A stretch of 64,000 nt of DNA from an uncultured Gemmatimonadales bacterium (GTDB lineage Bacteria; Gemmatimonadota; Gemmatimonadetes; Gemmatimonadales; GWC2-71-9), in assembly GCA_963821525.1 (NCBI GenBank), contig CAWGED010000014.1:81960-145959 (forward strand), written 5' to 3'. How positions within the stretch are numbered: position 1 is the first letter of the stretch; each line of letters opens with the position of its first letter. The notes under the pieces are model-generated. The model saw nothing but the letters and a program-made list of their open reading frames with translations, made no database searches and was not told the DNA's origin. Made by a program: the position numbers and the translations under genes. Below, one piece after another: positions 1-64,000 of this stretch.

Positions 1-491
1 ATGAACTCTTCCTCCTCGCGCGGGCCGAGGCCGGTGAAGCCCTGGCGCGCCCGGAGGCGGTTGAGCTGGACGCCGTCGCGATCGAAGCCGCCGATCTCAT
101 GCGGGGACGGGCCCATGCGCTGGGACGTAAGATCTCGCTGGGGCCGATGGCGAGCGTGGAGGTCCTGGGAGACGGTTCTCTGCTACGGGAAGCGGCAGTG
201 GAGCTGGTGGAAAATGCCTGCCGGCACGGCGCCGCGAGCGAGCCGGTGGACATTGCCGTGACCGAACACGACAGCACCGCCTGTCTGCGGGTTACGAGTG
301 CCGGTCCGCCGATCTCGGAAAACCTCCTCCATCGCGGATCCGAGGACGACTCGAGCCGGGGGATTGGTCTCTCAGTGGTTCGCTGGATTGCGACTGCCCA
401 CGGCGGAAAGCTGGACTATGTCCAGGAGGCCGGGCGCAATGTGATGGTGATGTGCCTGCCGCGTAGTCAGCCGCTAGCTGTTAGCCGTTAG
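1..491 (+). CDS. Sensor histidine kinase, C-terminal HATPase part (partial; frameshift near the 5' edge)
   Basis: N-box ELVENACRHG, G-box GIGLSVVRWIATAHGG. Confidence 0.8.
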   Translation, partial: ELFLLARAEAGEALARPEAVELDAVAIEAADLMRGRAHALGRKISLGPMASVEVLGDGSLLREAAVELVENACRHGAASEPVDIAVTEHDSTACLRVTSAGPPISENLLHRGSEDDSSRGIGLSVVRWIATAHGGKLDYVQEAGRNVMVMCLPRSQPLAVSR

Positions 492-609
492 CTGTTAGCT
501 GTTAGCCAAGGCCGTAAGCCATTAGCCCTAAGCCAGAAGCGCGAGAGCTTACGGCTTAGGGCTCCGTACTCGGTACTAACTAGGTACTCGGTACTAGGTA
601 CTAGGTACT
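472..609. repeat. Heptamer tandem repeats (GCTGTTA/GCCGTTA family, partly inverted, then GGTACTA/GGTACTC family)
   Basis: gctgttagccgttagctgttagctgttagcc... and ggtactcggtactaggtactaggtac, between convergent genes. Confidence 0.85.
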
Positions 610-1232
610 TCTTGAATCTTGTACACGACCGCCGCCAACGCCCCTCCCACGAACGGCCCCACCAGGTACAGCCACCAGCTCGCGAAGGACCCTCCGCCGA
701 GCAACGCGTGAACCACGGTTATGCCGGTTCCTACGGCGGGATTGAACGCGCCACCGGAAATGCCTCCGCCGGCAAACGCGGCGACCACGATGGTAAATCC
801 AATGGCCAGGCCGTAGAACGAATTGCCCTTCACGTCGGGATGGGTCGCGACGTTGAGCACGACGAGCGCCAGGGCGAAGGTGAAGAGAATCTCGACCAGG
901 AGTGCCGCCACCACGCTTGCGTTCGCCGAGGGGGCGATCGGGATCGTGCGTCCGAAGATCACCGAGGAGAGATACGCCGCAACGATTGCACCGAGCACCT
1001 GGGCCACCACGTAGGGGATGAAGTCCTTCCCCGGCATCTTCCCTCGGAGCAGCACCGCGAGGGACACCGCCGGGTTGTAGTGCCCGCCGGAAATGTGGCC
1101 TCCCATGTACACCATGACCATCAGCGAGCAACCGATCGCGAGCGGCGCCATGGGGACCTCGCCGGTCACGGTGAGGCAGACGGTGAACACGAGGAAGAAC
1201 GTGCCGATGAACTCCGTGACGAGATTGCGCAT
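594..1232 (-). CDS. MIP family channel (aquaporin)
   Basis: Two NPA motifs (SGGHYNPAVS, GGAFNPAVG), six hydrophobic helices. Confidence 0.93.
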   Translation of the reverse strand: MRNLVTEFIGTFFLVFTVCLTVTGEVPMAPLAIGCSLMVMVYMGGHISGGHYNPAVSLAVLLRGKMPGKDFIPYVVAQVLGAIVAAYLSSVIFGRTIPIAPSANASVVAALLVEILFTFALALVVLNVATHPDVKGNSFYGLAIGFTIVVAAFAGGGISGGAFNPAVGTGITVVHALLGGGSFASWWLYLVGPFVGGALAAVVYKIQEVPST

Positions 1233-1316
1233 GGTTGTCCTCGGTGGTCGGGGAACGGGAGGCAGCGCCGATAATCAGTGGGCCACGAGGGGATTTGGCA
1301 AGAGCGGGGAGGGGGA

Positions 1317-1398
1317 TGGTAATTGGTAATTGGTAATCGATAATTGGTAATTGGTCATTGCCAATTACAAATTGCAAATTATCAATTACCAATCACCT
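1317..1398. repeat. Palindromic heptamer repeat (GGTAATT)n ... (AATTACC/AATTGCA)n
   Basis: AT-rich tandem heptamers followed by their reverse complements, overlapping a stop codon. Confidence 0.85.
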
Positions 1399-1873
1399 TC
1401 TCTCCTTCTGATACGTCCCCATCAGCTCGCAGCTCACCACCACGTGACCTTCCATGCTGGCGAGCAGTTTGGCACGGCTCGGCTGGCCGAGGTCGGGTAA
1501 GACGAGGTCGAGGGCGAAGAGCCGGAAGTAGTAGCGATGCCGGCCGATCGGTGGGCAGGGCCCGCCATAGCCGGTTCGTTTCCAGTCGTTGGTTCCCTCG
1601 CGAGTTCCCTGAGGCAGATCGGCTGCCTTGGTTCCTTCCGCGCAGCGTGCCGTCACTCGCCGGGAGATTGTACAGCACCCAGTGGGTCCAGATCGTCTTG
1701 GGCGCAGCGGGATCGGGAGCGTCTGGATCGTCTACGATGAGAGCCAGGCTCCTGGTATCTCCGGGAACACCGCTCCAGGAGAGCGGCGGGCTGATGTTCT
1801 TGCCCTCGCAGGTGTATTGAGCGGGGATACTGCTCTGATTGGAAAAGGCCTTGGAAGTGAGGGTGAGAGACAT
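1393..1873 (-). CDS. YbhB/YbcL (PEBP) family protein, one frameshift near 1645
   Basis: NISPPLSW, DDPDAP, THWVLYNLP in one frame; GYGGPCPPIGRHRYYFRLFALD in the next. Confidence 0.9.
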
Positions 1874-1880
1874 AGTCCAA

Positions 1881-2264
1881 CTACTCGATCTTGAAATGGG
1901 GATTCTGGATCACGCCGAGGATATTGCCGAATGGGTCACGCACGGCACCGATCTTGATCTCGCCGCCGACGTCGGCCACCTTCTCGAAGTCGGTCGCCCC
2001 GAGTGAGATCAGCCTGCGATACGCGGCCTCGGCATCGGCGACGCCCCAGTATGCAATTCCTGCCTCGGGTCGTTCCTTCGGCGCATCGGCCTCGGGTGTG
2101 ATACCCAGCTCAAAGCCACCCACATTGAATCCGACATAGAAGGGCTCATCGAAGTACGGCTTGCTCTCCAGCACCTTCGAATACCACGCCTTCGCGGCGG
2201 CAATGTCAGGAGCGGAGTACTTGGCGGTACGGAGGCCCACGAAGGCGGTGTTGGACTGCGGCAT
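1881..2264 (-). CDS. VOC/glyoxalase family protein
   Basis: DIAAAKAWYSKVL...PYFDEPFYVGF...DPFGNILG. Confidence 0.88.
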   Translation of the reverse strand: MPQSNTAFVGLRTAKYSAPDIAAAKAWYSKVLESKPYFDEPFYVGFNVGGFELGITPEADAPKERPEAGIAYWGVADAEAAYRRLISLGATDFEKVADVGGEIKIGAVRDPFGNILGVIQNPHFKIE

Positions 2265-2287
2265 GGCGACTGCTCCTGCGAAAGCGG

Positions 2288-2704
2288 TCAATAGGTTGCC
2301 CAGACACCCGGTGTCGCCAGTTCCACCGAATGACCATCGGGGTCGCGAAAGTAAATGCTTTCTCCTCCTCGGCTCCAGCGCACTCGGCTCTCGATCGCGA
2401 TGCCATGCTCGGCGAGCGTCTTCTCCCACGCCGGAAGATCGTCCCGCCCGATCGCAAAGGCGACGTGAATCGGGCCGTGGCCATCATGGGGAGGGATCCA
2501 GCCTGAAGGTGTCTCCGCTCCGCTCGTGGTGGCGCCGCGATGAAAGAGCAGGAGGACGGTTCCTTGCCCCGCGTCGAGCGACACCAGCCTGCTCCCCTCG
2601 TCGAGCACTTTGAGTCCCATCAGTCCGGAATAGAATCGCTTCGCTCGCTCCAGGTCATCCGAATAGAGCGCGGTCTCCAGCACCCGAGTGAGGGCAGGGG
2701 GCAT
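2288..2704 (-). CDS. VOC/glyoxalase family protein
   Basis: LETALYSDDLERAKRFY, HVAFAI, SIYFRDPDGHSVEL. Confidence 0.9.
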   Translation of the reverse strand: MPPALTRVLETALYSDDLERAKRFYSGLMGLKVLDEGSRLVSLDAGQGTVLLLFHRGATTSGAETPSGWIPPHDGHGPIHVAFAIGRDDLPAWEKTLAEHGIAIESRVRWSRGGESIYFRDPDGHSVELATPGVWATY

Positions 2705-2716
2705 GGTTCGCTCGGC

Positions 2717-3346
2717 TCAGTAGGAATTCTCGCGAAGCTCCGCCACGGCAGTCTCCAGGTTCTGGCGCGCCTGCGTCTCGTATTTGCGGCGGAACGGGCC
2801 GGTCAGGTAGATCGCCGGCCGGGCGAGGAATCCTTCGAGGATCTGTAGCCGGGCCTCCCGGAAATCCGGTTCCGGTACCCAGGCATACTCCTGGCGGATC
2901 TGCCGGTCGTAGACCTGGAAGCGTTCGGGCGGCGCGCCGAGGATGGTGAGATCGATGTCTGCGACGAGGGCAGCATCACCCCGGATCGAACTGCTGTCGT
3001 GGCGGGTCGCGAGGATCAGGTCATTGATTCGGCTGGCAGAGGTAGGCGACCCACCGGATGATACCACGACCTCTCTCGCCCAACGCGCGCTCTCTTCTTC
3101 ATTGTCACTCGCGCGGGTGTCGTAGATCGCGTCGTGAAACCAGAGCGCCAGGAGCACCTCGGCCGGATACCGGGCCAGGCCATGCACCTCGTCGAATCGC
3201 CGGAAGCAGTCCTTCAGGTGCTCCACGTTGTGGTAAGCGCGGTGCGGCTCCGAGTAACGGCCAAGTAGCTCGGCCAGTACCCGGGGCTCGGGATTGCCGG
3301 AGCCCAGATTGAACCAGGCCCCCTTCCAGCGCTCCTCAAGTTCCAT
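2717..3346 (-). CDS. HD-superfamily metal-dependent phosphohydrolase
   Basis: YSEPHRAYHNVEH, ALWFHDAIYD, DIDLTILG, IRQEY. Confidence 0.88.
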   Translation of the reverse strand: MELEERWKGAWFNLGSGNPEPRVLAELLGRYSEPHRAYHNVEHLKDCFRRFDEVHGLARYPAEVLLALWFHDAIYDTRASDNEEESARWAREVVVSSGGSPTSASRINDLILATRHDSSSIRGDAALVADIDLTILGAPPERFQVYDRQIRQEYAWVPEPDFREARLQILEGFLARPAIYLTGPFRRKYETQARQNLETAVAELRENSY

Positions 3347-3935
3347 CTGAGGCTGCGGCCTCCGCCGCCTTCCGGCCGAAGACAATGTGGCCCGCCTTGC
3401 GGAACACCCAGAAGCAGAAAAGGATCGCCAGCGCCAGGCACACGAAGGGCAGCACGATCGCGAGAATGACGGTGCCGGTCGCACCGAAAAGCTCCACGGT
3501 GGACACGAGGGCGTTGGCGGCGCCTCCGGTCGCGGCGAGCGACTTCAGCCGGAGCAGTACGGTGGCACCCTGCAGCAACCCGGCTGCGCCCCCGCCTCCG
3601 ATCAGCGCCACACCCCACTTGAGGACTGGCGGAAGATCCACCATGACCGATGCGCTGGCGACCATGCCGGCCACGACCGCGGCTGGGGTCGCAATGGTAT
3701 CGAGGAGGTGATCGAACCAGGGGATGTAGTAGGCAGCGATCTCGAGCAGGGTCGCGGTGCCGAAGGCGATCGCGGCAGGTATTGTCCCGATCCACGCAAA
3801 GCCGGGCGATAGCGGGATGTGGCCGGTCAGCGCACCAAGGCTGATCGCGAAGAGCGGTACGAATACCCGGAAGCCGCATGCAGCAGCCAACCCCAGTCCC
3901 AATCCAACGCCGAGCAGAGGATCGATCGAACTCAT
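3336..3935 (-). CDS. DUF4126 family membrane protein
   Basis: GLAAACGFRVFVP, EIAAYYIPWFDHLLD. Confidence 0.85.
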   Translation of the reverse strand: MSSIDPLLGVGLGLGLAAACGFRVFVPLFAISLGALTGHIPLSPGFAWIGTIPAAIAFGTATLLEIAAYYIPWFDHLLDTIATPAAVVAGMVASASVMVDLPPVLKWGVALIGGGGAAGLLQGATVLLRLKSLAATGGAANALVSTVELFGATGTVILAIVLPFVCLALAILFCFWVFRKAGHIVFGRKAAEAAASDGT

Positions 3936-4417
3936 CAGTCGCAGGCTACTCGACGATAAGGGAATTCCGCACGCCGGCTGGCTCCGGATGCGACCCCGTC
4001 AATCCAGGCCACCAGCGAATCGGGGCCTCGGCGGACATACCCAACCCGCTGCGGAAAGTCGTGCTTGGGATCCTCGAAAATGACGGCCGTATCGGCGACC
4101 AGGCTCGACATGAAGGTGTTGGTCGCCTGACCTGCCGGATGCGCCTCATAAGCGAGGCGCCCGTCCTTCTCGGTGAGCAAGACCAGCTCGTAGTCGTGTA
4201 GCGTGTTGTCTCTGACGGTCCGGCCCACACCGATCATGCTCCCGCCCCTCGGGGCCATCCATCGCTCCTCTACGGTACGAGGGCCATTCGTGGCCTCCCA
4301 GCAGCCGGTGAGCCAGGAAACCTGATCCAGTCGTGGTGCCGCCTGGGCATGGATGTGTGGAGTCGGTAACAGTGCGACTGCCGCCGCCAACATTATCGGA
4401 CGCAAACCTTCAGGCAT
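3935..4417 (-). CDS. DUF6265-like secreted protein
   Basis: Signal peptide; WLTGCW...EERWMAPRGGSMIG, FEDPKHDFPQRVGY. Confidence 0.75.
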   Translation of the reverse strand: MPEGLRPIMLAAAVALLPTPHIHAQAAPRLDQVSWLTGCWEATNGPRTVEERWMAPRGGSMIGVGRTVRDNTLHDYELVLLTEKDGRLAYEAHPAGQATNTFMSSLVADTAVIFEDPKHDFPQRVGYVRRGPDSLVAWIDGVASGASRRAEFPYRRVACD

Positions 4418-4790
4418 GGGTGAACGCCTCTCGTTCAAAGTGGTTGTCGTGATAGGGATCGCGTCCTTGAAGGAGCGCTAAGCCGCTCGCAGCCAGGTAG
4501 GCGGGGATGAAGAACGGTCCCCAGCGCTCGTACTGGCGGACGTGAACCCGTTCGTGAGCTCTAGTCTTTTCCATCTCGGTTTGGCTGGTCGCCAGCACGA
4601 CATGGCCGAGGGTAATCGCCACGACGCCGGTCGCTGCGGGCAACCGGGGCAGAATGCCTGCCAGCGCGCCGCCCCACGCCTCGAGCACTCCGTCATGGAT
4701 CGCGACTTCGCCACCCGTGGTGCGGGCCAGAACCGCGCAGCCCACACCGAGGAGACTGTTGGGGCTGGTCCAGAGGTAGGCGAGTCGCAT
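4410..4790 (-). CDS. Conserved protein with HExxH (possible zinc metallopeptidase-like)
   Basis: AITLGHVVL, HERVHVRQYERWG, DNHFEREA. Confidence 0.75.
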   Translation of the reverse strand: MRLAYLWTSPNSLLGVGCAVLARTTGGEVAIHDGVLEAWGGALAGILPRLPAATGVVAITLGHVVLATSQTEMEKTRAHERVHVRQYERWGPFFIPAYLAASGLALLQGRDPYHDNHFEREAFTHA

Positions 4791-5416
4791 CAGAAGGGAA
4801 TCTCGGCCAGGATCCCCCACAGGGAGTTCCGGATATCCAACCCCTGTTCGGTGATGCTGCGGAGTCCGAGGGAATAGCGGGCCTCGATTCCCAGCACGCT
4901 GTTTCCTACCCCAAACTCGAATCCTCCACCTACCACCGCGGTGGCGTCTATGCTCGGCACGGATGAAGCGTCGCAGGCCTGACGCTGACCGCCCGCGGTT
5001 CCGATGGCCTGCACATCACAGCCGATCAGAAACGCCGCGGCAGGACCGCCGAATGCAAAGGGTCTGACATACTTGCCCAGGCGGGGTCCTCGAAACCGGG
5101 CCAGGATCGGCGTCTCCAGGTACACGAATTCAAAATCGAGCGTGCCGCCCCCGCCGGGGAGTGGCGCGGTCTCACCCCCTTTACGGGCGAAGAGCAGCTC
5201 GGGCTCGACCGCAAACCAGCTCGCTGCCGGAATCCGTACGAAGGCGCCGGCCAGAGTCGCCGCGCGACTGGTGAGACCTGCCGCGTCGCTGCCGGTGAGA
5301 CTTGCTCTGGAATAACCGATGATGGCGCCGAGCGACACGTTGCCGTGCTGCGCGGCACCCGGGGCAGGGAAGGCGATGACCAGCGCGGTGAGAATCTGGC
5401 TGGCGCGACGAATCAC
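4790..5416 (-). CDS. Outer-membrane beta-barrel (porin family) protein
   Basis: Signal peptide, VEPELLFARKGG, YLETPILARF, C-terminal Phe. Confidence 0.8.
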   Translation of the reverse strand: MIRRASQILTALVIAFPAPGAAQHGNVSLGAIIGYSRASLTGSDAAGLTSRAATLAGAFVRIPAASWFAVEPELLFARKGGETAPLPGGGGTLDFEFVYLETPILARFRGPRLGKYVRPFAFGGPAAAFLIGCDVQAIGTAGGQRQACDASSVPSIDATAVVGGGFEFGVGNSVLGIEARYSLGLRSITEQGLDIRNSLWGILAEIPF

Positions 5417-5802
5417 CCGCGCACCTCGCTCATGATCGCGAGGATGTTGTCCTCGCTGTCCTGGAAGAATGCCATCCACAGCTCGTGATCGGGGAGTTTC
5501 GCCACTTCATGCGGGTCGCTGGTGAATCGAACCCCGCGTTCCTCGAGTGCGCGATGGCTCGACCGGATGTCGTTCACTTTGAAATAGAGGATCGAGCTCG
5601 GGTGGGCGAAGGCCGGTTGCTCCGGAGCCGACAGCATCAGCCGGACGCTACCGCACTCGAGGAACCCCAGTTGTCCAGCCTGGAACAGAAACTTGAGCCC
5701 CAGCACGTCGCGGTAGAAAGCGATGGCCCGGGGAACGTCCCGCGCCGTCAGCGCGATTTGTCCGATCTGCAGGAGACCCGGTGAGCCGTCTGCGTCCATC
5801 AT
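5413..5802 (-). CDS. VOC/glyoxalase family protein
   Basis: IGQIALTARDVPRAIAFYRDVLG, MAFFQDSEDN. Confidence 0.9.
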   Translation of the reverse strand: MMDADGSPGLLQIGQIALTARDVPRAIAFYRDVLGLKFLFQAGQLGFLECGSVRLMLSAPEQPAFAHPSSILYFKVNDIRSSHRALEERGVRFTSDPHEVAKLPDHELWMAFFQDSEDNILAIMSEVRG

Positions 5803-5913
5803 GCCGCTCCTCAGGCGGGTTATGGCGCATTGTAGGTGTGGACGACCGGAATGTCGAGGAGGAGGTGAGCTCGGCTCTTGCGCGGGATGAGTCTGGAGGG
5901 ATAGCGTAGGGGC

Positions 5914-6330
5914 ATGCGTACCCCCATTCTCCTGCTCGCCGCGCTTCTCCTGCCTGCGGCCGCAACGGCCCAGGCCGATTCGGCAAAGGCCGATTCCGCG
6001 AGCTCAGCTTCCGCTCAGCCGCAAGCGCCGGCCGAAGCGTTCAGCTACACGTTCACCAATCCCGTCGAATTCATCCGCGTCCAGTTGAAGGGGGGCGTGA
6101 CCTACTCGGCGGAGCTCAACAACCCTGGTGTGGTCCTCAGCTTCAAGCCGCGGGACCCCGGAACCCAGAAGCCGGATATCCGGAAGGACATGATGGGGCC
6201 GCCCAGCGCGAGTGGCTCAATAACCTTTCTGGTCAAGCCGCGCGCGGACGGAGAGTACGAGATCCGGGTTCAGGGAATCCAGGCGGGTGCGGCGGTTACG
6301 CTCTCGATGAAGGCCAAAACTAAGAATTAG
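5914..6330 (+). CDS. Secreted hypothetical protein (beta-sandwich-like)
   Basis: Clear signal peptide, coding-like composition. Confidence 0.7.
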   Translation: MRTPILLLAALLLPAAATAQADSAKADSASSASAQPQAPAEAFSYTFTNPVEFIRVQLKGGVTYSAELNNPGVVLSFKPRDPGTQKPDIRKDMMGPPSASGSITFLVKPRADGEYEIRVQGIQAGAAVTLSMKAKTKN

Positions 6331-6865
6331 CGATCTCTCCCAGCCGTCGATCGAGCCGCTTCTCGTAACACATCACCGCGACCGCGGGGTGATCGGGAAG
6401 CGGCACTGGTATATAGGTGACGCCTCGGGCCTGAAACCCGGCCCTCTCATAGAACGCCCGGACTTTGGGGTCCACCAGGGTTGCGTCCAGCCGGATCCAC
6501 CGCCGTCCCCGCCGTCTCACCAGCTCCTCCATGTGGGTCAGGCACCACGCTCCGATTCCCTTGCTCTGCACCTTCTTCGTGATAGCGAACCGGTGGAGGT
6601 ACACCGCGGATCCTGAGGGCTCCTCCCACTGAATTGGGGCGTAATAGTCATCGGGAATGTCGCACAGTGAGAAGGTCCCGATGATCTCGCCGCCCTCGGT
6701 CACCACGAAGAGGCGTGCCGCCGTCGCGTCCGCCGCAATGGTTCCTGGTATGCTCGGCAACAACCAGTCAGGCACGCCATGGCGGTCGCGCATCTCGACG
6801 CCACAGGCGTTCAGGATGGCGACCGCCGCTCCCGCCTCCGACGGCTCCGCGAGGCGGATCTCCAC
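6320..6865 (-). CDS. GNAT acetyltransferase
   Basis: YLHRFAI...QSKGIG, IRLDA, AFYERAGF. Confidence 0.88.
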   Translation of the reverse strand: MEIRLAEPSEAGAAVAILNACGVEMRDRHGVPDWLLPSIPGTIAADATAARLFVVTEGGEIIGTFSLCDIPDDYYAPIQWEEPSGSAVYLHRFAITKKVQSKGIGAWCLTHMEELVRRRGRRWIRLDATLVDPKVRAFYERAGFQARGVTYIPVPLPDHPAVAVMCYEKRLDRRLGEIANS

Positions 6866-7299
6866 TACCGCACGTCGAATACGTAACTATTGAGCTGCGC
6901 GATTGTCGCCTGCTGCTCCGCGACCTGGAATGCCAGCACGTCCCCGCTGGTGATGACGCCGCACAGCCCATCGGGTCCCGTCACGGGCAGGTGCCGGATA
7001 CGGCGCGAAGTCATGATGCTGCCGCACTCCTCGATGCTGGTATCGAGGCTACAGGTGACCACGACCCGAGTCATGAGGTCGCCGACCTGGGTGCTGGCCG
7101 GGTCCCGCTCCTCTGCGACGACTCGGCGCATGATATCGCGCTCGGTGAAGATCCCCACCAGATGCCCGCCTTCCATTACGACAACTCCTCCGATACTGCG
7201 TTGATTCATGAGATGCGCGGCCTCCTGCACCGTGGTTGACGTCGGTACAGAGATTACCTCACGGCCTTTGCGCAGCAGGATGTCCCGAACACTTGGCAT
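6865..7299 (-). CDS. CBS domain pair protein
   Basis: LVGIFTERD, RIRHLPV, GVITSGD. Confidence 0.92.
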   Translation of the reverse strand: MPSVRDILLRKGREVISVPTSTTVQEAAHLMNQRSIGGVVVMEGGHLVGIFTERDIMRRVVAEERDPASTQVGDLMTRVVVTCSLDTSIEECGSIMTSRRIRHLPVTGPDGLCGVITSGDVLAFQVAEQQATIAQLNSYVFDVR

Positions 7300-7385
7300 G
7301 CGAGCCTCCTTGCAAGTCTCCCTATAGTCGGCTGCGGTACGGCGGGCCGCAAGATGAGGTGGGAGGTGGAGCGTGAGCTGGCAGT

Positions 7386-7472
7386 CGGGGTCGGTAGGGG
7401 TCAGGGGTCAGGGGTCAGGGTTATAGATCTGGGTCGCTGTTCCCTGACACCTGGCACCTGATACCTGACACC
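7386..7472. repeat. Palindromic heptamer repeat (GGGGTCA)n ... (CCTGACA)n
   Basis: Directly visible, just past the DinB stop. Confidence 0.8.
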
Positions 7473-7474
7473 TT

Positions 7475-7954
7475 CTAACGGTGGCTCCAGAGCCGCTTAA
7501 GCAACTGGATCTGCCCCGTGTGATACGCATCGTGCGCCAGCACCCCGGCGATCAGGTCGCCGTAGCTCCATTTCCGGATGGTGGGTGGCCGGCGATTCAG
7601 CCGTCCCTCAGGGAATCGGCGCAGGGCTTCGGCAAAGGCCTCGTGTTCCGCCTTGAGCAGCAAGCGATCGGCCGTCCAGGACCCTTCATCGAGATGATCG
7701 GGTGGGGCGGGCCAGTTGGAGGGTGAGCGGGGGAAGCCGGCCTCCGTGGTAGGATCCACGTGACGGCGCACTGCGTACTTCCAGTACGCAATGTGCAATG
7801 TGAGTTCCCAGATCGAGTGCAGTCTTGGAGCAGGCCGCCAATGCGCCTGCTTCGCACTGATACCGCGCACCGCGCCGACTGGAGTTACGCCACCATGCCA
7901 GGCGCGACCAGCCTTCGGAGCGATCGTGCGTGACAGCAGATCGACCTGTGCCAT
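7475..7954 (-). CDS. DinB family protein
   Basis: HSIWELTLHIAYW, HDAYHTGQI. Confidence 0.9.
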   Translation of the reverse strand: MAQVDLLSRTIAPKAGRAWHGGVTPVGAVRGISAKQAHWRPAPRLHSIWELTLHIAYWKYAVRRHVDPTTEAGFPRSPSNWPAPPDHLDEGSWTADRLLLKAEHEAFAEALRRFPEGRLNRRPPTIRKWSYGDLIAGVLAHDAYHTGQIQLLKRLWSHR

Positions 7955-7977
7955 GATGGATCAGGAATCAGATGGGC

Positions 7978-8301
7978 TTAGTGGATCTGGAACGCGTCCA
8001 CCCGCTTGGCCAGATCAGGCGGCTCGGTACGAAGCACCTTCCCGGTGAGACTTACGTAAATCACCGCCCGTTGCGCTCCCGGAATCACCGTGGGTCCGAA
8101 ACTGAAAATCCAGGCCGGCGGATTACCCTTGATCTGCTTCGCGCCGCGTAGAGCCAGTACCGTTTTCTGGGCGCCCATCTTGGGTGGCGGTGCGCCCAGC
8201 ATCGAGCCGACCGCGAAATAGGCCGCAGCCCATGAGGCACCGAGCAACAGGAGCAGCACAAAACCTGCATATATGGCAAGACGGAACAGACGACCACCCA
8301 T
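7978..8301 (-). CDS. Hypothetical membrane-anchored protein
   Basis: N-terminal TM helix, operon context. Confidence 0.55.
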   Translation of the reverse strand: MGGRLFRLAIYAGFVLLLLLGASWAAAYFAVGSMLGAPPPKMGAQKTVLALRGAKQIKGNPPAWIFSFGPTVIPGAQRAVIYVSLTGKVLRTEPPDLAKRVDAFQIH

Positions 8302-8410
8302 GAGGGCTCCCGGGGTACGAGTCAGATCTGCACGAAACAGTGCACTTCGATGGCGCCTGCTCGGCCTCGGGTCGTCCCGGTAGGTTAGAGGCGGAGAGCT
8401 GCGAGCGCGG

Positions 8411-8911
8411 TCAGCCGGGGGTAAGGCCGTGGCGAGCCAGCAGGGTGTCCACCGAGGCCAGGTCGAACTCGACTCCGTAGCCACGCGCCAGACCGGCAAG
8501 AGCGACGAGGTCCAGGCTGTTATGGTGTGTTGCGAGCGTGGCCAGCTCCTCGAAGAAGTGTTCGAATCCGCCCGGAGCTATCACTTCAAGAAACCGGACC
8601 GGTTCGCTGCCCGAATTCCAGAAGGCGTGGAAGACTCCCTTGGGCTTGTGAATGCAGCCTCCGGGACCGGCCAGCTCGATCTTGGTTCCCTGCTGCACGG
8701 TGAGGGTGCCTTCCAGCACGTAGGAAATCTCGTCCTCCCGCGAATGGCGATGCAGCGGAGCGCCGAGCAATCCGGGGCCCAGCGTGTGTTCCACGAGCGC
8801 GACGGACCCGCGACTCGCTTCGCTGAGGACTTTGAATGTCGTGCTGAAGGTACCCAGCGCAACGCGGCGCCCGGCACCCGGTGCCGTATAGGTGAGGAGC
8901 GACGGTCTCAT
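8411..8911 (-). CDS. Cupin domain protein
   Basis: PLHRHSREDEISYVLEG, PKGVFHAFWN. Confidence 0.9.
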   Translation of the reverse strand: MRPSLLTYTAPGAGRRVALGTFSTTFKVLSEASRGSVALVEHTLGPGLLGAPLHRHSREDEISYVLEGTLTVQQGTKIELAGPGGCIHKPKGVFHAFWNSGSEPVRFLEVIAPGGFEHFFEELATLATHHNSLDLVALAGLARGYGVEFDLASVDTLLARHGLTPG

Positions 8912-8963
8912 GAGCCCTCCTGCGTAATCAGCCTTCTCTACTAATGTGCCGTGCCAGGCGGGT

Positions 8964-9305
8964 CTACGCCACAGGCCCGCCCGGGGCCTGGTTTTTCCGG
9001 CCTTCTCGAATCTCGTAATGGGCCGAGCGCTGGTCGAACCGGAGCAGAAGCTCCCGGGCCTTGGGCGGTACGACCGCCACTTCGTAGTCCGCGCCGGCAA
9101 ACCCTTGTACTGCGTCGATCGAATCGAACCACATCAGGGTCACGAACTCCACCTCCTCGTCGCTCGGACGCCTGAGCAGCTCGATGCCGTGAAATCCCCG
9201 GAGGTTTCGTTCCACGATTCCCTGGAAAATCTCGCTGCGAAGCAATGCTTCGTAGGCGTCGGCGTTCGCCGGCGTGGTCCAGCCATGCCAGATGCGGCAG
9301 ATCAT
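8964..9305 (-). CDS. Antibiotic biosynthesis monooxygenase (ABM)-like protein
   Basis: MICRIWHGWT, FVTLMWFDSIDAVQGFAG. Confidence 0.85.
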   Translation of the reverse strand: MICRIWHGWTTPANADAYEALLRSEIFQGIVERNLRGFHGIELLRRPSDEEVEFVTLMWFDSIDAVQGFAGADYEVAVVPPKARELLLRFDQRSAHYEIREGRKNQAPGGPVA

Positions 9306-9889
9306 TTCGCCCTCCCCACTTCCGCCGCGCGTTTGATTCGACGCAGCATCACCTTACGGATCAGGCCGCTCGCGCCCCCGATGATGAACCAGTAGCGCTT
9401 GAAGGCTCTCCGACTCGCCTCGTCGTCACAGCGGACCCGTGTTTCGGTGGTGAGGCGAGTCGAGGCCCCCGCCGGGTCCAGCCGGAAACTCCAGACTCCC
9501 CGGGCCAGCTTAGGTGGTAGAGCCTCGAGAAAGGTGGCCGCCGAACTGGGCACCAGCTTGGCGGAAGGAGTCCAGAACCGTCCCGTCACGCCGAGCACCA
9601 GTTCCTCACCGGGAGACTCGGCCAGCAGCACGAATCCGTCGCCACCGAGAATGCCCCTTAGCCCTTCCACCTCTCGGTCCCGCCGGTGTTGCATCCGGCG
9701 CCTGGTGGCGCGCGGATGCAGGATCAGACCTGGCAGTGCCCGCAGGGTGAGCAGGGCGCGGATCAGCGGGGCGCGACGGAAGTCGGCTTCCCACAATGCA
9801 CGATAGACCGCCTCGGGTGAAGCCCGAACGGTGATATCGTAACTCGCGCTCACGTCGTAAACCGGCATCCAATGGTCGAGCAGGCTCAC
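9302..9889 (-). CDS. Conserved hypothetical protein (DUF2867/START-like)
   Basis: ELVLGVTGRFW, LTTETRV, FKRYW...SGLIR. Confidence 0.7.
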   Translation of the reverse strand: MSLLDHWMPVYDVSASYDITVRASPEAVYRALWEADFRRAPLIRALLTLRALPGLILHPRATRRRMQHRRDREVEGLRGILGGDGFVLLAESPGEELVLGVTGRFWTPSAKLVPSSAATFLEALPPKLARGVWSFRLDPAGASTRLTTETRVRCDDEASRRAFKRYWFIIGGASGLIRKVMLRRIKRAAEVGRAK

Positions 9890-9913
9890 TGGATAGACCG
9901 GTATGGTGTACGG

Positions 9914-10165
9914 CTACCCCTTCTTGACGAGCCGGACCAGATACAGAAGGAGCAACGCCCCGACCAGGGCGGTAATCAGCGCGCCGATAATTCCTCCCGC
10001 GGCGATGCCGAGGAGGCTGAACACCCACCCGCCGATGAAGGCGCCGAGAACACCGACAACCAGGTCCCCAACCAATCCAAACCCAGAACCTTTCATAATC
10101 TTTCCGGCCAGGAAACCGGCAAGGCACCCAATTACGAGGAAGAGGATCAGGCTCTGCGTGGTCAT
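9914..10165 (-). CDS. GlsB/YeaQ/YmgE (transglycosylase-associated) membrane protein
   Basis: IGCLAGFLAGKIMKG...VGVLGAFIGG. Confidence 0.9.
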   Translation of the reverse strand: MTTQSLILFLVIGCLAGFLAGKIMKGSGFGLVGDLVVGVLGAFIGGWVFSLLGIAAGGIIGALITALVGALLLLYLVRLVKKG

Positions 10166-10411
10166 CGGAACACCTCCTGTGTGTGCACTGCGAGACCGTT
10201 TCGGCCGACGCACTGCCACGTGCACCTGACGGCAGCGCGGGCCGGAACGGATTGAAGGTGGGGCTCGCGTGGAGCGATGCTATCCCGCGTCACGAGCGGC
10301 CCTACCTGACAGAGACTGGCCACGCCGGGCGCGTCTCTCATTACGACATTGACCTTCAGCCCATCGGTGTGCAGCCCGTTGGCGAGGTTGACCGGCTCGA
10401 TCTGCCCCGGT

Positions 10412-10645
10412 TCAGGCGTGGTCCGCAACCGCGGTAACTCCCTCATGCCGGGCGCAGCTGGCACAACAGTAGAAAATGCCCTTGGCCTCGATCCCGTGGC
10501 CGATGATCCTGCATCCGCAGTGGTGGCAGGTCGGCGCCAGCATGTGGATGGCGCACTCGAAACTGTCGAATGTATGGGTGCTGCCGGCCGCGACCACCTG
10601 GAACGAAAGGTGGTAGTCGTTACCGCAAACGTCACACTTGGCCAT
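10412..10645 (-). CDS. Small Cys/His-rich metal-binding protein (metallothionein-like)
   Basis: CDVC, FDSFECAIH, CHHCGC, CCASC in 77 aa. Confidence 0.8.
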   Translation of the reverse strand: MAKCDVCGNDYHLSFQVVAAGSTHTFDSFECAIHMLAPTCHHCGCRIIGHGIEAKGIFYCCASCARHEGVTAVADHA

Positions 10646-10728
10646 AACCCCTCCGAAATCGATGCGGCGCCCCGTGCGCCGTGCTCGGAAAGTGGCCAGT
10701 TATGCGGTGCGACGCCAGCCGCCGCCGG

Positions 10729-11064
10729 TCAGCGCCGCCGGCGCCGTTTCCTTGGTGGGGGCTCCGGCACGAACTGCAGGTTGACCGCGAGGAGCTGTCC
10801 CTCGAACCACGCCAGCAAGCGGCCAGTGAACTTTTCGGCCAGGTAGAACAGGTCGCTCTGGGTCTTGGGGCGAATGTGAGCGATCAAGACGCCGTTCGCC
10901 CGGCTCACCTCGATGTAGCCACCTTTGGGACGCTGGGCATGGCGCAAGCGGGTCTTCTTCTTGTTGGCCCAGGACCAGGTTCTGGCCTCTCGAATTCTGG
11001 CGCGCAGCAGCTGGTAGGCGTCGAGATGGCCGGCGGGAATTGCCTGGAGAACCACCATGGGCAT
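10729..11064 (-). CDS. Hypothetical basic protein
   Basis: ORF with RBS (GGAG) and coding-like composition. Confidence 0.6.
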   Translation of the reverse strand: MPMVVLQAIPAGHLDAYQLLRARIREARTWSWANKKKTRLRHAQRPKGGYIEVSRANGVLIAHIRPKTQSDLFYLAEKFTGRLLAWFEGQLLAVNLQFVPEPPPRKRRRRR

Positions 11065-11090
11065 GCTCCGCGTTGGGTGGAGAAGGGGCC

Positions 11091-11138
11091 AGGGAATTTC
11101 AGATTGAAGATTTCAGATTGAAGATTGCTGATTTCAAA
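11091..11138. repeat. Heptamer repeat (GATTTCA/GATTGAA family)
   Basis: agggaatttcagattgaagatttcagattgaagattgctgatttc; same family as 35481 and 36963. Confidence 0.8.
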
Positions 11139-11211
11139 GTGTTGAACATGAGCATGGAGCCGGATTTCCCGACTAGATTCAGGGGTCTTCACAACCGACT
11201 GGAGCTGAGTC

Positions 11212-11574
11212 ATGCCGTACTTGACCCACAAACTTACTCGCGCAGCCCTGCTGGCCGTTACTCTGGCTGCCTGCGCGTCCGGGAGTTCTCAAAAGTCCCC
11301 GAGCCCGGATCAGGGGTCGGAGCCGCACCTGGAAGTGATCAATCGCTCATCCGCTGACGTGGATATCTATCTCGTCCGTACCGGTCAGCGGATCCGGCTT
11401 GGACTTGCTCCCAACAATCAGACCACCAAGTTCTCGCTGACCCCTGCGCTGACGATCGGGGCCGGCACGGTGCGCTTCGAGGCGGTGCCTATCGTGGGCG
11501 GCAACACCATCAGCACCGACCCCACGACCCTCCAGCCCAACGCCACGGTCACCCTCGACGTTCCTCCTCCATAG
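11212..11574 (+). CDS. Hypothetical lipoprotein
   Basis: Lipobox LAAC; LEVINRSSADVDIY...RIRLG. Confidence 0.75.
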   Translation: MPYLTHKLTRAALLAVTLAACASGSSQKSPSPDQGSEPHLEVINRSSADVDIYLVRTGQRIRLGLAPNNQTTKFSLTPALTIGAGTVRFEAVPIVGGNTISTDPTTLQPNATVTLDVPPP

Positions 11575-11660
11575 GGTTAGCCGTTAGCAATTAGCCGGTA
11601 GCTGTTAGCTGTTACGGTCAGGAGGGTGGCATCACCCGACGGCTAACAGCTAACGGCCTA
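11575..11660. repeat. Palindromic heptamer repeat (GCTGTTA)n ... (TAACAGC)n
   Basis: Same family as 472; between convergent genes. Confidence 0.85.
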
Positions 11661-11731
11661 CGGCCCACTCTGTTTAATCACAAAGACAGACCGAGGTGAC
11701 CCGCGGCAAGGGATCATCCGTGGCAGCGCGA

Positions 11732-12725
11732 TCAGTCCGATTGAGGCGCCCGGACAATGCAGCGGAAGCCGACGTGACAGGTGGAGGTGTCGATCGGCTC
11801 GGGATAGCGCGCCGCAGGCCGGTAGCGGCGACAATAGTTGGGCGCGCAGAGATGGGATCCCCCTTTCAGCACCTTGCGGGGGATGCGGATGTTGGGCTGG
11901 CAGAGGTCGTAGCTCTCCTCCTCGCGCGGCCCTCTCGGATTCAGGGGAATACAGCAGGCCTTGGGCGCATCTCCCGGATGGCGAGGCACGTACCAGTCGG
12001 TGGTCCACTCCCAGACGTTTGCCGATCATGTCGTAGAGCCCGTAGCCGTTGGCCGGGAAGGACCCGACCGGCGAGGTGCTCTCGAACCCGTCCTCGACCA
12101 GGTTGCGCCAGGGGAATTCGCCCTGCCAGGTGTTGGCCATGAATCTCCCGCCCGGGAGGAACTCCTCGCCCCAGGCGAAGGCGGCCCCGTCCAGTCCGCC
12201 CCGGGCCGCGAACTCCCATTCGGCTTCCGTCGGAAGCTGCTTCCCTTCCCATCGAGCGAAGGCTTCGGCGTCGGTGTAGGCCACGTGGACCACCGGATAA
12301 TCCGGCCCGGCGATGCTGGTCTCCGGCCCATAGGGATGGCGCCAGTCCGCCGCCTTCATGAACTGCCACCAGTTGGTGTAGTCTCGTAGGTCCACTCTCC
12401 CAGGCGGCATGGTGAAGACGAGCGAGCCGGCGTAGAGCATTTCCGGCTTGGCGCCCGGGTAGTGAGCGGGATCGGGGGGAATCTCCGCGAAAGTCTGATG
12501 CCCGGTTGCGGCAACGAATTTTTCGAACCGCCCGTTGGTGGTCGGGTAGCGGTCGATCCAGAACCCGGCAACCGTCACGCGGTGGACCGGACGCTCCTCA
12601 GGGTAATGATCTTGGGAACCCATGCGGAAAGTCCCGCCTGGGATCCACACCATGTCGGGAAAGGGTGGATCTCCGGGCGGGAGGGAAGATGCGGTGAGCG
12701 GACTCGATGCAGTCATGAACCTCAA
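11732..12725 (-). CDS. Formylglycine-generating enzyme (SUMF1/FGE), frameshift near 12020
   Basis: IPGGTFRMGS, LPTEAEWEFAARGG, NGYGLYDM; C-terminal KGGSHLCAPNYCRRYRPAAR in a second frame. Confidence 0.92.
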
Positions 12726-13018
12726 TCCAGAGCCGGGGACTGGCTGTTCAGTCTACGTCCCCTGCAATCGGGGTCAAGGGAATGCTACCAAGGGGAGGGA
12801 GGGTACGACTAAAGGGTAATCTTCTATTGGTACGACCGTGCCATATCTTGAAACAGACCGAAGAGCGGACGCGCAATGAGTGGGTAACGCGGCAGCCGGG
12901 TCCTCCCAAACAAGCAAGGAAGGGTTTTCTCCTTTCGCTACGCCGACGCAGCGAGCGCCAGCGTGGGCTGACGCTTGTACGGAATGGCCAGACCAAGAGC
13001 GACATGAACGAGGGTAGC

Positions 13019-14340
13019 ATGGCGGACGAGCTGGGCACCATTGCTCAAGAGGCGTACATCTACCTGTACCCTCTGGTCACGATGGATTTGACGCGCCGAC
13101 AGCTCACTAACATCGAGTTCGGCCGGGTGCCGGGTCGTGGTCCGATCAACACCTTCGCCCACATGCGCACCTTCCCCGATGGGGACTTTCGCGATGTGTT
13201 CGGCCGAATTTCGATACCCTGTATTCCACCGCCTGGCTCGACGTGAGCCGGGAGCCGATGGTAATCTCCGCCCCGGAGGCTCAAGGCCGGTATTATCTGC
13301 TGGCGATGCTCGACATGTGGACCGACGTGTTCGCGGTCCCGGGGAAGCGCACGACCGGAACCTGTCCCGGCCACTGGGCGATCGTCGGGCCGGGCTGGAC
13401 CCGCCAGCTGGCTGGTGACCTGGAGCGCATCACCTCGCCGACGCCATTTGTCTGGATGATTGGGCGGACCCAGACCAACGGCCCGGAAGACTACCCAGCG
13501 GTGAAGGCGGTCCAGGACGGCTTCGTCATCACGCCGCTTTCGCAGTGGGGAAGAGAACGGCACCCGCTCAACGGCTCGATAGATCCTACGGTGGACATGG
13601 TGACGCCGCCGCTCGAGCAGATAAACAAGATGCCGCCGCTACAGTTCTTCGCCTACGCGGCCGAGCTGCTAAAGATCAATCCACCCCACTTCACCGATCA
13701 GCCAATCATTGCCCGGATGAAGCGCCTCGGATTGGCGGTGGGAAGGAGCTTCGATACCGAGAAGGCGGATCCAGCAATCCGTCGGGCTCTCGAGCAGGGA
13801 GCGGCGGATGGATTCGAGGCCATGCAGGCGGCAGACCCGGCGATGGGGCGCCTGGTCAATGGCTGGCAGATCAACACGACAACGATCGGAGTGTACGGCA
13901 CCAACTACCTGCAGCGCGCCATCATCGCGATGGGCGGTCTCGGCGCCGACCTGCCGGAAGACACGGTTTGTCCGTTGTTGCTCACCGACAGCGACGGGAA
14001 ACCCATCGATGGCAGCAATCGATACCTGCTCCACTTCGACAAGAGGGATCTCCCTCCAGTCGATGCCTTCTGGTCGCTGACCCTGTATGACCAGAACGGC
14101 TTTCAGGTCCACAATTCGATCAATCGCTTCGCGATCGGCGACCGGGACGATCTCAAGTACAACCACGACGGGTCGCTCGACCTGCACATTCAGCCGGAGA
14201 ATCCGGGGAAGGACCAGGAGCGGAACTGGCTGCCCTCGCCACCGAAAGGCGCGCTGGGAATAACGATGCGACTCTATTCCCCTCGCCCGGAGGTCATAGA
14301 TGGCCGCTGGGCGCCGCCGGCGGTGAAACGCGTCGGGTAA
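13019..14340 (+). CDS. DUF1254/DUF1214 domain protein, frameshift near 13200
   Basis: EAYIYLYPLV, GRYYLLAMLDMWTDVFA, PPVDAFWSLTLY, NWLPSP. Confidence 0.9.
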
Positions 14341-14466
14341 TTTCAGATTGAAGGTGGCTTCGTCTTCCGCATTTCCGGGCCTTCCCGTCGCGTATGCGGA
14401 GTAGAGGAGGCAGGATCAGATCGTGGCGGAGGCTACACGGGGGTTTGTAGGAGCGGTGCTTCCGGC

Positions 14467-14886
14467 TTAACTCAGGGGCTTAACTTGACTGCCGCCCTGG
14501 CTCGAGGCCAATCCCCGTTCGATGGCGTCGAACAAGGCGTGATCGGCAAACGGCTTCTGCAGCACCGTGACAGCCCTGGACCGCTTCAACCGTTCGGTGG
14601 TGCTGGCATCATCCAGCGCGGTAATCAGGACTACGGGAAGGCTGGGCGCAGAGCGGGCGAGATGGTCCTCGAGGTCGGTGCCGCTCATTCCCGGAAGACA
14701 TACATCCGCCACGAGGCAATCGGTGTGGCCGGGATCGTTCGCGAGGAATTGTTCGGCGGTCTCGAAGGGAAGAACGGCGAAGCCCGCAGATCGCAGCAAC
14801 CTGCCAAGCGCACGCCGAACTTCTTCGTCGTCGTCTACTACTGCTATCAGGGGGTTCGCCCGCGGGCGCCCAGTGGCGCGATCCAT
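14467..14886 (-). CDS. Single-domain response regulator
   Basis: IAVVDDD, DVCLPGMSG, LQKPF. Confidence 0.9.
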   Translation of the reverse strand: MDRATGRPRANPLIAVVDDDEEVRRALGRLLRSAGFAVLPFETAEQFLANDPGHTDCLVADVCLPGMSGTDLEDHLARSAPSLPVVLITALDDASTTERLKRSRAVTVLQKPFADHALFDAIERGLASSQGGSQVKPLS

Positions 14887-14897
14887 GGCATCAGGAA

Positions 14898-15602
14898 TTA
14901 CTCCCCGACGCGCATGTCTGCCATTGGACCTTGGGGAAGCCCGCTCGCTCCGCTGTAACTCGGGCTGGGAAATCGAGCCACCGGAGCGGGACCGATTCCG
15001 AGTTGCGTGCCCAGTCGCACCAGTTCGGCGAACGATTCGACTCCCAGCTTCCGCATGACTCTGGCGCGGTGAACCTTCACCGTGCGTTCGCTGGTGCCGA
15101 GCTTCGCTGCCACTTGTTTGTTGAGCAATCCGGCAACCACAAGCGCGAAGACCTGCCGCTCTCGTGGCGTCAGACGAGCGTAGCGCCGGCCTAGCTCGGC
15201 CTGTTCGGCGCGCATCGCCTGTTCGGCGCGATCGATCTGCAGGGCACGGCCCACCGCCGCGAAGAGCTGTCGCTCATCGACCGGCTTGATAAGCATGTCC
15301 ACCGCTCCCCGTCGAATCGCCCGCACCGCGGTCGGCACATCGCCATAACCGGTGATGAAGATGATCGGCATGTGGCAACCGGCTTCATCCAGCGCCTGCT
15401 GCAGATCAAGGCCCGAGAGCTCGGGCATCCTGACATCGAGCACCAGGCAACCGGGGTGTTGGCCCCGTCCGGACTCGATGAAGGCCTTCGCCGAGGGGAA
15501 GGCCCAGGCGGCATAGCCGGTCGACCGCAACAGGCGCTCGAGTGCGCGGCGCACTTCGGCGTCGTCGTCCACCACGCATACGACGGGCTGGTCGTCTGAC
15601 AT
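14898..15602 (-). CDS. FixJ/NodW-type response regulator (REC + LuxR HTH)
   Basis: LDVRMPELSG, LTPRERQV, GLLNKQVA, TVKVHRARVMRKL. Confidence 0.93.
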   Translation of the reverse strand: MSDDQPVVCVVDDDAEVRRALERLLRSTGYAAWAFPSAKAFIESGRGQHPGCLVLDVRMPELSGLDLQQALDEAGCHMPIIFITGYGDVPTAVRAIRRGAVDMLIKPVDERQLFAAVGRALQIDRAEQAMRAEQAELGRRYARLTPRERQVFALVVAGLLNKQVAAKLGTSERTVKVHRARVMRKLGVESFAELVRLGTQLGIGPAPVARFPSPSYSGASGLPQGPMADMRVGE

Positions 15603-16027
15603 CAGGCTGCTCCCTCCTTACCATCGAGAGGATGATCGGTAGACCCGAATGCCGGGTCGGCCAACACGATGAAGCTAAACTTGAGGGACTGCGTTCGAGC
15701 CCACGACACGAGGGGACGCTCGGGCAGTGGCTGGATGAACACACAATTTTGAGTGGGAAACCCGGCTAGATCGGTAGGACTAGATCTAAACGCCGGCGCG
15801 GCAATCCTGCAGAGCACGTGTCCTGAAGATCCAGCTTCAAGCGCCAACCACGTGCCGAGGTACCTGGGCTCAGGGCTTACTCGAGCCACCCCACGTCGCA
15901 AACAATGACTCCGCTTGTCTAAGGTTTGGTACTATTACCCCAACGTCCCACAGTTCCAAGATACAACCAAACTCGCGTTTGCGCCTCCGTCCGGCTGCCC
16001 TGGGCACATAAAGGCCTTACCAAGCGT

Positions 16028-16633
16028 TCAGAACCCGCCTAACACCCGGGGTACTACGGCAGGCACCTGACGGGCATATGCGTCGTAGGTTTCTCCGAAA
16101 GTCGCTCTCAAGAGCCGTTCTTCAACCCGGATTCGAAGTGCCGTCCCAGCCAGGAAAGTCAGCAAACCCGCCCCCAGCCCCAGCGGCCGGGAGAAGGCGA
16201 CACCGGTCGCGAGGAAAAGGCCGAGCATCGCCGTGTAAATCGGGTGCCGCACAAAGCGATAAGGTCCGGTTGTGATCAGGTCGTGGTCTTGAGTGATGCG
16301 AGCCTGAAGGCTCCATTGCTTTCCCAGGGTGCGAATCGACGCGGCACCGAGCCAAGCCGATCCCAATGCTAAGGCTACGGCGAAGCCGGTGAGTACCAGC
16401 CATGTCACAAGCGACATAGGCACAATCGGCGTCCCGTCAGGTCGCCGAGGTCCCCAGACCATGGCAAACCCGGCTGCCTGGATCAGGATGCCGGCCAGGG
16501 ACCCCCGGTCCCGCGCTCGGTCACCGGCGACGGGCCCTCGTCGCCGTAGCAATACACCGGCGCCGAAACCGAACCATCCGGCAAGGACTCCGAACCTGCC
16601 GACGGTAGACAGTGTGCCGGCATCCAGCGTCAT
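16028..16633 (-). CDS. Isoprenylcysteine carboxyl methyltransferase family membrane protein
   Basis: HDLITTGPYRFVRHPIY, EERLL..FGETYDAY. Confidence 0.88.
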   Translation of the reverse strand: MTLDAGTLSTVGRFGVLAGWFGFGAGVLLRRRGPVAGDRARDRGSLAGILIQAAGFAMVWGPRRPDGTPIVPMSLVTWLVLTGFAVALALGSAWLGAASIRTLGKQWSLQARITQDHDLITTGPYRFVRHPIYTAMLGLFLATGVAFSRPLGLGAGLLTFLAGTALRIRVEERLLRATFGETYDAYARQVPAVVPRVLGGF

Positions 16634-16722
16634 TCTACAGTACCCATCGCGAATCGAGAGCGACTCGGGAGACAAGGGATCGATGGGAGCATATGCCCGC
16701 GTGGGGAAGGGTAAGCACCTCT

Positions 16723-17196
16723 TCAGCTCACCTCGAACACGGCCTCGACTTCGACGGCAACGTCATACGGCAGCGCACTTACCCCGACCGCCATGCGGGA
16801 GTGGCGCCCGGCTTCTCCGAACACTTCCACGAACAGGTCGGAGGCGCCGTTGATGACCTGGGAATGTGAGAGGAATGCCGGTTCAGAGTTGACGAACCCG
16901 GCCACCCGGACGCAGCGAACTACCCGGTCCAGGTCTCCATCGAGGGCTTCTCGGAGTTGGGCAATCAGATTGAGGGCGCAGAGCCGGGCCGCCTGTTGCC
17001 CTTCGGCGATTCCGAATTCCCGGCCCAGCTTGCCGATGAAGCGCCGCTCTCCATTCCACTGTGACAGCTGGCCGGTCAAAAAGACGAGGTTCCCGGTGCG
17101 CACGAAGGGGACGTAATTCGCGCCGGGTTTGCTGGGTTGGGGAAGTTCGATTGTGAGAGTCCGCAGCCGTTCGTCGATTCGGGTGACCATGGTCAT
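16723..17196 (-). CDS. RidA family protein
   Basis: NYVPFVRTGNLVFLTGQL, INGASDL, GRHSRMAVGV. Confidence 0.92.
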   Translation of the reverse strand: MTMVTRIDERLRTLTIELPQPSKPGANYVPFVRTGNLVFLTGQLSQWNGERRFIGKLGREFGIAEGQQAARLCALNLIAQLREALDGDLDRVVRCVRVAGFVNSEPAFLSHSQVINGASDLFVEVFGEAGRHSRMAVGVSALPYDVAVEVEAVFEVS

Positions 17197-17206
17197 CCGG
17201 TGGAGG

Positions 17207-17729
17207 TTAGTTGGTGCCGAACCATCGAACGACGCTGATGGCCCAGCGGGAACCCTTCCGGCGCAGCTCGACGAACCACTGGGTGTCGGTGCCGCAGAAG
17301 TCGCCGCAGGCGAGACCGAAATATGCCTTGGCGGTCAGCTGGTCCGCTCCGACCCCCAGCCCGGCGATCGAAATGAGCGGCTCCCGCGAAGCACATTCAG
17401 TGGCTGGTCGGAGAGTCACTTGCGGAGGTGGGGTCACTCCCGCCAGCAACTCGGGGTGGGGGTCGTGAGACCGATCGAATCCAGGAATCCGATGCAGAGG
17501 ATGCCGGAAGCACTGGTCGGCCTGATCCACTCGGATCGCCGAGCACGATGGCGGTATCGAGAATCACGGTGAGGAGCTGAGGATCCTCGGCGCCGTCGAA
17601 CAGGTGACTGAGGCGACCGGCCGGGGCGGATCCCATCTGCGGCAGAGTGTCCGGATACAGTGAATCGGAGCCCTGTGCCGCAAGGGTCTGCGCCGACACC
17701 GCCAGCACAAGCAGCAGACCGCGCACCAT
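17207..17729 (-). CDS. Secreted hypothetical protein, probably frameshifted near 17530
   Basis: Signal peptide in ORF 17397-17729; CGDFCG and ELRRKGSRW end in ORF 17207-17530. Confidence 0.5.
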
Positions 17730-17910
17730 ACTTCAGCCGCGCCGCTTGAAGTACTGTATCGCTCGCTCGTGGCGTTCCGCTGCTGCTCGAGTTTTGAAAG
17801 TGCCGAGGTTCCGCCGTCGGCCGGTTCGAGGATCCTTCCTCCGAGAATAGAGCCGGTAATGGCCCGAAGAGAGTTTTCGAATCACGGGACTGCACCAACC
17901 AAAGAGACTA

Positions 17911-18195
17911 TTAGGTACCTGCGGTTACTCCAGACTGCCACCGGCGAAGCGAAGGAATGTCTCGTGCGAAGCGCCGGGCCAGAAAGCCGGGAAAGTGCAT
18001 TTCCCTGAGCTTCCCCTCTACCTTGGCGACCATCTGGGAGGCGGTGATGTCGGGTTCGGTGAATTGCCCCGCCCGGTAGCAATGGCTGCAATACTCGGCG
18101 CTCCTGGCACCGTTCGCCTCAGTCCCGCCCCCTTCCGGATCTTTGCCGAGGGGCATCCCGCAACTCTGACAGAAGGGTCCCTTGGGGCCGAACAT
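17911..18195 (-). CDS. Zinc-ribbon domain protein
   Basis: FCQSCGMPL, EYCSHCY..GQF, IPSLRRW. Confidence 0.88.
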   Translation of the reverse strand: MFGPKGPFCQSCGMPLGKDPEGGGTEANGARSAEYCSHCYRAGQFTEPDITASQMVAKVEGKLREMHFPGFLARRFARDIPSLRRWQSGVTAGT

Positions 18196-18278
18196 CTGCG
18201 CCTCCCGCGCCGGGCGTTTCGGTGGTACATCGTGATCGCCGGTTCAAACATGGTGCGGCGTACTGTTGGCAGCAAGCG

Positions 18279-18515
18279 TCAGACGGAGCTCCGCAGTCGC
18301 ACGAGGCCGATGAGACTGACAAGTGCCCAGGTTCCTTCGAGCAGGACGAAACCGTATTGCCGCTCCAGCACCGCGACCACGGTGAGCATACTGCCGCCAA
18401 CCAGGTTGAGAAGCTGGTAGGCGAGCGACGTGGTACGCATGCGGCCGAGCTGACTGGCCGCGAAAGGGAACAGGATGAAGAGCGCTCCGATCACGGAGGC
18501 GACCTGGCGGGCCAT
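18279..18515 (-). CDS. Small membrane protein (CBU_0592-like)
   Basis: [23 protein letters not shown]. Confidence 0.75.
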
Positions 18516-18558
18516 GGCAATCCCTCGGGGACAACGGTTGTACCGGAGAGCCAGCAAT

Positions 18559-18960
18559 CTACTTGGTCTGGTTTTCTGCTTCGGCCTCCTTGGCTTCGAT
18601 GCTGACGCGCTCATGGCGGATGTCGAGGCGGAGCCGGCCGAACAAGCTCATGTACACATTCGCCACCCAGACCAGCGAAAAGCCGGCGATCACGTAACCG
18701 CGCCAATCGTCATACAGCATGGTGAACCGAGTGACGAAGAGCACCGCGATCGCGACGTAGTGGCTAAAGCAGTACTCGCAGGTGAACAGGAAGAAAAACT
18801 TGCGCTGCCAGAGATGGCGACAATCGTTGCTCTTGTTCAGACACCATTCCCGGGGTTCCCGGAATACCTCTTCGTGAGTCACCGTCCAGGCGATGCACGC
18901 GACCGGTATTGAAAGGAGAAGCAGGTGGACGATCTGCGAACCAAGGGGCATGAGGGGCAT
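18559..18960 (-). CDS. Conserved membrane protein with CEYCFSHY motif
   Basis: [23 protein letters not shown]. Confidence 0.7.
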
Positions 18961-19006
18961 GCAGGTCGGGTGGGTCAGGCCGCCGTGGGTGCAACCGAAC
19001 CGAGCG

Positions 19007-19657
19007 TCACGGCCGCATCAAGCGGAAGGCATGGGTCCAATCGTTCCGCAGGAAACCCGGTACGCACCAGATCTGGGCCAGGATCTCGACGGCGCGCGCT
19101 CCGACCACGGTGCCCATGTCTTCCTTCTCCCAGCCGAACTGGTCGAGCAGCTTGGCGACCTCGGCCTTCGCGGCGGGGTCGTTTCCGCAGTAGAACATCG
19201 TCGGCTTCCCGCCCTTGAGAACCGGATTGACCATCAGGTCGGAGCCGACGCTGTTGAACACCTTCACGAACCGGGCGTCGGGATAGGCCGCCTGGAGCTG
19301 CTCCATGAGTGATGAGGTAGGGGTCGTGAAATACTTGAGGACGCCGTCCTGGGGAGGATCGTCGGTGATGGGGTTGGTGGCATCCATCACCAGCTTCCCC
19401 TTGATGTTGGGACGACCCGCCTGTTCCAGAGCCGCCATGGCGCCGCTACCCGATACGGCCAGTACGAGAGTGTCAGCCCAGGCGGAAATTTCTTCGAATG
19501 TTCCGGCAGGGATGCCGGTGCTTTTGCTGAAGTCGCCAAGTTTGGCGGGCGTCCGGCTGCCGATTCTGACTTCGTAGCCGTGCTTCTTCAGTCCTTTACT
19601 CAGGGTCTGGCCGACTTCGCCGGAACCCAATACCGCGCAACGCTTCATGTGCCACAT
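19007..19657 (-). CDS. NAD(P)-binding oxidoreductase (F420H2:NADP oxidoreductase family)
   Basis: GSGEVG Rossmann motif, DATNP, VKVFNSV. Confidence 0.88.
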   Translation of the reverse strand: MWHMKRCAVLGSGEVGQTLSKGLKKHGYEVRIGSRTPAKLGDFSKSTGIPAGTFEEISAWADTLVLAVSGSGAMAALEQAGRPNIKGKLVMDATNPITDDPPQDGVLKYFTTPTSSLMEQLQAAYPDARFVKVFNSVGSDLMVNPVLKGGKPTMFYCGNDPAAKAEVAKLLDQFGWEKEDMGTVVGARAVEILAQIWCVPGFLRNDWTHAFRLMRP

Positions 19658-19755
19658 CCTCCAAGAGCCTGTCCGCGCAAACTAATAGCCTCGGCTCCTG
19701 AGGCAACGGACCGCCGGGTCCGTTCCGTCAGCTCCACGTTTCGAGCGTCACCCGG

Positions 19756-20229
19756 CTACGAAGGTCGGGCGGTGGCGGTGCGCGCGGCCAGAGCGCTGGG
19801 CAACCCCACACCCACCAGGTGGATCAGCACACCATTGATGATGACGGGAAGGGAACGGTGCTGCGACGCCACCGCCGAGAGCGGCAGCACGATCTGGGTC
19901 ATGATGAGATAGACCAGCAGACCGTAGAGTGGCCCATACAGAAAGGGTCGCTGGACCAGCGCCGGAAAGCGGCGGCTTACGAGGTAGAAGGTGGTGACGA
20001 TCGAGGAGGCGATGAACACATGAAGGATGAGGCCCAGCAGCGCGGTGCCCATGCCACCCTGAAAGGCGGCCTTTCCGAGGAGTCCCGAGGCGATGCTCTG
20101 GAAGATCAGGATCGGCTTGACACCCCGGAGGCCGAAGAAGATCACCGCATCGAGACCATCGAGAAAAGCAACGGTGAGAGCGCCGAAGAGCAGCGCCTTG
20201 GCGGGGGAGAGAGGGTGGTCGGTGGGCAT
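19756..20229 (-). CDS. Four-TM conserved membrane protein
   Basis: FQSIASGLLG, GLILHVFIA, YG...YLIMTQIVLPLS. Confidence 0.75.
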   Translation of the reverse strand: MPTDHPLSPAKALLFGALTVAFLDGLDAVIFFGLRGVKPILIFQSIASGLLGKAAFQGGMGTALLGLILHVFIASSIVTTFYLVSRRFPALVQRPFLYGPLYGLLVYLIMTQIVLPLSAVASQHRSLPVIINGVLIHLVGVGLPSALAARTATARPS

Positions 20230-20235
20230 GGTACT

Positions 20236-20270
20236 CGGGGAACAGGGAACACAGGGAACAGGGAACGGGG
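20236..20270. repeat. Heptamer repeat (GGGAACA)n
   Basis: About 4 copies just past the merB stop; reverse-complement family at 55743. Confidence 0.75.
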
Positions 20271-20294
20271 AGCCGGTCGCCCGGCGGTGCGGAG

Positions 20295-20972
20295 TTACCC
20301 AAACGTGTCCGCCTGCGGGTCCCAAAAGTCGCCGTGCAGGCCGATGCCTTCGAAGATGCTCCGTATCTCGGTTGGCGCGGGTCGTCGAGATTCTGCGCGG
20401 AGGCGGCTGGAGTACCAGGTCACCGCCATTTGCCACAATTGGTCCATTCGCACCGAAGGCCGGCGCGGCGTCGCTCGGCTCGAGCACCACTGGTCGATGA
20501 GCTCTTCCGACCGGAAGAAGAGCATAGTGCTTCAGGTGAAGACGATGTCCTGCCACCACTTCGCGGCTGGCACCTCACAATGGAACAACCAGTCTGAAGA
20601 CTCGGGCCCATCGAGCCCGACCGTGAGGCGGAGTGTTTCTTTCGACTGTTCGCAACGGGAGACCACCTCCGCCGGACGATTGAGCGCGGCGGGAATGCCG
20701 AAGGCGTCCCAGGCGCAATTCGCATAGTAGCTCACCCCTGCGGCCGTCACCCGATGTTGAGTGGGTACTCCGGAGAACGGAGGCGCCATGCGGATGGTTT
20801 CGCCGTCCGGCTCCAGTACCAGCAGGCGGCTCCGAGCCAGTCTCCCGTACGACTCCCGAACCAGGTCAACCGATTCTCCTACGTGTTTGGCCACCGCGTT
20901 AATACCGGGAGGCTGGCCTCGTTCGGCCGTGCTCCAGTAGATCACGAGCTTCACCTGAGTGTCGAGATCCAC
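20295..20972 (-). CDS. merB: Organomercurial lyase MerB-like protein, probable selenoprotein (in-frame UGA at 20532-20534)
   Basis: ORFs 20532-20990 and 20295-20525 share one frame: YANCAWDAFG (Cys96/Asp99 equivalents), SRCEQS, WWQDIVFT-UGA-STMLFFRSEE (Cys159 equivalent). GTG start at 20972 follows GGAGGA. Confidence 0.88.
20497..20525 (-). promoter_or_regulatory. Putative bacterial SECIS hairpin
   Basis: AUGCUCUUCUUCC-GGUC-GGAAGAGCUCAU; 19 nt lie between the UGA and the GGUC loop. Confidence 0.75.
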
Positions 20973-21005
20973 GGTTCCTCCACCTCTCACTGAATCAGGG
21001 AGCGA

Positions 21006-21422
21006 TCAGGTCTTTCGCTGGGCGAGCCACTGATCTACGCTGGCAGGACCGGGGCCCCACGCCGCAAAGAGCAACCAGATGAACGAGAAGAGCATCACCA
21101 TCTCGCCGCCGTTTTGCCACCACCACATTTTGCCGCTCCCACCCGTGTGGATCCAGAAGTAGGCGACCGCCATCTCTCCCGAGGCGATGAACGCGAGCGG
21201 ACGAGTAAACAATCCCAGAATCAATCCCAATCCGCACACGGTTTCGATGATGCCTGCCGCCCCGAAGCGGGTCGCCAGGTCGGCGGTGCCGTGATTGGGT
21301 CCGAATCCACCGAACCAGCCGAAAAGTTTGGAAGATCCGTGGGTGAAATAGACGAGTCCCGCCGCGATGCGAAGCGCCGCATGAGCGAACGAGCGGAACT
21401 GTAGTTGCGATTCTTCGGCCAC
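21006..21422 (-). CDS. DoxX family membrane protein
   Basis: LRIAAG...HGSSKLFG, GLFTRPLAFIASGEMAVAY, NGGE. Confidence 0.9.
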   Translation of the reverse strand: MAEESQLQFRSFAHAALRIAAGLVYFTHGSSKLFGWFGGFGPNHGTADLATRFGAAGIIETVCGLGLILGLFTRPLAFIASGEMAVAYFWIHTGGSGKMWWWQNGGEMVMLFSFIWLLFAAWGPGPASVDQWLAQRKT

Positions 21423-21459
21423 AACTTTCTCCTCATGTCAGGGTAAGCGTGCTACGGCA

Positions 21460-21921
21460 TCACAAGCCGAACTGTTTCAGATGATAGTCGGTGTGGCGGC
21501 AGGCCCAATGACGCCAGTCCCGCGGCGTCATGGTACCGAACACCGCGTGATTCGTCGGAAAGGCTGCGTCGGGAGCCGACGCCAGGCTCCGCAGCCCATC
21601 AATCGCTCGCCGGCGATCCGATTCGAATTCCCCGGGTCGGGTGCCCGCCCGTCGCGGATCCACCGAGGCGGGTGTCCTCCTTCCCCGAGTCCAGGGGATA
21701 GGGGTATAGAGTGCCAGCCACTTGAGGATGGGACGGTGTTTGGCGGGGCGGTTGCTGTCCGAACGGCCGAGGATGCTGGTACTGCAGTCGGCGATGTGGC
21801 AGACCATCTCCCCCGCTGTCAGGGTCCCCCATTGTCGCTGCGTGTCCTGTCGCAGTCCGCCGAGGCGTGCGACCATCTCGTCGAGGATTGCCGGGGTCGT
21901 GATGGAGCCTGTTGCGGTCAC
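21460..21921 (-). CDS. DinB/DUF1569 family protein
   Basis: RQWGTLTAGEMVCH, HAVFGTMT..DW...HTDYHLKQFG. Confidence 0.85.
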   Translation of the reverse strand: MTATGSITTPAILDEMVARLGGLRQDTQRQWGTLTAGEMVCHIADCSTSILGRSDSNRPAKHRPILKWLALYTPIPWTRGRRTPASVDPRRAGTRPGEFESDRRRAIDGLRSLASAPDAAFPTNHAVFGTMTPRDWRHWACRHTDYHLKQFGL

Positions 21922-22871
21922 GAAGCGACAGCCTCGGGGAGAGCAGCCATGGTGCGGTTGTAGCGAGCCAGGCCGACCGCGAATCCCAGCGCGATCACAC
22001 CACCTACTACCAGTGTGGCGGGTGATGCGCCCATCCGCTCGAAGTACTGAGTGTAGAAATGGAATGCGCCGAAGACGGCGACTGTGTTGACGACCCAGCG
22101 GCGGTTTTGCCGAACTGCCCAGATGCCGGTGCCGATCAATGCCACCGCCCACAACACGGCGAATACCCAGTCGGGAATCAGCTCGCCGCTTCCCAGCGAC
22201 CAGCTCGGCGGGCGGAACCAAAGGGAGTCTCCCCAGAGCGAACCCACCCAGAAACTGAAATTCACCAAAATCAGCGAGGTCCTCGACGCGATGACAGCGA
22301 GGCGTTCGGTCTCCGGGGGCAGCCTCAACGCCAGGCGATACGTCGCCAGGGCGAGAACTGTGAACGCCACCACCGTCAGCGCCGGCTGACGGATCACCAG
22401 CTCGTAACTGGCGTGGTAATAGTTGGTGGCGGCACCGAGGCAGGCGGAAAGGCCGATCACCGCCATCGCGACCAGCATTCCGCTCCGCGCGACGATTCCC
22501 ACTGCGGCACAGATGGCGGTGACCGCGACGTAGCCTTCAATCCTGCCATCGGTATAGATCAGGATGCCACCCGAGACGGTCAGGGCTCCGACCAGGAGGA
22601 GGATCAGGCCGAGGGTGCCCCATTCGTGATGGTATCGCGCCGACAGCGTAATTCCCGCGGCCTCGAGGACGGCACCCAGGGCAATCGAGGCGGTCGCTGA
22701 GCGAATGAGGGCGAGGGCCCCGCCAGTCGTCGCCAGCACACCGAAGCCAATGAGAAGGTTAAGCCCCTGGGAGCCGGTCTCCTGCGATGCCAGCTCCTTG
22801 AGTCGCACACACTCTTCCTGGGTGATCTTGCCTTCGCTCACCAACCGGTCGACATCGAGAGTGATTTTCAG
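21918..22871 (-). CDS. Polytopic membrane protein (DUF2157-like); start possibly CTG
   Basis: About 10 TM segments; N-terminus (L)KITLDVDRLVSEGKIT. Confidence 0.7.
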   Translation of the reverse strand: MKITLDVDRLVSEGKITQEECVRLKELASQETGSQGLNLLIGFGVLATTGGALALIRSATASIALGAVLEAAGITLSARYHHEWGTLGLILLLVGALTVSGGILIYTDGRIEGYVAVTAICAAVGIVARSGMLVAMAVIGLSACLGAATNYYHASYELVIRQPALTVVAFTVLALATYRLALRLPPETERLAVIASRTSLILVNFSFWVGSLWGDSLWFRPPSWSLGSGELIPDWVFAVLWAVALIGTGIWAVRQNRRWVVNTVAVFGAFHFYTQYFERMGASPATLVVGGVIALGFAVGLARYNRTMAALPEAVAS

Positions 22872-22898
22872 GATGATCCTCGCGGCGGAGAGAAGGAA

Positions 22899-23708
22899 TC
22901 AGCGCGGCGTCCACTGCGGGTTTCCGCTCAAGAGGCCGCTTGCGACGCCCGTTTGATAGGCAACGAAGCACCCGAAGGCGAGGCTGAGCAGTCCCGAGGC
23001 GATCCGGAGACGGCCGTGGAACCGGCCGGACCGCTGCGAGGTGATGGCGAAGGGGACAGCAATCAGTTGGGTCAGAAGCATCATGCCGGCCAAAGTGCCC
23101 AATCCGAAGATCAACAGGTAGACCATCGACCATTGCGGATTCCGGATCGTGGTCAGAACCAGCAGCGCGACAGCGGCAGAGCCGGCCAGCCCGTGCACGA
23201 TTCCTACGACGAGCGGACGGATGACCTGGTAAATGCCCGAATGGCCGAGATAACCATCGAGCCACGCCACCGGGGTCCGATCGGCGCGGTGCGGATGCCG
23301 CTCCGGATCGTGGCCGTGGTGATGGCTGTGAACGTAGTCCCCGTGGCTGTGGGGATGCGAATGGGTGAAATCGGCACTCGCGTCGGACCCGGCGCGGTCG
23401 CTCATCCATTGCAGAACTCCGGTCAGATTCATGAGTCCAAGGATGATCAGCATCAAGCCGACCGAAAACTCCATGGAGAGTCCGACCCGAGGCGGAATGA
23501 CCCAGCCAAACAGGATGATGCCGCCGCCCACAACGAGAATGGTGAGAGTGTGTCCCAACCCCCACACCGCGCCGATCAATGCCGCGCTCCTGGTAGAACG
23601 TTGCCGCGCAACGATCGTGGCAACCGCAATGACATGGTCGGCATCGGTGGCATGACGCATCCCCAGGAAGAACCCCAGGGCGGCGACGGCGACGAGGCCG
23701 GTATCCAT
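22899..23708 (-). CDS. High-affinity nickel/cobalt transporter (NiCoT/UreH-type)
   Basis: GMRHATDADH, WGLGHT, His-rich loop, GIVHGLAGSA. Confidence 0.92.
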   Translation of the reverse strand: MDTGLVAVAALGFFLGMRHATDADHVIAVATIVARQRSTRSAALIGAVWGLGHTLTILVVGGGIILFGWVIPPRVGLSMEFSVGLMLIILGLMNLTGVLQWMSDRAGSDASADFTHSHPHSHGDYVHSHHHGHDPERHPHRADRTPVAWLDGYLGHSGIYQVIRPLVVGIVHGLAGSAAVALLVLTTIRNPQWSMVYLLIFGLGTLAGMMLLTQLIAVPFAITSQRSGRFHGRLRIASGLLSLAFGCFVAYQTGVASGLLSGNPQWTPR

Positions 23709-23721
23709 CAGGCGAGAATCT

Positions 23722-24138
23722 TCACTTCTGCCGCGCCCGACCCGTCCGCCCAGCCCGCCTTACCGGCGCTCCGTCTGCCAGCAGGGAGGCCAGACTCTTC
23801 GGCGCCACCGCCTGATAGCTCTCTTCCATCCAGGAGCAAAGAAGTGCCAGCGGAATCCGCTCCGAGCGCTGGAACCGCGCGGTAACCCAGCCGCTCTTGG
23901 CCAGGCCGTAAGCCGTGGGAGAGGCGAAAGGGAGGGTCAGCGCTACGCTGTGCGAGCTGGGGAGCTTGACCGACATGCTCAGCTCGTCTCCCTCCAGCGC
24001 GATAAAGATGAAAGCCTTTCCCTTCACCTTCAGGGCCCGGTGACCCCAGGGGAAGTCCTCGGTCGCTTCGGGGAATTTCATGCCGGCATCGCGCAGCGAC
24101 TTCTCCGCCTTTGCAAGCGTGGTGGCTGACTTGGTCAT
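23722..24138 (-). CDS. MmcQ/YjbR family DNA-binding protein
   Basis: PEATEDFPWG..ALKVKGKAF, WMEESYQAVAPK. Confidence 0.88.
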   Translation of the reverse strand: MTKSATTLAKAEKSLRDAGMKFPEATEDFPWGHRALKVKGKAFIFIALEGDELSMSVKLPSSHSVALTLPFASPTAYGLAKSGWVTARFQRSERIPLALLCSWMEESYQAVAPKSLASLLADGAPVRRAGRTGRARQK

Positions 24139-24665
24139 CCGGTGGCCTGCCGGATGCGTGCGAGCTGCCGCAAATGAACGATGTCATGCCCGGCGTAGAC
24201 CCGCTGCAGGAACGCGAGACTTTCCTCCCCTCGCTCGGCATGGACCCCCACGCGCTCCCTCTCGGTTGGGGTGCTTCGCTCAAAGAGGCGCACGTTGGTG
24301 GCGCGGATCGCGGTAAAGTCCTCCAGCGATTCGGCGGGATCGGCGAGATCGTAGTGCAACCGTTCGGCCCAGAGATCCTGATCGTAGGCCTGAATATCCG
24401 GGCGATCGTGAGCCAGGATCATGCGGAATCGGTACGCCCCCACCAGCTCGGAGTCGGCCAGGTGCTGCAGCACGTGGGCGACCGACCACCGGTCCGGCGC
24501 CTCGCGACGATGAAGCTGGTCCTCGGAAAGGCCCTGGACCGCATCGCGCAATCGCGAAGGGGTGTGTCGAAGCACTTCGAGCGGGGCCTGGGTGCCGAGT
24601 GCCTGGAGCAGCCCCGCGATATAGGCTTGGGCGGCGGCATCGGGCTGAATGGTCGAGTTTGCCAT
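24135..24665 (-). CDS. DinB family protein
   Basis: RWSVAHVLQHLADSE, YDQDLWA, AGHDIVHLRQL. Confidence 0.9.
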   Translation of the reverse strand: MANSTIQPDAAAQAYIAGLLQALGTQAPLEVLRHTPSRLRDAVQGLSEDQLHRREAPDRWSVAHVLQHLADSELVGAYRFRMILAHDRPDIQAYDQDLWAERLHYDLADPAESLEDFTAIRATNVRLFERSTPTERERVGVHAERGEESLAFLQRVYAGHDIVHLRQLARIRQATG

Positions 24666-24761
24666 CGGAGAATGTCTGCGCTTCGATGTTGAAGGATTTC
24701 AATTGCGGGCGGCCCGATATGGCCGGCCGGCTCGAAAGGTAAATGAGAACGGCGGCCGGAG

Positions 24762-24794
24762 AAACAACAGCCCCCACGGCAATGCCGTGGGGGC
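24762..24794 (-). terminator. Intrinsic terminator after the DUF1097 gene
   Basis: gcccccacggc-aat-gccgtgggggc stem followed by a U-rich tail on the minus strand. Confidence 0.8.
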
Positions 24795-24810
24795 GTTCAG
24801 GAGAAGGTAC

Positions 24811-25275
24811 TCAAGCCGCTGGCTTGGCGATCTTGCCCGCGATCAATTCGGAGAGGAAACCCAGCACCGCCCCAGCGACCAGAGCAATGATCGTCTTGGT
24901 GTAGGTGCCGCTGGTACCGACCACGACGCTCACGGCCGTGGCGGCGCCGAGAAACGCGCCCGGGATGAACGAGAGGACGGCCACCTTCGACTGGAGGACC
25001 ATCGCGAGAGCCACCACACCGACCAGCGCCGACAGGACCGGCAGCGTTCCGCCGAGGGTAGTGGAAAGCTTGAGTGCGACAAAGGCCCAGAACACGCCGC
25101 TCAGATTCGACGCGATGGTCTTGGTCAGGCCCGTCGTCTTCCCCCCAGCGGCGAAGAAGGTTCCCCACGCGACAATGCCCGCCCACACAGGGAGTGCGGC
25201 AGGGCCCAGCGCAACATAGGTCCAACCCGCGATCAGAACGCCAATGCTGAGAGCAAGCGCGAGGAGCATGTCCAT
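24811..25275 (-). CDS. DUF1097 family membrane protein
   Basis: WAGIVAWGTFFAAGG, FIPGAFLG, GAVLGFLSE. Confidence 0.85.
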   Translation of the reverse strand: MDMLLALALSIGVLIAGWTYVALGPAALPVWAGIVAWGTFFAAGGKTTGLTKTIASNLSGVFWAFVALKLSTTLGGTLPVLSALVGVVALAMVLQSKVAVLSFIPGAFLGAATAVSVVVGTSGTYTKTIIALVAGAVLGFLSELIAGKIAKPAA

Positions 25276-25420
25276 GACGGCCTCCCAGACAGGGTCAACA
25301 ACAATGGATCGGGTGGACCGCCCGGCGGGCATGGTGGGCGGCGCGATACACTACGTTGCAGGAGGAAACCCGTCAAGGGTGAAGCTGACGAGTACCCGGG
25401 GCAGGGCGGGGAAGTTGGTG

Positions 25421-25783
25421 CTACAGCGACTCGGGGGGAATCGAGACCTGAAACGGTTCGTAGACGAACTTGAAGCTCTCGGGAGGCGTGAGCCAGGGCC
25501 GCGCGAGCAGCGCGCGAATGGCCCGACGCGCTGCCGCACGGACCGGCGGCTCGAGAACGATCTCGCCGATCCGGCGGTCGAGTTCGGCTGCCAGCTTCAG
25601 GCGAGCCTGCCGTTCGGGCTCCGGTGCGTTACCCAGCGCCGCCTCGACATTGCTCCAGGCGCTGAGATACGGGTCCACGTCCAGCAGCGGAAGTAACACC
25701 GGGTGGCGGGACTCGTCCGGGAGGGTCGCCAGTCGCTCGACGAACCGTCGAGCGACCGCGAGATCATCCAGAGCGGATGTCAC
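25421..25783 (-). CDS. Hypothetical protein
   Basis: Helical ORF in operon context. Confidence 0.6.
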   Translation of the reverse strand: MTSALDDLAVARRFVERLATLPDESRHPVLLPLLDVDPYLSAWSNVEAALGNAPEPERQARLKLAAELDRRIGEIVLEPPVRAAARRAIRALLARPWLTPPESFKFVYEPFQVSIPPESL

Positions 25784-25793
25784 CCCGAGCCTG

Positions 25794-26261
25794 CTACTGC
25801 GAGGCCTTCACGGGACGACCCGGCTTGTAGGCCCCGGTCGCCCTGCCGTGCAGGTATTCATACATCCCATCGAAATACTTGGGCTCGAGTCCCAGCGTCT
25901 TGACCGGCGGCATGCCCTTGTCGGGCCGGCCGGAAACCAGGAGCTGAACGAAAGCTTCCTTCGTCGGGATGCCGCCGTCGGGTTTCAGCGCGGCGAGAAG
26001 GCTGGGGCCGAAGCTCGAACCTTGGGCTTCTTCTCCGTGACAGCGGGCGCATACCAGCTGGTACTGCTTCCATCCCTCATAGGTCTCGGGAGGGAGAGTA
26101 TCGAGAGAGGTGTAGTGCGGCGCGTAGGCCACGGTTGCGAGAAAAGTTCGGGGGAGACTGCCGGTCTTCTGAGTGTCTGTCGTTCGCTCGTCGGCCACGC
26201 AGGCACTGAGCGATGCGAGCAGGCTCAGCGCGGCGCGGGAGGAAAGTGTGATGGCGGGCAT
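25794..26261 (-). CDS. Monoheme cytochrome c (lipoprotein)
   Basis: LSAC lipobox, CARCH, distal KGMP. Confidence 0.88.
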   Translation of the reverse strand: MPAITLSSRAALSLLASLSACVADERTTDTQKTGSLPRTFLATVAYAPHYTSLDTLPPETYEGWKQYQLVCARCHGEEAQGSSFGPSLLAALKPDGGIPTKEAFVQLLVSGRPDKGMPPVKTLGLEPKYFDGMYEYLHGRATGAYKPGRPVKASQ

Positions 26262-26315
26262 ATGAATAAGCTCATGTGAATGGGCGTGAGTTGTAGTCCG
26301 TAGTGAAATCTAACT

Positions 26316-26774
26316 TCAAGGCTCCCCACCCCGGATCGGCCGGATGATGATCGTGGACAGCATGGTTGCGACCGGCATGCGGTCCGCGCCGTCGATCGCA
26401 AACACCTCGGCAAGGCAAACGGTTAGGGTACGTCCGGGACGCAGCACCCGACCACAGGCAAGGAAGGTCGGCGCCTTCGCCGGTGCCATGAGGTTGATCT
26501 TGAACTCGACCGCGAGGACATCGGTGTCGGCGGCAGCCAGGCTGAAGGCTGCATATCCATTGGCGGAATCCGCGATACTGGCAACCACCCCGGCGTGGAG
26601 AAAACCGTTCTGCTGGGCGAACTGCGGCGAGTAGGGCAGACTCAGGTGCACCTCGCCGGGAGCCAGATGGGCTATGCTCACGCCGAGCGTTTGCATCAGC
26701 GCCTGGCGACTGAAGCTCTCCTGCACTACCCGGACGAAGTCGGGATTGGCCGGGACAAACGGAGCGGAGCTCAT
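26316..26774 (-). CDS. PaaI family thioesterase
   Basis: QQNGFLHAGVVASIADSANG, VEFKINLMAPA. Confidence 0.92.
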   Translation of the reverse strand: MSSAPFVPANPDFVRVVQESFSRQALMQTLGVSIAHLAPGEVHLSLPYSPQFAQQNGFLHAGVVASIADSANGYAAFSLAAADTDVLAVEFKINLMAPAKAPTFLACGRVLRPGRTLTVCLAEVFAIDGADRMPVATMLSTIIIRPIRGGEP

Positions 26775-26779
26775 GATGA

Positions 26780-27151
26780 TTATTGCCGTTCGTCTTCCCA
26801 ATAGTTCGCGAGGTCTGCTCGGGCCGCTACTGCAAGGTCATGGAATTCACGACCCCGCGCGGCGTCCCGCGCTGCGGCGTCATTCTCACCCTGGGCTTGC
26901 CTCAACGCGCTTCGCAAGGCCAGCAACCTGGCATAGCCCAGGATTCTTTCCGGATCATGGAGTAGCTCGCCGGCGGATCGGGCATCGAGTGTCGGAATCA
27001 ACCGTGCCAGCGAGCCCAACAACGCCTCCACGGCAGAATCAACTTCGATTTGGGCCAGTTCAAGATCGCCGGGCTTGCCGGACCCCAGCAGCCGGGCGAT
27101 GACCCGGGCGGCTTGCTGGATCCAGCGGAGTACTACGTCGCGTTGAGCCAT
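26780..27151 (-). CDS. Hypothetical helical protein (DUF6483-like)
   Basis: QRDVVLRWIQQAARVIARLLG. Confidence 0.6.
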   Translation of the reverse strand: MAQRDVVLRWIQQAARVIARLLGSGKPGDLELAQIEVDSAVEALLGSLARLIPTLDARSAGELLHDPERILGYARLLALRSALRQAQGENDAAARDAARGREFHDLAVAARADLANYWEDERQ

Positions 27152-27174
27152 ACACCAACGGGTCTTGGTCAGAC

Positions 27175-27648
27175 TCAGGATCTGGCTGACAGGACAGCGC
27201 GTAACACTGCTTCCGCGAGAGCATGGATCCCCGGGTCCGTGCTGGCTCGCGGTCCCGCCACGTTGAGCCGGGATCCCGGAAGCGGGTCCAGCCATTCGTG
27301 AATCAGTGCAGCCGCTTCTATGGGATCGTTTTCCGTGAGGTTGACACCCAGGTGGGGCCGGCCGAGGCGAACGGCTTCCAGCTTGGTGAAGGCGGTTCCG
27401 CCCGTCAGCCGGTGGCGATACAGGATCAACGTGGCGTCGCTGTCTTCGACGTTTCGGGTGGTCCGCTCGGAATAGTCCGGCGTTTCCGTCTCCCGTAGCC
27501 CGGCATAGCGCTCGGGAATCGTGCCATCCTCCGCGATCCGGCCAAGCGGGACCCAACCGCCGGTGATGAGCCCCAGGTCGTGTGCCACGTCGAGAGCTGC
27601 GCGGTCTACCCCGGTTTGCGCGCCGGACCAGATCTCACGCACCAGCAT
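27175..27648 (-). CDS. Putative molybdenum carrier / SLOG family protein
   Basis: SGAQTGVDRAALD, RTTRNVEDSDATL, LNVAGPRAS. Confidence 0.9.
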   Translation of the reverse strand: MLVREIWSGAQTGVDRAALDVAHDLGLITGGWVPLGRIAEDGTIPERYAGLRETETPDYSERTTRNVEDSDATLILYRHRLTGGTAFTKLEAVRLGRPHLGVNLTENDPIEAAALIHEWLDPLPGSRLNVAGPRASTDPGIHALAEAVLRAVLSARS

Positions 27649-28189
27649 TCTCGGGATACTTCGCCGCCAGACGAGCGATGGTGTTCAGACCGCGCCACGT
27701 CGAATGGAGCTTAAGGGCCCGTTCCACCAGGCCTCCGGAAAATCTGGATTCACTCTGCCTCTTCCGGCAAAGCCAGTACATCTCCCGCCCATTCACGTGA
27801 AAATCGTCAATCTCGGTCCTGAATCCGTGGACCACCTTGACGCCCTCTGCTTCGAGCGTGTCGGCCAGGAATCCCACATTGAGAGCATAGGCAGCCTTCA
27901 ACTGGGCCTTCGCAAATGGCTCGTAGCGGGCGATTGCGCAGACCTCGGCGGTGGTGCGAAGGAAGGTCTTTACCTCGTATCCGAGATCGGCCTCGAGACG
28001 CCGCTCGATTTTGCGCTCCAGCGAGCTGGGGTCCCTGGCCGGCGAGCTGAAGATCACGTTGCCGCTCGCGATGAAGGTCTCAACGTCCTTGAACCCCAGC
28101 GCCTCGAACGTCCGGCGGAGCTGGTCCATGGTCACCTTGTGGTGACCGCCGACGTTGATGGCCCGCAGGAAAGCCACGTAACGGGGCAT
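27635..28189 (-). CDS. DUF1697 family protein
   Basis: YVAFLRAINVGG, VETFIASGNVIF. Confidence 0.9.
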   Translation of the reverse strand: MPRYVAFLRAINVGGHHKVTMDQLRRTFEALGFKDVETFIASGNVIFSSPARDPSSLERKIERRLEADLGYEVKTFLRTTAEVCAIARYEPFAKAQLKAAYALNVGFLADTLEAEGVKVVHGFRTEIDDFHVNGREMYWLCRKRQSESRFSGGLVERALKLHSTWRGLNTIARLAAKYPENAGA

Positions 28190-28500
28190 CAGCCCACCTG
28201 GGTTGAAAACCACCAGGTATTGCCGCTCGGGTCCTTCACCCCTCCCCGGCGATCGGGATCGCCTGGTTTCTGCTCCGGCGCCTGAACGGCAACTCCTCCG
28301 GCCGTGAGAGCTCGGTTGTAGGTCGCATCCACGTCGGGAACGTAGACATGAAGCCACGTGGGGAAGGGGGGCCAAGTCCCGCCACCCTCCGCGAGCATTA
28401 CGACGGTATCGTCGATCCGCAGCTCGACGTGGGCGATGGTCCCATCAGGCATGTCGAATCGACGGAGCTCCTTCGCATCCAGGGTCTCTTTCAACTGCAT
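28189..28500 (-). CDS. VOC/PhnB-like protein, N-terminally truncated
   Basis: HVELRIDDTVVML, HVYVPDVDATY, RRGGVKDPSGNTWW; first beta-alpha unit missing. Confidence 0.75.
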   Translation of the reverse strand: MQLKETLDAKELRRFDMPDGTIAHVELRIDDTVVMLAEGGGTWPPFPTWLHVYVPDVDATYNRALTAGGVAVQAPEQKPGDPDRRGGVKDPSGNTWWFSTQVG

Positions 28501-29009
28501 CCCTCGACGTACTCCACTTCGGGAAGCCTGCCCGCGCGATACCGAGTGACCCGCTGGCTGTCGGTCTCGAAGATGACCTCGAAGCCGCTGTCCGCCTCGG
28601 TGCGAGGACCGACCGTCACATAGTGTCCCTCGGTGTACTTGTGCGGGGAGACCGTGACCCGCTCCGGATACACCTTCGCGATTTTCGCTTCGTCGTCTCC
28701 CACCGCCACCTTGTGGTTGGTCTGGATTCCCGGTCCGGTCACATCGACTCGCGCGATCTTCCCGTCCACCACCATGAACAGCGGGCCTTTACCGCTGTCT
28801 CCAATCAGCCGGACCATGTGGCACCCGCTCTCCAAGGAGTCGGATCTCTCGAAGTCGCGTCCCCCAGCTTTCGCCGCCTCGGCGATCGTCATGCCTGACT
28901 CGATCGGACCGTAGCCCCGAATCCAGACTTCCCATGGTTCCCCGGACTGGTCCCGATGGCAGGCTGCGATGAGGAGCAGAGGGAACAGCGGGTGAATTGA
29001 TCTGATCAT
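28491..29009 (-). CDS. Hypothetical lipoprotein
   Basis: IAAC lipobox, GYGPIESGMT, PHKY, EVEYVEGCS. Confidence 0.75.
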   Translation of the reverse strand: MIRSIHPLFPLLLIAACHRDQSGEPWEVWIRGYGPIESGMTIAEAAKAGGRDFERSDSLESGCHMVRLIGDSGKGPLFMVVDGKIARVDVTGPGIQTNHKVAVGDDEAKIAKVYPERVTVSPHKYTEGHYVTVGPRTEADSGFEVIFETDSQRVTRYRAGRLPEVEYVEGCS

Positions 29010-29302
29010 TTTTCCGGTGATGGTCCTGCCCCGAGGCCAGGACGGTCGCGAACCTGAGTCAAAACTCGCTCGGCGAAGTCGAGACGCTCCTGCACCTCCT
29101 GGAGCTGGGCGTCCTGGCTTGCCAGCGCGGCCTGCGCGTCGGTGAGGCGGTTGGCCTGATCTTCCAACTGGTGCCTGAGGTCCTCCAGGCCAGCCCGCAA
29201 CTGCGTCGTCCCCGCCCGGTGCTTGACGATCTTTACCAGGGTATCGGCCAGAATGCCGGCCATGATGATGAGGAACAGGCCACCCATGAACTCCACTGCC
29301 AC
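29006..29302 (-). CDS. Small TM + coiled-coil protein
   Basis: TM helix then ...QERLDFAERVL. Confidence 0.7.
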   Translation of the reverse strand: MAVEFMGGLFLIIMAGILADTLVKIVKHRAGTTQLRAGLEDLRHQLEDQANRLTDAQAALASQDAQLQEVQERLDFAERVLTQVRDRPGLGAGPSPEK

Positions 29303-29376
29303 CTCCTGTCAGGCGTCCGCGAATCGGGCCGAAACCAAAGGTGCCCGGAAACCAATTCCTCGGCAATGACGGGAGA

Positions 29377-29733
29377 CTAGGCCCCCGGCCTGTCCTCGAG
29401 ATCACAGTGCATAGTGTGGAGCAGACGGTGGACGACCGGTGCGAGCAACACTCCAGCGGTCACGATGAAAACCAGTCCGGAGTAGAGGGCGTAGAACCCG
29501 GCGAAGATTTCGCCGCCGGGACTGAGATCGGTCTTGATCGGCCCCATCCCACCGAGCAGCATCGCCGAGTTGAGAAAGGCTTCCCGCAGCCGCAATCTCT
29601 CGAAGTGCTCGTATCCCAAGATCCCGCCAAGCAGCGAGAGGCCGATGATAAGGGAGGCGATCAGAAGGTTCAGCAGCAGGCGGAGCGCGAAGCGATGGGC
29701 GCTCAACAGTCGATGAGTTTGGTGCTCGTACAA
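29377..29733 (-). CDS. Small membrane protein (potassium-channel pore-like)
   Basis: GYEHFE...AFLNSAMLLGGMGP, FAGFYALYSG. Confidence 0.75.
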   Translation of the reverse strand: MYEHQTHRLLSAHRFALRLLLNLLIASLIIGLSLLGGILGYEHFERLRLREAFLNSAMLLGGMGPIKTDLSPGGEIFAGFYALYSGLVFIVTAGVLLAPVVHRLLHTMHCDLEDRPGA

Positions 29734-29826
29734 GAGTTCCTCCTTCTCCTGCGGGTCAGGCCGGTGGACACACCAAAATGCCGGACGAGATCGTTGATCC
29801 GCCCGTCGCGGTGGAACCAGGTCGTA

Positions 29827-29976
29827 CTATTGCTTCTCGCCTTTGCTCTTGCGGCGGATGTCGGTCCGATGGGCCCGCTCGTAGGTTTGCATGTCCTTGA
29901 AGCGCCCCTTCGCGTCGCGAACGTCGTAGAGCTTCTTCGCGGACGAGGTGCGTTGTGTCGTGCGCCTGCTGGGCAT
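29827..29976 (-). CDS. Small basic protein (49 aa)
   Basis: Strong SD AAGGAAGGAG; KKLYDVRDAKGRFKDMQTYERAH. Confidence 0.65.
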   Translation of the reverse strand: MPSRRTTQRTSSAKKLYDVRDAKGRFKDMQTYERAHRTDIRRKSKGEKQ

Positions 29977-30024
29977 TGCTGTCTCCTTCCTTAAACGAAC
30001 CGATGGCACAAGAGCAGTACAGCT

Positions 30025-30624
30025 TCACAATATTCTGCGTCCCTTGGCCGACTCGTCAATAAGCCTTTGGAGCCGTTTCACCCGAGTCTCCTCCTTCTTG
30101 GCGCTTACCACCCAGAAGGCCATGAGCCGCTGGTACCCGGGTGGTTGAGCCTGGAAAAAAGCCCAGGCCTTCCGGTTCCCTTCCAGCTTCTTCTGATGTT
30201 CAGGGGCGAGGCTGGCGGTATGCCGCTGCTCATAGAAATAGATGCGGGACTTGTCGTCCGTGCGCTTGGCGAATGCGGCCAGACCTGCCTCCTGCATATG
30301 GCCCAGGCCGTCGAGTTCCCCGACCCGCTTGATATTGATGGAGCTCCAGTTACTTCCTGCCCGCCGCGGCGTGAAGCGGATGGTATAGCTCACGTCGTCA
30401 AGCCGTTTCCGGACTCCGTCGATCCATCCGAAGCAGAGCGCCTGGTCTACCGATTCGGGCCAGGTGATGCTGGGCTTCCCGGAGTCACGCTTGTAGAAAC
30501 CGACCAGCAGTTCGGGGGCGGTGGCGTGATGCTTGGCGAGCCAGGCCCTGAACTGATCAGGCTCGGCGAAAAACGTGGGCTTGGCCAGTGACTTCTTCAC
30601 CGGCGCCCGAGGCTTACTCGCCAC
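30025..30624 (-). CDS. YdeI/OmpD-associated family protein
   Basis: FRAWLAKHH, VDQALCFGWIDG, FTPRR..SNWS, SAKKEETR. Confidence 0.92.
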   Translation of the reverse strand: MASKPRAPVKKSLAKPTFFAEPDQFRAWLAKHHATAPELLVGFYKRDSGKPSITWPESVDQALCFGWIDGVRKRLDDVSYTIRFTPRRAGSNWSSINIKRVGELDGLGHMQEAGLAAFAKRTDDKSRIYFYEQRHTASLAPEHQKKLEGNRKAWAFFQAQPPGYQRLMAFWVVSAKKEETRVKRLQRLIDESAKGRRIL

Positions 30625-30871
30625 CTTGCGGGGAGCTTCCGGGATCGGCGGGCTGGTCGGGCCACTGAACCTGGAGGGCGCCGGAGGGGCAACGCGCGAC
30701 CTGGTCAGCAACAACCTTGGCCGACGCGAGCTCAGGTCTCACCCAGCGCTTGCGGCGGACATCGAACACTTCGGGCAACCCGCGAACGCAGACTCCGGAG
30801 TGGAAACAGCGATTCGGATCGAAGGTGACGGTGATTTCCGGGGTCTCGTATACCTGGAGTCGTTTTGGCAT
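30614..30871 (-). CDS. Divergent 4Fe-4S mono-cluster (YjdI-like) protein
   Basis: CFHSGVCVRGLPEVFD, RCPSGAL. Confidence 0.88.
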   Translation of the reverse strand: MPKRLQVYETPEITVTFDPNRCFHSGVCVRGLPEVFDVRRKRWVRPELASAKVVADQVARCPSGALQVQWPDQPADPGSSPQGGE

Positions 30872-30890
30872 GACTGCCCTCCTCTAGTAC

Positions 30891-30970
30891 ATCTCACCTT
30901 TCACTTCTTACTCAATTACTTCTTACTCCTCACTTCTTACTCCTCACTTCTTACCTCTTCCTCACTTCCC
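30891..30970. repeat. Heptamer repeat (TCACTTC/TTACTTC/TTACTCC)n
   Basis: About 10 degenerate copies at a gene 3' end. Confidence 0.85.
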
Positions 30971-31306
30971 ACCAACCGTCGGCCCAATCTGGTCCGCGAT
31001 GGCGCGCGCCAGAGACTGCAGCTCAGCGTGTTCCGGATGCCGAATCTGTTTCTCCAGGCCGGCCTGGACCCCGCGAAGACTCTCGATCGCTCGCCGCAGT
31101 TTGAGCCGCTCCACCCGAAGCGGTGCGGTGGCGCCATAGCCGGCGGCGAGGACGGCCCACATGCTGGTCCGCAACGAGTCAACCGAGTTCTTCAGGTCCT
31201 CGAGGCCGGCGGGAGCGGCAGGCGCCCGCGCCAGCCGGGCTTCGACCTCGTTGAGCAGGGCGCCGAGTGCGATCAATTGCTGGGCCAGCGGTTCGTCCTG
31301 AGTCAT
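30962..31306 (-). CDS. Hypothetical helical protein
   Basis: Amphipathic ORF (LKNSVDSLRTSMWAVL). Confidence 0.6.
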   Translation of the reverse strand: MTQDEPLAQQLIALGALLNEVEARLARAPAAPAGLEDLKNSVDSLRTSMWAVLAAGYGATAPLRVERLKLRRAIESLRGVQAGLEKQIRHPEHAELQSLARAIADQIGPTVGGK

Positions 31307-31378
31307 GCGCAGCTCATCGGTGGAGATCAGGTTGACGCCACAAGCACCGGATACCCATAGCAAACTACTTACCTCGGA

Positions 31379-31531
31379 CGACGCGGGAACACGCGGATCA
31401 CGCGGATTGATCTTTAGAGGCACCAGGCTCCTTCTTGATGCTCTGGCGCCTGCGAGGTTGCGCTTTCCCAGCTAACCTCCCTGAAAGACCAACATTACCA
31501 CAATTTCCGCGTGCTCCGCGTCTTCCGCGGT
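31379..31531. repeat. Inverted pair of ~9-mer repeats (CACGCGGA.. / ..TCCGCGTG)
   Basis: gacgcgggaacacgcggatcacgcggatt at 31379 and ttccgcgtgctccgcgtcttccgcggt at 31505. Confidence 0.65.
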
Positions 31532-32027
31532 AAGTAGTTAAGGGCGGTCGAGCAACGAATTCCTCGCTCCGGCGGGACTTGATGGCGCCACCGCCGGCAC
31601 AATCGTGACGGATGCTCAAAAATATCCGTTTCCGGCTCAGCGCACCTCCTCTCCCCTCCGGATCCGGCCATCCCGATTGCATAGGGACCAGCGCGGTCAG
31701 CGGGAAGGGAGGTCGGGCCAACGGGCGCACCGCGAGAGCCATCAGGGCGATGGGGTCATCGTCCCCCGCGATACGGTTGCGATTCAGCACGCCGCAGCGG
31801 CGACACTTGTGGACCAGAGTCCATTCACCGTCGGGACGGGACGCGATCGCCAGCGGTTCCATGATCCCGCCACAGTCCGCGGACCGGTCTCCCGGTTCCA
31901 AATCGAGGTGACGACTCCAGAGACAAATAGGGCAGTGGTTTCGGTAGCGCGTACCGGGAGCGGCACGGGGAACCGAAAAGCTACAATGACCGCACGTGAA
32001 AGGGCGGTCGGGAGACTGAGACGACAT
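31398..32027 (-). CDS. RNHCP domain protein (C-terminal ~80 aa doubtful)
   Basis: FTCGHC, RNHCPICLWSRHLD..PGDR..DCGGIMEP, HKCRRCG, RIAGDD. Confidence 0.9.
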   Translation of the reverse strand: MSSQSPDRPFTCGHCSFSVPRAAPGTRYRNHCPICLWSRHLDLEPGDRSADCGGIMEPLAIASRPDGEWTLVHKCRRCGVLNRNRIAGDDDPIALMALAVRPLARPPFPLTALVPMQSGWPDPEGRGGALSRKRIFLSIRHDCAGGGAIKSRRSEEFVARPPLTTYRGRRGARGNCGNVGLSGRLAGKAQPRRRQSIKKEPGASKDQSA

Positions 32028-32286
32028 GGGAAGAACCTCGCTCGACCAGGATTCGTGCGCCGGGTTAGTCGGCAGAAAACGACACGAAGCCCGCCCGGAC
32101 GGGGAGCGAGAACACTCAGGCTTTCGGGGCTTTCGACCCCGGAATGGCTAGGGCTCTGCTCCGCGACGGGGCGGGAGCGAGGCAAGGCCGTGCAACGACA
32201 GAGGCACTCTCAAGCAGAAGTGGACTTCTGGGCGGGCACAAGATCGGGAGGAGGCCCGGAACCGTCAAGGTCTGAAGGGAGATCCA

Positions 32287-32820
32287 CTACCTGAGGAGAG
32301 CTTCGCGATGCAGCCGGAACAGCAGGAACGCCATCCCGTCATAATCCACGATGCCCTCCGAGGTCATCCCGACCTTCTCCAGTACATGCTGGGATCCCCG
32401 ATTCTGCGGAGTGGTGAGCGCGACCAGCGACCCGAGCCGTAGCTCCTCGAACCCGATGGCGACGCATTTCCGCGCTACCTCGGTGCCGAGACCCCGACCC
32501 CAGAAATCCGGGAGAAACCCGTATCCGATCTCGACCTCGTCGCGTCCTTCGATCTGGAGATGGCGGACACAGGCTCGCCCGGCGATCACGTCGGAGGCAC
32601 CGTCGCGCAAGATCCAGAGTCCGAATCCGTAAGTGGCCCAATGCGCCAGGTTGCGCTCCAGGTAGGCTTGAGTCCCCGCCTCGTCTCGCGGTCCGCCGAG
32701 GTGGCCCATCATCACCGGATCCTGGTCCATCAATCGCAGGTCCGGCCAGTGATCGCGCAAGAGTCGTTCGGCCCGGAGGCGGGTCGTAGAGAACCGTTCG
32801 AGGTTCATCGGCCGATCCAC
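32287..32820 (-). CDS. GNAT acetyltransferase (RimJ/RimL type)
   Basis: EVEIGYGF..FWGRGLGTE, NRGSQHVLEKVGM. Confidence 0.92.
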   Translation of the reverse strand: MDRPMNLERFSTTRLRAERLLRDHWPDLRLMDQDPVMMGHLGGPRDEAGTQAYLERNLAHWATYGFGLWILRDGASDVIAGRACVRHLQIEGRDEVEIGYGFLPDFWGRGLGTEVARKCVAIGFEELRLGSLVALTTPQNRGSQHVLEKVGMTSEGIVDYDGMAFLLFRLHREALLR

Positions 32821-32828
32821 AAAGCCTG

Positions 32829-33284
32829 CTAGATGAGTCGAAGGATCAAATCGAGCTGAACGGCGGCACCGAACGGAAGCTGATTGACCCCGGTCGCGGT
32901 CCGGGCGTGCCGTCCCGCCGGGCCCAGGAGCTCGACCAGGAGGTCTGATGCGCCGTCGATGACTTCCGGCTGGGCGATGAAGGTTGGTGCCGAGCGTACG
33001 AAGCCGTGCAGGCGTTCCACCGAGACGATGCGGTCGAGGTCACCGATGTCCTGCTTGATGATAGCCAGAAGATCGAGCATCACGTCCCGTGCGGCGAGCT
33101 TCGCCCTCGCGATATCGACCTCGCCGCCCACCTCCCCCCGCAAAGCACTGACTTTGCCGGAAACGAAGAGCAGGTCACCCGAGCGCTTGGTGCCGAGGTA
33201 ATTGGCCACCGGCCGCTTCGGCGCGGGCAGTGTCAGGCCCAGCTCGTTCAGCCGAGCCTCCACTCGGCCGCCGCTAGAACTCAT
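32829..33284 (-). CDS. RidA family protein
   Basis: PVANY, VIDGASDLL, GRHARTATGV. Confidence 0.9.
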   Translation of the reverse strand: MSSSGGRVEARLNELGLTLPAPKRPVANYLGTKRSGDLLFVSGKVSALRGEVGGEVDIARAKLAARDVMLDLLAIIKQDIGDLDRIVSVERLHGFVRSAPTFIAQPEVIDGASDLLVELLGPAGRHARTATGVNQLPFGAAVQLDLILRLI

Positions 33285-33355
33285 GCATCAAGGCAGGGAG
33301 ATAGTTCCGTCTCGAGGGTCGACGCGGACTGCGGCCAACAAGAACACCAGGCCAA

Positions 33356-33583
33356 TCAGCCCAGACCCTCGACCGAAGAATCCCGGATCCGGCCGTCGAT
33401 GATGCGGCGCCCGTGATTGCAGCACCCGGTGATGGCGGCCGCTTCCGTGGCGTAGGTGAGGGGCCCCGTGAAGACCCTCAATCCAGACGAGCCGCAGATG
33501 GACAGGTCGAGCGTCCATCGCCCCGAGCCGCGGATCTGAAACGTCCGGGGCGTAATGGTAAAGCCCTTGTACCATACGGGCAC
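33356..33583 (-). CDS. Small hypothetical protein
   Basis: YKGFTITP...GRRIIDG pattern. Confidence 0.55.
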   Translation of the reverse strand: MPVWYKGFTITPRTFQIRGSGRWTLDLSICGSSGLRVFTGPLTYATEAAAITGCCNHGRRIIDGRIRDSSVEGLG

Positions 33584-33596
33584 AAAAGTCAGGTCC

Positions 33597-33956
33597 CTAG
33601 AATGCCGGTAGCACGGGAGGCAGCTGATAGACGTACTTTTCGGTGCGCTTGAGTCCGTTCAGGCGCCCCTCCTTGGTCAGCCGATCCTGGGCGAAGAACA
33701 GCACGGCCCTGACTTTATTCCCGTGGGCCAGGATCTCTTCCTCGGTACAACCGGATCCGGAAACGAGCGCCTCCAGCAACTTCGCGTAGCGGTTGCTGTT
33801 CTTGATCGCGAGGTCGGGTCCCGAGATCACATAGCAGAGACGGTCGAACGAACTCTCCCACTGCACGTCGAGCATCCCGCAAGAGGGGGCGGCGCCGGTG
33901 GCGGGAGGAAATGCGGTCGCGCGCTTTCGCTTCTGTTCCTGGATCGTGGCTGTCAT
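33597..33956 (-). CDS. Hypothetical protein
   Basis: ORF with RBS, coding-like. Confidence 0.55.
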   Translation of the reverse strand: MTATIQEQKRKRATAFPPATGAAPSCGMLDVQWESSFDRLCYVISGPDLAIKNSNRYAKLLEALVSGSGCTEEEILAHGNKVRAVLFFAQDRLTKEGRLNGLKRTEKYVYQLPPVLPAF

Positions 33957-34319
33957 CGTTGTCCCTGCACGGATGGCCCGGCGAAAGGGGAAAAGTGGGG
34001 GTCCCGGGCGCCTCAGAGAAATCTAACCTGCCGCCCGCCTCGCATTCAGGGTTCCGTTTGAGGTTGTCGGTTGCGAACCAGGGTAGACCAGGTTATCATT
34101 AGGGGCGATCGATGCGCCAGTTGCGCGGACAAGTTCCGAGTAGACGTAAGGGGCCCAGACTTGCTGAGGCCCCTTTTCTCTTGCGATGGTCGCACACAGC
34201 GGCTGGGGGAGTCCCCATCGTTGCGGGAACACCCCCTCTCGTGAGGGTCTGTCACGAGGAATGGAGTCGATGCTCGCGGTCAAAGCGAGACACCGACTCG
34301 AATACCAAGGAGTTAGTAC

Positions 34320-34538
34320 ATGCGTACCACTGGAACGGTCAAATGGTTTAACGATGCCAAGGGCTTCGGTTTCATCACGCCGGAAGGCGGCGCCAAGGAC
34401 TGCTTCGTGCATCATTCCGCCATCACCGGGGAGGGATTCAAGTCTCTCGCCGAGGGTGACCGGGTGGAGTTCGACGTGGTTCAGGGCCCCAAGGGTCCGG
34501 CGGCGGAGAAGGTGAGCCGGATCGGCGCGGCAAGCTAA
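34320..34538 (+). CDS. Cold-shock protein (CspA family)
   Basis: [39 protein letters not shown]. Confidence 0.97.
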
Positions 34539-34564
34539 GAGCCAGGACCGCAGGATTTCCAGTT

Positions 34565-34603
34565 TCAGCCGGTCCGACTTCGGTCGGGCCGGCTGAGTCT
34601 TTT
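34565..34603 (+). terminator. Intrinsic terminator after csp
   Basis: tcagccggtccgac-ttcg-gtcgggccggctga then gtcttttt. Confidence 0.85.
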
Positions 34604-34981
34604 TGAGGGCCTCGCGCGTCTCGAACCCGATCGGGTGGGATTCTTCACGCGCGACTCGGGAACCCGGGCTCGGGGCCAGCCGCGGGTGGTCAGATCGACG
34701 GTTCCCTGTTGGGAAAATCGGACGCCTTCGCTCTCGAGCCTGAGTCGCTGAGTAATTCCCGTCCCGCCCGGAATGCTGATGCTCCCGCGCGCGTTGATCA
34801 CCCGATGCCAGGGCACCGCGGTACCATCCGGCAGTGCCGCCATCGCATAGCCAACCTGTCGAGCACCGCAGCCTACCAGCTCCGCTATCCTGCCGTAGGT
34901 GGAGACCCGACCCTTGGGGATACGGCGGATTACGGCGTAGATGCGGCTATAGAGCCGGACCCCGTCACTCGACTGCTTCAC
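34565..34981 (-). CDS. Alkyltransferase-like protein (ATL, MGMT family with Trp in place of the active Cys)
   Basis: IPKGRVSTYGRIA, ARQVG, VPWHRVIN. Confidence 0.9.
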   Translation of the reverse strand: MKQSSDGVRLYSRIYAVIRRIPKGRVSTYGRIAELVGCGARQVGYAMAALPDGTAVPWHRVINARGSISIPGGTGITQRLRLESEGVRFSQQGTVDLTTRGWPRARVPESRVKNPTRSGSRRARPSKRLSRPDRSRTG

Positions 34982-35400
34982 GGCAAGAGCTTCCCGTAGC
35001 GCCGTCCGGTCCATTCCCACCCCAGCCGCTCGTAGAACGCGTGGGCTCCACTGCGATGATTCGCCGTCGCGACCACGATCCGGGGGCACCCATGCTTCCG
35101 GGCGTAGTCCTCCGCAACCTCCAGGAGCTCGCGGCCCACGCCTTTGCCTCTTATCTCCTCGGCAACGACAAGGGTCGAGACATAAGCAGTGTCTTCCGAG
35201 CGAGTGAGCCCGGGTCCTACCTGCACCGAAATCAGCCCACCAACCTCACCAGCGACCACGGAGACGAAGACCTCACCGCGCCCTTCGCTGCGTATACGGC
35301 GGAGCCGTTCGGGAACCTCCGCGGCTGTGGTGGGATAGCCGAGTTGGTCGAGCAACTCGGCGATGACTGCGGCATCGGCAGGTTCGGCGGTGCGGATCAT
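34978..35400 (-). CDS. GNAT acetyltransferase
   Basis: LVVAEEIRGKGVGRELL, AHAFYERLG. Confidence 0.92.
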   Translation of the reverse strand: MIRTAEPADAAVIAELLDQLGYPTTAAEVPERLRRIRSEGRGEVFVSVVAGEVGGLISVQVGPGLTRSEDTAYVSTLVVAEEIRGKGVGRELLEVAEDYARKHGCPRIVVATANHRSGAHAFYERLGWEWTGRRYGKLLP

Positions 35401-35480
35401 TGTCGCTTGGCAGTAGTGGCTCGGGCTTCACTGCCAAGATAGACGGGATTATCTCGGAGGGGACCCCTTCCACCGGTGAT

Positions 35481-35587
35481 GTGAGATTTCAGATTTAAGA
35501 TGTCAGATTGAAAATCGAACGTTGCCAATTGAAAATCTGCAGTTCGAAATCTGCGATCTGAAATCTTAAATCTGAAATCCCCTATCG
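35481..35587. repeat. Palindromic heptamer element (GATTTCA)n ... (AAATCTG)n
   Basis: AT-rich, self-complementary; ends aatctgaaatcccctatc. Confidence 0.85.
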
Positions 35588-35591
35588 GCCC

Positions 35592-36794
35592 CTACTGAAT
35601 CGGTGTCGCGACGAAGACCAGCGTCTTGCGGGAGCTTTTCTCGAAGACCCTTCCAGTGATCTGTCCGGCCTCATTGATGTCCTGAGCGGAAACCAGACTG
35701 TCGGCGAAACCCGGCGCGACCAGATCGTTCAACTTCATCAGTTTCCCCTGCTGCCATAGGAAGGCGCGGTTTACGCCCGCTGCACTGGTGGAGAAACCCA
35801 CGACCTGTCCTCGAGAGTTGATTCCCAGCGCCTGGCTCGTGGCATCTCCCGGAAGCGTCTTGAGATCGCTGATCCCGCCTGATTTGGTCCAGATGAAGGC
35901 ATGGGCGATGAAGATCCCACCGGCGTCGCCCGGGGGGTTGGAGAACCCGACGATGTCGCCCTTAAGATTGATCGCCATGGGCGTGTGCCAGCTGGTGCCG
36001 CCGAGGTTTGCTATCTCCGTCACCGTCCCGTGATCCCAGAGCACGGCATGGCGGGCGCTGAATCGTCCCACGGCCACGTCGCAGTCTCCGGAAATTCCGA
36101 CGGCCTGGCCCATTTCGTTGATGGCGGTCGCCGCGGAAGTCGAGTCACCGTGGAGCGGGGGGAGCTCAGTCATGGTGCCCAACTGGGTGTCCCAGAGGCT
36201 GGCACGGAACTGAAGGACCTGGGGAGTGTTGCAGGTGGGATCGTGAATCGTTGTCTCAGCCCAGCCGACGACCTGCCCGCGCCCGTTGATTCCGGTCGCG
36301 AACCCCTGGTTACCGCCGAAGGTTGGTAGGGGGGTCATCTGATCGGCTTTCCATACGAAGCCGCGGCAGATGTGCCCCGTGAGGCTGGGGAAGAACGCGG
36401 TGCAACTCCACGCTTCCCCCAGCGGATCGAGATCTGCGGTCTCCGCGATGCCTACTACCAGGCCCTGATTGTTGATCCCGGGCCAGACCACACTGCTGTT
36501 GCACTCAGGGCAGTTGGCCCCGCCGAGAGTGCCAAGATCGACAATCGAGCCATCGCGAAAGAGCGCCGCATGCCGGGTCAGATTGCCGGCGAGGTTGGAG
36601 AAGCCCGCAACTACCCCGTCGTTGTTGATGGCGGTGCCTCGGTTCACCGTCCCGCCGAGTGAGTTTGGAAGTTTGGTGATCGTGTATTGCAGGGTTGCCT
36701 GGTTGACCGACGCCTCGGGTGGTTGGGTGACCTGAGGTCCACTCTCACAGCCAGCGACGGCGGCGATCAGGGGGAGGTAGCAGACGGGTCGCAT
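35592..36794 (-). CDS. HAF-repeat extracellular lipoprotein
   Basis: VAGC lipobox; repeated AINxxGQVVG / HAFIW / DLGTLGG units. Confidence 0.9.
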   Translation of the reverse strand: MRPVCYLPLIAAVAGCESGPQVTQPPEASVNQATLQYTITKLPNSLGGTVNRGTAINNDGVVAGFSNLAGNLTRHAALFRDGSIVDLGTLGGANCPECNSSVVWPGINNQGLVVGIAETADLDPLGEAWSCTAFFPSLTGHICRGFVWKADQMTPLPTFGGNQGFATGINGRGQVVGWAETTIHDPTCNTPQVLQFRASLWDTQLGTMTELPPLHGDSTSAATAINEMGQAVGISGDCDVAVGRFSARHAVLWDHGTVTEIANLGGTSWHTPMAINLKGDIVGFSNPPGDAGGIFIAHAFIWTKSGGISDLKTLPGDATSQALGINSRGQVVGFSTSAAGVNRAFLWQQGKLMKLNDLVAPGFADSLVSAQDINEAGQITGRVFEKSSRKTLVFVATPIQ

Positions 36795-36860
36795 TGCGGT
36801 CCTCCGGTGTGGGGAGAGATGAAGCGCACCGAGCATCGTGATCTGCTTCGGTGCTCCCAC

Positions 36861-36911
36861 ACCATAAGACCGGAATTATCGAGTAGCGCGCCGCAATCGG
36901 ACCTGCAATCG
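36861..36911 (-). promoter_or_regulatory. Putative Ada-type activator box plus -10 (TATGGT) for the HAF gene
   Basis: GATTGCAGGTCCGATTGCGGC, 23 nt, TATGGT; degenerate second copy at 36926-36948. Confidence 0.7.
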
Positions 36912-36962
36912 GGTCGCAGGCAACTCGCCAAAGTCGGACTTGGAATTCGTCGGCAAGATTCT

Positions 36963-37098
36963 GGAAATGTCAGATTTAAGATTTAAGATTGCAGATTTGA
37001 ACAAGGGAATTTCAATTTGCAAATCTGAAACCTGAAATCTCAGATCTGAAATCTCCAGAAATCTTCAATCTTAAATCATCAATCTGAAATCCCCTATC
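36963..37098. repeat. Palindromic heptamer element, same family as 35481
   Basis: (GATTTAA/GATTTGA)n ... (AAATCTG)n; ends aatctgaaatcccctatc. Confidence 0.85.
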
Positions 37099-38617
37099 AG
37101 CTTTCCTGTTGGCTCAGCCAAAGGTGGATGGCCGCGTAGGCCCGCCAGGGCCGCCATTGCTCGGCGCGGGCCAGGAGAAGGCGTGGGCTGGCGACTCCGG
37201 CCGCTCGCTGCAGCGCGCGGTCCGAGGCGGGAAAGGCGTCGGGCCAGCCCAGCGCGTGCATCACGATAGTCGTGGCGAGCCGGTCTCCGACGCCGTGGAC
37301 CTGCAGCAGAGCATCGTGGGTTCCTGCGAGAGGACTGTGGGGGGCGAGATTCAACGACCCATCTTCAACTGCTCGAGCGACCGAAGCGAGAGCCGCGGCC
37401 TTGGGTTGAGGCACACCTAAGGCAACGAGGCCGCTAACTCCCGCCTCGGCGACTCGAGCCGAACTCGGCGAAAGGAGGGTGAGTTCCGGGTCGCCGGTCG
37501 GGAAGGATTCGCCTAGCTCCGCAACGACGCGGTGGATGAGGGCGGATGCCTTCGCCGAGCGGGCAGCTCCACGAAGGATGGTGCGCAGCGCGACCTCGAA
37601 TCCTTCCAGCGCGCCAGGGAGGCGAACTCCCGGGTGACGACTCACCAGCGGGCCCAGTCCTCCCTGGGCGAGGTGCGCGTCGATCACTGTTGGCTCGGAA
37701 TCGAGGTCGAACAAATGGCGCAGCCGGGCCAACAGCGGCATGAGCACAGGAACCAGCGCCGGTGAGATGTCGATGGTGAGATGGAATCGCGAATCGCGGC
37801 GGGAATCCCCGTTCTCTGTACCATTCCCCACGAAGACCACTCCACGCCGGCCATCCAGCTCCACCGTGCGGCCGTAGAGCCCGTCTCGCATCACCTCCAT
37901 GCCCGGCACCGCTTCGCTGGCGATCGTTCTCAGCAGGACATCCCACTCCAGCGGCGGGCGGTAGGCCAGAGTCAGCCGGACCAGATCATGGGCCGGGGCC
38001 GCGGCATCGGCTTCACGCGCGGGCTTGCTCGAATTTGGCCGCCGGCGCAGCGAGCTCGGACTCAGCCGGTATCGCTCTCGGAAGACCGAGTTGAATCGGC
38101 GCAGGCTCTGGAAGCCGGCGGCAAAGGCGATGCGGGTTACCGGGAGCGACGTGTCGGCGAGGAGGCGCTTGGCGAGCAGCAAGCGGTGAGTCTGGGCCAG
38201 TTCGACCGGGGATACGCCGATCTCCCGCTCCAGCGCGCGACGCAGGTGGCGCTCGCTGACGCCGAGCTCGCTTGCCAGCGAGGCGACATCGTGTCCGTTC
38301 AGGGCGCCGGCCTCGATGCGGTACGCCGCCACTCGAGCCAGCCGGGGCACGGCATCCATCAGGGCCCGCCCCGGCGCCAGCTCCGGCCGGCACCGGAGGC
38401 AAGGGCGAAAGCCAGCCCGCTCCGCCGACGCAGCGGTTTCGAAGAACCGCCGGTGATCGTGATACGACACCCGAGCCGGACAGACTGGCCGGCAATACAC
38501 CTTGGTCGTGATGATGCCGACGTAGAAGATCCCATCGAACCGCGGGTCGCGGGCGCCAAGTGCGCGCTCCCACGCGTCAGTAGTGGGCATCCTCGCCTGG
38601 GGGATCGGGCTGCTCAT
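37097..38617 (-). CDS. alkA: AdaA-AlkA fusion (Ada Zn domain + AraC HTH + AlkA_N + 3-methyladenine glycosylase)
   Basis: YCRPVCP..FRPCLRCRP, AGFQSLRRFN, LAYRPPLEW, DAFPASD, WRPWRAYAAIHLW. Confidence 0.95.
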   Translation of the reverse strand: MSSPIPQARMPTTDAWERALGARDPRFDGIFYVGIITTKVYCRPVCPARVSYHDHRRFFETAASAERAGFRPCLRCRPELAPGRALMDAVPRLARVAAYRIEAGALNGHDVASLASELGVSERHLRRALEREIGVSPVELAQTHRLLLAKRLLADTSLPVTRIAFAAGFQSLRRFNSVFRERYRLSPSSLRRRPNSSKPAREADAAAPAHDLVRLTLAYRPPLEWDVLLRTIASEAVPGMEVMRDGLYGRTVELDGRRGVVFVGNGTENGDSRRDSRFHLTIDISPALVPVLMPLLARLRHLFDLDSEPTVIDAHLAQGGLGPLVSRHPGVRLPGALEGFEVALRTILRGAARSAKASALIHRVVAELGESFPTGDPELTLLSPSSARVAEAGVSGLVALGVPQPKAAALASVARAVEDGSLNLAPHSPLAGTHDALLQVHGVGDRLATTIVMHALGWPDAFPASDRALQRAAGVASPRLLLARAEQWRPWRAYAAIHLWLSQQES

Positions 38618-38623
38618 GTTGCC

Positions 38624-38675
38624 AATTTAGCTGTCGGAACGGGCTCCGGGCTCGCCGGAATCGGACCTGCAATCG
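38624..38675 (-). promoter_or_regulatory. Putative Ada-type box plus -10 (TAAATT) for adaA-alkA, probably leaderless
   Basis: GATTGCAGGTCCGATTCCGGC, 24 nt, TAAATT, 6 nt, ATG. Confidence 0.75.
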
Positions 38676-38713
38676 AGGGGACTCCCGAGCATCTCTCGGC
38701 TTCACAGGTTCGG

Positions 38714-38763
38714 GATTGCAGGTCCGATTCCGGCCAGCGTCGTGGCCCCTGAAGTCGTACGAT
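38714..38763 (+). promoter_or_regulatory. Putative Ada-type box plus -10 (TACGAT) for the NTF2-like gene
   Basis: GATTGCAGGTCCGATTCCGGC, 23 nt, TACGAT. Confidence 0.75.
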
Positions 38764-38794
38764 GAGACAGTTCCCGACTCCCAAGGACCTGACG

Positions 38795-39235
38795 ATGCGA
38801 ATCAATTCACTCTTCCCGCGGGCCAGGCAGGTCGAATCCCGTCCTCCCGTCCAACCTCTACCCGGCGAGATCCCTTCCGAGCTTCGGTCGTTGAATCAGG
38901 AGTATATCGACGCCGCACGCACCAATGACACTTCCTGGTTTCAAGAGTACCTGGCGGACGATGCTGTGATCGTCCTGGGGAATGCCCGCCGATACCGGAA
39001 GCCGCAGTTCCTGGCACTGCTGAATGATGAGCCGATCCGGTTCAGCTCGCTCGTTACGCGGGATGTCACCGTGCGGGTCTTCGGGGGAACGGTTCAGGTT
39101 GATGGCGATGCGATCTGGGAGCTGACCGACGGTTATCAGGGGATTTCACGTTACATCGATACTTACATCTGGCGGGACGGAAGGTGGCAGGTGATCTCCG
39201 CGCAGATCACCCTGCTGCCCCAAAGGGCCGACTGA
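38795..39235 (+). CDS. NTF2-like / DUF4440 family protein
   Basis: LNQEYIDA, DVTVRVFG, RYIDTYIWRDGRWQVISAQIT. Confidence 0.85.
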   Translation: MRINSLFPRARQVESRPPVQPLPGEIPSELRSLNQEYIDAARTNDTSWFQEYLADDAVIVLGNARRYRKPQFLALLNDEPIRFSSLVTRDVTVRVFGGTVQVDGDAIWELTDGYQGISRYIDTYIWRDGRWQVISAQITLLPQRAD

Positions 39236-39698
39236 ACACGGCGGACGACTTGGCGGGCGGACAAGTCCTCCTGAAGTAGGCATCCGCGTCGCACTTCTCA
39301 CCGGCGGGAAGCACACACGTTCCGGTCTCCACCGCCGTGTTGCTCTCACCCGTCTGCGAGTATTGGCCGCCGGTGATCCCGCAGAAACGAGCGGCCGGGG
39401 TCACGTAGCCCGTCACCTTGATCCCGCCGACGGGGCAGTGGCCACGAAGCATGGCCCACTCCTCACACTGATGATTTTCGGGGAAGCTGCAGACCCCGAA
39501 TTGCCCGCCGCTCGGATCCTGTTCGATAGCGAGAGTGCCTCCCTTATCGACGCAGTTCTTGGAGGCCGGATTGGCGAGCCGCACACCGGCTGTGTCCGAT
39601 GCAGGTTTATCTGCGGTATCCGGCCTTCTCCCGCAGCCTGCCAGCACCGCGGTGGCGAGGACAAGCTGCACGGCAATCCGCGCTCGATGTCGCTTCAC
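39207..39698 (-). CDS. DUF333 domain lipoprotein
   Basis: LAGC lipobox, LANPASKNCVDKGG, CEEWAMLRG. Confidence 0.85.
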   Translation of the reverse strand: MKRHRARIAVQLVLATAVLAGCGRRPDTADKPASDTAGVRLANPASKNCVDKGGTLAIEQDPSGGQFGVCSFPENHQCEEWAMLRGHCPVGGIKVTGYVTPAARFCGITGGQYSQTGESNTAVETGTCVLPAGEKCDADAYFRRTCPPAKSSAVFSRPFGAAG

Positions 39699-39699
39699 C

Positions 39700-40078
39700 T
39701 CACTTCTCACGGTTCCGCACTTGGTTACGCTCGGGATTCGCCAGCAGGCGCTCGGTGAAGTCCATCCGCTCGTGCAGCTCGGCCACTTCGGCGCGAAGGG
39801 CCTCGAGCTCCTGGAGGACCTCCTCAGAGAGCGACGCGTGTTGTTCGGGCTCGAACTCCCAGTTTGCCACGAGGCGACCCTCGGCGTCCCGGAAGCCACC
39901 CGCTGCTACGACGATGACATCGTACAGATACCAGATGCCCAGCTCCACCGAGCGTCGCCGCCATGAGAATGCCGGACTTGGTGCGGCCGGTATAGAACCG
40001 GTGCGCTCCGAAGGGGCCGAGGAGACTGGCAAGCAGGAGCGTGACGAGGCGAGACTTGTCAGAGTATTCCGAGCTCAT
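39700..40078 (-). CDS. TM2 domain protein with C-terminal coiled coil, frameshift near 39940
   Basis: KSRLVTLLL..LGPFGAHRFYTG; then GIWYLYD...ELHERMDFTERLL. Confidence 0.8.
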
Positions 40079-40175
40079 GGCCTAAGAAAATGCCGCGGGC
40101 CGAGGCCCGCGGCTAGTCGTACCGGAACTCATGCTCCGGCAGACGCTGGGCGCCTGCCGGAGTTGAGCTGCGTTG

Positions 40176-42200
40176 TTACTGCGATGCGGACTGCGTGGTA
40201 GCCAGGTCCTTAACCGACCCGGCCAGGGTACGGACCTTGGACTGATCGGTGGCGCCCGACACGTCCGCTTCGAGCTCGGTGGCGAGCTTGGTCAATGCAT
40301 CCGACCGGGCCTGCCCGGTGAGCTTCTCGGCCTGATCCAGCTCGGACCTCGCGGCCGACAGCTTGGAGGAAGACAGCCCCTTGTTACGCTCCAGCTGGTC
40401 GAGATAGGCCCGGGTGACGGAGAAGCTGGCCGGCCAGGTCAGCTTGGGCTGATCCTGAACGTTCAGGTACTGCAGGTGGACCGACTTGGCGGCTTCGATC
40501 TCATTCTTGGAGATGAGACCGCTCGGGGTGAGCTCGAAGACGTCCAGCCCGCGGGCGATCTCGGAGCTGTAGATGAAGCCGTTGTACCAGTACGCCGACC
40601 AGGATCCCGCCCCGACCATCTTGGTCGAATCCATCGGACCACGATCGAAGTAGGCGATCTCCTTGGGATGCGCCGGATCGCTCCAGTCGAAGACCGAGAT
40701 GCCGCCCTGATACCAGGCCTGAACCATGACGTCGCGGCCGGGGATCGGAATCAGCGACCCGTTGTGGGCGACGCAATTCTCGAACGGGGTCTGGGCCGCC
40801 GGCATCTTGTAGTAGCTGCCGAAGGTCAGCTTGCCGTCCTTGAGCGAGAAGATGGCGTCGGCTCCCCACTCATACTTGTCGGTGGCCCGGCAGCGAGGCT
40901 GGCCGCCGCCGCCCCATTCATCGGAGAACAGCAGCTTGGTGCCGTCGTTGTTGAACGTCGCCGAGTGCCAGAAGGAGAAGTTCGAATCGGACACCGCAAA
41001 GATCCGCTTCGGATTGGCGACGTCGTGGATATCCAGCAGAAGGCCGTAGCCGCCGCACGCGCCGCCGGCCAGTCCGATCGTTGGGTAGACCGTGATGTCG
41101 TGGCACTGGGTCGGGCCGGGCTTGGGAGCTCCCGGAACGGGAGGCGGACCGACGATCTTGGCCACGATGCCGGGGATGGCCTCGCGAAGCGCCGCGCTAT
41201 CGGCACCAGTCGGTGCTCCGGTGCCCCCCCGCGCCTTCACCACGCTGTCCAGCATTCCGTTGACGAATCCATTCGGCAGCACCATCTCCTGCCCGTTAAC
41301 CATCGCCGTGAATCCGCCCTTGGCCTTGGCCTCGGCCACTGCCTTGGCCTGGGCTGCCGAATCTTCCTTGGTCTCGCCGTGACGCGGCGGTCCGACCAGT
41401 GAATCGAAAATCCTCGGCGAGCTCACAATCTTCGCGTCCTGCGGCGAAGCCAGCGGAATCTTGATGACCTCGATGCGGAAGAGCGAGCTGTTCGGATTGG
41501 AATCAGGTGGAGCGGAGATGCAGCCTGGCAGCTCGTTGGGAGACCGCACCGGAGCCGAACCGGAGACGTAGATGTAGACGTTCTCCGAGTCCTTGGGATC
41601 CGACACCACGGTATGGGTGTGCGAGCCGCGGCAGGTCTGGACATTGGCGATGCTCTTCGGATTGGCGATGTCGCTGATGTCGAAGATTCGAATGCCGCGT
41701 AACCGCTCGGCGCTCACCGTGTCCTGCACGCCTTGCGTGCCGCAGTCCACCCGACTCCCCAGCCCTTCACCCGAGACGAACAGCAGGTTCTTGTAGACCG
41801 AGACGTCGCTCTGCGAAGCGGGGCAGAGGAAGGCATCCGCCAGGGTGGGCTGGGCCGGATTGCTCACGTTCCAGACCTGGTACCCGTTGTAGTTGCCTTG
41901 AATGACGTAATCCGCGTAGAACGTCATGTCGGAATTGGTGACCCCCGCGAAGTGCTCCGAGGCGGGAGTGTTGGAGACCAGCTTCAGGTTCCAGGCCGCC
42001 GTGCCGGCGTCGGTCTCACCGGCCTTGAGTCCCACCCGCGGATCGGGTTTCGGGGCTGTCGTGGACATGCCGGCGTTGGAAGCCGACGAAGAGGATCCGG
42101 CGCACGCCGAGAGAGTAACGAGGGCGAGCGTGAGCACGGCACAGAGCAGAGCCGCGACCCGGCGAGCGCCCTGACGCCGGGATTTCGATAGACGAACCAT
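40176..42200 (-). CDS. LVIVD-repeat beta-propeller lipoprotein
   Basis: LSAC lipobox, NSDMTF, GIRIFDISD, CRGSHTHT, CHDI, FWHSATF, NCVAHNG, AWYQGG. Confidence 0.88.
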   Translation of the reverse strand: MVRLSKSRRQGARRVAALLCAVLTLALVTLSACAGSSSSASNAGMSTTAPKPDPRVGLKAGETDAGTAAWNLKLVSNTPASEHFAGVTNSDMTFYADYVIQGNYNGYQVWNVSNPAQPTLADAFLCPASQSDVSVYKNLLFVSGEGLGSRVDCGTQGVQDTVSAERLRGIRIFDISDIANPKSIANVQTCRGSHTHTVVSDPKDSENVYIYVSGSAPVRSPNELPGCISAPPDSNPNSSLFRIEVIKIPLASPQDAKIVSSPRIFDSLVGPPRHGETKEDSAAQAKAVAEAKAKGGFTAMVNGQEMVLPNGFVNGMLDSVVKARGGTGAPTGADSAALREAIPGIVAKIVGPPPVPGAPKPGPTQCHDITVYPTIGLAGGACGGYGLLLDIHDVANPKRIFAVSDSNFSFWHSATFNNDGTKLLFSDEWGGGGQPRCRATDKYEWGADAIFSLKDGKLTFGSYYKMPAAQTPFENCVAHNGSLIPIPGRDVMVQAWYQGGISVFDWSDPAHPKEIAYFDRGPMDSTKMVGAGSWSAYWYNGFIYSSEIARGLDVFELTPSGLISKNEIEAAKSVHLQYLNVQDQPKLTWPASFSVTRAYLDQLERNKGLSSSKLSAARSELDQAEKLTGQARSDALTKLATELEADVSGATDQSKVRTLAGSVKDLATTQSASQ

Positions 42201-42256
42201 GGAGGATTCCAGTGAGAGTGAGGAGGTCTGCAGCACGACGGGTGAAGAAAGGGTCA

Positions 42257-42937
42257 TCACGGGTTAGTCCCTCCCGGGGGGAGCGCCGCGAGCATTTTGG
42301 TCATGCGTTCGATTTCGATGGTCTGATCGGCGCTCATGTCGGAAGTGAACTTGAAAACCTGGTCATCCTGGGCCGCGCCCGGGGAGGCGTACAGCTGCTG
42401 CACCATCGTGAGCGCGCCCTGGTGATGCTGAATCATGAAGGTCAGGAAGTTCCGGTCGAAATCGACTCCCTGCGACTTGTCCAGCTGGGTCAACTGCTCA
42501 GGAGTCAGCATGCCCGGCATCATCATGCTGTGCGACATGCCCGGCATCATGTCGTGCGAGGCATCTGCCTCGGGGACCGGCTGTCCCCGCTCCCGGAGCC
42601 AGCGCTGCATGGTGGCGATCTCATCGTTCTGTCCCACCACGATCCGCTCGCAAAGCGCGGTGAGTGACGGGCTGGCGCCGTGCGACGGAGCCCACCCGGC
42701 CATCAGTACCGCCTGTGCATGGTGGCCGATCATGCCGGTCATGAAATGAACATCCGCCGCGGTGTAGCGCTGGCGGATGCTGTCGGAAGCTGGTTTAACC
42801 GGCGGTGCGGCGGCCTGTGATCCCGAGGATGCAGCGGGCGCGGGAGCCGGGGCCGCAGACCCGGTCCCGTGACTACAGGCCATACCGGTCAGTGCCATGA
42901 GCACCAGAGCGGTACTTCGTTGGCTCGAATTTGTCAT
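42257..42937 (-). CDS. DUF305 (ferritin-like) lipoprotein
   Basis: DVHFMTGMIGHHAQAV, MIQHHQGALTMV, QTIEIERM. Confidence 0.92.
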   Translation of the reverse strand: MTNSSQRSTALVLMALTGMACSHGTGSAAPAPAPAASSGSQAAAPPVKPASDSIRQRYTAADVHFMTGMIGHHAQAVLMAGWAPSHGASPSLTALCERIVVGQNDEIATMQRWLRERGQPVPEADASHDMMPGMSHSMMMPGMLTPEQLTQLDKSQGVDFDRNFLTFMIQHHQGALTMVQQLYASPGAAQDDQVFKFTSDMSADQTIEIERMTKMLAALPPGGTNP

Positions 42938-43232
42938 GCTATGAGTCTCCCATTGGACTGACCCGGCTCGCCGGTGGTTGCGAAGGGCTCAGGAAGGGAT
43001 CTGGTTGTGGCGTGACCATATAACGCAGGGACCCACCGGGAGTTTCGGGGGAGGCAGTACCACCGCGCCTAGCCAAGAAAGTAAACGAGTGAACCAGTAC
43101 TGGTAGCCATATGTACCGCGCCGCCACGCCAGAGTTCCCTCAGTGGCTCAAGGATCTGGGTCACCGCTCCAAATGACCAAGAGCTAGACATTGCAATGAC
43201 TTAACCGAGCGGCCCAGCCGGCGTGCTTCCAC

Positions 43233-43259
43233 TGTCGATTTCAGGGCCCCTCATTCGAC
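43233..43259 (+). promoter_or_regulatory. ECF42-type promoter
   Basis: TGTCGA-N17-CGAC upstream of the yciI-yciI-sigma operon. Confidence 0.75.
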
Positions 43260-43334
43260 GTGAAGGTAGAGCAGTGGATGAGCCGGTCGAGTCCGGCCAC
43301 CCGGCTCCCAACCAAAACCATAGAGGAACCGACA

Positions 43335-43763
43335 ATGCGAGTCATGGTCCTGGTCAAAGCCGACAAGAAGAGTGAAGCCGGCGTCCTGCCGGATGAGAAG
43401 CTTTTGACCGAGATGGGCAAGTTCAACGAAGAGCTGGTCAAGGCCGGCATCATGCTGGAGGGGGAGGGTCTCCATCCCAGCTCCAAGGGTGCCCGGGTTC
43501 AATTCTCCGCTAACAGGCGCACCGTGATCGACGGTCCCTTCGCCGAGACGAAGGAGTTGGTCGCGGGCTACTGGATCTGGAAGGTGAAGTCGCTCCAGGA
43601 AGCGATCGATTGGGTGAAGCGTTGCCCCAACCCGACCGGAGCAGAGGGCGAAATTGAGATCCGGCCGATCTTCGAAGCGGGAGACCTTGGAGAGGGTTTC
43701 ACTCCCGAGCTGAGGGAGCAGGAGCAGCGCCTGCGGGCCCAGATCGATGCCCAAAGGTCTTGA
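43335..43763 (+). CDS. YciI/DGPF family protein
   Basis: DGPFAETKELVAGYW. Confidence 0.95.
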   Translation: MRVMVLVKADKKSEAGVLPDEKLLTEMGKFNEELVKAGIMLEGEGLHPSSKGARVQFSANRRTVIDGPFAETKELVAGYWIWKVKSLQEAIDWVKRCPNPTGAEGEIEIRPIFEAGDLGEGFTPELREQEQRLRAQIDAQRS

Positions 43764-43804
43764 GTCAGGCCCACTCTCTTTTAACCGGAAACGGAGCAAG
43801 CACC

Positions 43805-44218
43805 GTGCGATTCATGATGCTGATGATCCCCAAGGGCTATGAGAAGGCTGCCCCCGGCACCGCTCCGGATGCGGCCGCCGTGGCCAGGATGATGAAGTAC
43901 AACGAGAGTCTCCAGAAGGCCGGCGTTCTGCTCGCCCTGGACGGTTTGCATCCTCCTTCAATGGGTGCGAGAGTCTCGTTCCCCGGTGGGAAACCCAAGG
44001 TGACCGACGGCCCCTTCACCGAGGCCAAGGAGGTGCTGGGTGGTTACTGGATGATCCAGGTCGGCTCGAAGGAGGAAGCGATCCAGTGGGCTTCACGCGT
44101 CCCGGCATCGGAGAACGAGGTGATCGAGGTCCGTCAGGTGCAGGAGCTGTCTGACTTCCCGCCCGAGGTGCAGAAAGTGGCCGCGGGATTTCCCGACATG
44201 CAGCGGAGGGGCTCGTAG
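43805..44218 (+). CDS. YciI/DGPF family protein
   Basis: DGPFTEAKEVLGGYW. Confidence 0.95.
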   Translation: MRFMMLMIPKGYEKAAPGTAPDAAAVARMMKYNESLQKAGVLLALDGLHPPSMGARVSFPGGKPKVTDGPFTEAKEVLGGYWMIQVGSKEEAIQWASRVPASENEVIEVRQVQELSDFPPEVQKVAAGFPDMQRRGS

Positions 44219-44281
44219 CCTCAGCCCCGTCCGGCGGTAACGGCCTTGCACGGGAGAACCGGGCCGATCTGATTGGTGGCC

Positions 44282-45556
44282 ATGACGGCCACCGAGACCC
44301 ATCGCACCATCAACGCGGTCTGGAGGATCGAATCCGCCCGCATCATTGCGGGGATCGCGCGGATGGTGCGCGACGTTGGTCTGGCCGAGGACCTGGCCCA
44401 GGATGCTCTGGTGGCAGCGCTTGAGCAGTGGCCCGAGTCAGGCGTTCCGGACAACCCGGGCGCGTGGCTCATGGCGGTCGCCAAGCGACGGGCGATTGAC
44501 CAGCTGCGCCGCCGGACCCGCCTCGATCGGACCGAGGCAAAGCTTGCCATCGAGGTGGAAGCTCAGATGGAACGGGCGGCCCCCGATCCCGATTCGGCGC
44601 TCGATGACGACATCGGCGACGACATGCTGCGCCTCATGTTCACCGCCTGCCATCCGCTGCTCTCGACCGAAGCCCGAGTCGCCCTGACCCTGCGCCTGCT
44701 CGGCGGACTGACTACTCCGAGATCGCGCGGGCATTCCTGGTGCCCGAGCCGACCATCGCGCAGCGAATCGTGCGGGCCAAGCGCACGCTCGCCGAGGCCA
44801 AGGTGCCTTTCGAAGTCCCCCGGGGAAGCGAACGCGCCGACCGCCTGGCCTCCGTTCTGGAGGTGATCTACCTGATCTTCAACGAGGGCTATACGGCCAC
44901 CGCCGGGGAAGAGTGGACTCGGCCAGTGTTATGCGAGGATGCCTTGAGACTGGGCCGGATTCTGGCGGAGCTCGATCCGGCAGAGTCCGAGGTGCACGGA
45001 CTCGTAGCGCTCATGGAAATTCAGGCTTCCCGCCTGCATGCGCGGACTGGTCCCGAGGGTGAGCCGATCCTGCTGCTCGATCAGAATAGGGCGCGATGGG
45101 ACCAGCTCCTCATTCAGCCGAGGCCTTACGGCTCTAGAGCGGGCCGAGTCCCTCGGCGGAAACGTGGGGCCCTATGCCCTCCAGGCCGCGATCGCCGCAT
45201 GCCACGCCAGGGCCCGCGAGGCCCCCGACACCGATTGGGCCCAGATCGCCTCGCTTTACGCCGCGCTTTACCGCCTCATACCGTCTCCCGTGATCGAATT
45301 GAATCGGGCCGTGGCCGTTGGAATGGCGGAGGGACCGGCGGCCGGTCTCGAGGTGGTGGACCGGCTCATGGATGAGCCGTCTCTCAAGAATTACCACCAC
45401 TTGCCCGCGGTCCGGGGAGACCTGCTCGTGAAGCTGGGCCGCCTCGAGGAGGCGGGCCCGGAGTTCGAGCGAGCCGCGGCGTTGACCAGGAACGCTCGAG
45501 AGCGGGAGCTGCTGCTGGAAAGAGTGCGGGCCTGTTCGGCAGAATCCGGGAACTAA
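44282..45556 (+). CDS. ECF sigma factor with C-terminal TPR extension (ECF42 type), two frameshifts
   Basis: AEDLAQDA...[53 protein letters not shown]. Confidence 0.92.
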
Positions 45557-45849
45557 CCGCCTGCCATCGCTCCAACGACCAGAAACGGCTCCTCCCCTTT
45601 CACCACCGCCTCGGGCAGGGGAGTGTCTGGGGTTTCGTGAGAGAGATCCTGCTCACAGGCGAAGAACCGGACAAAGGATCGGCGACGTTGCGTAGCCTGG
45701 TCTCGAATGGTGCCGCGAAGCACCGGGTACGAGGCCTCGAGTGCGTCGAGCACCTTCCGCTGGGTCGCCGGTTCGGCGACGCGCACGGCGACTTCGCCAT
45801 CCACTTGCGCCAGGATCCGCAGATGCTGCGGTAGAATCACCCGGATCAT
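45553..45849 (-). CDS. MoaD/ThiS ubiquitin-like protein
   Basis: Beta-grasp pattern, C-terminal AMAGG. Confidence 0.9.
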
Positions 45850-46961
45850 GAGAGGGTCTGAACCTCGACCGAGAGTACCGGCGGGAGGTCCCGCACGATA
45901 GGCGCCCAGGTATCACCTGCGTCGGGAGAGGCGTAGACCTGTCCGCCGGTAGTGCCGAAATAGATTCCGCAGGAATCCAGCGAATCCACCGCCATCGCGT
46001 CGCGCAGTACGTTCACGTAGCAATCGCTCTGTGGCAGTCCCCGGGTCAATGCTTCCCATTGGTCGCCGCCGGTCCGGCTCCGGTAGACCCGAAGCTTGCC
46101 GTCGGGGGGATAGTGCTCCGAGTCGCTCTTGATCGGGACGACGTAAATCGTCTCCGGCTCGTGGGCATGCACGTCAATCGGAAATCCGAAGTCGGTCGGA
46201 AGGTTACCGCTCACCTCGCGCCACGATTCGCCCCCGTTGTCGCTGCGCATGACGTCCCAGTGCTTCTGCATGAACAGAACTTCAGGACGGGATGGGTGCA
46301 TCGCGATCCGGTGGACACAGTGTCCTACCTCGGCATCCTGGTCCGGGATCTGTGCCGATCGGAGCCCCTTGTTGATCGGGCGCCAGGTCTTGCCGCCGTC
46401 GTCACTTCGAAAGGCGCCGGCCGCGGAGATCGCGACAAACATCCGCCCCGGATTGGCTCGATCCAGCAGGATGGTGTGCAGGCATAGGCCGCCGGCACCG
46501 GGCTGCCACTTGGGACCTGACGTTTGCTCTCGGAGCCCGGGAAGCTCCTGCCAGGTCTGGCCTCCATCGCTCGAGCGGAACAAGGCGGCGTCCTCGATAC
46601 CGGCATAAACGGTGTCAGGATCGTCGAGCGACGGCTCCAGGTGCCAGGCCCGCTTGAACTCCCAAGGGTGGGGGGTCCCGTCATACCACTGGTGAGTGCC
46701 GGTCACGCCGTCGTACTCGAACTTGTTCCCCACTGCCTCCCAGGTCTTCCCACCATCGCTGGAGCGCTGGATCACCTGGCCGAACCAGCCGCTGCTCTGA
46801 GAGGCATACAGCCGGTTGGGATCCGCCGGGGAGCCTTTGAGATGGTAGATCTCCCAGCCGCCGAAGTGGGGCCCGCAGACCTCCCAGCGTGCCCGTTTTC
46901 CGTCCGCCGTCAGCAGGAAGGCGCCTTTGCGCGTGCCCACCAGTACTCGTACGCCGCTCAT
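45846..46961 (-). CDS. BNR/Asp-box repeat beta-propeller protein (no signal peptide)
   Basis: Repeated RSxDGGxTW boxes; LVGTRKG. Confidence 0.9.
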
Positions 46962-47175
46962 CTGCGCCTCCTTCCGGTTTCTTGGTAAACCACCCTCAGA
47001 ATCTCCCGAGGGCGAGGCGATGTCAACGCGACAGAATTGTACCGTCTGGCGACACCCACTTTAACCCGTATATTCACGCTTCTACCCGGGGGAAATCCTG
47101 CACGATGTGCGGGCACGGAGCGCCAATGGCTACTGCGAAGCTGGTCGATCTGACGTCCAGTGGGGTAGCGGGATA

Positions 47176-49434
47176 ATGCCGGGGCTCTTTGAACGCCTGG
47201 GCGAGGCGTTGGCGTCCCGCTATAAGATCGAGCGGGAACTGGGACAGGGAGGGATGGCGAAAGTCTTCCTGGCCCACGACCTCAAGTACGAGCGCGCCGT
47301 TGCCGTGAAGGTGCTTCGACCCGATGTCGCCGCGGATGTCGGGGCAGCCCGTTTCCTCCGCGAGATCCAGATCGCCGCCCGGCTCCACCACCCGCACATC
47401 CTGCCGCTCTACGACTCCGATCAGGCCGACGGGCTGCTTTACTATGTCATGCCCTACATCGAGGGTGAGTCGCTGCGCCAGCGCCTGCTCCGCGAACGGC
47501 AGCTCCCGGTGCCCGAGTCGCTCCAGATCGCGCGCGAGGTGGCGGACGCGCTGAGCTATGCCCACAGCTGCAACGTGGTTCACCGCGACATCAAACCTGC
47601 CAACATCCTGCTCGACTCGGGCCACGCGCTGGTGGCGGATTTCGGTGTCGCCCGCGCGGTAGGCGGAGCCCAGACTTCCTCTGGCCACGTCATCGGCACG
47701 CCCGCCTACATGAGCCCGGAGCAGGTAGACGGCAGCGAGTACCTCGATGGCCGCAGCGACATCTACAGCCTGGGAGCAGTGCTCTTTGAAATGCTGACCG
47801 GCGAACCGCCGTTCCGCGGCTCGACCGTGACCGCGATCATCGCCAATCGCCTTACCTCGCCGGCGCCGTCAGCCCGCGCCTTCCGGGAGCTGGTGCCTGA
47901 AGTCGTGGATTCCGCGGTTAAGAAGGCGATGGCCAACCTGCCCGCCGACCGTTTCACCTCCGCCACGCAGTTCGCGGAAGCGATTGGAACCGCGGCCACA
48001 ACCGCGATCGCGGTTGGTGCGGCCCAGGCCATTGCTCAGGAAACGGCCGGGGTGGCAAAGGCCGTAGCCGTGCTGCCGTTCGAGAACATGAGTACCGATC
48101 CGGAGAACGAGTATTTCAGCGACGGTATCACCGACGATATCATCGCCCAGCTCTCCAAGATCAGCGCGCTCAAGGTGATCTCCCGCACCTCCTCGATGCA
48201 ATACAAGAAGACCACCAAGAAGATCGCCACCATCGCCGAGGAGCTCGGCGTCGGCGCAATCCTGGAGGGGAGCGTCCGCAAGGCCGGGCCCCGGGTCCGC
48301 ATCGTCGTTCACCTGGTGGATCCGCGCTCGGAAAAGCATCTCTGGGGCGAGACCTTCGACCGTCAGCTCACCGACGTTTTCGAGGTACAGAGCGAAGTCG
48401 CCCAGCAGATTACCGGCGCCTTGGCGGTGACTCTGTCTCCCGAGGAAAAACAGCGGGTCGAAAAGAAGGCGACCGGCGACGCCGAGGCCTACAACCTGTA
48501 CCTGCTGGGCCGGTTCCACGCCAACAAGTGGTCCGAAGCGAACGTGCAGAAGGGAATCGAGTACTTCCAGGAGGCCATCAGGAAAGATCCCAACTACGCG
48601 GTCGCTTATGCCGGGATGGCCGACGCCTACGAGCTGCTGAGCATCGGGTTCGGCTCCAAGCCGCCGGTCGAGTATCTGATGCAGGCTAAGGCGATGGCCT
48701 TGAAAGCTCTGGAAATGGACGACACGCTGGCCGAGGCTCACACCTCGCTGGCGTACGCGCGGTGGCTGGGAGACCTGGACTGGTCCGGCGCCGAGCGGGG
48801 GTTCAAGCGCGCGCTCGAGCTCAAGACCAGTTACGTCATGGCCCACGAGTGGTATGCGGAATACCTGGCGGCGCAGGGACGGCACGACGAGGCTCTGGCG
48901 GAGATCAAACGGGCGCAACAGCTCGACCCGCTGTCAGTCCCGGTCACCCGAGCGGTCGGCTGGGTGCTCTATTTTGCCCGCCGCTACGACCAATCCATCG
49001 AAGAGCTCCAAAAAGCTCTCGCGATGGACGCCGAGTTCCTCGGCGCGCGATTGGTTCTCTGGTGGGTGTTTGTCGCGAAAGGGACTCCGGACGTCGCGAT
49101 CGCCGATATCCGGAAGGAGCTTGAAAAGCCCGGCCTGCGCACGGTGAAGAAACTCATGCTGGCCTACGCCTGCGCCGCTGCGGGCAACAAGGAAGAGGCC
49201 AACGGTATCCTGTGGGAGCTGGAGGCCAAGCTGGCCGGCGAAAACCGGCTGGCGCTCCTCTCGGCTTTGCTCTTCACGGCGCTGGACATGAAGGACCGGG
49301 CGTTCCAGCAGCTGCACCGGGCCTACGAGCTTCGCGAACCTGGATTACTCTTCCTGAAGGTGGCTCCGTGGCTTGATCCCCTCCGGTCCGACTCGCGGTA
49401 TGGCGCGCTCGTCGAGCAGTTGGGACTCGGCTGA
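47176..49434 (+). CDS. Ser/Thr protein kinase with TolB-like and TPR domains
   Basis: GQGGMA, HRDIKPAN, DFG, YMSPE; VAVLPFEN...YFSDGITDD; TPRs; DPLRSDSRY. Confidence 0.95.
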   Translation: MPGLFERLGEALASRYKIERELGQGGMAKVFLAHDLKYERAVAVKVLRPDVAADVGAARFLREIQIAARLHHPHILPLYDSDQADGLLYYVMPYIEGESLRQRLLRERQLPVPESLQIAREVADALSYAHSCNVVHRDIKPANILLDSGHALVADFGVARAVGGAQTSSGHVIGTPAYMSPEQVDGSEYLDGRSDIYSLGAVLFEMLTGEPPFRGSTVTAIIANRLTSPAPSARAFRELVPEVVDSAVKKAMANLPADRFTSATQFAEAIGTAATTAIAVGAAQAIAQETAGVAKAVAVLPFENMSTDPENEYFSDGITDDIIAQLSKISALKVISRTSSMQYKKTTKKIATIAEELGVGAILEGSVRKAGPRVRIVVHLVDPRSEKHLWGETFDRQLTDVFEVQSEVAQQITGALAVTLSPEEKQRVEKKATGDAEAYNLYLLGRFHANKWSEANVQKGIEYFQEAIRKDPNYAVAYAGMADAYELLSIGFGSKPPVEYLMQAKAMALKALEMDDTLAEAHTSLAYARWLGDLDWSGAERGFKRALELKTSYVMAHEWYAEYLAAQGRHDEALAEIKRAQQLDPLSVPVTRAVGWVLYFARRYDQSIEELQKALAMDAEFLGARLVLWWVFVAKGTPDVAIADIRKELEKPGLRTVKKLMLAYACAAAGNKEEANGILWELEAKLAGENRLALLSALLFTALDMKDRAFQQLHRAYELREPGLLFLKVAPWLDPLRSDSRYGALVEQLGLG

Positions 49435-49526
49435 CCGGCCCGTGCGTCCCGCCAGCTGTCGGGGCAGCAGCATCCACTCGATCATCATCCCGTTTTCGGG
49501 AGTATTTTGACCAGGGAGGTTCAAAC

Positions 49527-50562
49527 GTGTATCGGCTCACCAGTCTCACGGTCGTCGTCGCGCTCATTCTCGCTTGCGGTGGAAAGGCCGGCTCCAAGGC
49601 GGCCGGAGGTGAAGCGGGGGCGGCAGCCGCCGACACCGGCTCCAAGCCGCTCATTGCGCTGATTCGCGCGGCCGACTGGATGGGCAGCGAGTGGGCCGAG
49701 GATGCGATCCGGGTGGGTCTCCTCGAAGCCGACCTCGAAGCAGGTCGGGATTACGAGCTCAAGATCTCCAGCGCGCAGGGAGATCTGGCGACCCTTCCGA
49801 GTCTGATCGACGCCGCGATTGATGCCAAGGCCAAGGTCATCGTAACCCTGCAGGACGCGACCCTCCAGGCCGCTGTCCAGCGCGCCAAGTCGGTTCCGAT
49901 CGTCTTCAACCTCCTCTCCGATCCATTTGCGGCCGGGGCGGGAACCAGCGATTCCAACCACCTCGCCAACATCACCGGCGTCTACTCGCCGGGCTTCGGC
50001 GATCCGGAACAGACGAAGCGTGTGGAGCTGATCCGCCGGATCCTTCCCAAGGCCAAGCGGCTCGGTGTCCTGTTCAGCCCCGAGGAACAGCTCTCGGTGA
50101 CTTTCAAGGACCGGATGACCAAGGCCGCTGAGAGTGCCGGATTGAAGGTGACCGCGGCACCGGTGGGCAACGTGGGAGAGGTGGGAGACGTCACCCGCTC
50201 GCTCTGCGGAAAGGTCGATGGCGATCGAGCTCTTCGGAAACGCGGCGCATGCCGGCTTCGGCGCGCTCATCAAGGTGGCGAAGGAGTGCAAGGTCCCGGT
50301 CTTCTCACCCGCGCCATTCGAGGTGATGCAGGGCGCCATTGCCTCATTCTATCCTGACTTCCAGGAGGGCGGGGTAGTGGCGGGCAAGATGATCGCGCGA
50401 GTCCTCAAGGGTGAGAGTCCGGGAACGATCCCGTTCTACCGGCTGGTGACAACCAAGATCGCGGTCAATCCTGGCGAGGCAGGGAAGATGGGCGTTACTG
50501 TACCTCCCGACGTGGTGAAGCAGGCCGATACCGTCGTGGGCGGAGGTGCCCAGCCTCAATGA
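49527..50562 (+). CDS. ABC transporter substrate-binding lipoprotein (ABC_sub_bind type), frameshift near 50219
   Basis: ILAC lipobox, AQGDLATL, DPFAAG, NITGV, RLGVLFSP, ARVLKGESP. Confidence 0.85.
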
Positions 50563-51803
50563 AGATCGAAGCCGCCCGGGACGGGGGCTCGGCGGTCCTG
50601 CGAGCTCGAAGGACGCCTCGACCGGGAGTGGGCGGAACATCTTTCGGACACGTTGGAGGACCTGCTTCAGGACGGAGTCAGGTCCCTCAACATCGACTTC
50701 TCGGGCGTGACCTACGTCAGCTCCGCGGCGACGAAGGTCCTGACCCGGTGGCAACAGGAGCTGGCCCTCCTTCGTGGGGAGGTCCAGCTCATTTCGCTTC
50801 CGCCCGTGGCGCGCGAGGTGTTCGAGATTGCCGGGTGGGACTCGACCTTCGGTTCGGCTAGCCGCAGCGGCCCTCGCAGCGGCGAGATGCGCCGCTCCTA
50901 CTGGCACACCCGGGCAGATATCGCCGCCAACGGCGACTTCGAGCTGTCTGCCTGCACGCCGGCCGGCACCCTGACCTGCCGCGTCGTCGGCGATCCAGAT
51001 CAAATCACTCGTGGACCCATCGGCCCCGATCACTGCCAGACCGTCTCGTTCCCCGATTCCGCGTTCGGGCTCGGGATAGGAGCGATTGGCGGCGACTATG
51101 ACGATTGCCGGGAACGACTGGGAGAACTGATCGGAGTTGCCGGCAGCCTGGCGTATTTCCCCAGCGACGGGGCACGCATGGCGGACTACCTCGTGAGCGG
51201 CGGCCCCCGGTCTCCCCGCGCCTTGCTCGCTTCGGGTCTGGTGTGCGAAGGCGGTTTCTCGCAGTTGGTACGATTCAGCGTCCGGCAGGAGGCCGAGGTG
51301 GTCCCCATATCCGAAGTAGCGGCCATCGCGCTCGAAGCCACCGGCGGGGCGCCCGCCGGCTTTGTGATCGCTGGGGAAACAGTCGGTCTCTGTGGAGCGC
51401 GGCTTCGACGCTCTCCGGCGAAGGGAGAATTCAGCGCTGCAGTTCGACGTGCCCGCGGTCCGCGACTGGTTGTGGTTCGCGCCGGAGCGGATCCACGCGG
51501 TGACCACATCGCTCATCGCCGGAGTCGTGGCTCGGAAACGAGAGGGGCCGCTCGCCGAACATCTCCGTCCCCTGACCCCGATGAATGATCTCTTCGGGCA
51601 CCTCCACGCCGCGGTGTTTTCCTATCATCCGTTGCCCAAACGCACCGTGGAGCTCACGGCCCTGCTGCGGGGACTCTTTGCCGACCATCAACTCCGTGAC
51701 GTCCTGCACCTCGTGTGGGATGATCGGAGCCGAAGGCGCAATCGGAGAGAGTGCGCTGCTTCGCGGGGTCGGCTGGGTCGCACCCATCACCCAGTTCACC
51801 TGA
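50559..51803 (+). CDS. STAS (anti-anti-sigma-like) domain fused to an uncharacterised ~300 aa domain; three frameshifts
   Basis: LEGRLD...IDFSGVTYVSSAA...VREVFEIAG-type STAS; C-terminal GHLHAAVF. Confidence 0.75.
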
Positions 51804-51812
51804 GTCCCGGCT

Positions 51813-52757
51813 GTGAACCTGCTGATCGGAGCGGCGACGATCGGGCTCATTCTCGCGCCGCTCGCCCTCGGCGTCTTCATCAGTTACCGGATCTACAAGA
51901 TCCTCGATCTCACCACCGACGGGTCTCACGGCCTTGGCGCTGCGGTTGTCGCCGCTCTGCTCCTCCGCCAGGTCAATCCCCTCACCGCCACACTCCTTGG
52001 CCTTGTCTCCGGAGTGCTTGCGGGCGCCATCACCGGAACCCTCCACACCCGGTTCCGGGTGAGCGCCATGCTCGCCGGGGTGCTGACCACCACCGCACTC
52101 TACTCGGTGAATCTCTTCGTGATGGGAAGCGGCAACGTCAACCTCGCGTCGGCCGACACGCTTTTCACCCGGGCGGAGAACCTCGGCCGCCAGCTTCTGG
52201 GAATTCCTGAAAGCCTGTCGATCATGGGGACGACGGTCAGCGGCGGCAGTTTCTCCGCTCTGGTCATGACCGCCGTACTGGCCGCTGCCTTGGCGGTTGG
52301 TCTCACCGTGTTCCTCGCTACCGATTTGGGACTCGCGCTGCGCGCCGCCGGTAACAACCCGGCGATGGCCAAGGCGCTCGGCATCGATGTGGAGTGGATG
52401 GTTGTGGTGGGACTCGGCCTCTCCAACGGCCTCATCGCGCTCTCCGGCGCACTGTTCGCCCAGTATTCCGGCTTCGCCAATATCCAGATGGGGATCGGAG
52501 CGATCGTCACCGGAGTCGCAACCCTGATGGTAGGGGAGACACTGTTCGGGAAACGCTCCCTCGGGCGATGGATCGCCGGTGCGGTGGGCGGTGCCGTCGT
52601 TTTCCGTCTGGTCGTCGCGGGCGCGGTGCGGGCTGGGCTCAATCCCAATGCACTGAAGCTGGTGACCGCGATCTTCGTCCTCGCCGTCCTCATCGTGCCG
52701 GGGATGATGAATCGTGCCCGCGCCAGGAAGGCGGAAAGAGCGGCCCACCATGCCTGA
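51813..52757 (+). CDS. ABC transporter permease
   Basis: ALGVFISYRI..DLTTDGS, GLALRAAGNN, GLSNGLIALSGAL. Confidence 0.92.
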   Translation: MNLLIGAATIGLILAPLALGVFISYRIYKILDLTTDGSHGLGAAVVAALLLRQVNPLTATLLGLVSGVLAGAITGTLHTRFRVSAMLAGVLTTTALYSVNLFVMGSGNVNLASADTLFTRAENLGRQLLGIPESLSIMGTTVSGGSFSALVMTAVLAAALAVGLTVFLATDLGLALRAAGNNPAMAKALGIDVEWMVVVGLGLSNGLIALSGALFAQYSGFANIQMGIGAIVTGVATLMVGETLFGKRSLGRWIAGAVGGAVVFRLVVAGAVRAGLNPNALKLVTAIFVLAVLIVPGMMNRARARKAERAAHHA

Positions 52758-53577
52758 GATCGCGCTGAGGCTGCAGCAGGTCTCCCACCTGTTCTTCCCG
52801 GGCACTGGGAATGAAGTACGGGCAATCGATAGCGTAGACCTCGAGTTGGTAAACGGCAGCTTTACCGTGGTGGTTGGGCGCCAATGGATCAGGGAAGTCG
52901 AGTCTGCTGGGCGCCATCGGTGGAAGCCTTTCCCGGACCCGCGGCCGGATATTTCTTGGTGACCAGGAAGTGACCCAGTGGCCCGAACACCGGCGGGCTC
53001 ACTTGATCGGCCGGGTCTTCCAGAATCCGCTCATGGGGACCGCCGCCGACCTGACCGTCGCGGAGAACCTGACCCTGGCGGCTCGCCGCGGCAGCCGACG
53101 CCTGCTGCGTCCAGCCCTCGGCGCCGAGACGGAAGCGGGTGATCCAGGGACAGGTCGCCAGGCTGGGCATGGGACTGGAGGAGCGACTCGATACACCGAT
53201 TGGGTTGTTGTCTGGTGGCCAGAGGCAGGCCCTGACGGTACTGATGGCCACCATGGTCAAGCCGACCCTGCTGCTGCTCGATGAGCACACCGCCGCCCTC
53301 GATCCTCGCAGCGCGGAGCTGGTGATCAGGCTCACTCAGGAAGTGATCACCGCGGGCGGACTCACGACGTTGATGGTCACCCACTCGCTGGCCCAGGCGG
53401 TGCAATCTGGGAGACCGCATTCTGGTCATGCACCGGGGGAAGCTGGTGTACGACATCACGGATGTGCGGCGGCAACGTCTCACGGAAGACGACCTGTTGC
53501 GGCTCTTCGATCAGTTGCGCTGGGCCGACCGGCTCGATGAATCGGCCGCGACCATGCTGCGTCACGGGTATGTCTGA
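52750..53577 (+). CDS. ABC transporter ATP-binding protein, several frameshifts
   Basis: GANGSGKS, RVFQNPLMGT, LSGGQRQAL, LLLDEHTAALDP. Confidence 0.9.
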
Positions 53578-54455
53578 CGAGCCCTTCTCCCGGAGCGCGC
53601 TCCGTCCGCTCATCGAGCGGGCGATTCTCGGTTCCCGTGCCGGTGCTGCTGGCCGAGGCCATCGGCGAGCGCTATACCCTGGAGCGGGAGCTGGCTCGAG
53701 GCGGAATGGCGACCGTCTACCTGGCACAGGACCATCAGAAGCTGCAGGCCGTCGCCATCAAGGTGATGCACCCCAAGCTGGCCACCGTGCTGGGCGCCGA
53801 GCGCTTCCTTCGCGAGATCAGGGTGGCCAAGTCGATGGACCATCCCCTGATCGTGCCGCTGGTCGACTCCGGCAATGCGCGCGGTCTCCTCTACTACGTC
53901 ATGCCCTACATCGATGGGGAGTCGCTCTTCGAACGGCTGCAGCGGGAGCGGCGCCTTCCGGTGGACGATTCGCTGAAAATCGCTCATGACGTGGCCGAAG
54001 CGCTCGGCTATGCTCACGCGCACGGAGTGCTGCACCGCGACGTAAAGCCGGAGAACATCCTGCTGGCTGGAGGCCGCGCCCTGGTGGCGGACTTCGGGTT
54101 GGCCCGGGCCATCGGTGCCGCGGATTCCCGGAAGCTCACGGCGACCGGCGTCATCGTAGGAACCACCTTCTACATGAGCCCGGAGCAGCTGCGGGAGGAC
54201 AAGGACATCGATCAGCGGTCGGACATCTACGGTCTGGGCTGCCTGCTGTTCGAGATGCTCACCGGGGGGCCGCCCTACGTGGGCACCTCGCTCAAGGATG
54301 TGGTGACCAAGATCCTGCTGTCGCCGATTCCCTCCGTTCGTCGCTTGAATCCCAACGTTCCGGTGCAGGTCGAACAGGCGGTGACCAAGGCCCTCGCCAA
54401 ACCGGTGGGCGATCGGTTCAGGACGATGGAGGAGTTCGCCGCGGCGCTGCCCTGA
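53570..54455 (+). CDS. Stand-alone Ser/Thr protein kinase domain (frameshift in the N-terminal leader)
   Basis: ARGGMATVY, HRDVKPEN, DFG, YMSPE; ATG overlaps the ATPase stop region. Confidence 0.92.
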
Positions 54456-54458
54456 CAA

Positions 54459-54487
54459 CCAATTGGAAATTGCCAATTGGCAATCGA
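54459..54487. repeat. Short heptamer repeat (AATTGGC/AATTGCC)
   Basis: ccaattggaaattgccaattggcaatcg between convergent genes. Confidence 0.6.
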
Positions 54488-54513
54488 AGGTGATCTGGCT
54501 GACGGCTTACACT

Positions 54514-54969
54514 TCACGCCCCAAACGCCTTTGCCACCGCCGTCGCAGTGAAGAGGATCAGGATTAGAAGGACTAGCTGGATCCGGCTCACCATCGCCCA
54601 GCGAGCGGCAGTGCTGGTGTTGGGAGTGGCACCGCGGCGTAAGGCCCTGCGCCACCCGGTAAAGGTCATCATTGGGCCCATTTCCAGCAGGAGGATCAGC
54701 AGGAACAGGGTCATCTTGAGCCAGAAGGCGTGGTTGTGGAGGTAGTAGATGGTCGGTTTTTCCAGGCCGAGGAAGAGGCGGGGAATGCCGGTCGCGAGCC
54801 AGAGAAGGGCGGCCACGCCCCACCACGTATCGGCGCGCAGGACCCGTCGAACCCATGCAGGGTTGGCAGCTGCCTGGAGCGAGCGGGCACGGACGTAGAT
54901 TGCGCCCAGGCCAATTCCAAAGGCGAGCAGGTGGAACGAAGCCAGCAGCCAGCGCAGAAACACGGTCAA
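54514..54969 (-). CDS. DUF2214 family membrane protein
   Basis: ADTWWG..ALLWLATG..R...EK...YYLHNHAFWLKM. Confidence 0.88.
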   Translation of the reverse strand: MTVFLRWLLASFHLLAFGIGLGAIYVRARSLQAAANPAWVRRVLRADTWWGVAALLWLATGIPRLFLGLEKPTIYYLHNHAFWLKMTLFLLILLLEMGPMMTFTGWRRALRRGATPNTSTAARWAMVSRIQLVLLILILFTATAVAKAFGA

Positions 54970-55610
54970 ACCCCCTCGAAGAACTCCACGACACCGGTCT
55001 CCAGGGAATACTCGGCGCCTACGACGCGGAGTCCATTCCGCTCAATAAAGTCCTCGACCACTTCCGAGCCGTGTCTCAGCTGGTTCGCTGAGGCCCGAAC
55101 GTTGGCTCGCACCGCCTCCCGCATCAGGGCGTTCCGGTCATGCCGCAACGGGGTTTCCAGCAGCGGCTCCACCGAGGGACGCACTCGTGCCACGATCGAC
55201 CTCACATTGTGGGATCGGGTCGTCGCCTCCTTCGTCAGCTCCTCCAGTGTAGCCTGCACAACCCCGCATTGTGTGTGACCCAGGACCACAACCAGAGGAA
55301 TACCGAACTTCTCGACCGCGAATTCGACGCTCCCAACCTGGGATGGTGCGACGATATTCCCGGCGATGCGAATCACGAAGAGATCCCCAAGGCCCTGGTC
55401 GAAGATGAGCTCGGCAGGGACCCGGGAGTCGGAGCAGCCGAGAATGACGGCGAAAGGCTCCTGGTTGGGTGCTACTTCCCGGCGGCGGGCGGCGCCGGTG
55501 AGCACGTCGGCGCGGCCCGTGCCCGAGACGAAACGATGATTGCCTTCTCGAAGACGTTGAAGCGCATCAGCAGCGATGGCTCGCCGCACGTTCTCGGCGG
55601 GGTCGGTCAT
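54966..55610 (-). CDS. Beta-class carbonic anhydrase
   Basis: CSDSRV, GDLFVIRIAGN, GHTQCG. Confidence 0.96.
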   Translation of the reverse strand: MTDPAENVRRAIAADALQRLREGNHRFVSGTGRADVLTGAARRREVAPNQEPFAVILGCSDSRVPAELIFDQGLGDLFVIRIAGNIVAPSQVGSVEFAVEKFGIPLVVVLGHTQCGVVQATLEELTKEATTRSHNVRSIVARVRPSVEPLLETPLRHDRNALMREAVRANVRASANQLRHGSEVVEDFIERNGLRVVGAEYSLETGVVEFFEGV

Positions 55611-55742
55611 GCTGAATGGTGGAGTGAGCCAGACGCCGCGGCAAGGCCTTCCAGGGAGGATCGCATGAACCTGCTAGGCGCAAGGGAGGGGGAAACTAGA
55701 ATCCCTCGTCGCTTCGCTTCTCGGGATGAGGTATCTCAAACG

Positions 55743-55776
55743 TCCCGTTCACCGATCTCCCGTTCCCTGTTCCCGC
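55743..55776. repeat. Heptamer repeat (TGTTCCC family)
   Basis: tcccgttcaccgatctcccgttccctgttcccgc after a stop codon. Confidence 0.6.
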
Positions 55777-55777
55777 T

Positions 55778-56176
55778 TTTACCTCCCGGCCATCGACTTC
55801 CGCCGCCAGATGGACAATGCCGCGTGCAGCAGCGGTCTCAGACCGGGTCGGCGCAGATCGGCGGGTCTCCCGAGCGGGATGTAGCGATGTACCTTGCCGC
55901 TCCCTTCCAGCAGCTTTCGGGGATCGGGAAGGGAAGCTCCACCGATCGAGGCCCAGCTTCACGCCGCCTTTGCTGAGGATCAGGGTGCAAACCATGTCCT
56001 TGTAACCGGTCCCATAGCCATACCCGATCACGGCGGTCTCAGCATCAATCACTTCGATGGCACCGGGGATCAGTACCAGAATCAGCTGCCGGGCCGCGCG
56101 GGCGGTATCCTGGACACCCTTTGAATAGGAGGAAAGAGCTCGCGAAGGCGGGTATCTGCATTCCTGCGATAGGCAT
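55778..56176 (-). CDS. DUF1801 family protein, frameshifted
   Basis: IGYGYG, VKLGL, LPDPRKLLEGSGKVHRY across frames. Confidence 0.75.
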
Positions 56177-56204
56177 TCGATCGGGTTCCTTGTTGAGTTG
56201 AGCT

Positions 56205-56651
56205 GCCTTAAGTTCACGACTTTCCAACCACCATCGGTCAGGCGTACCGCTCCGCAGATGGGACCAGGTCTCCCTCGGCCGACCCCTGGCAACCGAACTT
56301 CAGCCAGGAGCTTGGTACGGCCTGGTGATCGCGAATCATGGCGCGCGTGATTCCTCCCAACGGGATCTTGGCTCGACGGTCCCACTCTGTTTTCTGCTGG
56401 CCTGCGCGTTTCCCCGAATTGAGATACACGAAGCGCCCGCCCGGCGGTCCCTGCGCCGCGGGGCCGAGTAGACGTCGAGGCCCGCTAGTGCCAGGTGCCA
56501 CTCGGAGCAGGAACTCGAATGCCAGCTGCTTGGCAGTGACCGCCGAGGGCGGCAGCAACTGGTCGCGACCGAGCTGCACCGCGAACGTGACTCCGGGAGG
56601 AGGCTCCTCTACCACAATGCGGAGTCGCAGATCAGGCTCTGAGTCTGTCAC
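56205..56651 (-). CDS. DUF5990-like protein, frameshifted, end approximate
   Basis: GPAAQGPPGGRFVYLNSG, WDRRAKIPL. Confidence 0.7.
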
Positions 56652-57088
56652 GAATCTCTACCATTGTGCGTTCCCACTCTCGCACGCCCCCCGGCTCGAT
56701 TGAAAAAGCGGATGAGGCTCCGGTTCTTTCAGATCTCGCAAGAGACGATATCGGGCCGGTGAACGACGGCGCAACTTGGCGAGGAGATGGTCCCACTCGT
56801 AGGCCAGCTGACCACTCGTTTCGACAATGAGTCCGCCACGCCGGGTGGGACCGAACCGGGACCGGTCGAACTGATATGCTCTCGAAGTTGCCTCCCGATG
56901 GACCGCGGCAAGGTACCGGTTGAGGCTGATGACCGGTGCGTGCTCGCGCGGAAACGGCGCAACTGCGGGTGATGCCGGTAACCGCGCGTCTTGCCGCGCA
57001 GAACGGCGCTTGCGAGCAGCGCTTCACGCCAGAGCGCCACCAGTCCCCGGGGATCGAGATATCTGGGGTGCAGGGTCCAGAGTCGCAT
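56632..57088 (-). CDS. Pyrimidine-dimer DNA glycosylase family protein, frameshifted
   Basis: MRLWTLHPRYLDPRGLVALWREALLA, GYRHHPQL. Confidence 0.88.
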
Positions 57089-57117
57089 CAGGAGAAGAAG
57101 CCGTTACCAGACGCCAA

Positions 57118-57149
57118 GAGCCCGACACGGGATGGTCCGTGTCGGGCTC
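57118..57149 (-). terminator. Hairpin / probable terminator
   Basis: gagcccgacacgg-gatggt-ccgtgtcgggctc. Confidence 0.75.
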
Positions 57150-57170
57150 GTCGGCTTAGCGGTAGTAGGC

Positions 57171-57408
57171 TTAGCGGTAGTAATAGTCACGGTCTACGCC
57201 ATCGAACCGCCCGGACTTCAGGCAGCACTTCTTGAACCGGTGCCCGGAGCCACACGGGCAAGGATCATTGCGGCCCAACTTCTCGTGGCAGCAACTCCTT
57301 GTTGCCGTGGACCGTGCGGTCCCCGCGCTTCACGCGGGTCTCCGAGGGATACCCCTTCCTACGCTTGCTGGTCACCTCGAAAGCAGGGGAGCGCCTCGAG
57401 GTCGTCAT
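57171..57408 (-). CDS. Small SEC-C motif protein, one frameshift (absent from the ORF track)
   Basis: [29 protein letters not shown]...KELL / [29 protein letters not shown]. Confidence 0.8.
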
Positions 57409-57553
57409 GGTTGCTGGCCATACCAACCCCTGTTGGGGTCAAACGAGCGAGGAGAATAGCGGGTCGTTGCTCACTTGTCGATAGCCGTCAGCCGTCAGGC
57501 TTAGCCGAGCCTGCTGTTCTCTCCACGGCAGACACCTGACGGCCCCCGACACC

Positions 57554-57874
57554 TCACGCCCCCGGCGGCCGGTACGACACCGTCTTCTTCGCAGCGGCGT
57601 CCATCTCCTCCGGTGTGAGCAGCGCCGTGGTACGGAGGGTCGCGGTCACCGGCGGCGTTGACCGCCATGCTGACCGCCGCGGCTGCAGTATGATCGGGGA
57701 ATTCTGCGATGCCGTACAGGTCAGCTCCACCGAAGGCGAAATAGAAAGCGAGCAGCTTCCCGCCCGCCTTCTCCATCGCCTGCTGCACTGCCGCACGGCG
57801 TTCGTGCCTCCCTCCTTGAGCAGACCCTTGGTGCCGTCCGCGGTATACGAGGCTTCCCAGAGGTAGAGTGGCAT
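57554..57874 (-). CDS. GYD domain protein, frameshifted
   Basis: YTADGTKGLLKEGG, AGGKLLAFYFAFG, YRPPG. Confidence 0.85.
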   Translation of the reverse strand: MPLYLWEASYTADGTKGLLKEGGTNAVRQCSRRWRRRAGSCSLSISPSVELTCTASQNSPIILQPRRSAWRSTPPVTATLRTTALLTPEEMDAAAKKTVSYRPPGA

Positions 57875-57961
57875 TGCGGACCTCCTGCTTGAGTGAACGA
57901 CAGAAGGTACCTGCCGGCAAGGGATGCGGTAGGGGACGCGGACGCCCTCCTCGCGACAGCT

Positions 57962-58318
57962 TTATTCCCCGGTGCGAATCAGGGAACCGATCAAAGCTCC
58001 CGCGGCTGCGGCGGGGACAGCTATGATCACAATTGCCCGGCCATATTCGTCTGCGCCACATTCGGTATCTGGATCCCCGCAAAACGCGACCAGAAAGAGG
58101 GTCGTTGCCGCGACACCTACGGCGCTGCCTATGAGGAGGCCCGTGAAGGTATGGGAATGAGTCTGCGAGGCAGAGTCGCCAGTAAACAGGGGCTGGAATG
58201 TGGACGACCGCTGTTGAGAAATATGCTCGGCCGGCATTTTGACTCTCCAGACCGGCAACGGAGGAGCCATCGCCTGGGCCTCGAGAGATCCGACGCCGAA
58301 GCAGCTGAGCACGAGCAT
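57962..58318 (-). CDS. Secreted/membrane hypothetical protein, start uncertain
   Basis: Signal-like N-terminus, glycine-zipper-like TM pair. Confidence 0.55.
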   Translation of the reverse strand: MLVLSCFGVGSLEAQAMAPPLPVWRVKMPAEHISQQRSSTFQPLFTGDSASQTHSHTFTGLLIGSAVGVAATTLFLVAFCGDPDTECGADEYGRAIVIIAVPAAAAGALIGSLIRTGE

Positions 58319-58370
58319 TCCGCTCAAAGCGAGCCGCTTTGGCCTGCCTCCGCTATCTCTCACCCACTGA

Positions 58371-58610
58371 CTATGCATCTCTCAAGACCTTCTTGAAACA
58401 CCGCAGTCTGACCGTCTCCTCGAACCCAGGTGCCCGATGGGCCACTGCACTCAGCTCATTCGCGTGGATCCATATGGACAGCTCGGCGAAAGCCGACGGC
58501 CGCACCGCGCTCGTCGAAGGCCAGCAGCACCTCGAGCGGCATGTAGAGGTTCCCTTCAAAGTACTGCGCGACCTCGCCGGCGTGCGAGCCGCCATCCTGA
58601 CCTGGATCAT
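58371..58610 (-). pseudogene. Internally deleted AAC(6')-I-like GNAT remnant
   Basis: Across frames: EVAQYFEG..PLEVLLA...AVGFAELSI / NELSAVAHRAPGFEETVRLRCFKKVL; acetyl-CoA-binding core missing. Confidence 0.6.
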
Positions 58611-59164
58611 GCCTCTGCCTTGACGATCCACACGTCGCCGTAACGCTCCATCAGACCCAAGTCATCCACGATCAGCTCGGCCTCGAAGCTGCTGCTCCTG
58701 TAGTGATACCGCCGGTCGCCCAATCGTTGATACGACTGATCGAGCGGCCCCAGCCGGAAGGCCGGAAAGGTGAGCCACGCCGCTCGAACCGACATCGTCT
58801 CGCCTTCGGCCAAGGCAGCTCGGCGCAGGGGGAGGAGATTGGTCGAAGGTGTAAAGGCGAGATCAACGTCGAGCGCGCCGTCTACTGCGGGCACCCGGAC
58901 TCCGTTGAGCCACCAGTGCCCCTGAGTGTCGGAGTGGATGTCGCAGGAAACCGTCCGCTCGCCGAGTGTGCCCTGGACCGTCGCGATCGTCGTTCGCCAG
59001 GAGCGGTCGCACTGAACCCGGTATTCGAGCCTGGCAGGGGAGCGATCGATGGCTACCAGTACAACACCCTCGATGACCCATGCGTCCGGCTCTTCCCTTA
59101 GTTGAGCGACCTCTGATCCGGGCAGGTCCAACCGCTGCCAAAAGACTGTCTTGAGGAGCGCCAC
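58607..59164 (-). CDS. Putative glycolipid-binding domain protein (DUF1089)
   Basis: WQRLDLPGSE, DVDLAFTPSTNLLPLRR, LDQSYQR, VDDLG. Confidence 0.88.
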   Translation of the reverse strand: MALLKTVFWQRLDLPGSEVAQLREEPDAWVIEGVVLVAIDRSPARLEYRVQCDRSWRTTIATVQGTLGERTVSCDIHSDTQGHWWLNGVRVPAVDGALDVDLAFTPSTNLLPLRRAALAEGETMSVRAAWLTFPAFRLGPLDQSYQRLGDRRYHYRSSSFEAELIVDDLGLMERYGDVWIVKAEA

Positions 59165-59363
59165 AGCAGAACCCTTCGAGGCTGGGTCCAGGCGGGACTT
59201 GAGGAAATGTGGTGGGGTCATGGCTCGCCTTACCACGAAGGATGCGCATCGAAGTAGGTATGCGGGCTGCGGGTCACCGGCCGAAGTCGAACGCTGAGCG
59301 CCACGTAGCGCAGCGAGGTTGTGCAAAGGATCTCGCGTATCTCGTCTAATCTAACGCTTCACG

Positions 59364-59813
59364 TCACGGATAGCACGCCGGACGTGCGTCCTTGATGCGG
59401 GCAATCCGATCCTTGGCAAGATCTGAAATGGTGGGCTTGGGAACTGGAGCGGGATAGCGGATCGTGTCGACGAACTTGGGGGGGACGAGGTGCTGGTTCC
59501 CGATGTACTGCTGAATCCGGCTCGTGAGACGCTTCACGTCGACACAAGCCTTCGCGGTCTTACGCCTTTCGAAGATCGATTGAACTGCGTCGTAGTCGGA
59601 TTGGCTGTACTCGTCCGTTGCCGGAGCCGATTGTGGAGTTGGCGGCGGCGCCTCCTGGGGCGATGGAGCGGGCTTTTCGGTGACCTGGGATGGATGCGAG
59701 CTGAGCTTGGCCTTGAGGTCACTCCACCACCACGGCACCGACCCCCCTACCAGCAGGGCGACAAGGATCCCAACGGCAACCTGCGAGAGCGGGCCACGCG
59801 GCCGGTCAGACAT
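59364..59813 (-). CDS. Hypothetical membrane-anchored protein
   Basis: TM helix, Pro-rich linker, small C-terminal domain. Confidence 0.6.
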   Translation of the reverse strand: MSDRPRGPLSQVAVGILVALLVGGSVPWWWSDLKAKLSSHPSQVTEKPAPSPQEAPPPTPQSAPATDEYSQSDYDAVQSIFERRKTAKACVDVKRLTSRIQQYIGNQHLVPPKFVDTIRYPAPVPKPTISDLAKDRIARIKDARPACYP

Positions 59814-59940
59814 GACGGCACCATTTCAGATTCCGGACCACGCACCACGCGCGGTCCCTCCTCTAACTAACCTGTCGACCCTTCTCCCGCGCAAGCGCAG
59901 ATTTATCGTCTCTTGACGACGTGAACCTCGCGGGCCAGTT

Positions 59941-60046
59941 GGATGGTAGGATGTTGGGATGTTAGGATGTTTGATTGGGGCTCACATCCTCATATCCCCA
60001 CATCCCCACATCCCCACATCCGACCATCCGACTACTCACACATCCG
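59941..60046. repeat. Palindromic octamer repeat (GGATGTTG)n ... (CACATCCC)n
   Basis: Directly visible after the hydrolase stop. Confidence 0.85.
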
Positions 60047-60049
60047 GTC

Positions 60050-61076
60050 TCACTGCCCGGCAGTCTCGCCGAGAAATTGTCGCATCGCCTCGGTCACCTG
60101 CGCCGGATGCGAGTAGAACACGTAATGATTGGCTCCGTGCACCTCCAGGATTTGGGCTCCCGCCAGCTCCCGGCGAACCTTTTCCCGCTCGGTCGCTCCC
60201 CACCGCTGCAGCGTCCCGGTAAAGCGAATCGCCGCCTGCCTGGTCTTAGAATCGAGTTGACCGAGAGTGGGGAAGACTTGCGATGCCGAATCCACCACGG
60301 CGTCGATCGCCAGCGCGGGTGTCCGGACCGCCTTGTAGTCGGGGTGACCGCAGCCCTGCAGCATGAGAGAATCGACCCACTCGGGCGTCACGTTTCCCGT
60401 CAAATGATCGGAGCTGTCATAGCGCCCGATGGCCCGGAGCTGGGACTCGGGGATCAGCGTGCCGTAGGTGCGCAGGATGTAGGCCTGCACTGCCTTGGGT
60501 GATGCGGAATCCGCGGCGACCATGGGGGAAGGGGAGGGTACTCGCGAACTCAGAACTCCGACACCGGAGTGATCATAAGCCGCGTCGAGATACACCAGGT
60601 GACTCACCCGCTCGGGGAAGGCACCGGCAAACGCGGTGAGTTCGTCTCCTGCGATCGAGTGACCCACGAGTGCCACCCGAGTGAGATGCAGCGAATCGAG
60701 CACCGCGCGAAGATCGGCGACCCGGGTGGCCAGGTCGTAGCCTGAGGATGACTGGCTCGAGGCCCCATATCCGCGACGGGTGATGGCCAGCACATGAAAG
60801 TGATCGGTGAAGCGCGGGGCGAAGTCATCAAATCCGTGGGCCACGTCCTGCAATCCTGAGAGAAAGACCAGCGGAATTCCGAACCGCCCCAGTCGAGCAC
60901 TTCCAGCGTCACACCTGGAGCGACCGCGACGAATTGGACTCGATGGGGAGAAGGATCGGTCCAGCCGGCAGATGGCTCTGGGTGACGGCACGCGAGCAGC
61001 AGAGAGGGCACTGCTACGATAATCGCCCAGGCCGAAGGCGGGCCACCGATCGGTTGCGAGAGAGTGATTGGATCAT
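60050..61076 (-). CDS. Alpha/beta hydrolase (lipoprotein), frameshifted
   Basis: LEVLDWGG, ITRRGYGAS, GHSIAGDE, LVYLDAA, ANHYVF. Confidence 0.88.
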
Positions 61077-61541
61077 GCTGATCCCTCCGTCGTCTGGTGA
61101 GTCCAGAAGGGGCGAAGCACTCGCGCCGCCTCGGCCAGCAGTGCCTCATCGTCGGGACCGAACGCTCGATCCGGTCGCTCTCCACATCAATCGTTCCTAC
61201 CACTGCTCCCCCAGCTCCCATCACGGGAAAGATCGCCTCGGCTCGAGTCGAGCCGAAGGTTGTGAGCCATCGGGAGTCCTGGGAGACATCCTGAACCACC
61301 ACCGGTTTCCGACTCGCGGCAGCGGCACCATTGAGACCCTGAGAGATCGGGAAACTTGGAAAGGCGGGCGACTCTGATCCTGTCCAGGCGATCGCCGTGA
61401 TCTCGGCGGGCCCCACGTCATAGAGCCCGACCCACCGATAGTTCCGCCCCTCGCGCAGCGTTTCGGCTAGGAGTCGTGCCTTCGCTGGACGAGAGGGTCG
61501 TGTTCCAGGACGGCGCGGAGCCGCGAAACAATATCGATCAT
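61073..61541 (-). CDS. GAF domain protein, frameshifted
   Basis: NYRWVGLY, VVQDVSQD..WLTTFGSTRAE, VGTIDVES. Confidence 0.85.
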
Positions 61542-61575
61542 GGACTGGTGACCCGGCGTCAGGCCGAGAAGGCTC

Positions 61576-61633
61576 TTGACGCCAAAATGTTCCTGTGCTA
61601 TATAACCATGGGGTTAGATAACCAGAAAGTTAT
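61576..61633 (+). promoter_or_regulatory. Sigma70-like promoter with tandem ArsR-type operators
   Basis: TTGACG -35; ATAACC-N4-GGTTAG and ATAACC-N4-AGTTAT. Confidence 0.7.
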
Positions 61634-61653
61634 ACACATTGACCCATAACACT

Positions 61654-62011
61654 ATGCGAGCCGCTACCCACGCCCTAGCACTACTTTTCGGCCCTCGCCG
61701 ATCCGACCCGACGCGCCATTCTGGTTCGGCTGGCCGACGGAGCGGCAACCGTGAAAGACCTTTCGGCCCCCTTCGACATGAGCGGGCCAGCCATCTCCAA
61801 GCACCTTCGCGTACTCGAGCGCGCGGGGCTGATCCAGCGGGGAAGGGAGGCGCAGTGGCGCCCTCGGACGCTGGACGCGGCCCCGCTCAAAGAGGTCGCG
61901 GAATGGGCGGGAGAGTTCCGCCGCTTCTGGGACGCGAGTTACACGCGCCTCGACGCTTATCTCCAATATCTCAAGGAACAGGAGAAGACCGATGACCACG
62001 ACCGCAACTAA
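61654..62011 (+). CDS. ArsR family transcriptional regulator, frameshifted
   Basis: ALADPTRRAIL, SGPAISKHLRVLERAGLI, FWDASYTRLD. Confidence 0.9.
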
Positions 62012-62483
62012 ACCCGGCGTTACCGTCTTTGCGACGCCGAGATGACCGTGAAGTCGAGTTCACGAGAGTCCTGGACGCGCCACGGCGGCTGGTCTTCGAC
62101 GCCTGGACCCAGCCGAAACACATCCAGCAGTGGATGCTCGGCCCGAAGGCTGGACCATGCCGGAGTGCAACATCGATCTTCGGGTCGGCGGCTCCTGGCG
62201 TTACGTCTGGCGCAAGGCCGACGGAGCCGAAATGGCAATGGGCGGCACCGTGCGCGAAGTGAAGCCGCCGGAACTGTTGGTAACCACCGAGCGATGGGGA
62301 CCCGAATGGCCGGAGACGATCAATACCCTTCGCCTCACCGAATCCGGCGGCCGGACGACGGCCACGCTCACGGTCACCTATCCCTCCAAGGATGCGCGAG
62401 ATGCCGCGCTCAAGACCGGGATGAAGGAAGGCATGGATCCGAGCTTTGCCAGACTCGAAGATCTGCTCCGGAAGCTCAAGTGA
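61992..62483 (+). CDS. SRPBCC/AHSA1 family protein, frameshifted
   Basis: RVLDAPRRLVFDAWT, IDLRVGGSWRY, GMKEGM. Confidence 0.9.
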
Positions 62484-63202
62484 GCGAGATGGCAGAACGG
62501 GTGCGGGATTCCCTCGTGTGGCTGGAACGCCACGGCACCAAGGCCTATCGCGAGGCGATGCTTACTCGCTACGGAATTACCGCACCCAAGTCGTATGGCG
62601 TGAAAGTGGGAATGATTCAGCAGCTGGCCAAGCGCCTCGGCGCGACCATGATCTGGCCGACGCGCTCTGGAAAACCGGCTGGTACGAGGCCCGCATGCTC
62701 ACCGCGTTCGTCGACGAGCCGGCGCGCGTCACGCCCGCGCAGATGGACCGCTGGTGCCGGGACTTCGACAACTGGGGCATCTGCGACACCGTTTGCTTCT
62801 GTCTCTGGGACCGCACGCCCCACGCCTGGGCCAAGGTTGTAGCAGTGGAGCGATCAGCCGGACGAGTTCATCAAACGGCCGCGTTTGCGCTGCTCGCGAG
62901 CCTCGCCGGGCACGACAAGAAGGCCGCCGACTCGCAGTTCCTCGAATGCCTGCCCCTGATCGAACGCGCCGCAACCGATGAGCGAAACTTCGTCAAGAAA
63001 GGCGTGAGCTGGGCCTTGCGGCGGATTGGCCGGCGCAACGCCGCGCTCAACGCCGCCGCGGTTGAAGTCTCCTGCCGCATGGCCGAATCCGATGTAGCCG
63101 GCAGCGCGATCACCGGCAAGGAAGCGCTGCGAGAGCTGACCAGCCCCCTGGTCCGCCGGAAACTTGCCGCGAAGGACCGCCGTCACCGCAAAGGGCCGAT
63201 GA
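62480..63202 (+). CDS. DNA alkylation repair protein (AlkD-like), frameshifted, end approximate
   Basis: DHDLADALWKTGWYEARML, FDNWGICD, DERNFVKKGVSWALR. Confidence 0.88.
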
Positions 63203-63243
63203 GGCCAATCCCAATCACCGAATTGAAACTGAAGGGTGTTCCG

Positions 63244-64000
63244 ATGACCACACGCATTCGCAACCCCGGCGAAGTTGCTGGATCAACAGGCTGACCCCGC
63301 AGCCTGCCGAGGCATGCACCTTCTTCGAGAAGTTGCTGGGCTGGACCTACGCTGAAATCCCCGGGATGGGTTACCTCAATCAAGGTGGGAGGGAGTGATA
63401 TCGGCGGGCTCTTCGATTTGAACGGCCCCCAAACGCCCAGGGGCATCCCTCCGCTCATCGGTGTCATGGTGAAAGTCGAAAACGCCGACGCCACCGGTGA
63501 GAAGGTCAGGTCACTCGGCGGCAAGGCGGCACCAGCGTTCGATGTCGCGGAAAAACGGCCGCATGGCCGTCTGCCATGATCCCAACGGCGCCGAGTTCGA
63601 TATTTGGCAGGGGAAGGGGAGCCCGGGCACCGACGTGGACGGCACTCTGCACGGAGCTCCCAGCTGGTTCGAGACCTCTGACCAGCGAGCGTCCCTCGAG
63701 CCAGGGAGTTCTATACCCGGCCTGTTCGGGTGGACCATCGAAGAGAAGCCGATGCCCGGTTTCACCTACACCACCTTCAAGCTCGGTAACACTCCCGTGG
63801 CGGGCCTGATGCAGATCCCGGAGGACATGAAACGCCTGACTGGGGGGTGTACTTCACCGTCGACGACGCGGACCAGGTCGCGGAGACAGGCGACCAAGCT
63901 CGGCGGGAAGATCTGCATGCCGCTGATGGATATCCCGGAGATCGGCCGCATGGCCGGCATTACGTCACCGCAGGGCGTGAACTTCTACGTCATCAAGTAC
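63244..64000 (+). CDS. Two-domain VOC (CFP32-like) protein, partial, multiple frameshifts
   Basis: FFEKLLGWTY, GRMAVCHDPNGAEFDIWQ, SWFETS, DIPEIGRMAGITSPQG. Confidence 0.8.

Follow-up and report, generated by a model that had tools for sequence, protein, structure and literature searches.

A predicted selenocysteine-containing protein of the MerB fold, encoded across an in-frame UGA in an uncultured Gemmatimonadales bacterium

The locus and its reading frame

We analysed a stretch of 64,000 nucleotides (the window) of contig CAWGED010000014.1, positions 81,960-145,959 of the forward strand, in assembly GCA_963821525.1 of an uncultured Gemmatimonadales bacterium. All positions given below are those of the window unless a contig or locus is named. 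The features of the locus are as follows.

21006..21422, minus strand: DoxX-family gene, upstream and co-oriented; this context is shared with close relatives only
20977..20981, minus strand: Shine-Dalgarno-like GGAGG, 4 nt ahead of the GTG at 20972
20295..20972, minus strand: full gene, GTG to TAA, 225 aa with the TGA read as selenocysteine
20715..20717, minus strand: Cys86, equivalent to Cys96 of MerB, invariant in 63/63 aligned sequences
20706..20708, minus strand: Asp89, equivalent to Asp99 of MerB (proton donor), invariant in 63/63
20652..20654, minus strand: Cys107, corresponding to the structural Cys117 of MerB, not invariant across the family
20532..20534, minus strand: in-frame TGA, codon 147, predicted selenocysteine, aligned with Cys159 of MerB
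20501..20523, minus strand: bacterial SECIS hairpin inside the coding frame, with core stem 20518-20503 and GGUC apical loop 20512-20509
19756..20229, minus strand: membrane protein gene, downstream and co-oriented, with a weak DUF1440 match below cut-off

Translation of the minus strand from 20972 to 20295 ran in the same frame throughout and was interrupted once, by a TGA at 20534-20532 (codon 147 of 225). Around this codon (within 20520-20545) the minus strand reads ACC TGA AGC ACT ATG CTC, and read-through gives the context KWWQDIVFT-U-STMLFFRSEE, with the motif YANCAWDA upstream of the UGA. The two listed open reading frames, 20532-20990 and 20295-20525, translate in one shared frame. An earlier reading of this DNA (the sequence-only reading) had described them as in-frame and parted by TGA-AGC-ACT, with YANCAWDA in the N-terminal part, and sequence and translation agree. 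Its length of 225 amino acids for the read-through protein also holds, since the GGAGG lies 4 nt before the GTG and the starts of the homologues coincide with the GTG at 20972 in the alignment of read-through sequences.

The many frameshift errors of the assembly would favour the view that the TGA is a sequencing error or marks a nonsense pseudogene. However, DNA contigs from two independent public runs (different studies) span the TGA and keep it, with 3 and 12 differences that all lie elsewhere; these are contigs rather than raw reads, and they indicate that the codon is not a sequencing error. Two RNA contig sets partly cover the gene in small shares (0.17 and 0.08), one 330-nt contig spanning the UGA; such contigs cannot demonstrate transcription. 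A promoter and terminator scan at the gene gave a signal no better than chance.

Conservation of the UGA codon

The codon was TGA in 81 out of 81 loci (our own plus 80 genomic relatives, the best of 128 that were confirmed), two of which carry one further stop. The true terminal stops of 80 of the read-through frames were, by contrast, mixed (TGA 41, TAA 20, TAG 19), indicating that the conserved TGA is not due to chance. Among the best 120 protein matches, 116 end at the Thr immediately before the UGA. Two of the four longer matches have W or G at the site, probably as gene calls under other codes, and two are apparently frameshifted there. NCBI records of metagenome-assembled genomes carry the 146-aa truncated form, some of them named organomercurial lyase. 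The segment 20295..20972 is one real gene split into two open reading frames by gene callers. Carrier records came from Gemmatimonadota, Acidobacteriota, Chloroflexota, Eisenbacteria, Verrucomicrobia, Calditrichota and further groups. The closest relatives belong to the Gemmatimonadales, in keeping with the host phylum that had been proposed (Gemmatimonadota).

Both halves of the gene are under purifying selection: dN/dS against close relatives was 0.07-0.25 in 7 pairs upstream of the UGA and 0.06-0.24 in 6 pairs downstream (one saturated). This selection, the presence of the same TGA across many phyla and its retention in independent short-read contigs all speak against a pseudogene or an error, a reading that the conserved TGA and the independent contigs effectively refute and to which we assign a negligible probability.

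At greater distance, the best 150 of 4004 representatives comprised 57 with Cys at the site, 72 ending just before it, 8 with another residue and 13 partial sequences. Cys also occupies the codon-147 column in loci L117, L119, L128 and L129. Alignment to MerB homologues, which the sequence-only reading had proposed as a check, gave a column of Cys or UGA (Cys in 57/150 distant representatives, TGA at every one of the 81 loci). Cys-type relatives of 26-29% identity were found in plasmid records of cultured betaproteobacteria, and the one annotated neighbourhood of such a plasmid relative contained no mer gene. A tree built by quick search from 138 N-terminal halves left 77 of its 135 inner branches open and showed Cys forms interspersed with truncated ones, with 12 changes of form, of which at least two were forced by well-supported branches; the tree is too weak for ordering these events.

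Three further observations concern the family. In one Cys-type branch the Asp99 equivalent is replaced by Cys (24 of the best 150 distant representatives, P0136, P0150, P0186 and others; also L119, L128 and L129), and this three-Cys site probably has a different activity. Loci L065, L077 and L110 each have an additional in-frame stop, which may mark them as pseudogenes or reflect errors in the sequence. Genome G146 harbours two TGA-bearing copies of the gene (C84 and C40) together with a MerA over cut-off.

A SECIS hairpin follows the UGA

A GGUC loop closed by a stem begins 19 nt after the UGA, a hairpin that the sequence-only reading had not mentioned. The six stem pairs hold in 100, 103, 103, 103, 102 and 98 of 103 distinct stop-bearing loci, a set that leaves out two Cys-type loci; the loop is GGTC in 89 of the 103 and AGTC in 9. 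Synonymous sites are nearly frozen (CGG in 91/103, TCG in 98/103, TTC in 102/103). The hairpin is of modest stability alone, with folding z-scores from -1.5 to -2.4, and the lowest-energy fold draws a larger loop than the GGUC model. Covariation was not significant: one double change was seen among 12 chosen sequences, and 51 of 500 shuffles reached it. The GGUC hairpin is absent from the Cys-type locus L117.

The loop presumably resembles that of E. coli fdhF; in contrast to an fdhF-type SECIS, the hairpin here encodes the FFRSE strand of the protein. It was also compared directly with the hairpin of the host's own formate dehydrogenase gene. The available part of the consensus description of bacterial SECIS elements (PMC13188914) fits as well: a G-G opening a short apical loop, a stem of 4-16 bp, a distance to the UGA of 19 nt (16-37 allowed) and an energy of -7.5 to -10.7 kcal/mol. 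Genome-wide scans for a TGA followed by a hairpin returned 73 and 58 candidates, mostly noise, among them formate dehydrogenase. The hairpin word occurs once more, on contig C19, but there the frame that reads FFRSE contains no TGA, and we dismissed this copy as a chance occurrence.

The UGA could alternatively be a true stop after which translation restarts at the ATG two codons on, yielding a naturally split two-subunit protein. An ATG indeed occupies codon +3 in 90 of the 103 loci, and the downstream frame is under purifying selection. However, the ATG is missing in the other 13/103 loci and is preceded by a Shine-Dalgarno-like word in only 3/81. Moreover, TAA or TAG never stands at this site (81/81 TGA, against 41/80 among true stops), the UGA occupies the position of a catalytic Cys, and a split protein would leave both the SECIS and the link to selA described below unexplained. 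We regard it as highly improbable.

Selenocysteine machinery in the host and in other carriers

The host has an intact selA (532 bits) and a tRNA-Sec with anticodon TCA. In four comparison genomes the tRNA-Sec model gave scores close to its cut-off, as it did in controls. Its selB is in three frameshifted pieces (G000:C5:974880-976691, locus L003), and no selD over cut-off was detected in the 81% complete assembly (best score 62 bits, cut-off 125). The search for sel genes recommended by the sequence-only reading was therefore answered in part, selA and tRNA-Sec being found, selB broken and selD missing. A second translational GTPase gene (C5:507611-508727) and flavoprotein reductase genes are also split, pointing to many indel errors in the assembly.

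Taken at face value, the low selD score and the broken selB would mean a selenoprotein gene by descent that is no longer decoded in this host. Against this, selA is intact, tRNA-Sec is present and the UGA of formate dehydrogenase has been kept. Three close relatives all have selD, and also selA, and the 13-16 kb around their selD has no long match in the host assembly, which fits a gap. Since the assembly is incomplete, other housekeeping-type genes are split alike and the selD region of the relatives is missing, the broken selB and missing selD are probably assembly faults, and a loss of decoding appears very unlikely.

The alpha subunit of the host formate dehydrogenase (region G000:C19:312871-314836; L127:2870-4780, minus strand) has an in-frame TGA in its UHxP motif and a GGUC-loop hairpin, and the part scanned reached 658 bits, short of the cut-off of 666. 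This gene is a second predicted selenoprotein gene of the genome.

In 50 carrier genomes (covering 50 of the 80 loci), selA was found in 50/50, 49 of them over cut-off, and selD in 49/50. A sample of 251 genomes of the phylum contained 45 that match the family profile: 29 with a full-length TGA form, 2 with a full-length Cys form and 14 with weaker or partial matches. The 29 TGA carriers were all selA-positive: every one belongs to the 202 genomes with selA, and the 49 selA-negative genomes included none (hypergeometric 0.001, a value that is overstated as kin are not independent). As selA is common in the phylum (202/251), its co-occurrence is weak evidence at this level. Of the two full-length Cys forms, one is in G251, which lacks selA, and the other in G187, which has it. 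These counts include three genomes flagged as unpublished (G012, G105 and G205), on which the conclusions do not hinge.

Taken together, these sequence comparisons make it almost certain that this is a selenoprotein gene whose UGA is read as Sec147. The observations named beforehand as arguing against this, namely TGC or TGT at the codon in reads, homologues that never have UGA, or a genome without selAB and tRNA-Sec, were not what we found.

MerB fold and active site

The read-through protein scored 100.8 bits against Pfam MerB (PF03243, gathering cut-off 27), over model positions 1-125 of 126. The two frames taken separately gave 63.5 bits (positions 1-80) and 17.5 bits (positions 88-125). 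An AlphaFold2 model, with Cys substituted for Sec, had a pLDDT of 96.0 and a pTM of 0.92, and showed the following parts.

Residues about 1-65: N-terminal winged helix, part of the MerB fold
Residues about 66-193: catalytic domain, part of the MerB fold
Residues about 194-225: conserved C-terminal extension, outside the coverage of MerB structures

Foldseek returned 11 matches at E values of 0.001 or below, every one of them MerB or MerB2. The top match was MerB2 5c17 (E 2.8e-11, rmsd 3.2 over 187 residues). In VIA-align, Z was 18.8 against 5c17 and about 15 against MerB, the aligned part of the model running from residue 1 to about 197. Identity to MerB was 17-20%. We also considered that the winged helix might belong to a DNA-binding regulator; matches to LexA and DtxR reached Z 9.7 at most and covered residues 1-66 only, while the MerB matches span the same region and the whole domain, which speaks against such a regulator.

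The register of the active site was obtained by aligning a profile of 63 read-through sequences with solved MerB structures, the C160S structure fixing it. The alignment pairs C86 with Cys96, D89 with Asp99, C107 with Cys117 and residue 147 with Cys159 of MerB. This placed the UGA at the second catalytic Cys, as had been claimed. C86, D89 and position 147 do not vary among the 63 sequences, nor do W88, W139 and R190. The description of the product as one 225-aa Cys/Sec protein with a MerB fold is backed by alignment, fold, SECIS and selenocysteine machinery.

Gene neighbourhood

In the window, the gene is surrounded by genes for DoxX, DinB, a membrane protein and an NADP oxidoreductase. Clustering of 2543 flanking ORFs from 80 loci revealed no neighbourhood conservation beyond close kin, and the genes next to the homologues were small and of assorted kinds (DinB, methyltransferases, GNAT, cupin). 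Of 155 neighbours picked from 40 loci, 146 from 38 loci were scanned with Pfam, which detected no mer or sao genes, and no linkage to merA, merR or merT was seen in the window neighbourhood or among these 146. MerA scored over cut-off in 4 of 77 carrier entries, a count made on carriers alone with no baseline and in which at least three pairs of entries are the same genome. In the host assembly (81% complete), neither a MerA over cut-off nor hgcA was found.

At locus L028 (3049-5816) the homologue is flanked by an ArsR-family regulator and a flavin oxidoreductase, and at L022 a multicopper oxidase and a ZIP-like transporter adjoin it. These are isolated hints of a metal or metalloid context, and are not conserved. 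A short imperfect tandem repeat lies between the gene and its downstream neighbour (20236-20271); it is probably a dispersed repeat, as very-high-depth contigs were found for it in all four public runs. Elsewhere in the window (11658-14340), the ORF 11658-12725, which we take from its motifs to be formylglycine-enzyme-like, and the ORF pair 12782-13246 and 13243-14340 appear frameshifted.

Proposed activity

Selenolates bind mercury more strongly than thiolates do, and at neutral pH they are ionised. We propose that SelB carrying Sec-tRNA(Sec) would bind the GGUC hairpin 19 nt past the UGA and direct insertion of Sec at position 147; the resulting protein would have 225 residues, the MerB fold and a Cys86/Asp89/Sec147 site. 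In this site the soft metal of R-Hg+ or of a similar organometal would be held by Cys86 and by the selenolate of Sec147, and protonation of the carbon by Asp89 would release RH. As the selenolate is ionised, the proton would have to come via Asp89 and water. The gene would serve detoxification on its own, with no mer operon around it, the freed metal staying bound or passing to cellular thiols and not to MerA.

Because the triad is intact, the same chemistry as in MerB is the likeliest activity, and we lean towards MerB-type protonolysis of a metal(loid)-carbon bond by the predicted Cys/Asp/Sec site, if by no great measure. Product release without MerA is a real difficulty for a lyase. The protein may instead be a genuine selenoprotein with a role other than organometal cleavage, its Cys/Asp/Sec site binding or buffering soft metals (Hg, Cu, Ag), or cleaving or reducing some different substrate, for example organo-sulfur and organo-selenium compounds or the thiol adducts of electrophiles. 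The lack of mer context among assorted small neighbours, the Cys found in place of the Asp99 equivalent in 24/150 distant representatives, and the invariant W88, W139 and R190 with the C-terminal extension, which may shape a different pocket, all point this way, and a similar doubt is raised for SaoL in the accessible text of Haft and Gwadz (bioRxiv 10.1101/2022.07.06.499078). However, the equivalents of the C96/D99/C159 triad are invariant in all 63 close members, and merA is also missing from about half of merB genomes (906/1795) in the part available of a published census (PMC8261052), so that the absence of MerA is weak evidence. Given the proton source and the product-release difficulty, a role as metal sink or on another substrate keeps a substantial, though minority, share of the probability. 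The name 'organomercurial lyase', used in the sequence-only reading, reflects fold and motif; the scores lie below the MerB cut-offs, and MerA is usually lacking.

That such proteins form a widespread MerA-independent, selenium-dependent lyase for organomercury (methylmercury) in soil and sediment bacteria seems unlikely. If it were true, merB surveys would miss this lyase by requiring Cys159 and seeing the truncated protein alone, a protein cut before that residue presumably not being counted by such a screen. The selenolate would then capture trace methylmercury and retain the mercury in place of passing it to MerA, tying methylmercury breakdown to the selenium supply of soils. Should the protein act on organomercurials, more bacteria would count as known demethylators, and the role of MerB without MerA would become testable through a natural Cys-to-Sec variant. 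Whatever its substrate, the family adds a large, uncatalogued subfamily, broad and mis-annotated, to the bacterial selenoproteome.

Comparison with SaoL, MerB and selenoprotein catalogues

A Sec at the Cys159 position of the MerB fold has already been published for SaoL (bioRxiv 10.1101/2022.07.06.499078), and the sequence-only reading had correctly pointed to this lyase-like selenoprotein of anaerobes. The sections available of that preprint, which covers 15,511 species, place SaoL in 45 of 52 loci, all of them in anaerobes. SaoL is the sole entry for the MerB fold among the 119 selenoprotein families in Table 1 of a 2026 review, and the part available of a 2022 review gives the same SaoL accession (PMC9312934). 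The deep-Sep supplement contains two MerB rows, both with a CU motif (PMC12013277), and the main texts of BSepDB (PMC13326102) and SelCysML (PMC13745706), whose supplements may differ, list no MerB. A search of the literature outside subscription journals returned no paper on a Thr-Sec MerB-like subfamily. This subfamily is therefore absent from the catalogues examined, as far as their accessible parts go, the Sec-MerB fold itself being known through SaoL.

SaoL (NF040728) and the present protein share the MerB fold, the Cys96 and Asp99 equivalents, Sec at the Cys159 equivalent and truncation at the UGA in databases. They differ in several respects. The score against NF040728 is 38.3 for a cut-off of 140; Thr precedes the UGA in 81/81 loci here, in contrast to the Cys-Sec (CU) of SaoL; and the nine-gene SAO locus is absent from the window and from the neighbours of other loci. 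No match to saoB or saoC was obtained elsewhere in the incomplete host genome, where the positive controls gave none either. The hosts differ too, the UGA family occurring in 29/251 genomes of the host phylum and in records from Acidobacteriota, Chloroflexota, Eisenbacteria, Verrucomicrobia and Calditrichota. Score, Thr-Sec, lack of an SAO locus and hosts together rule out SaoL.

MerB itself binds R-Hg+ through Cys96 and Cys159 and uses Asp99 to protonate the carbon, according to the part available of PMC10114901, which agrees with the residues on which the sequence-only reading had relied. The accessible part of the merB census, which screened for Cys159, reports one Gemmatimonadetes and no Acidobacteria genome with MerB (PMC8261052). 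Of the canonical signature used there (Cys96/Asp99/Cys117/Cys159), the present protein has C86, D89 and C107, with UGA/Sec at 159. On the two NCBIfam MerB models (NF033555 and NF009710) it scored 49.1 for a cut-off of 200 and 57.4 for a cut-off of 193; both NCBIfam scores, the UGA at 159 and the lack of mer linkage rule out a canonical MerB. Sec in place of Cys159, the absence of Cys160, the C-terminal extension and the lack of a mer operon set it apart from MerB (EC 4.99.1.2; PDB 3F0O, 3F2F and 1S6L; MerB2 5C17), with which it shares the positions of the catalytic triad and the fold (Z 15-19 over 180-187 residues). By this fold and by its score above the gathering cut-off, the protein is a member of the Pfam MerB superfamily.
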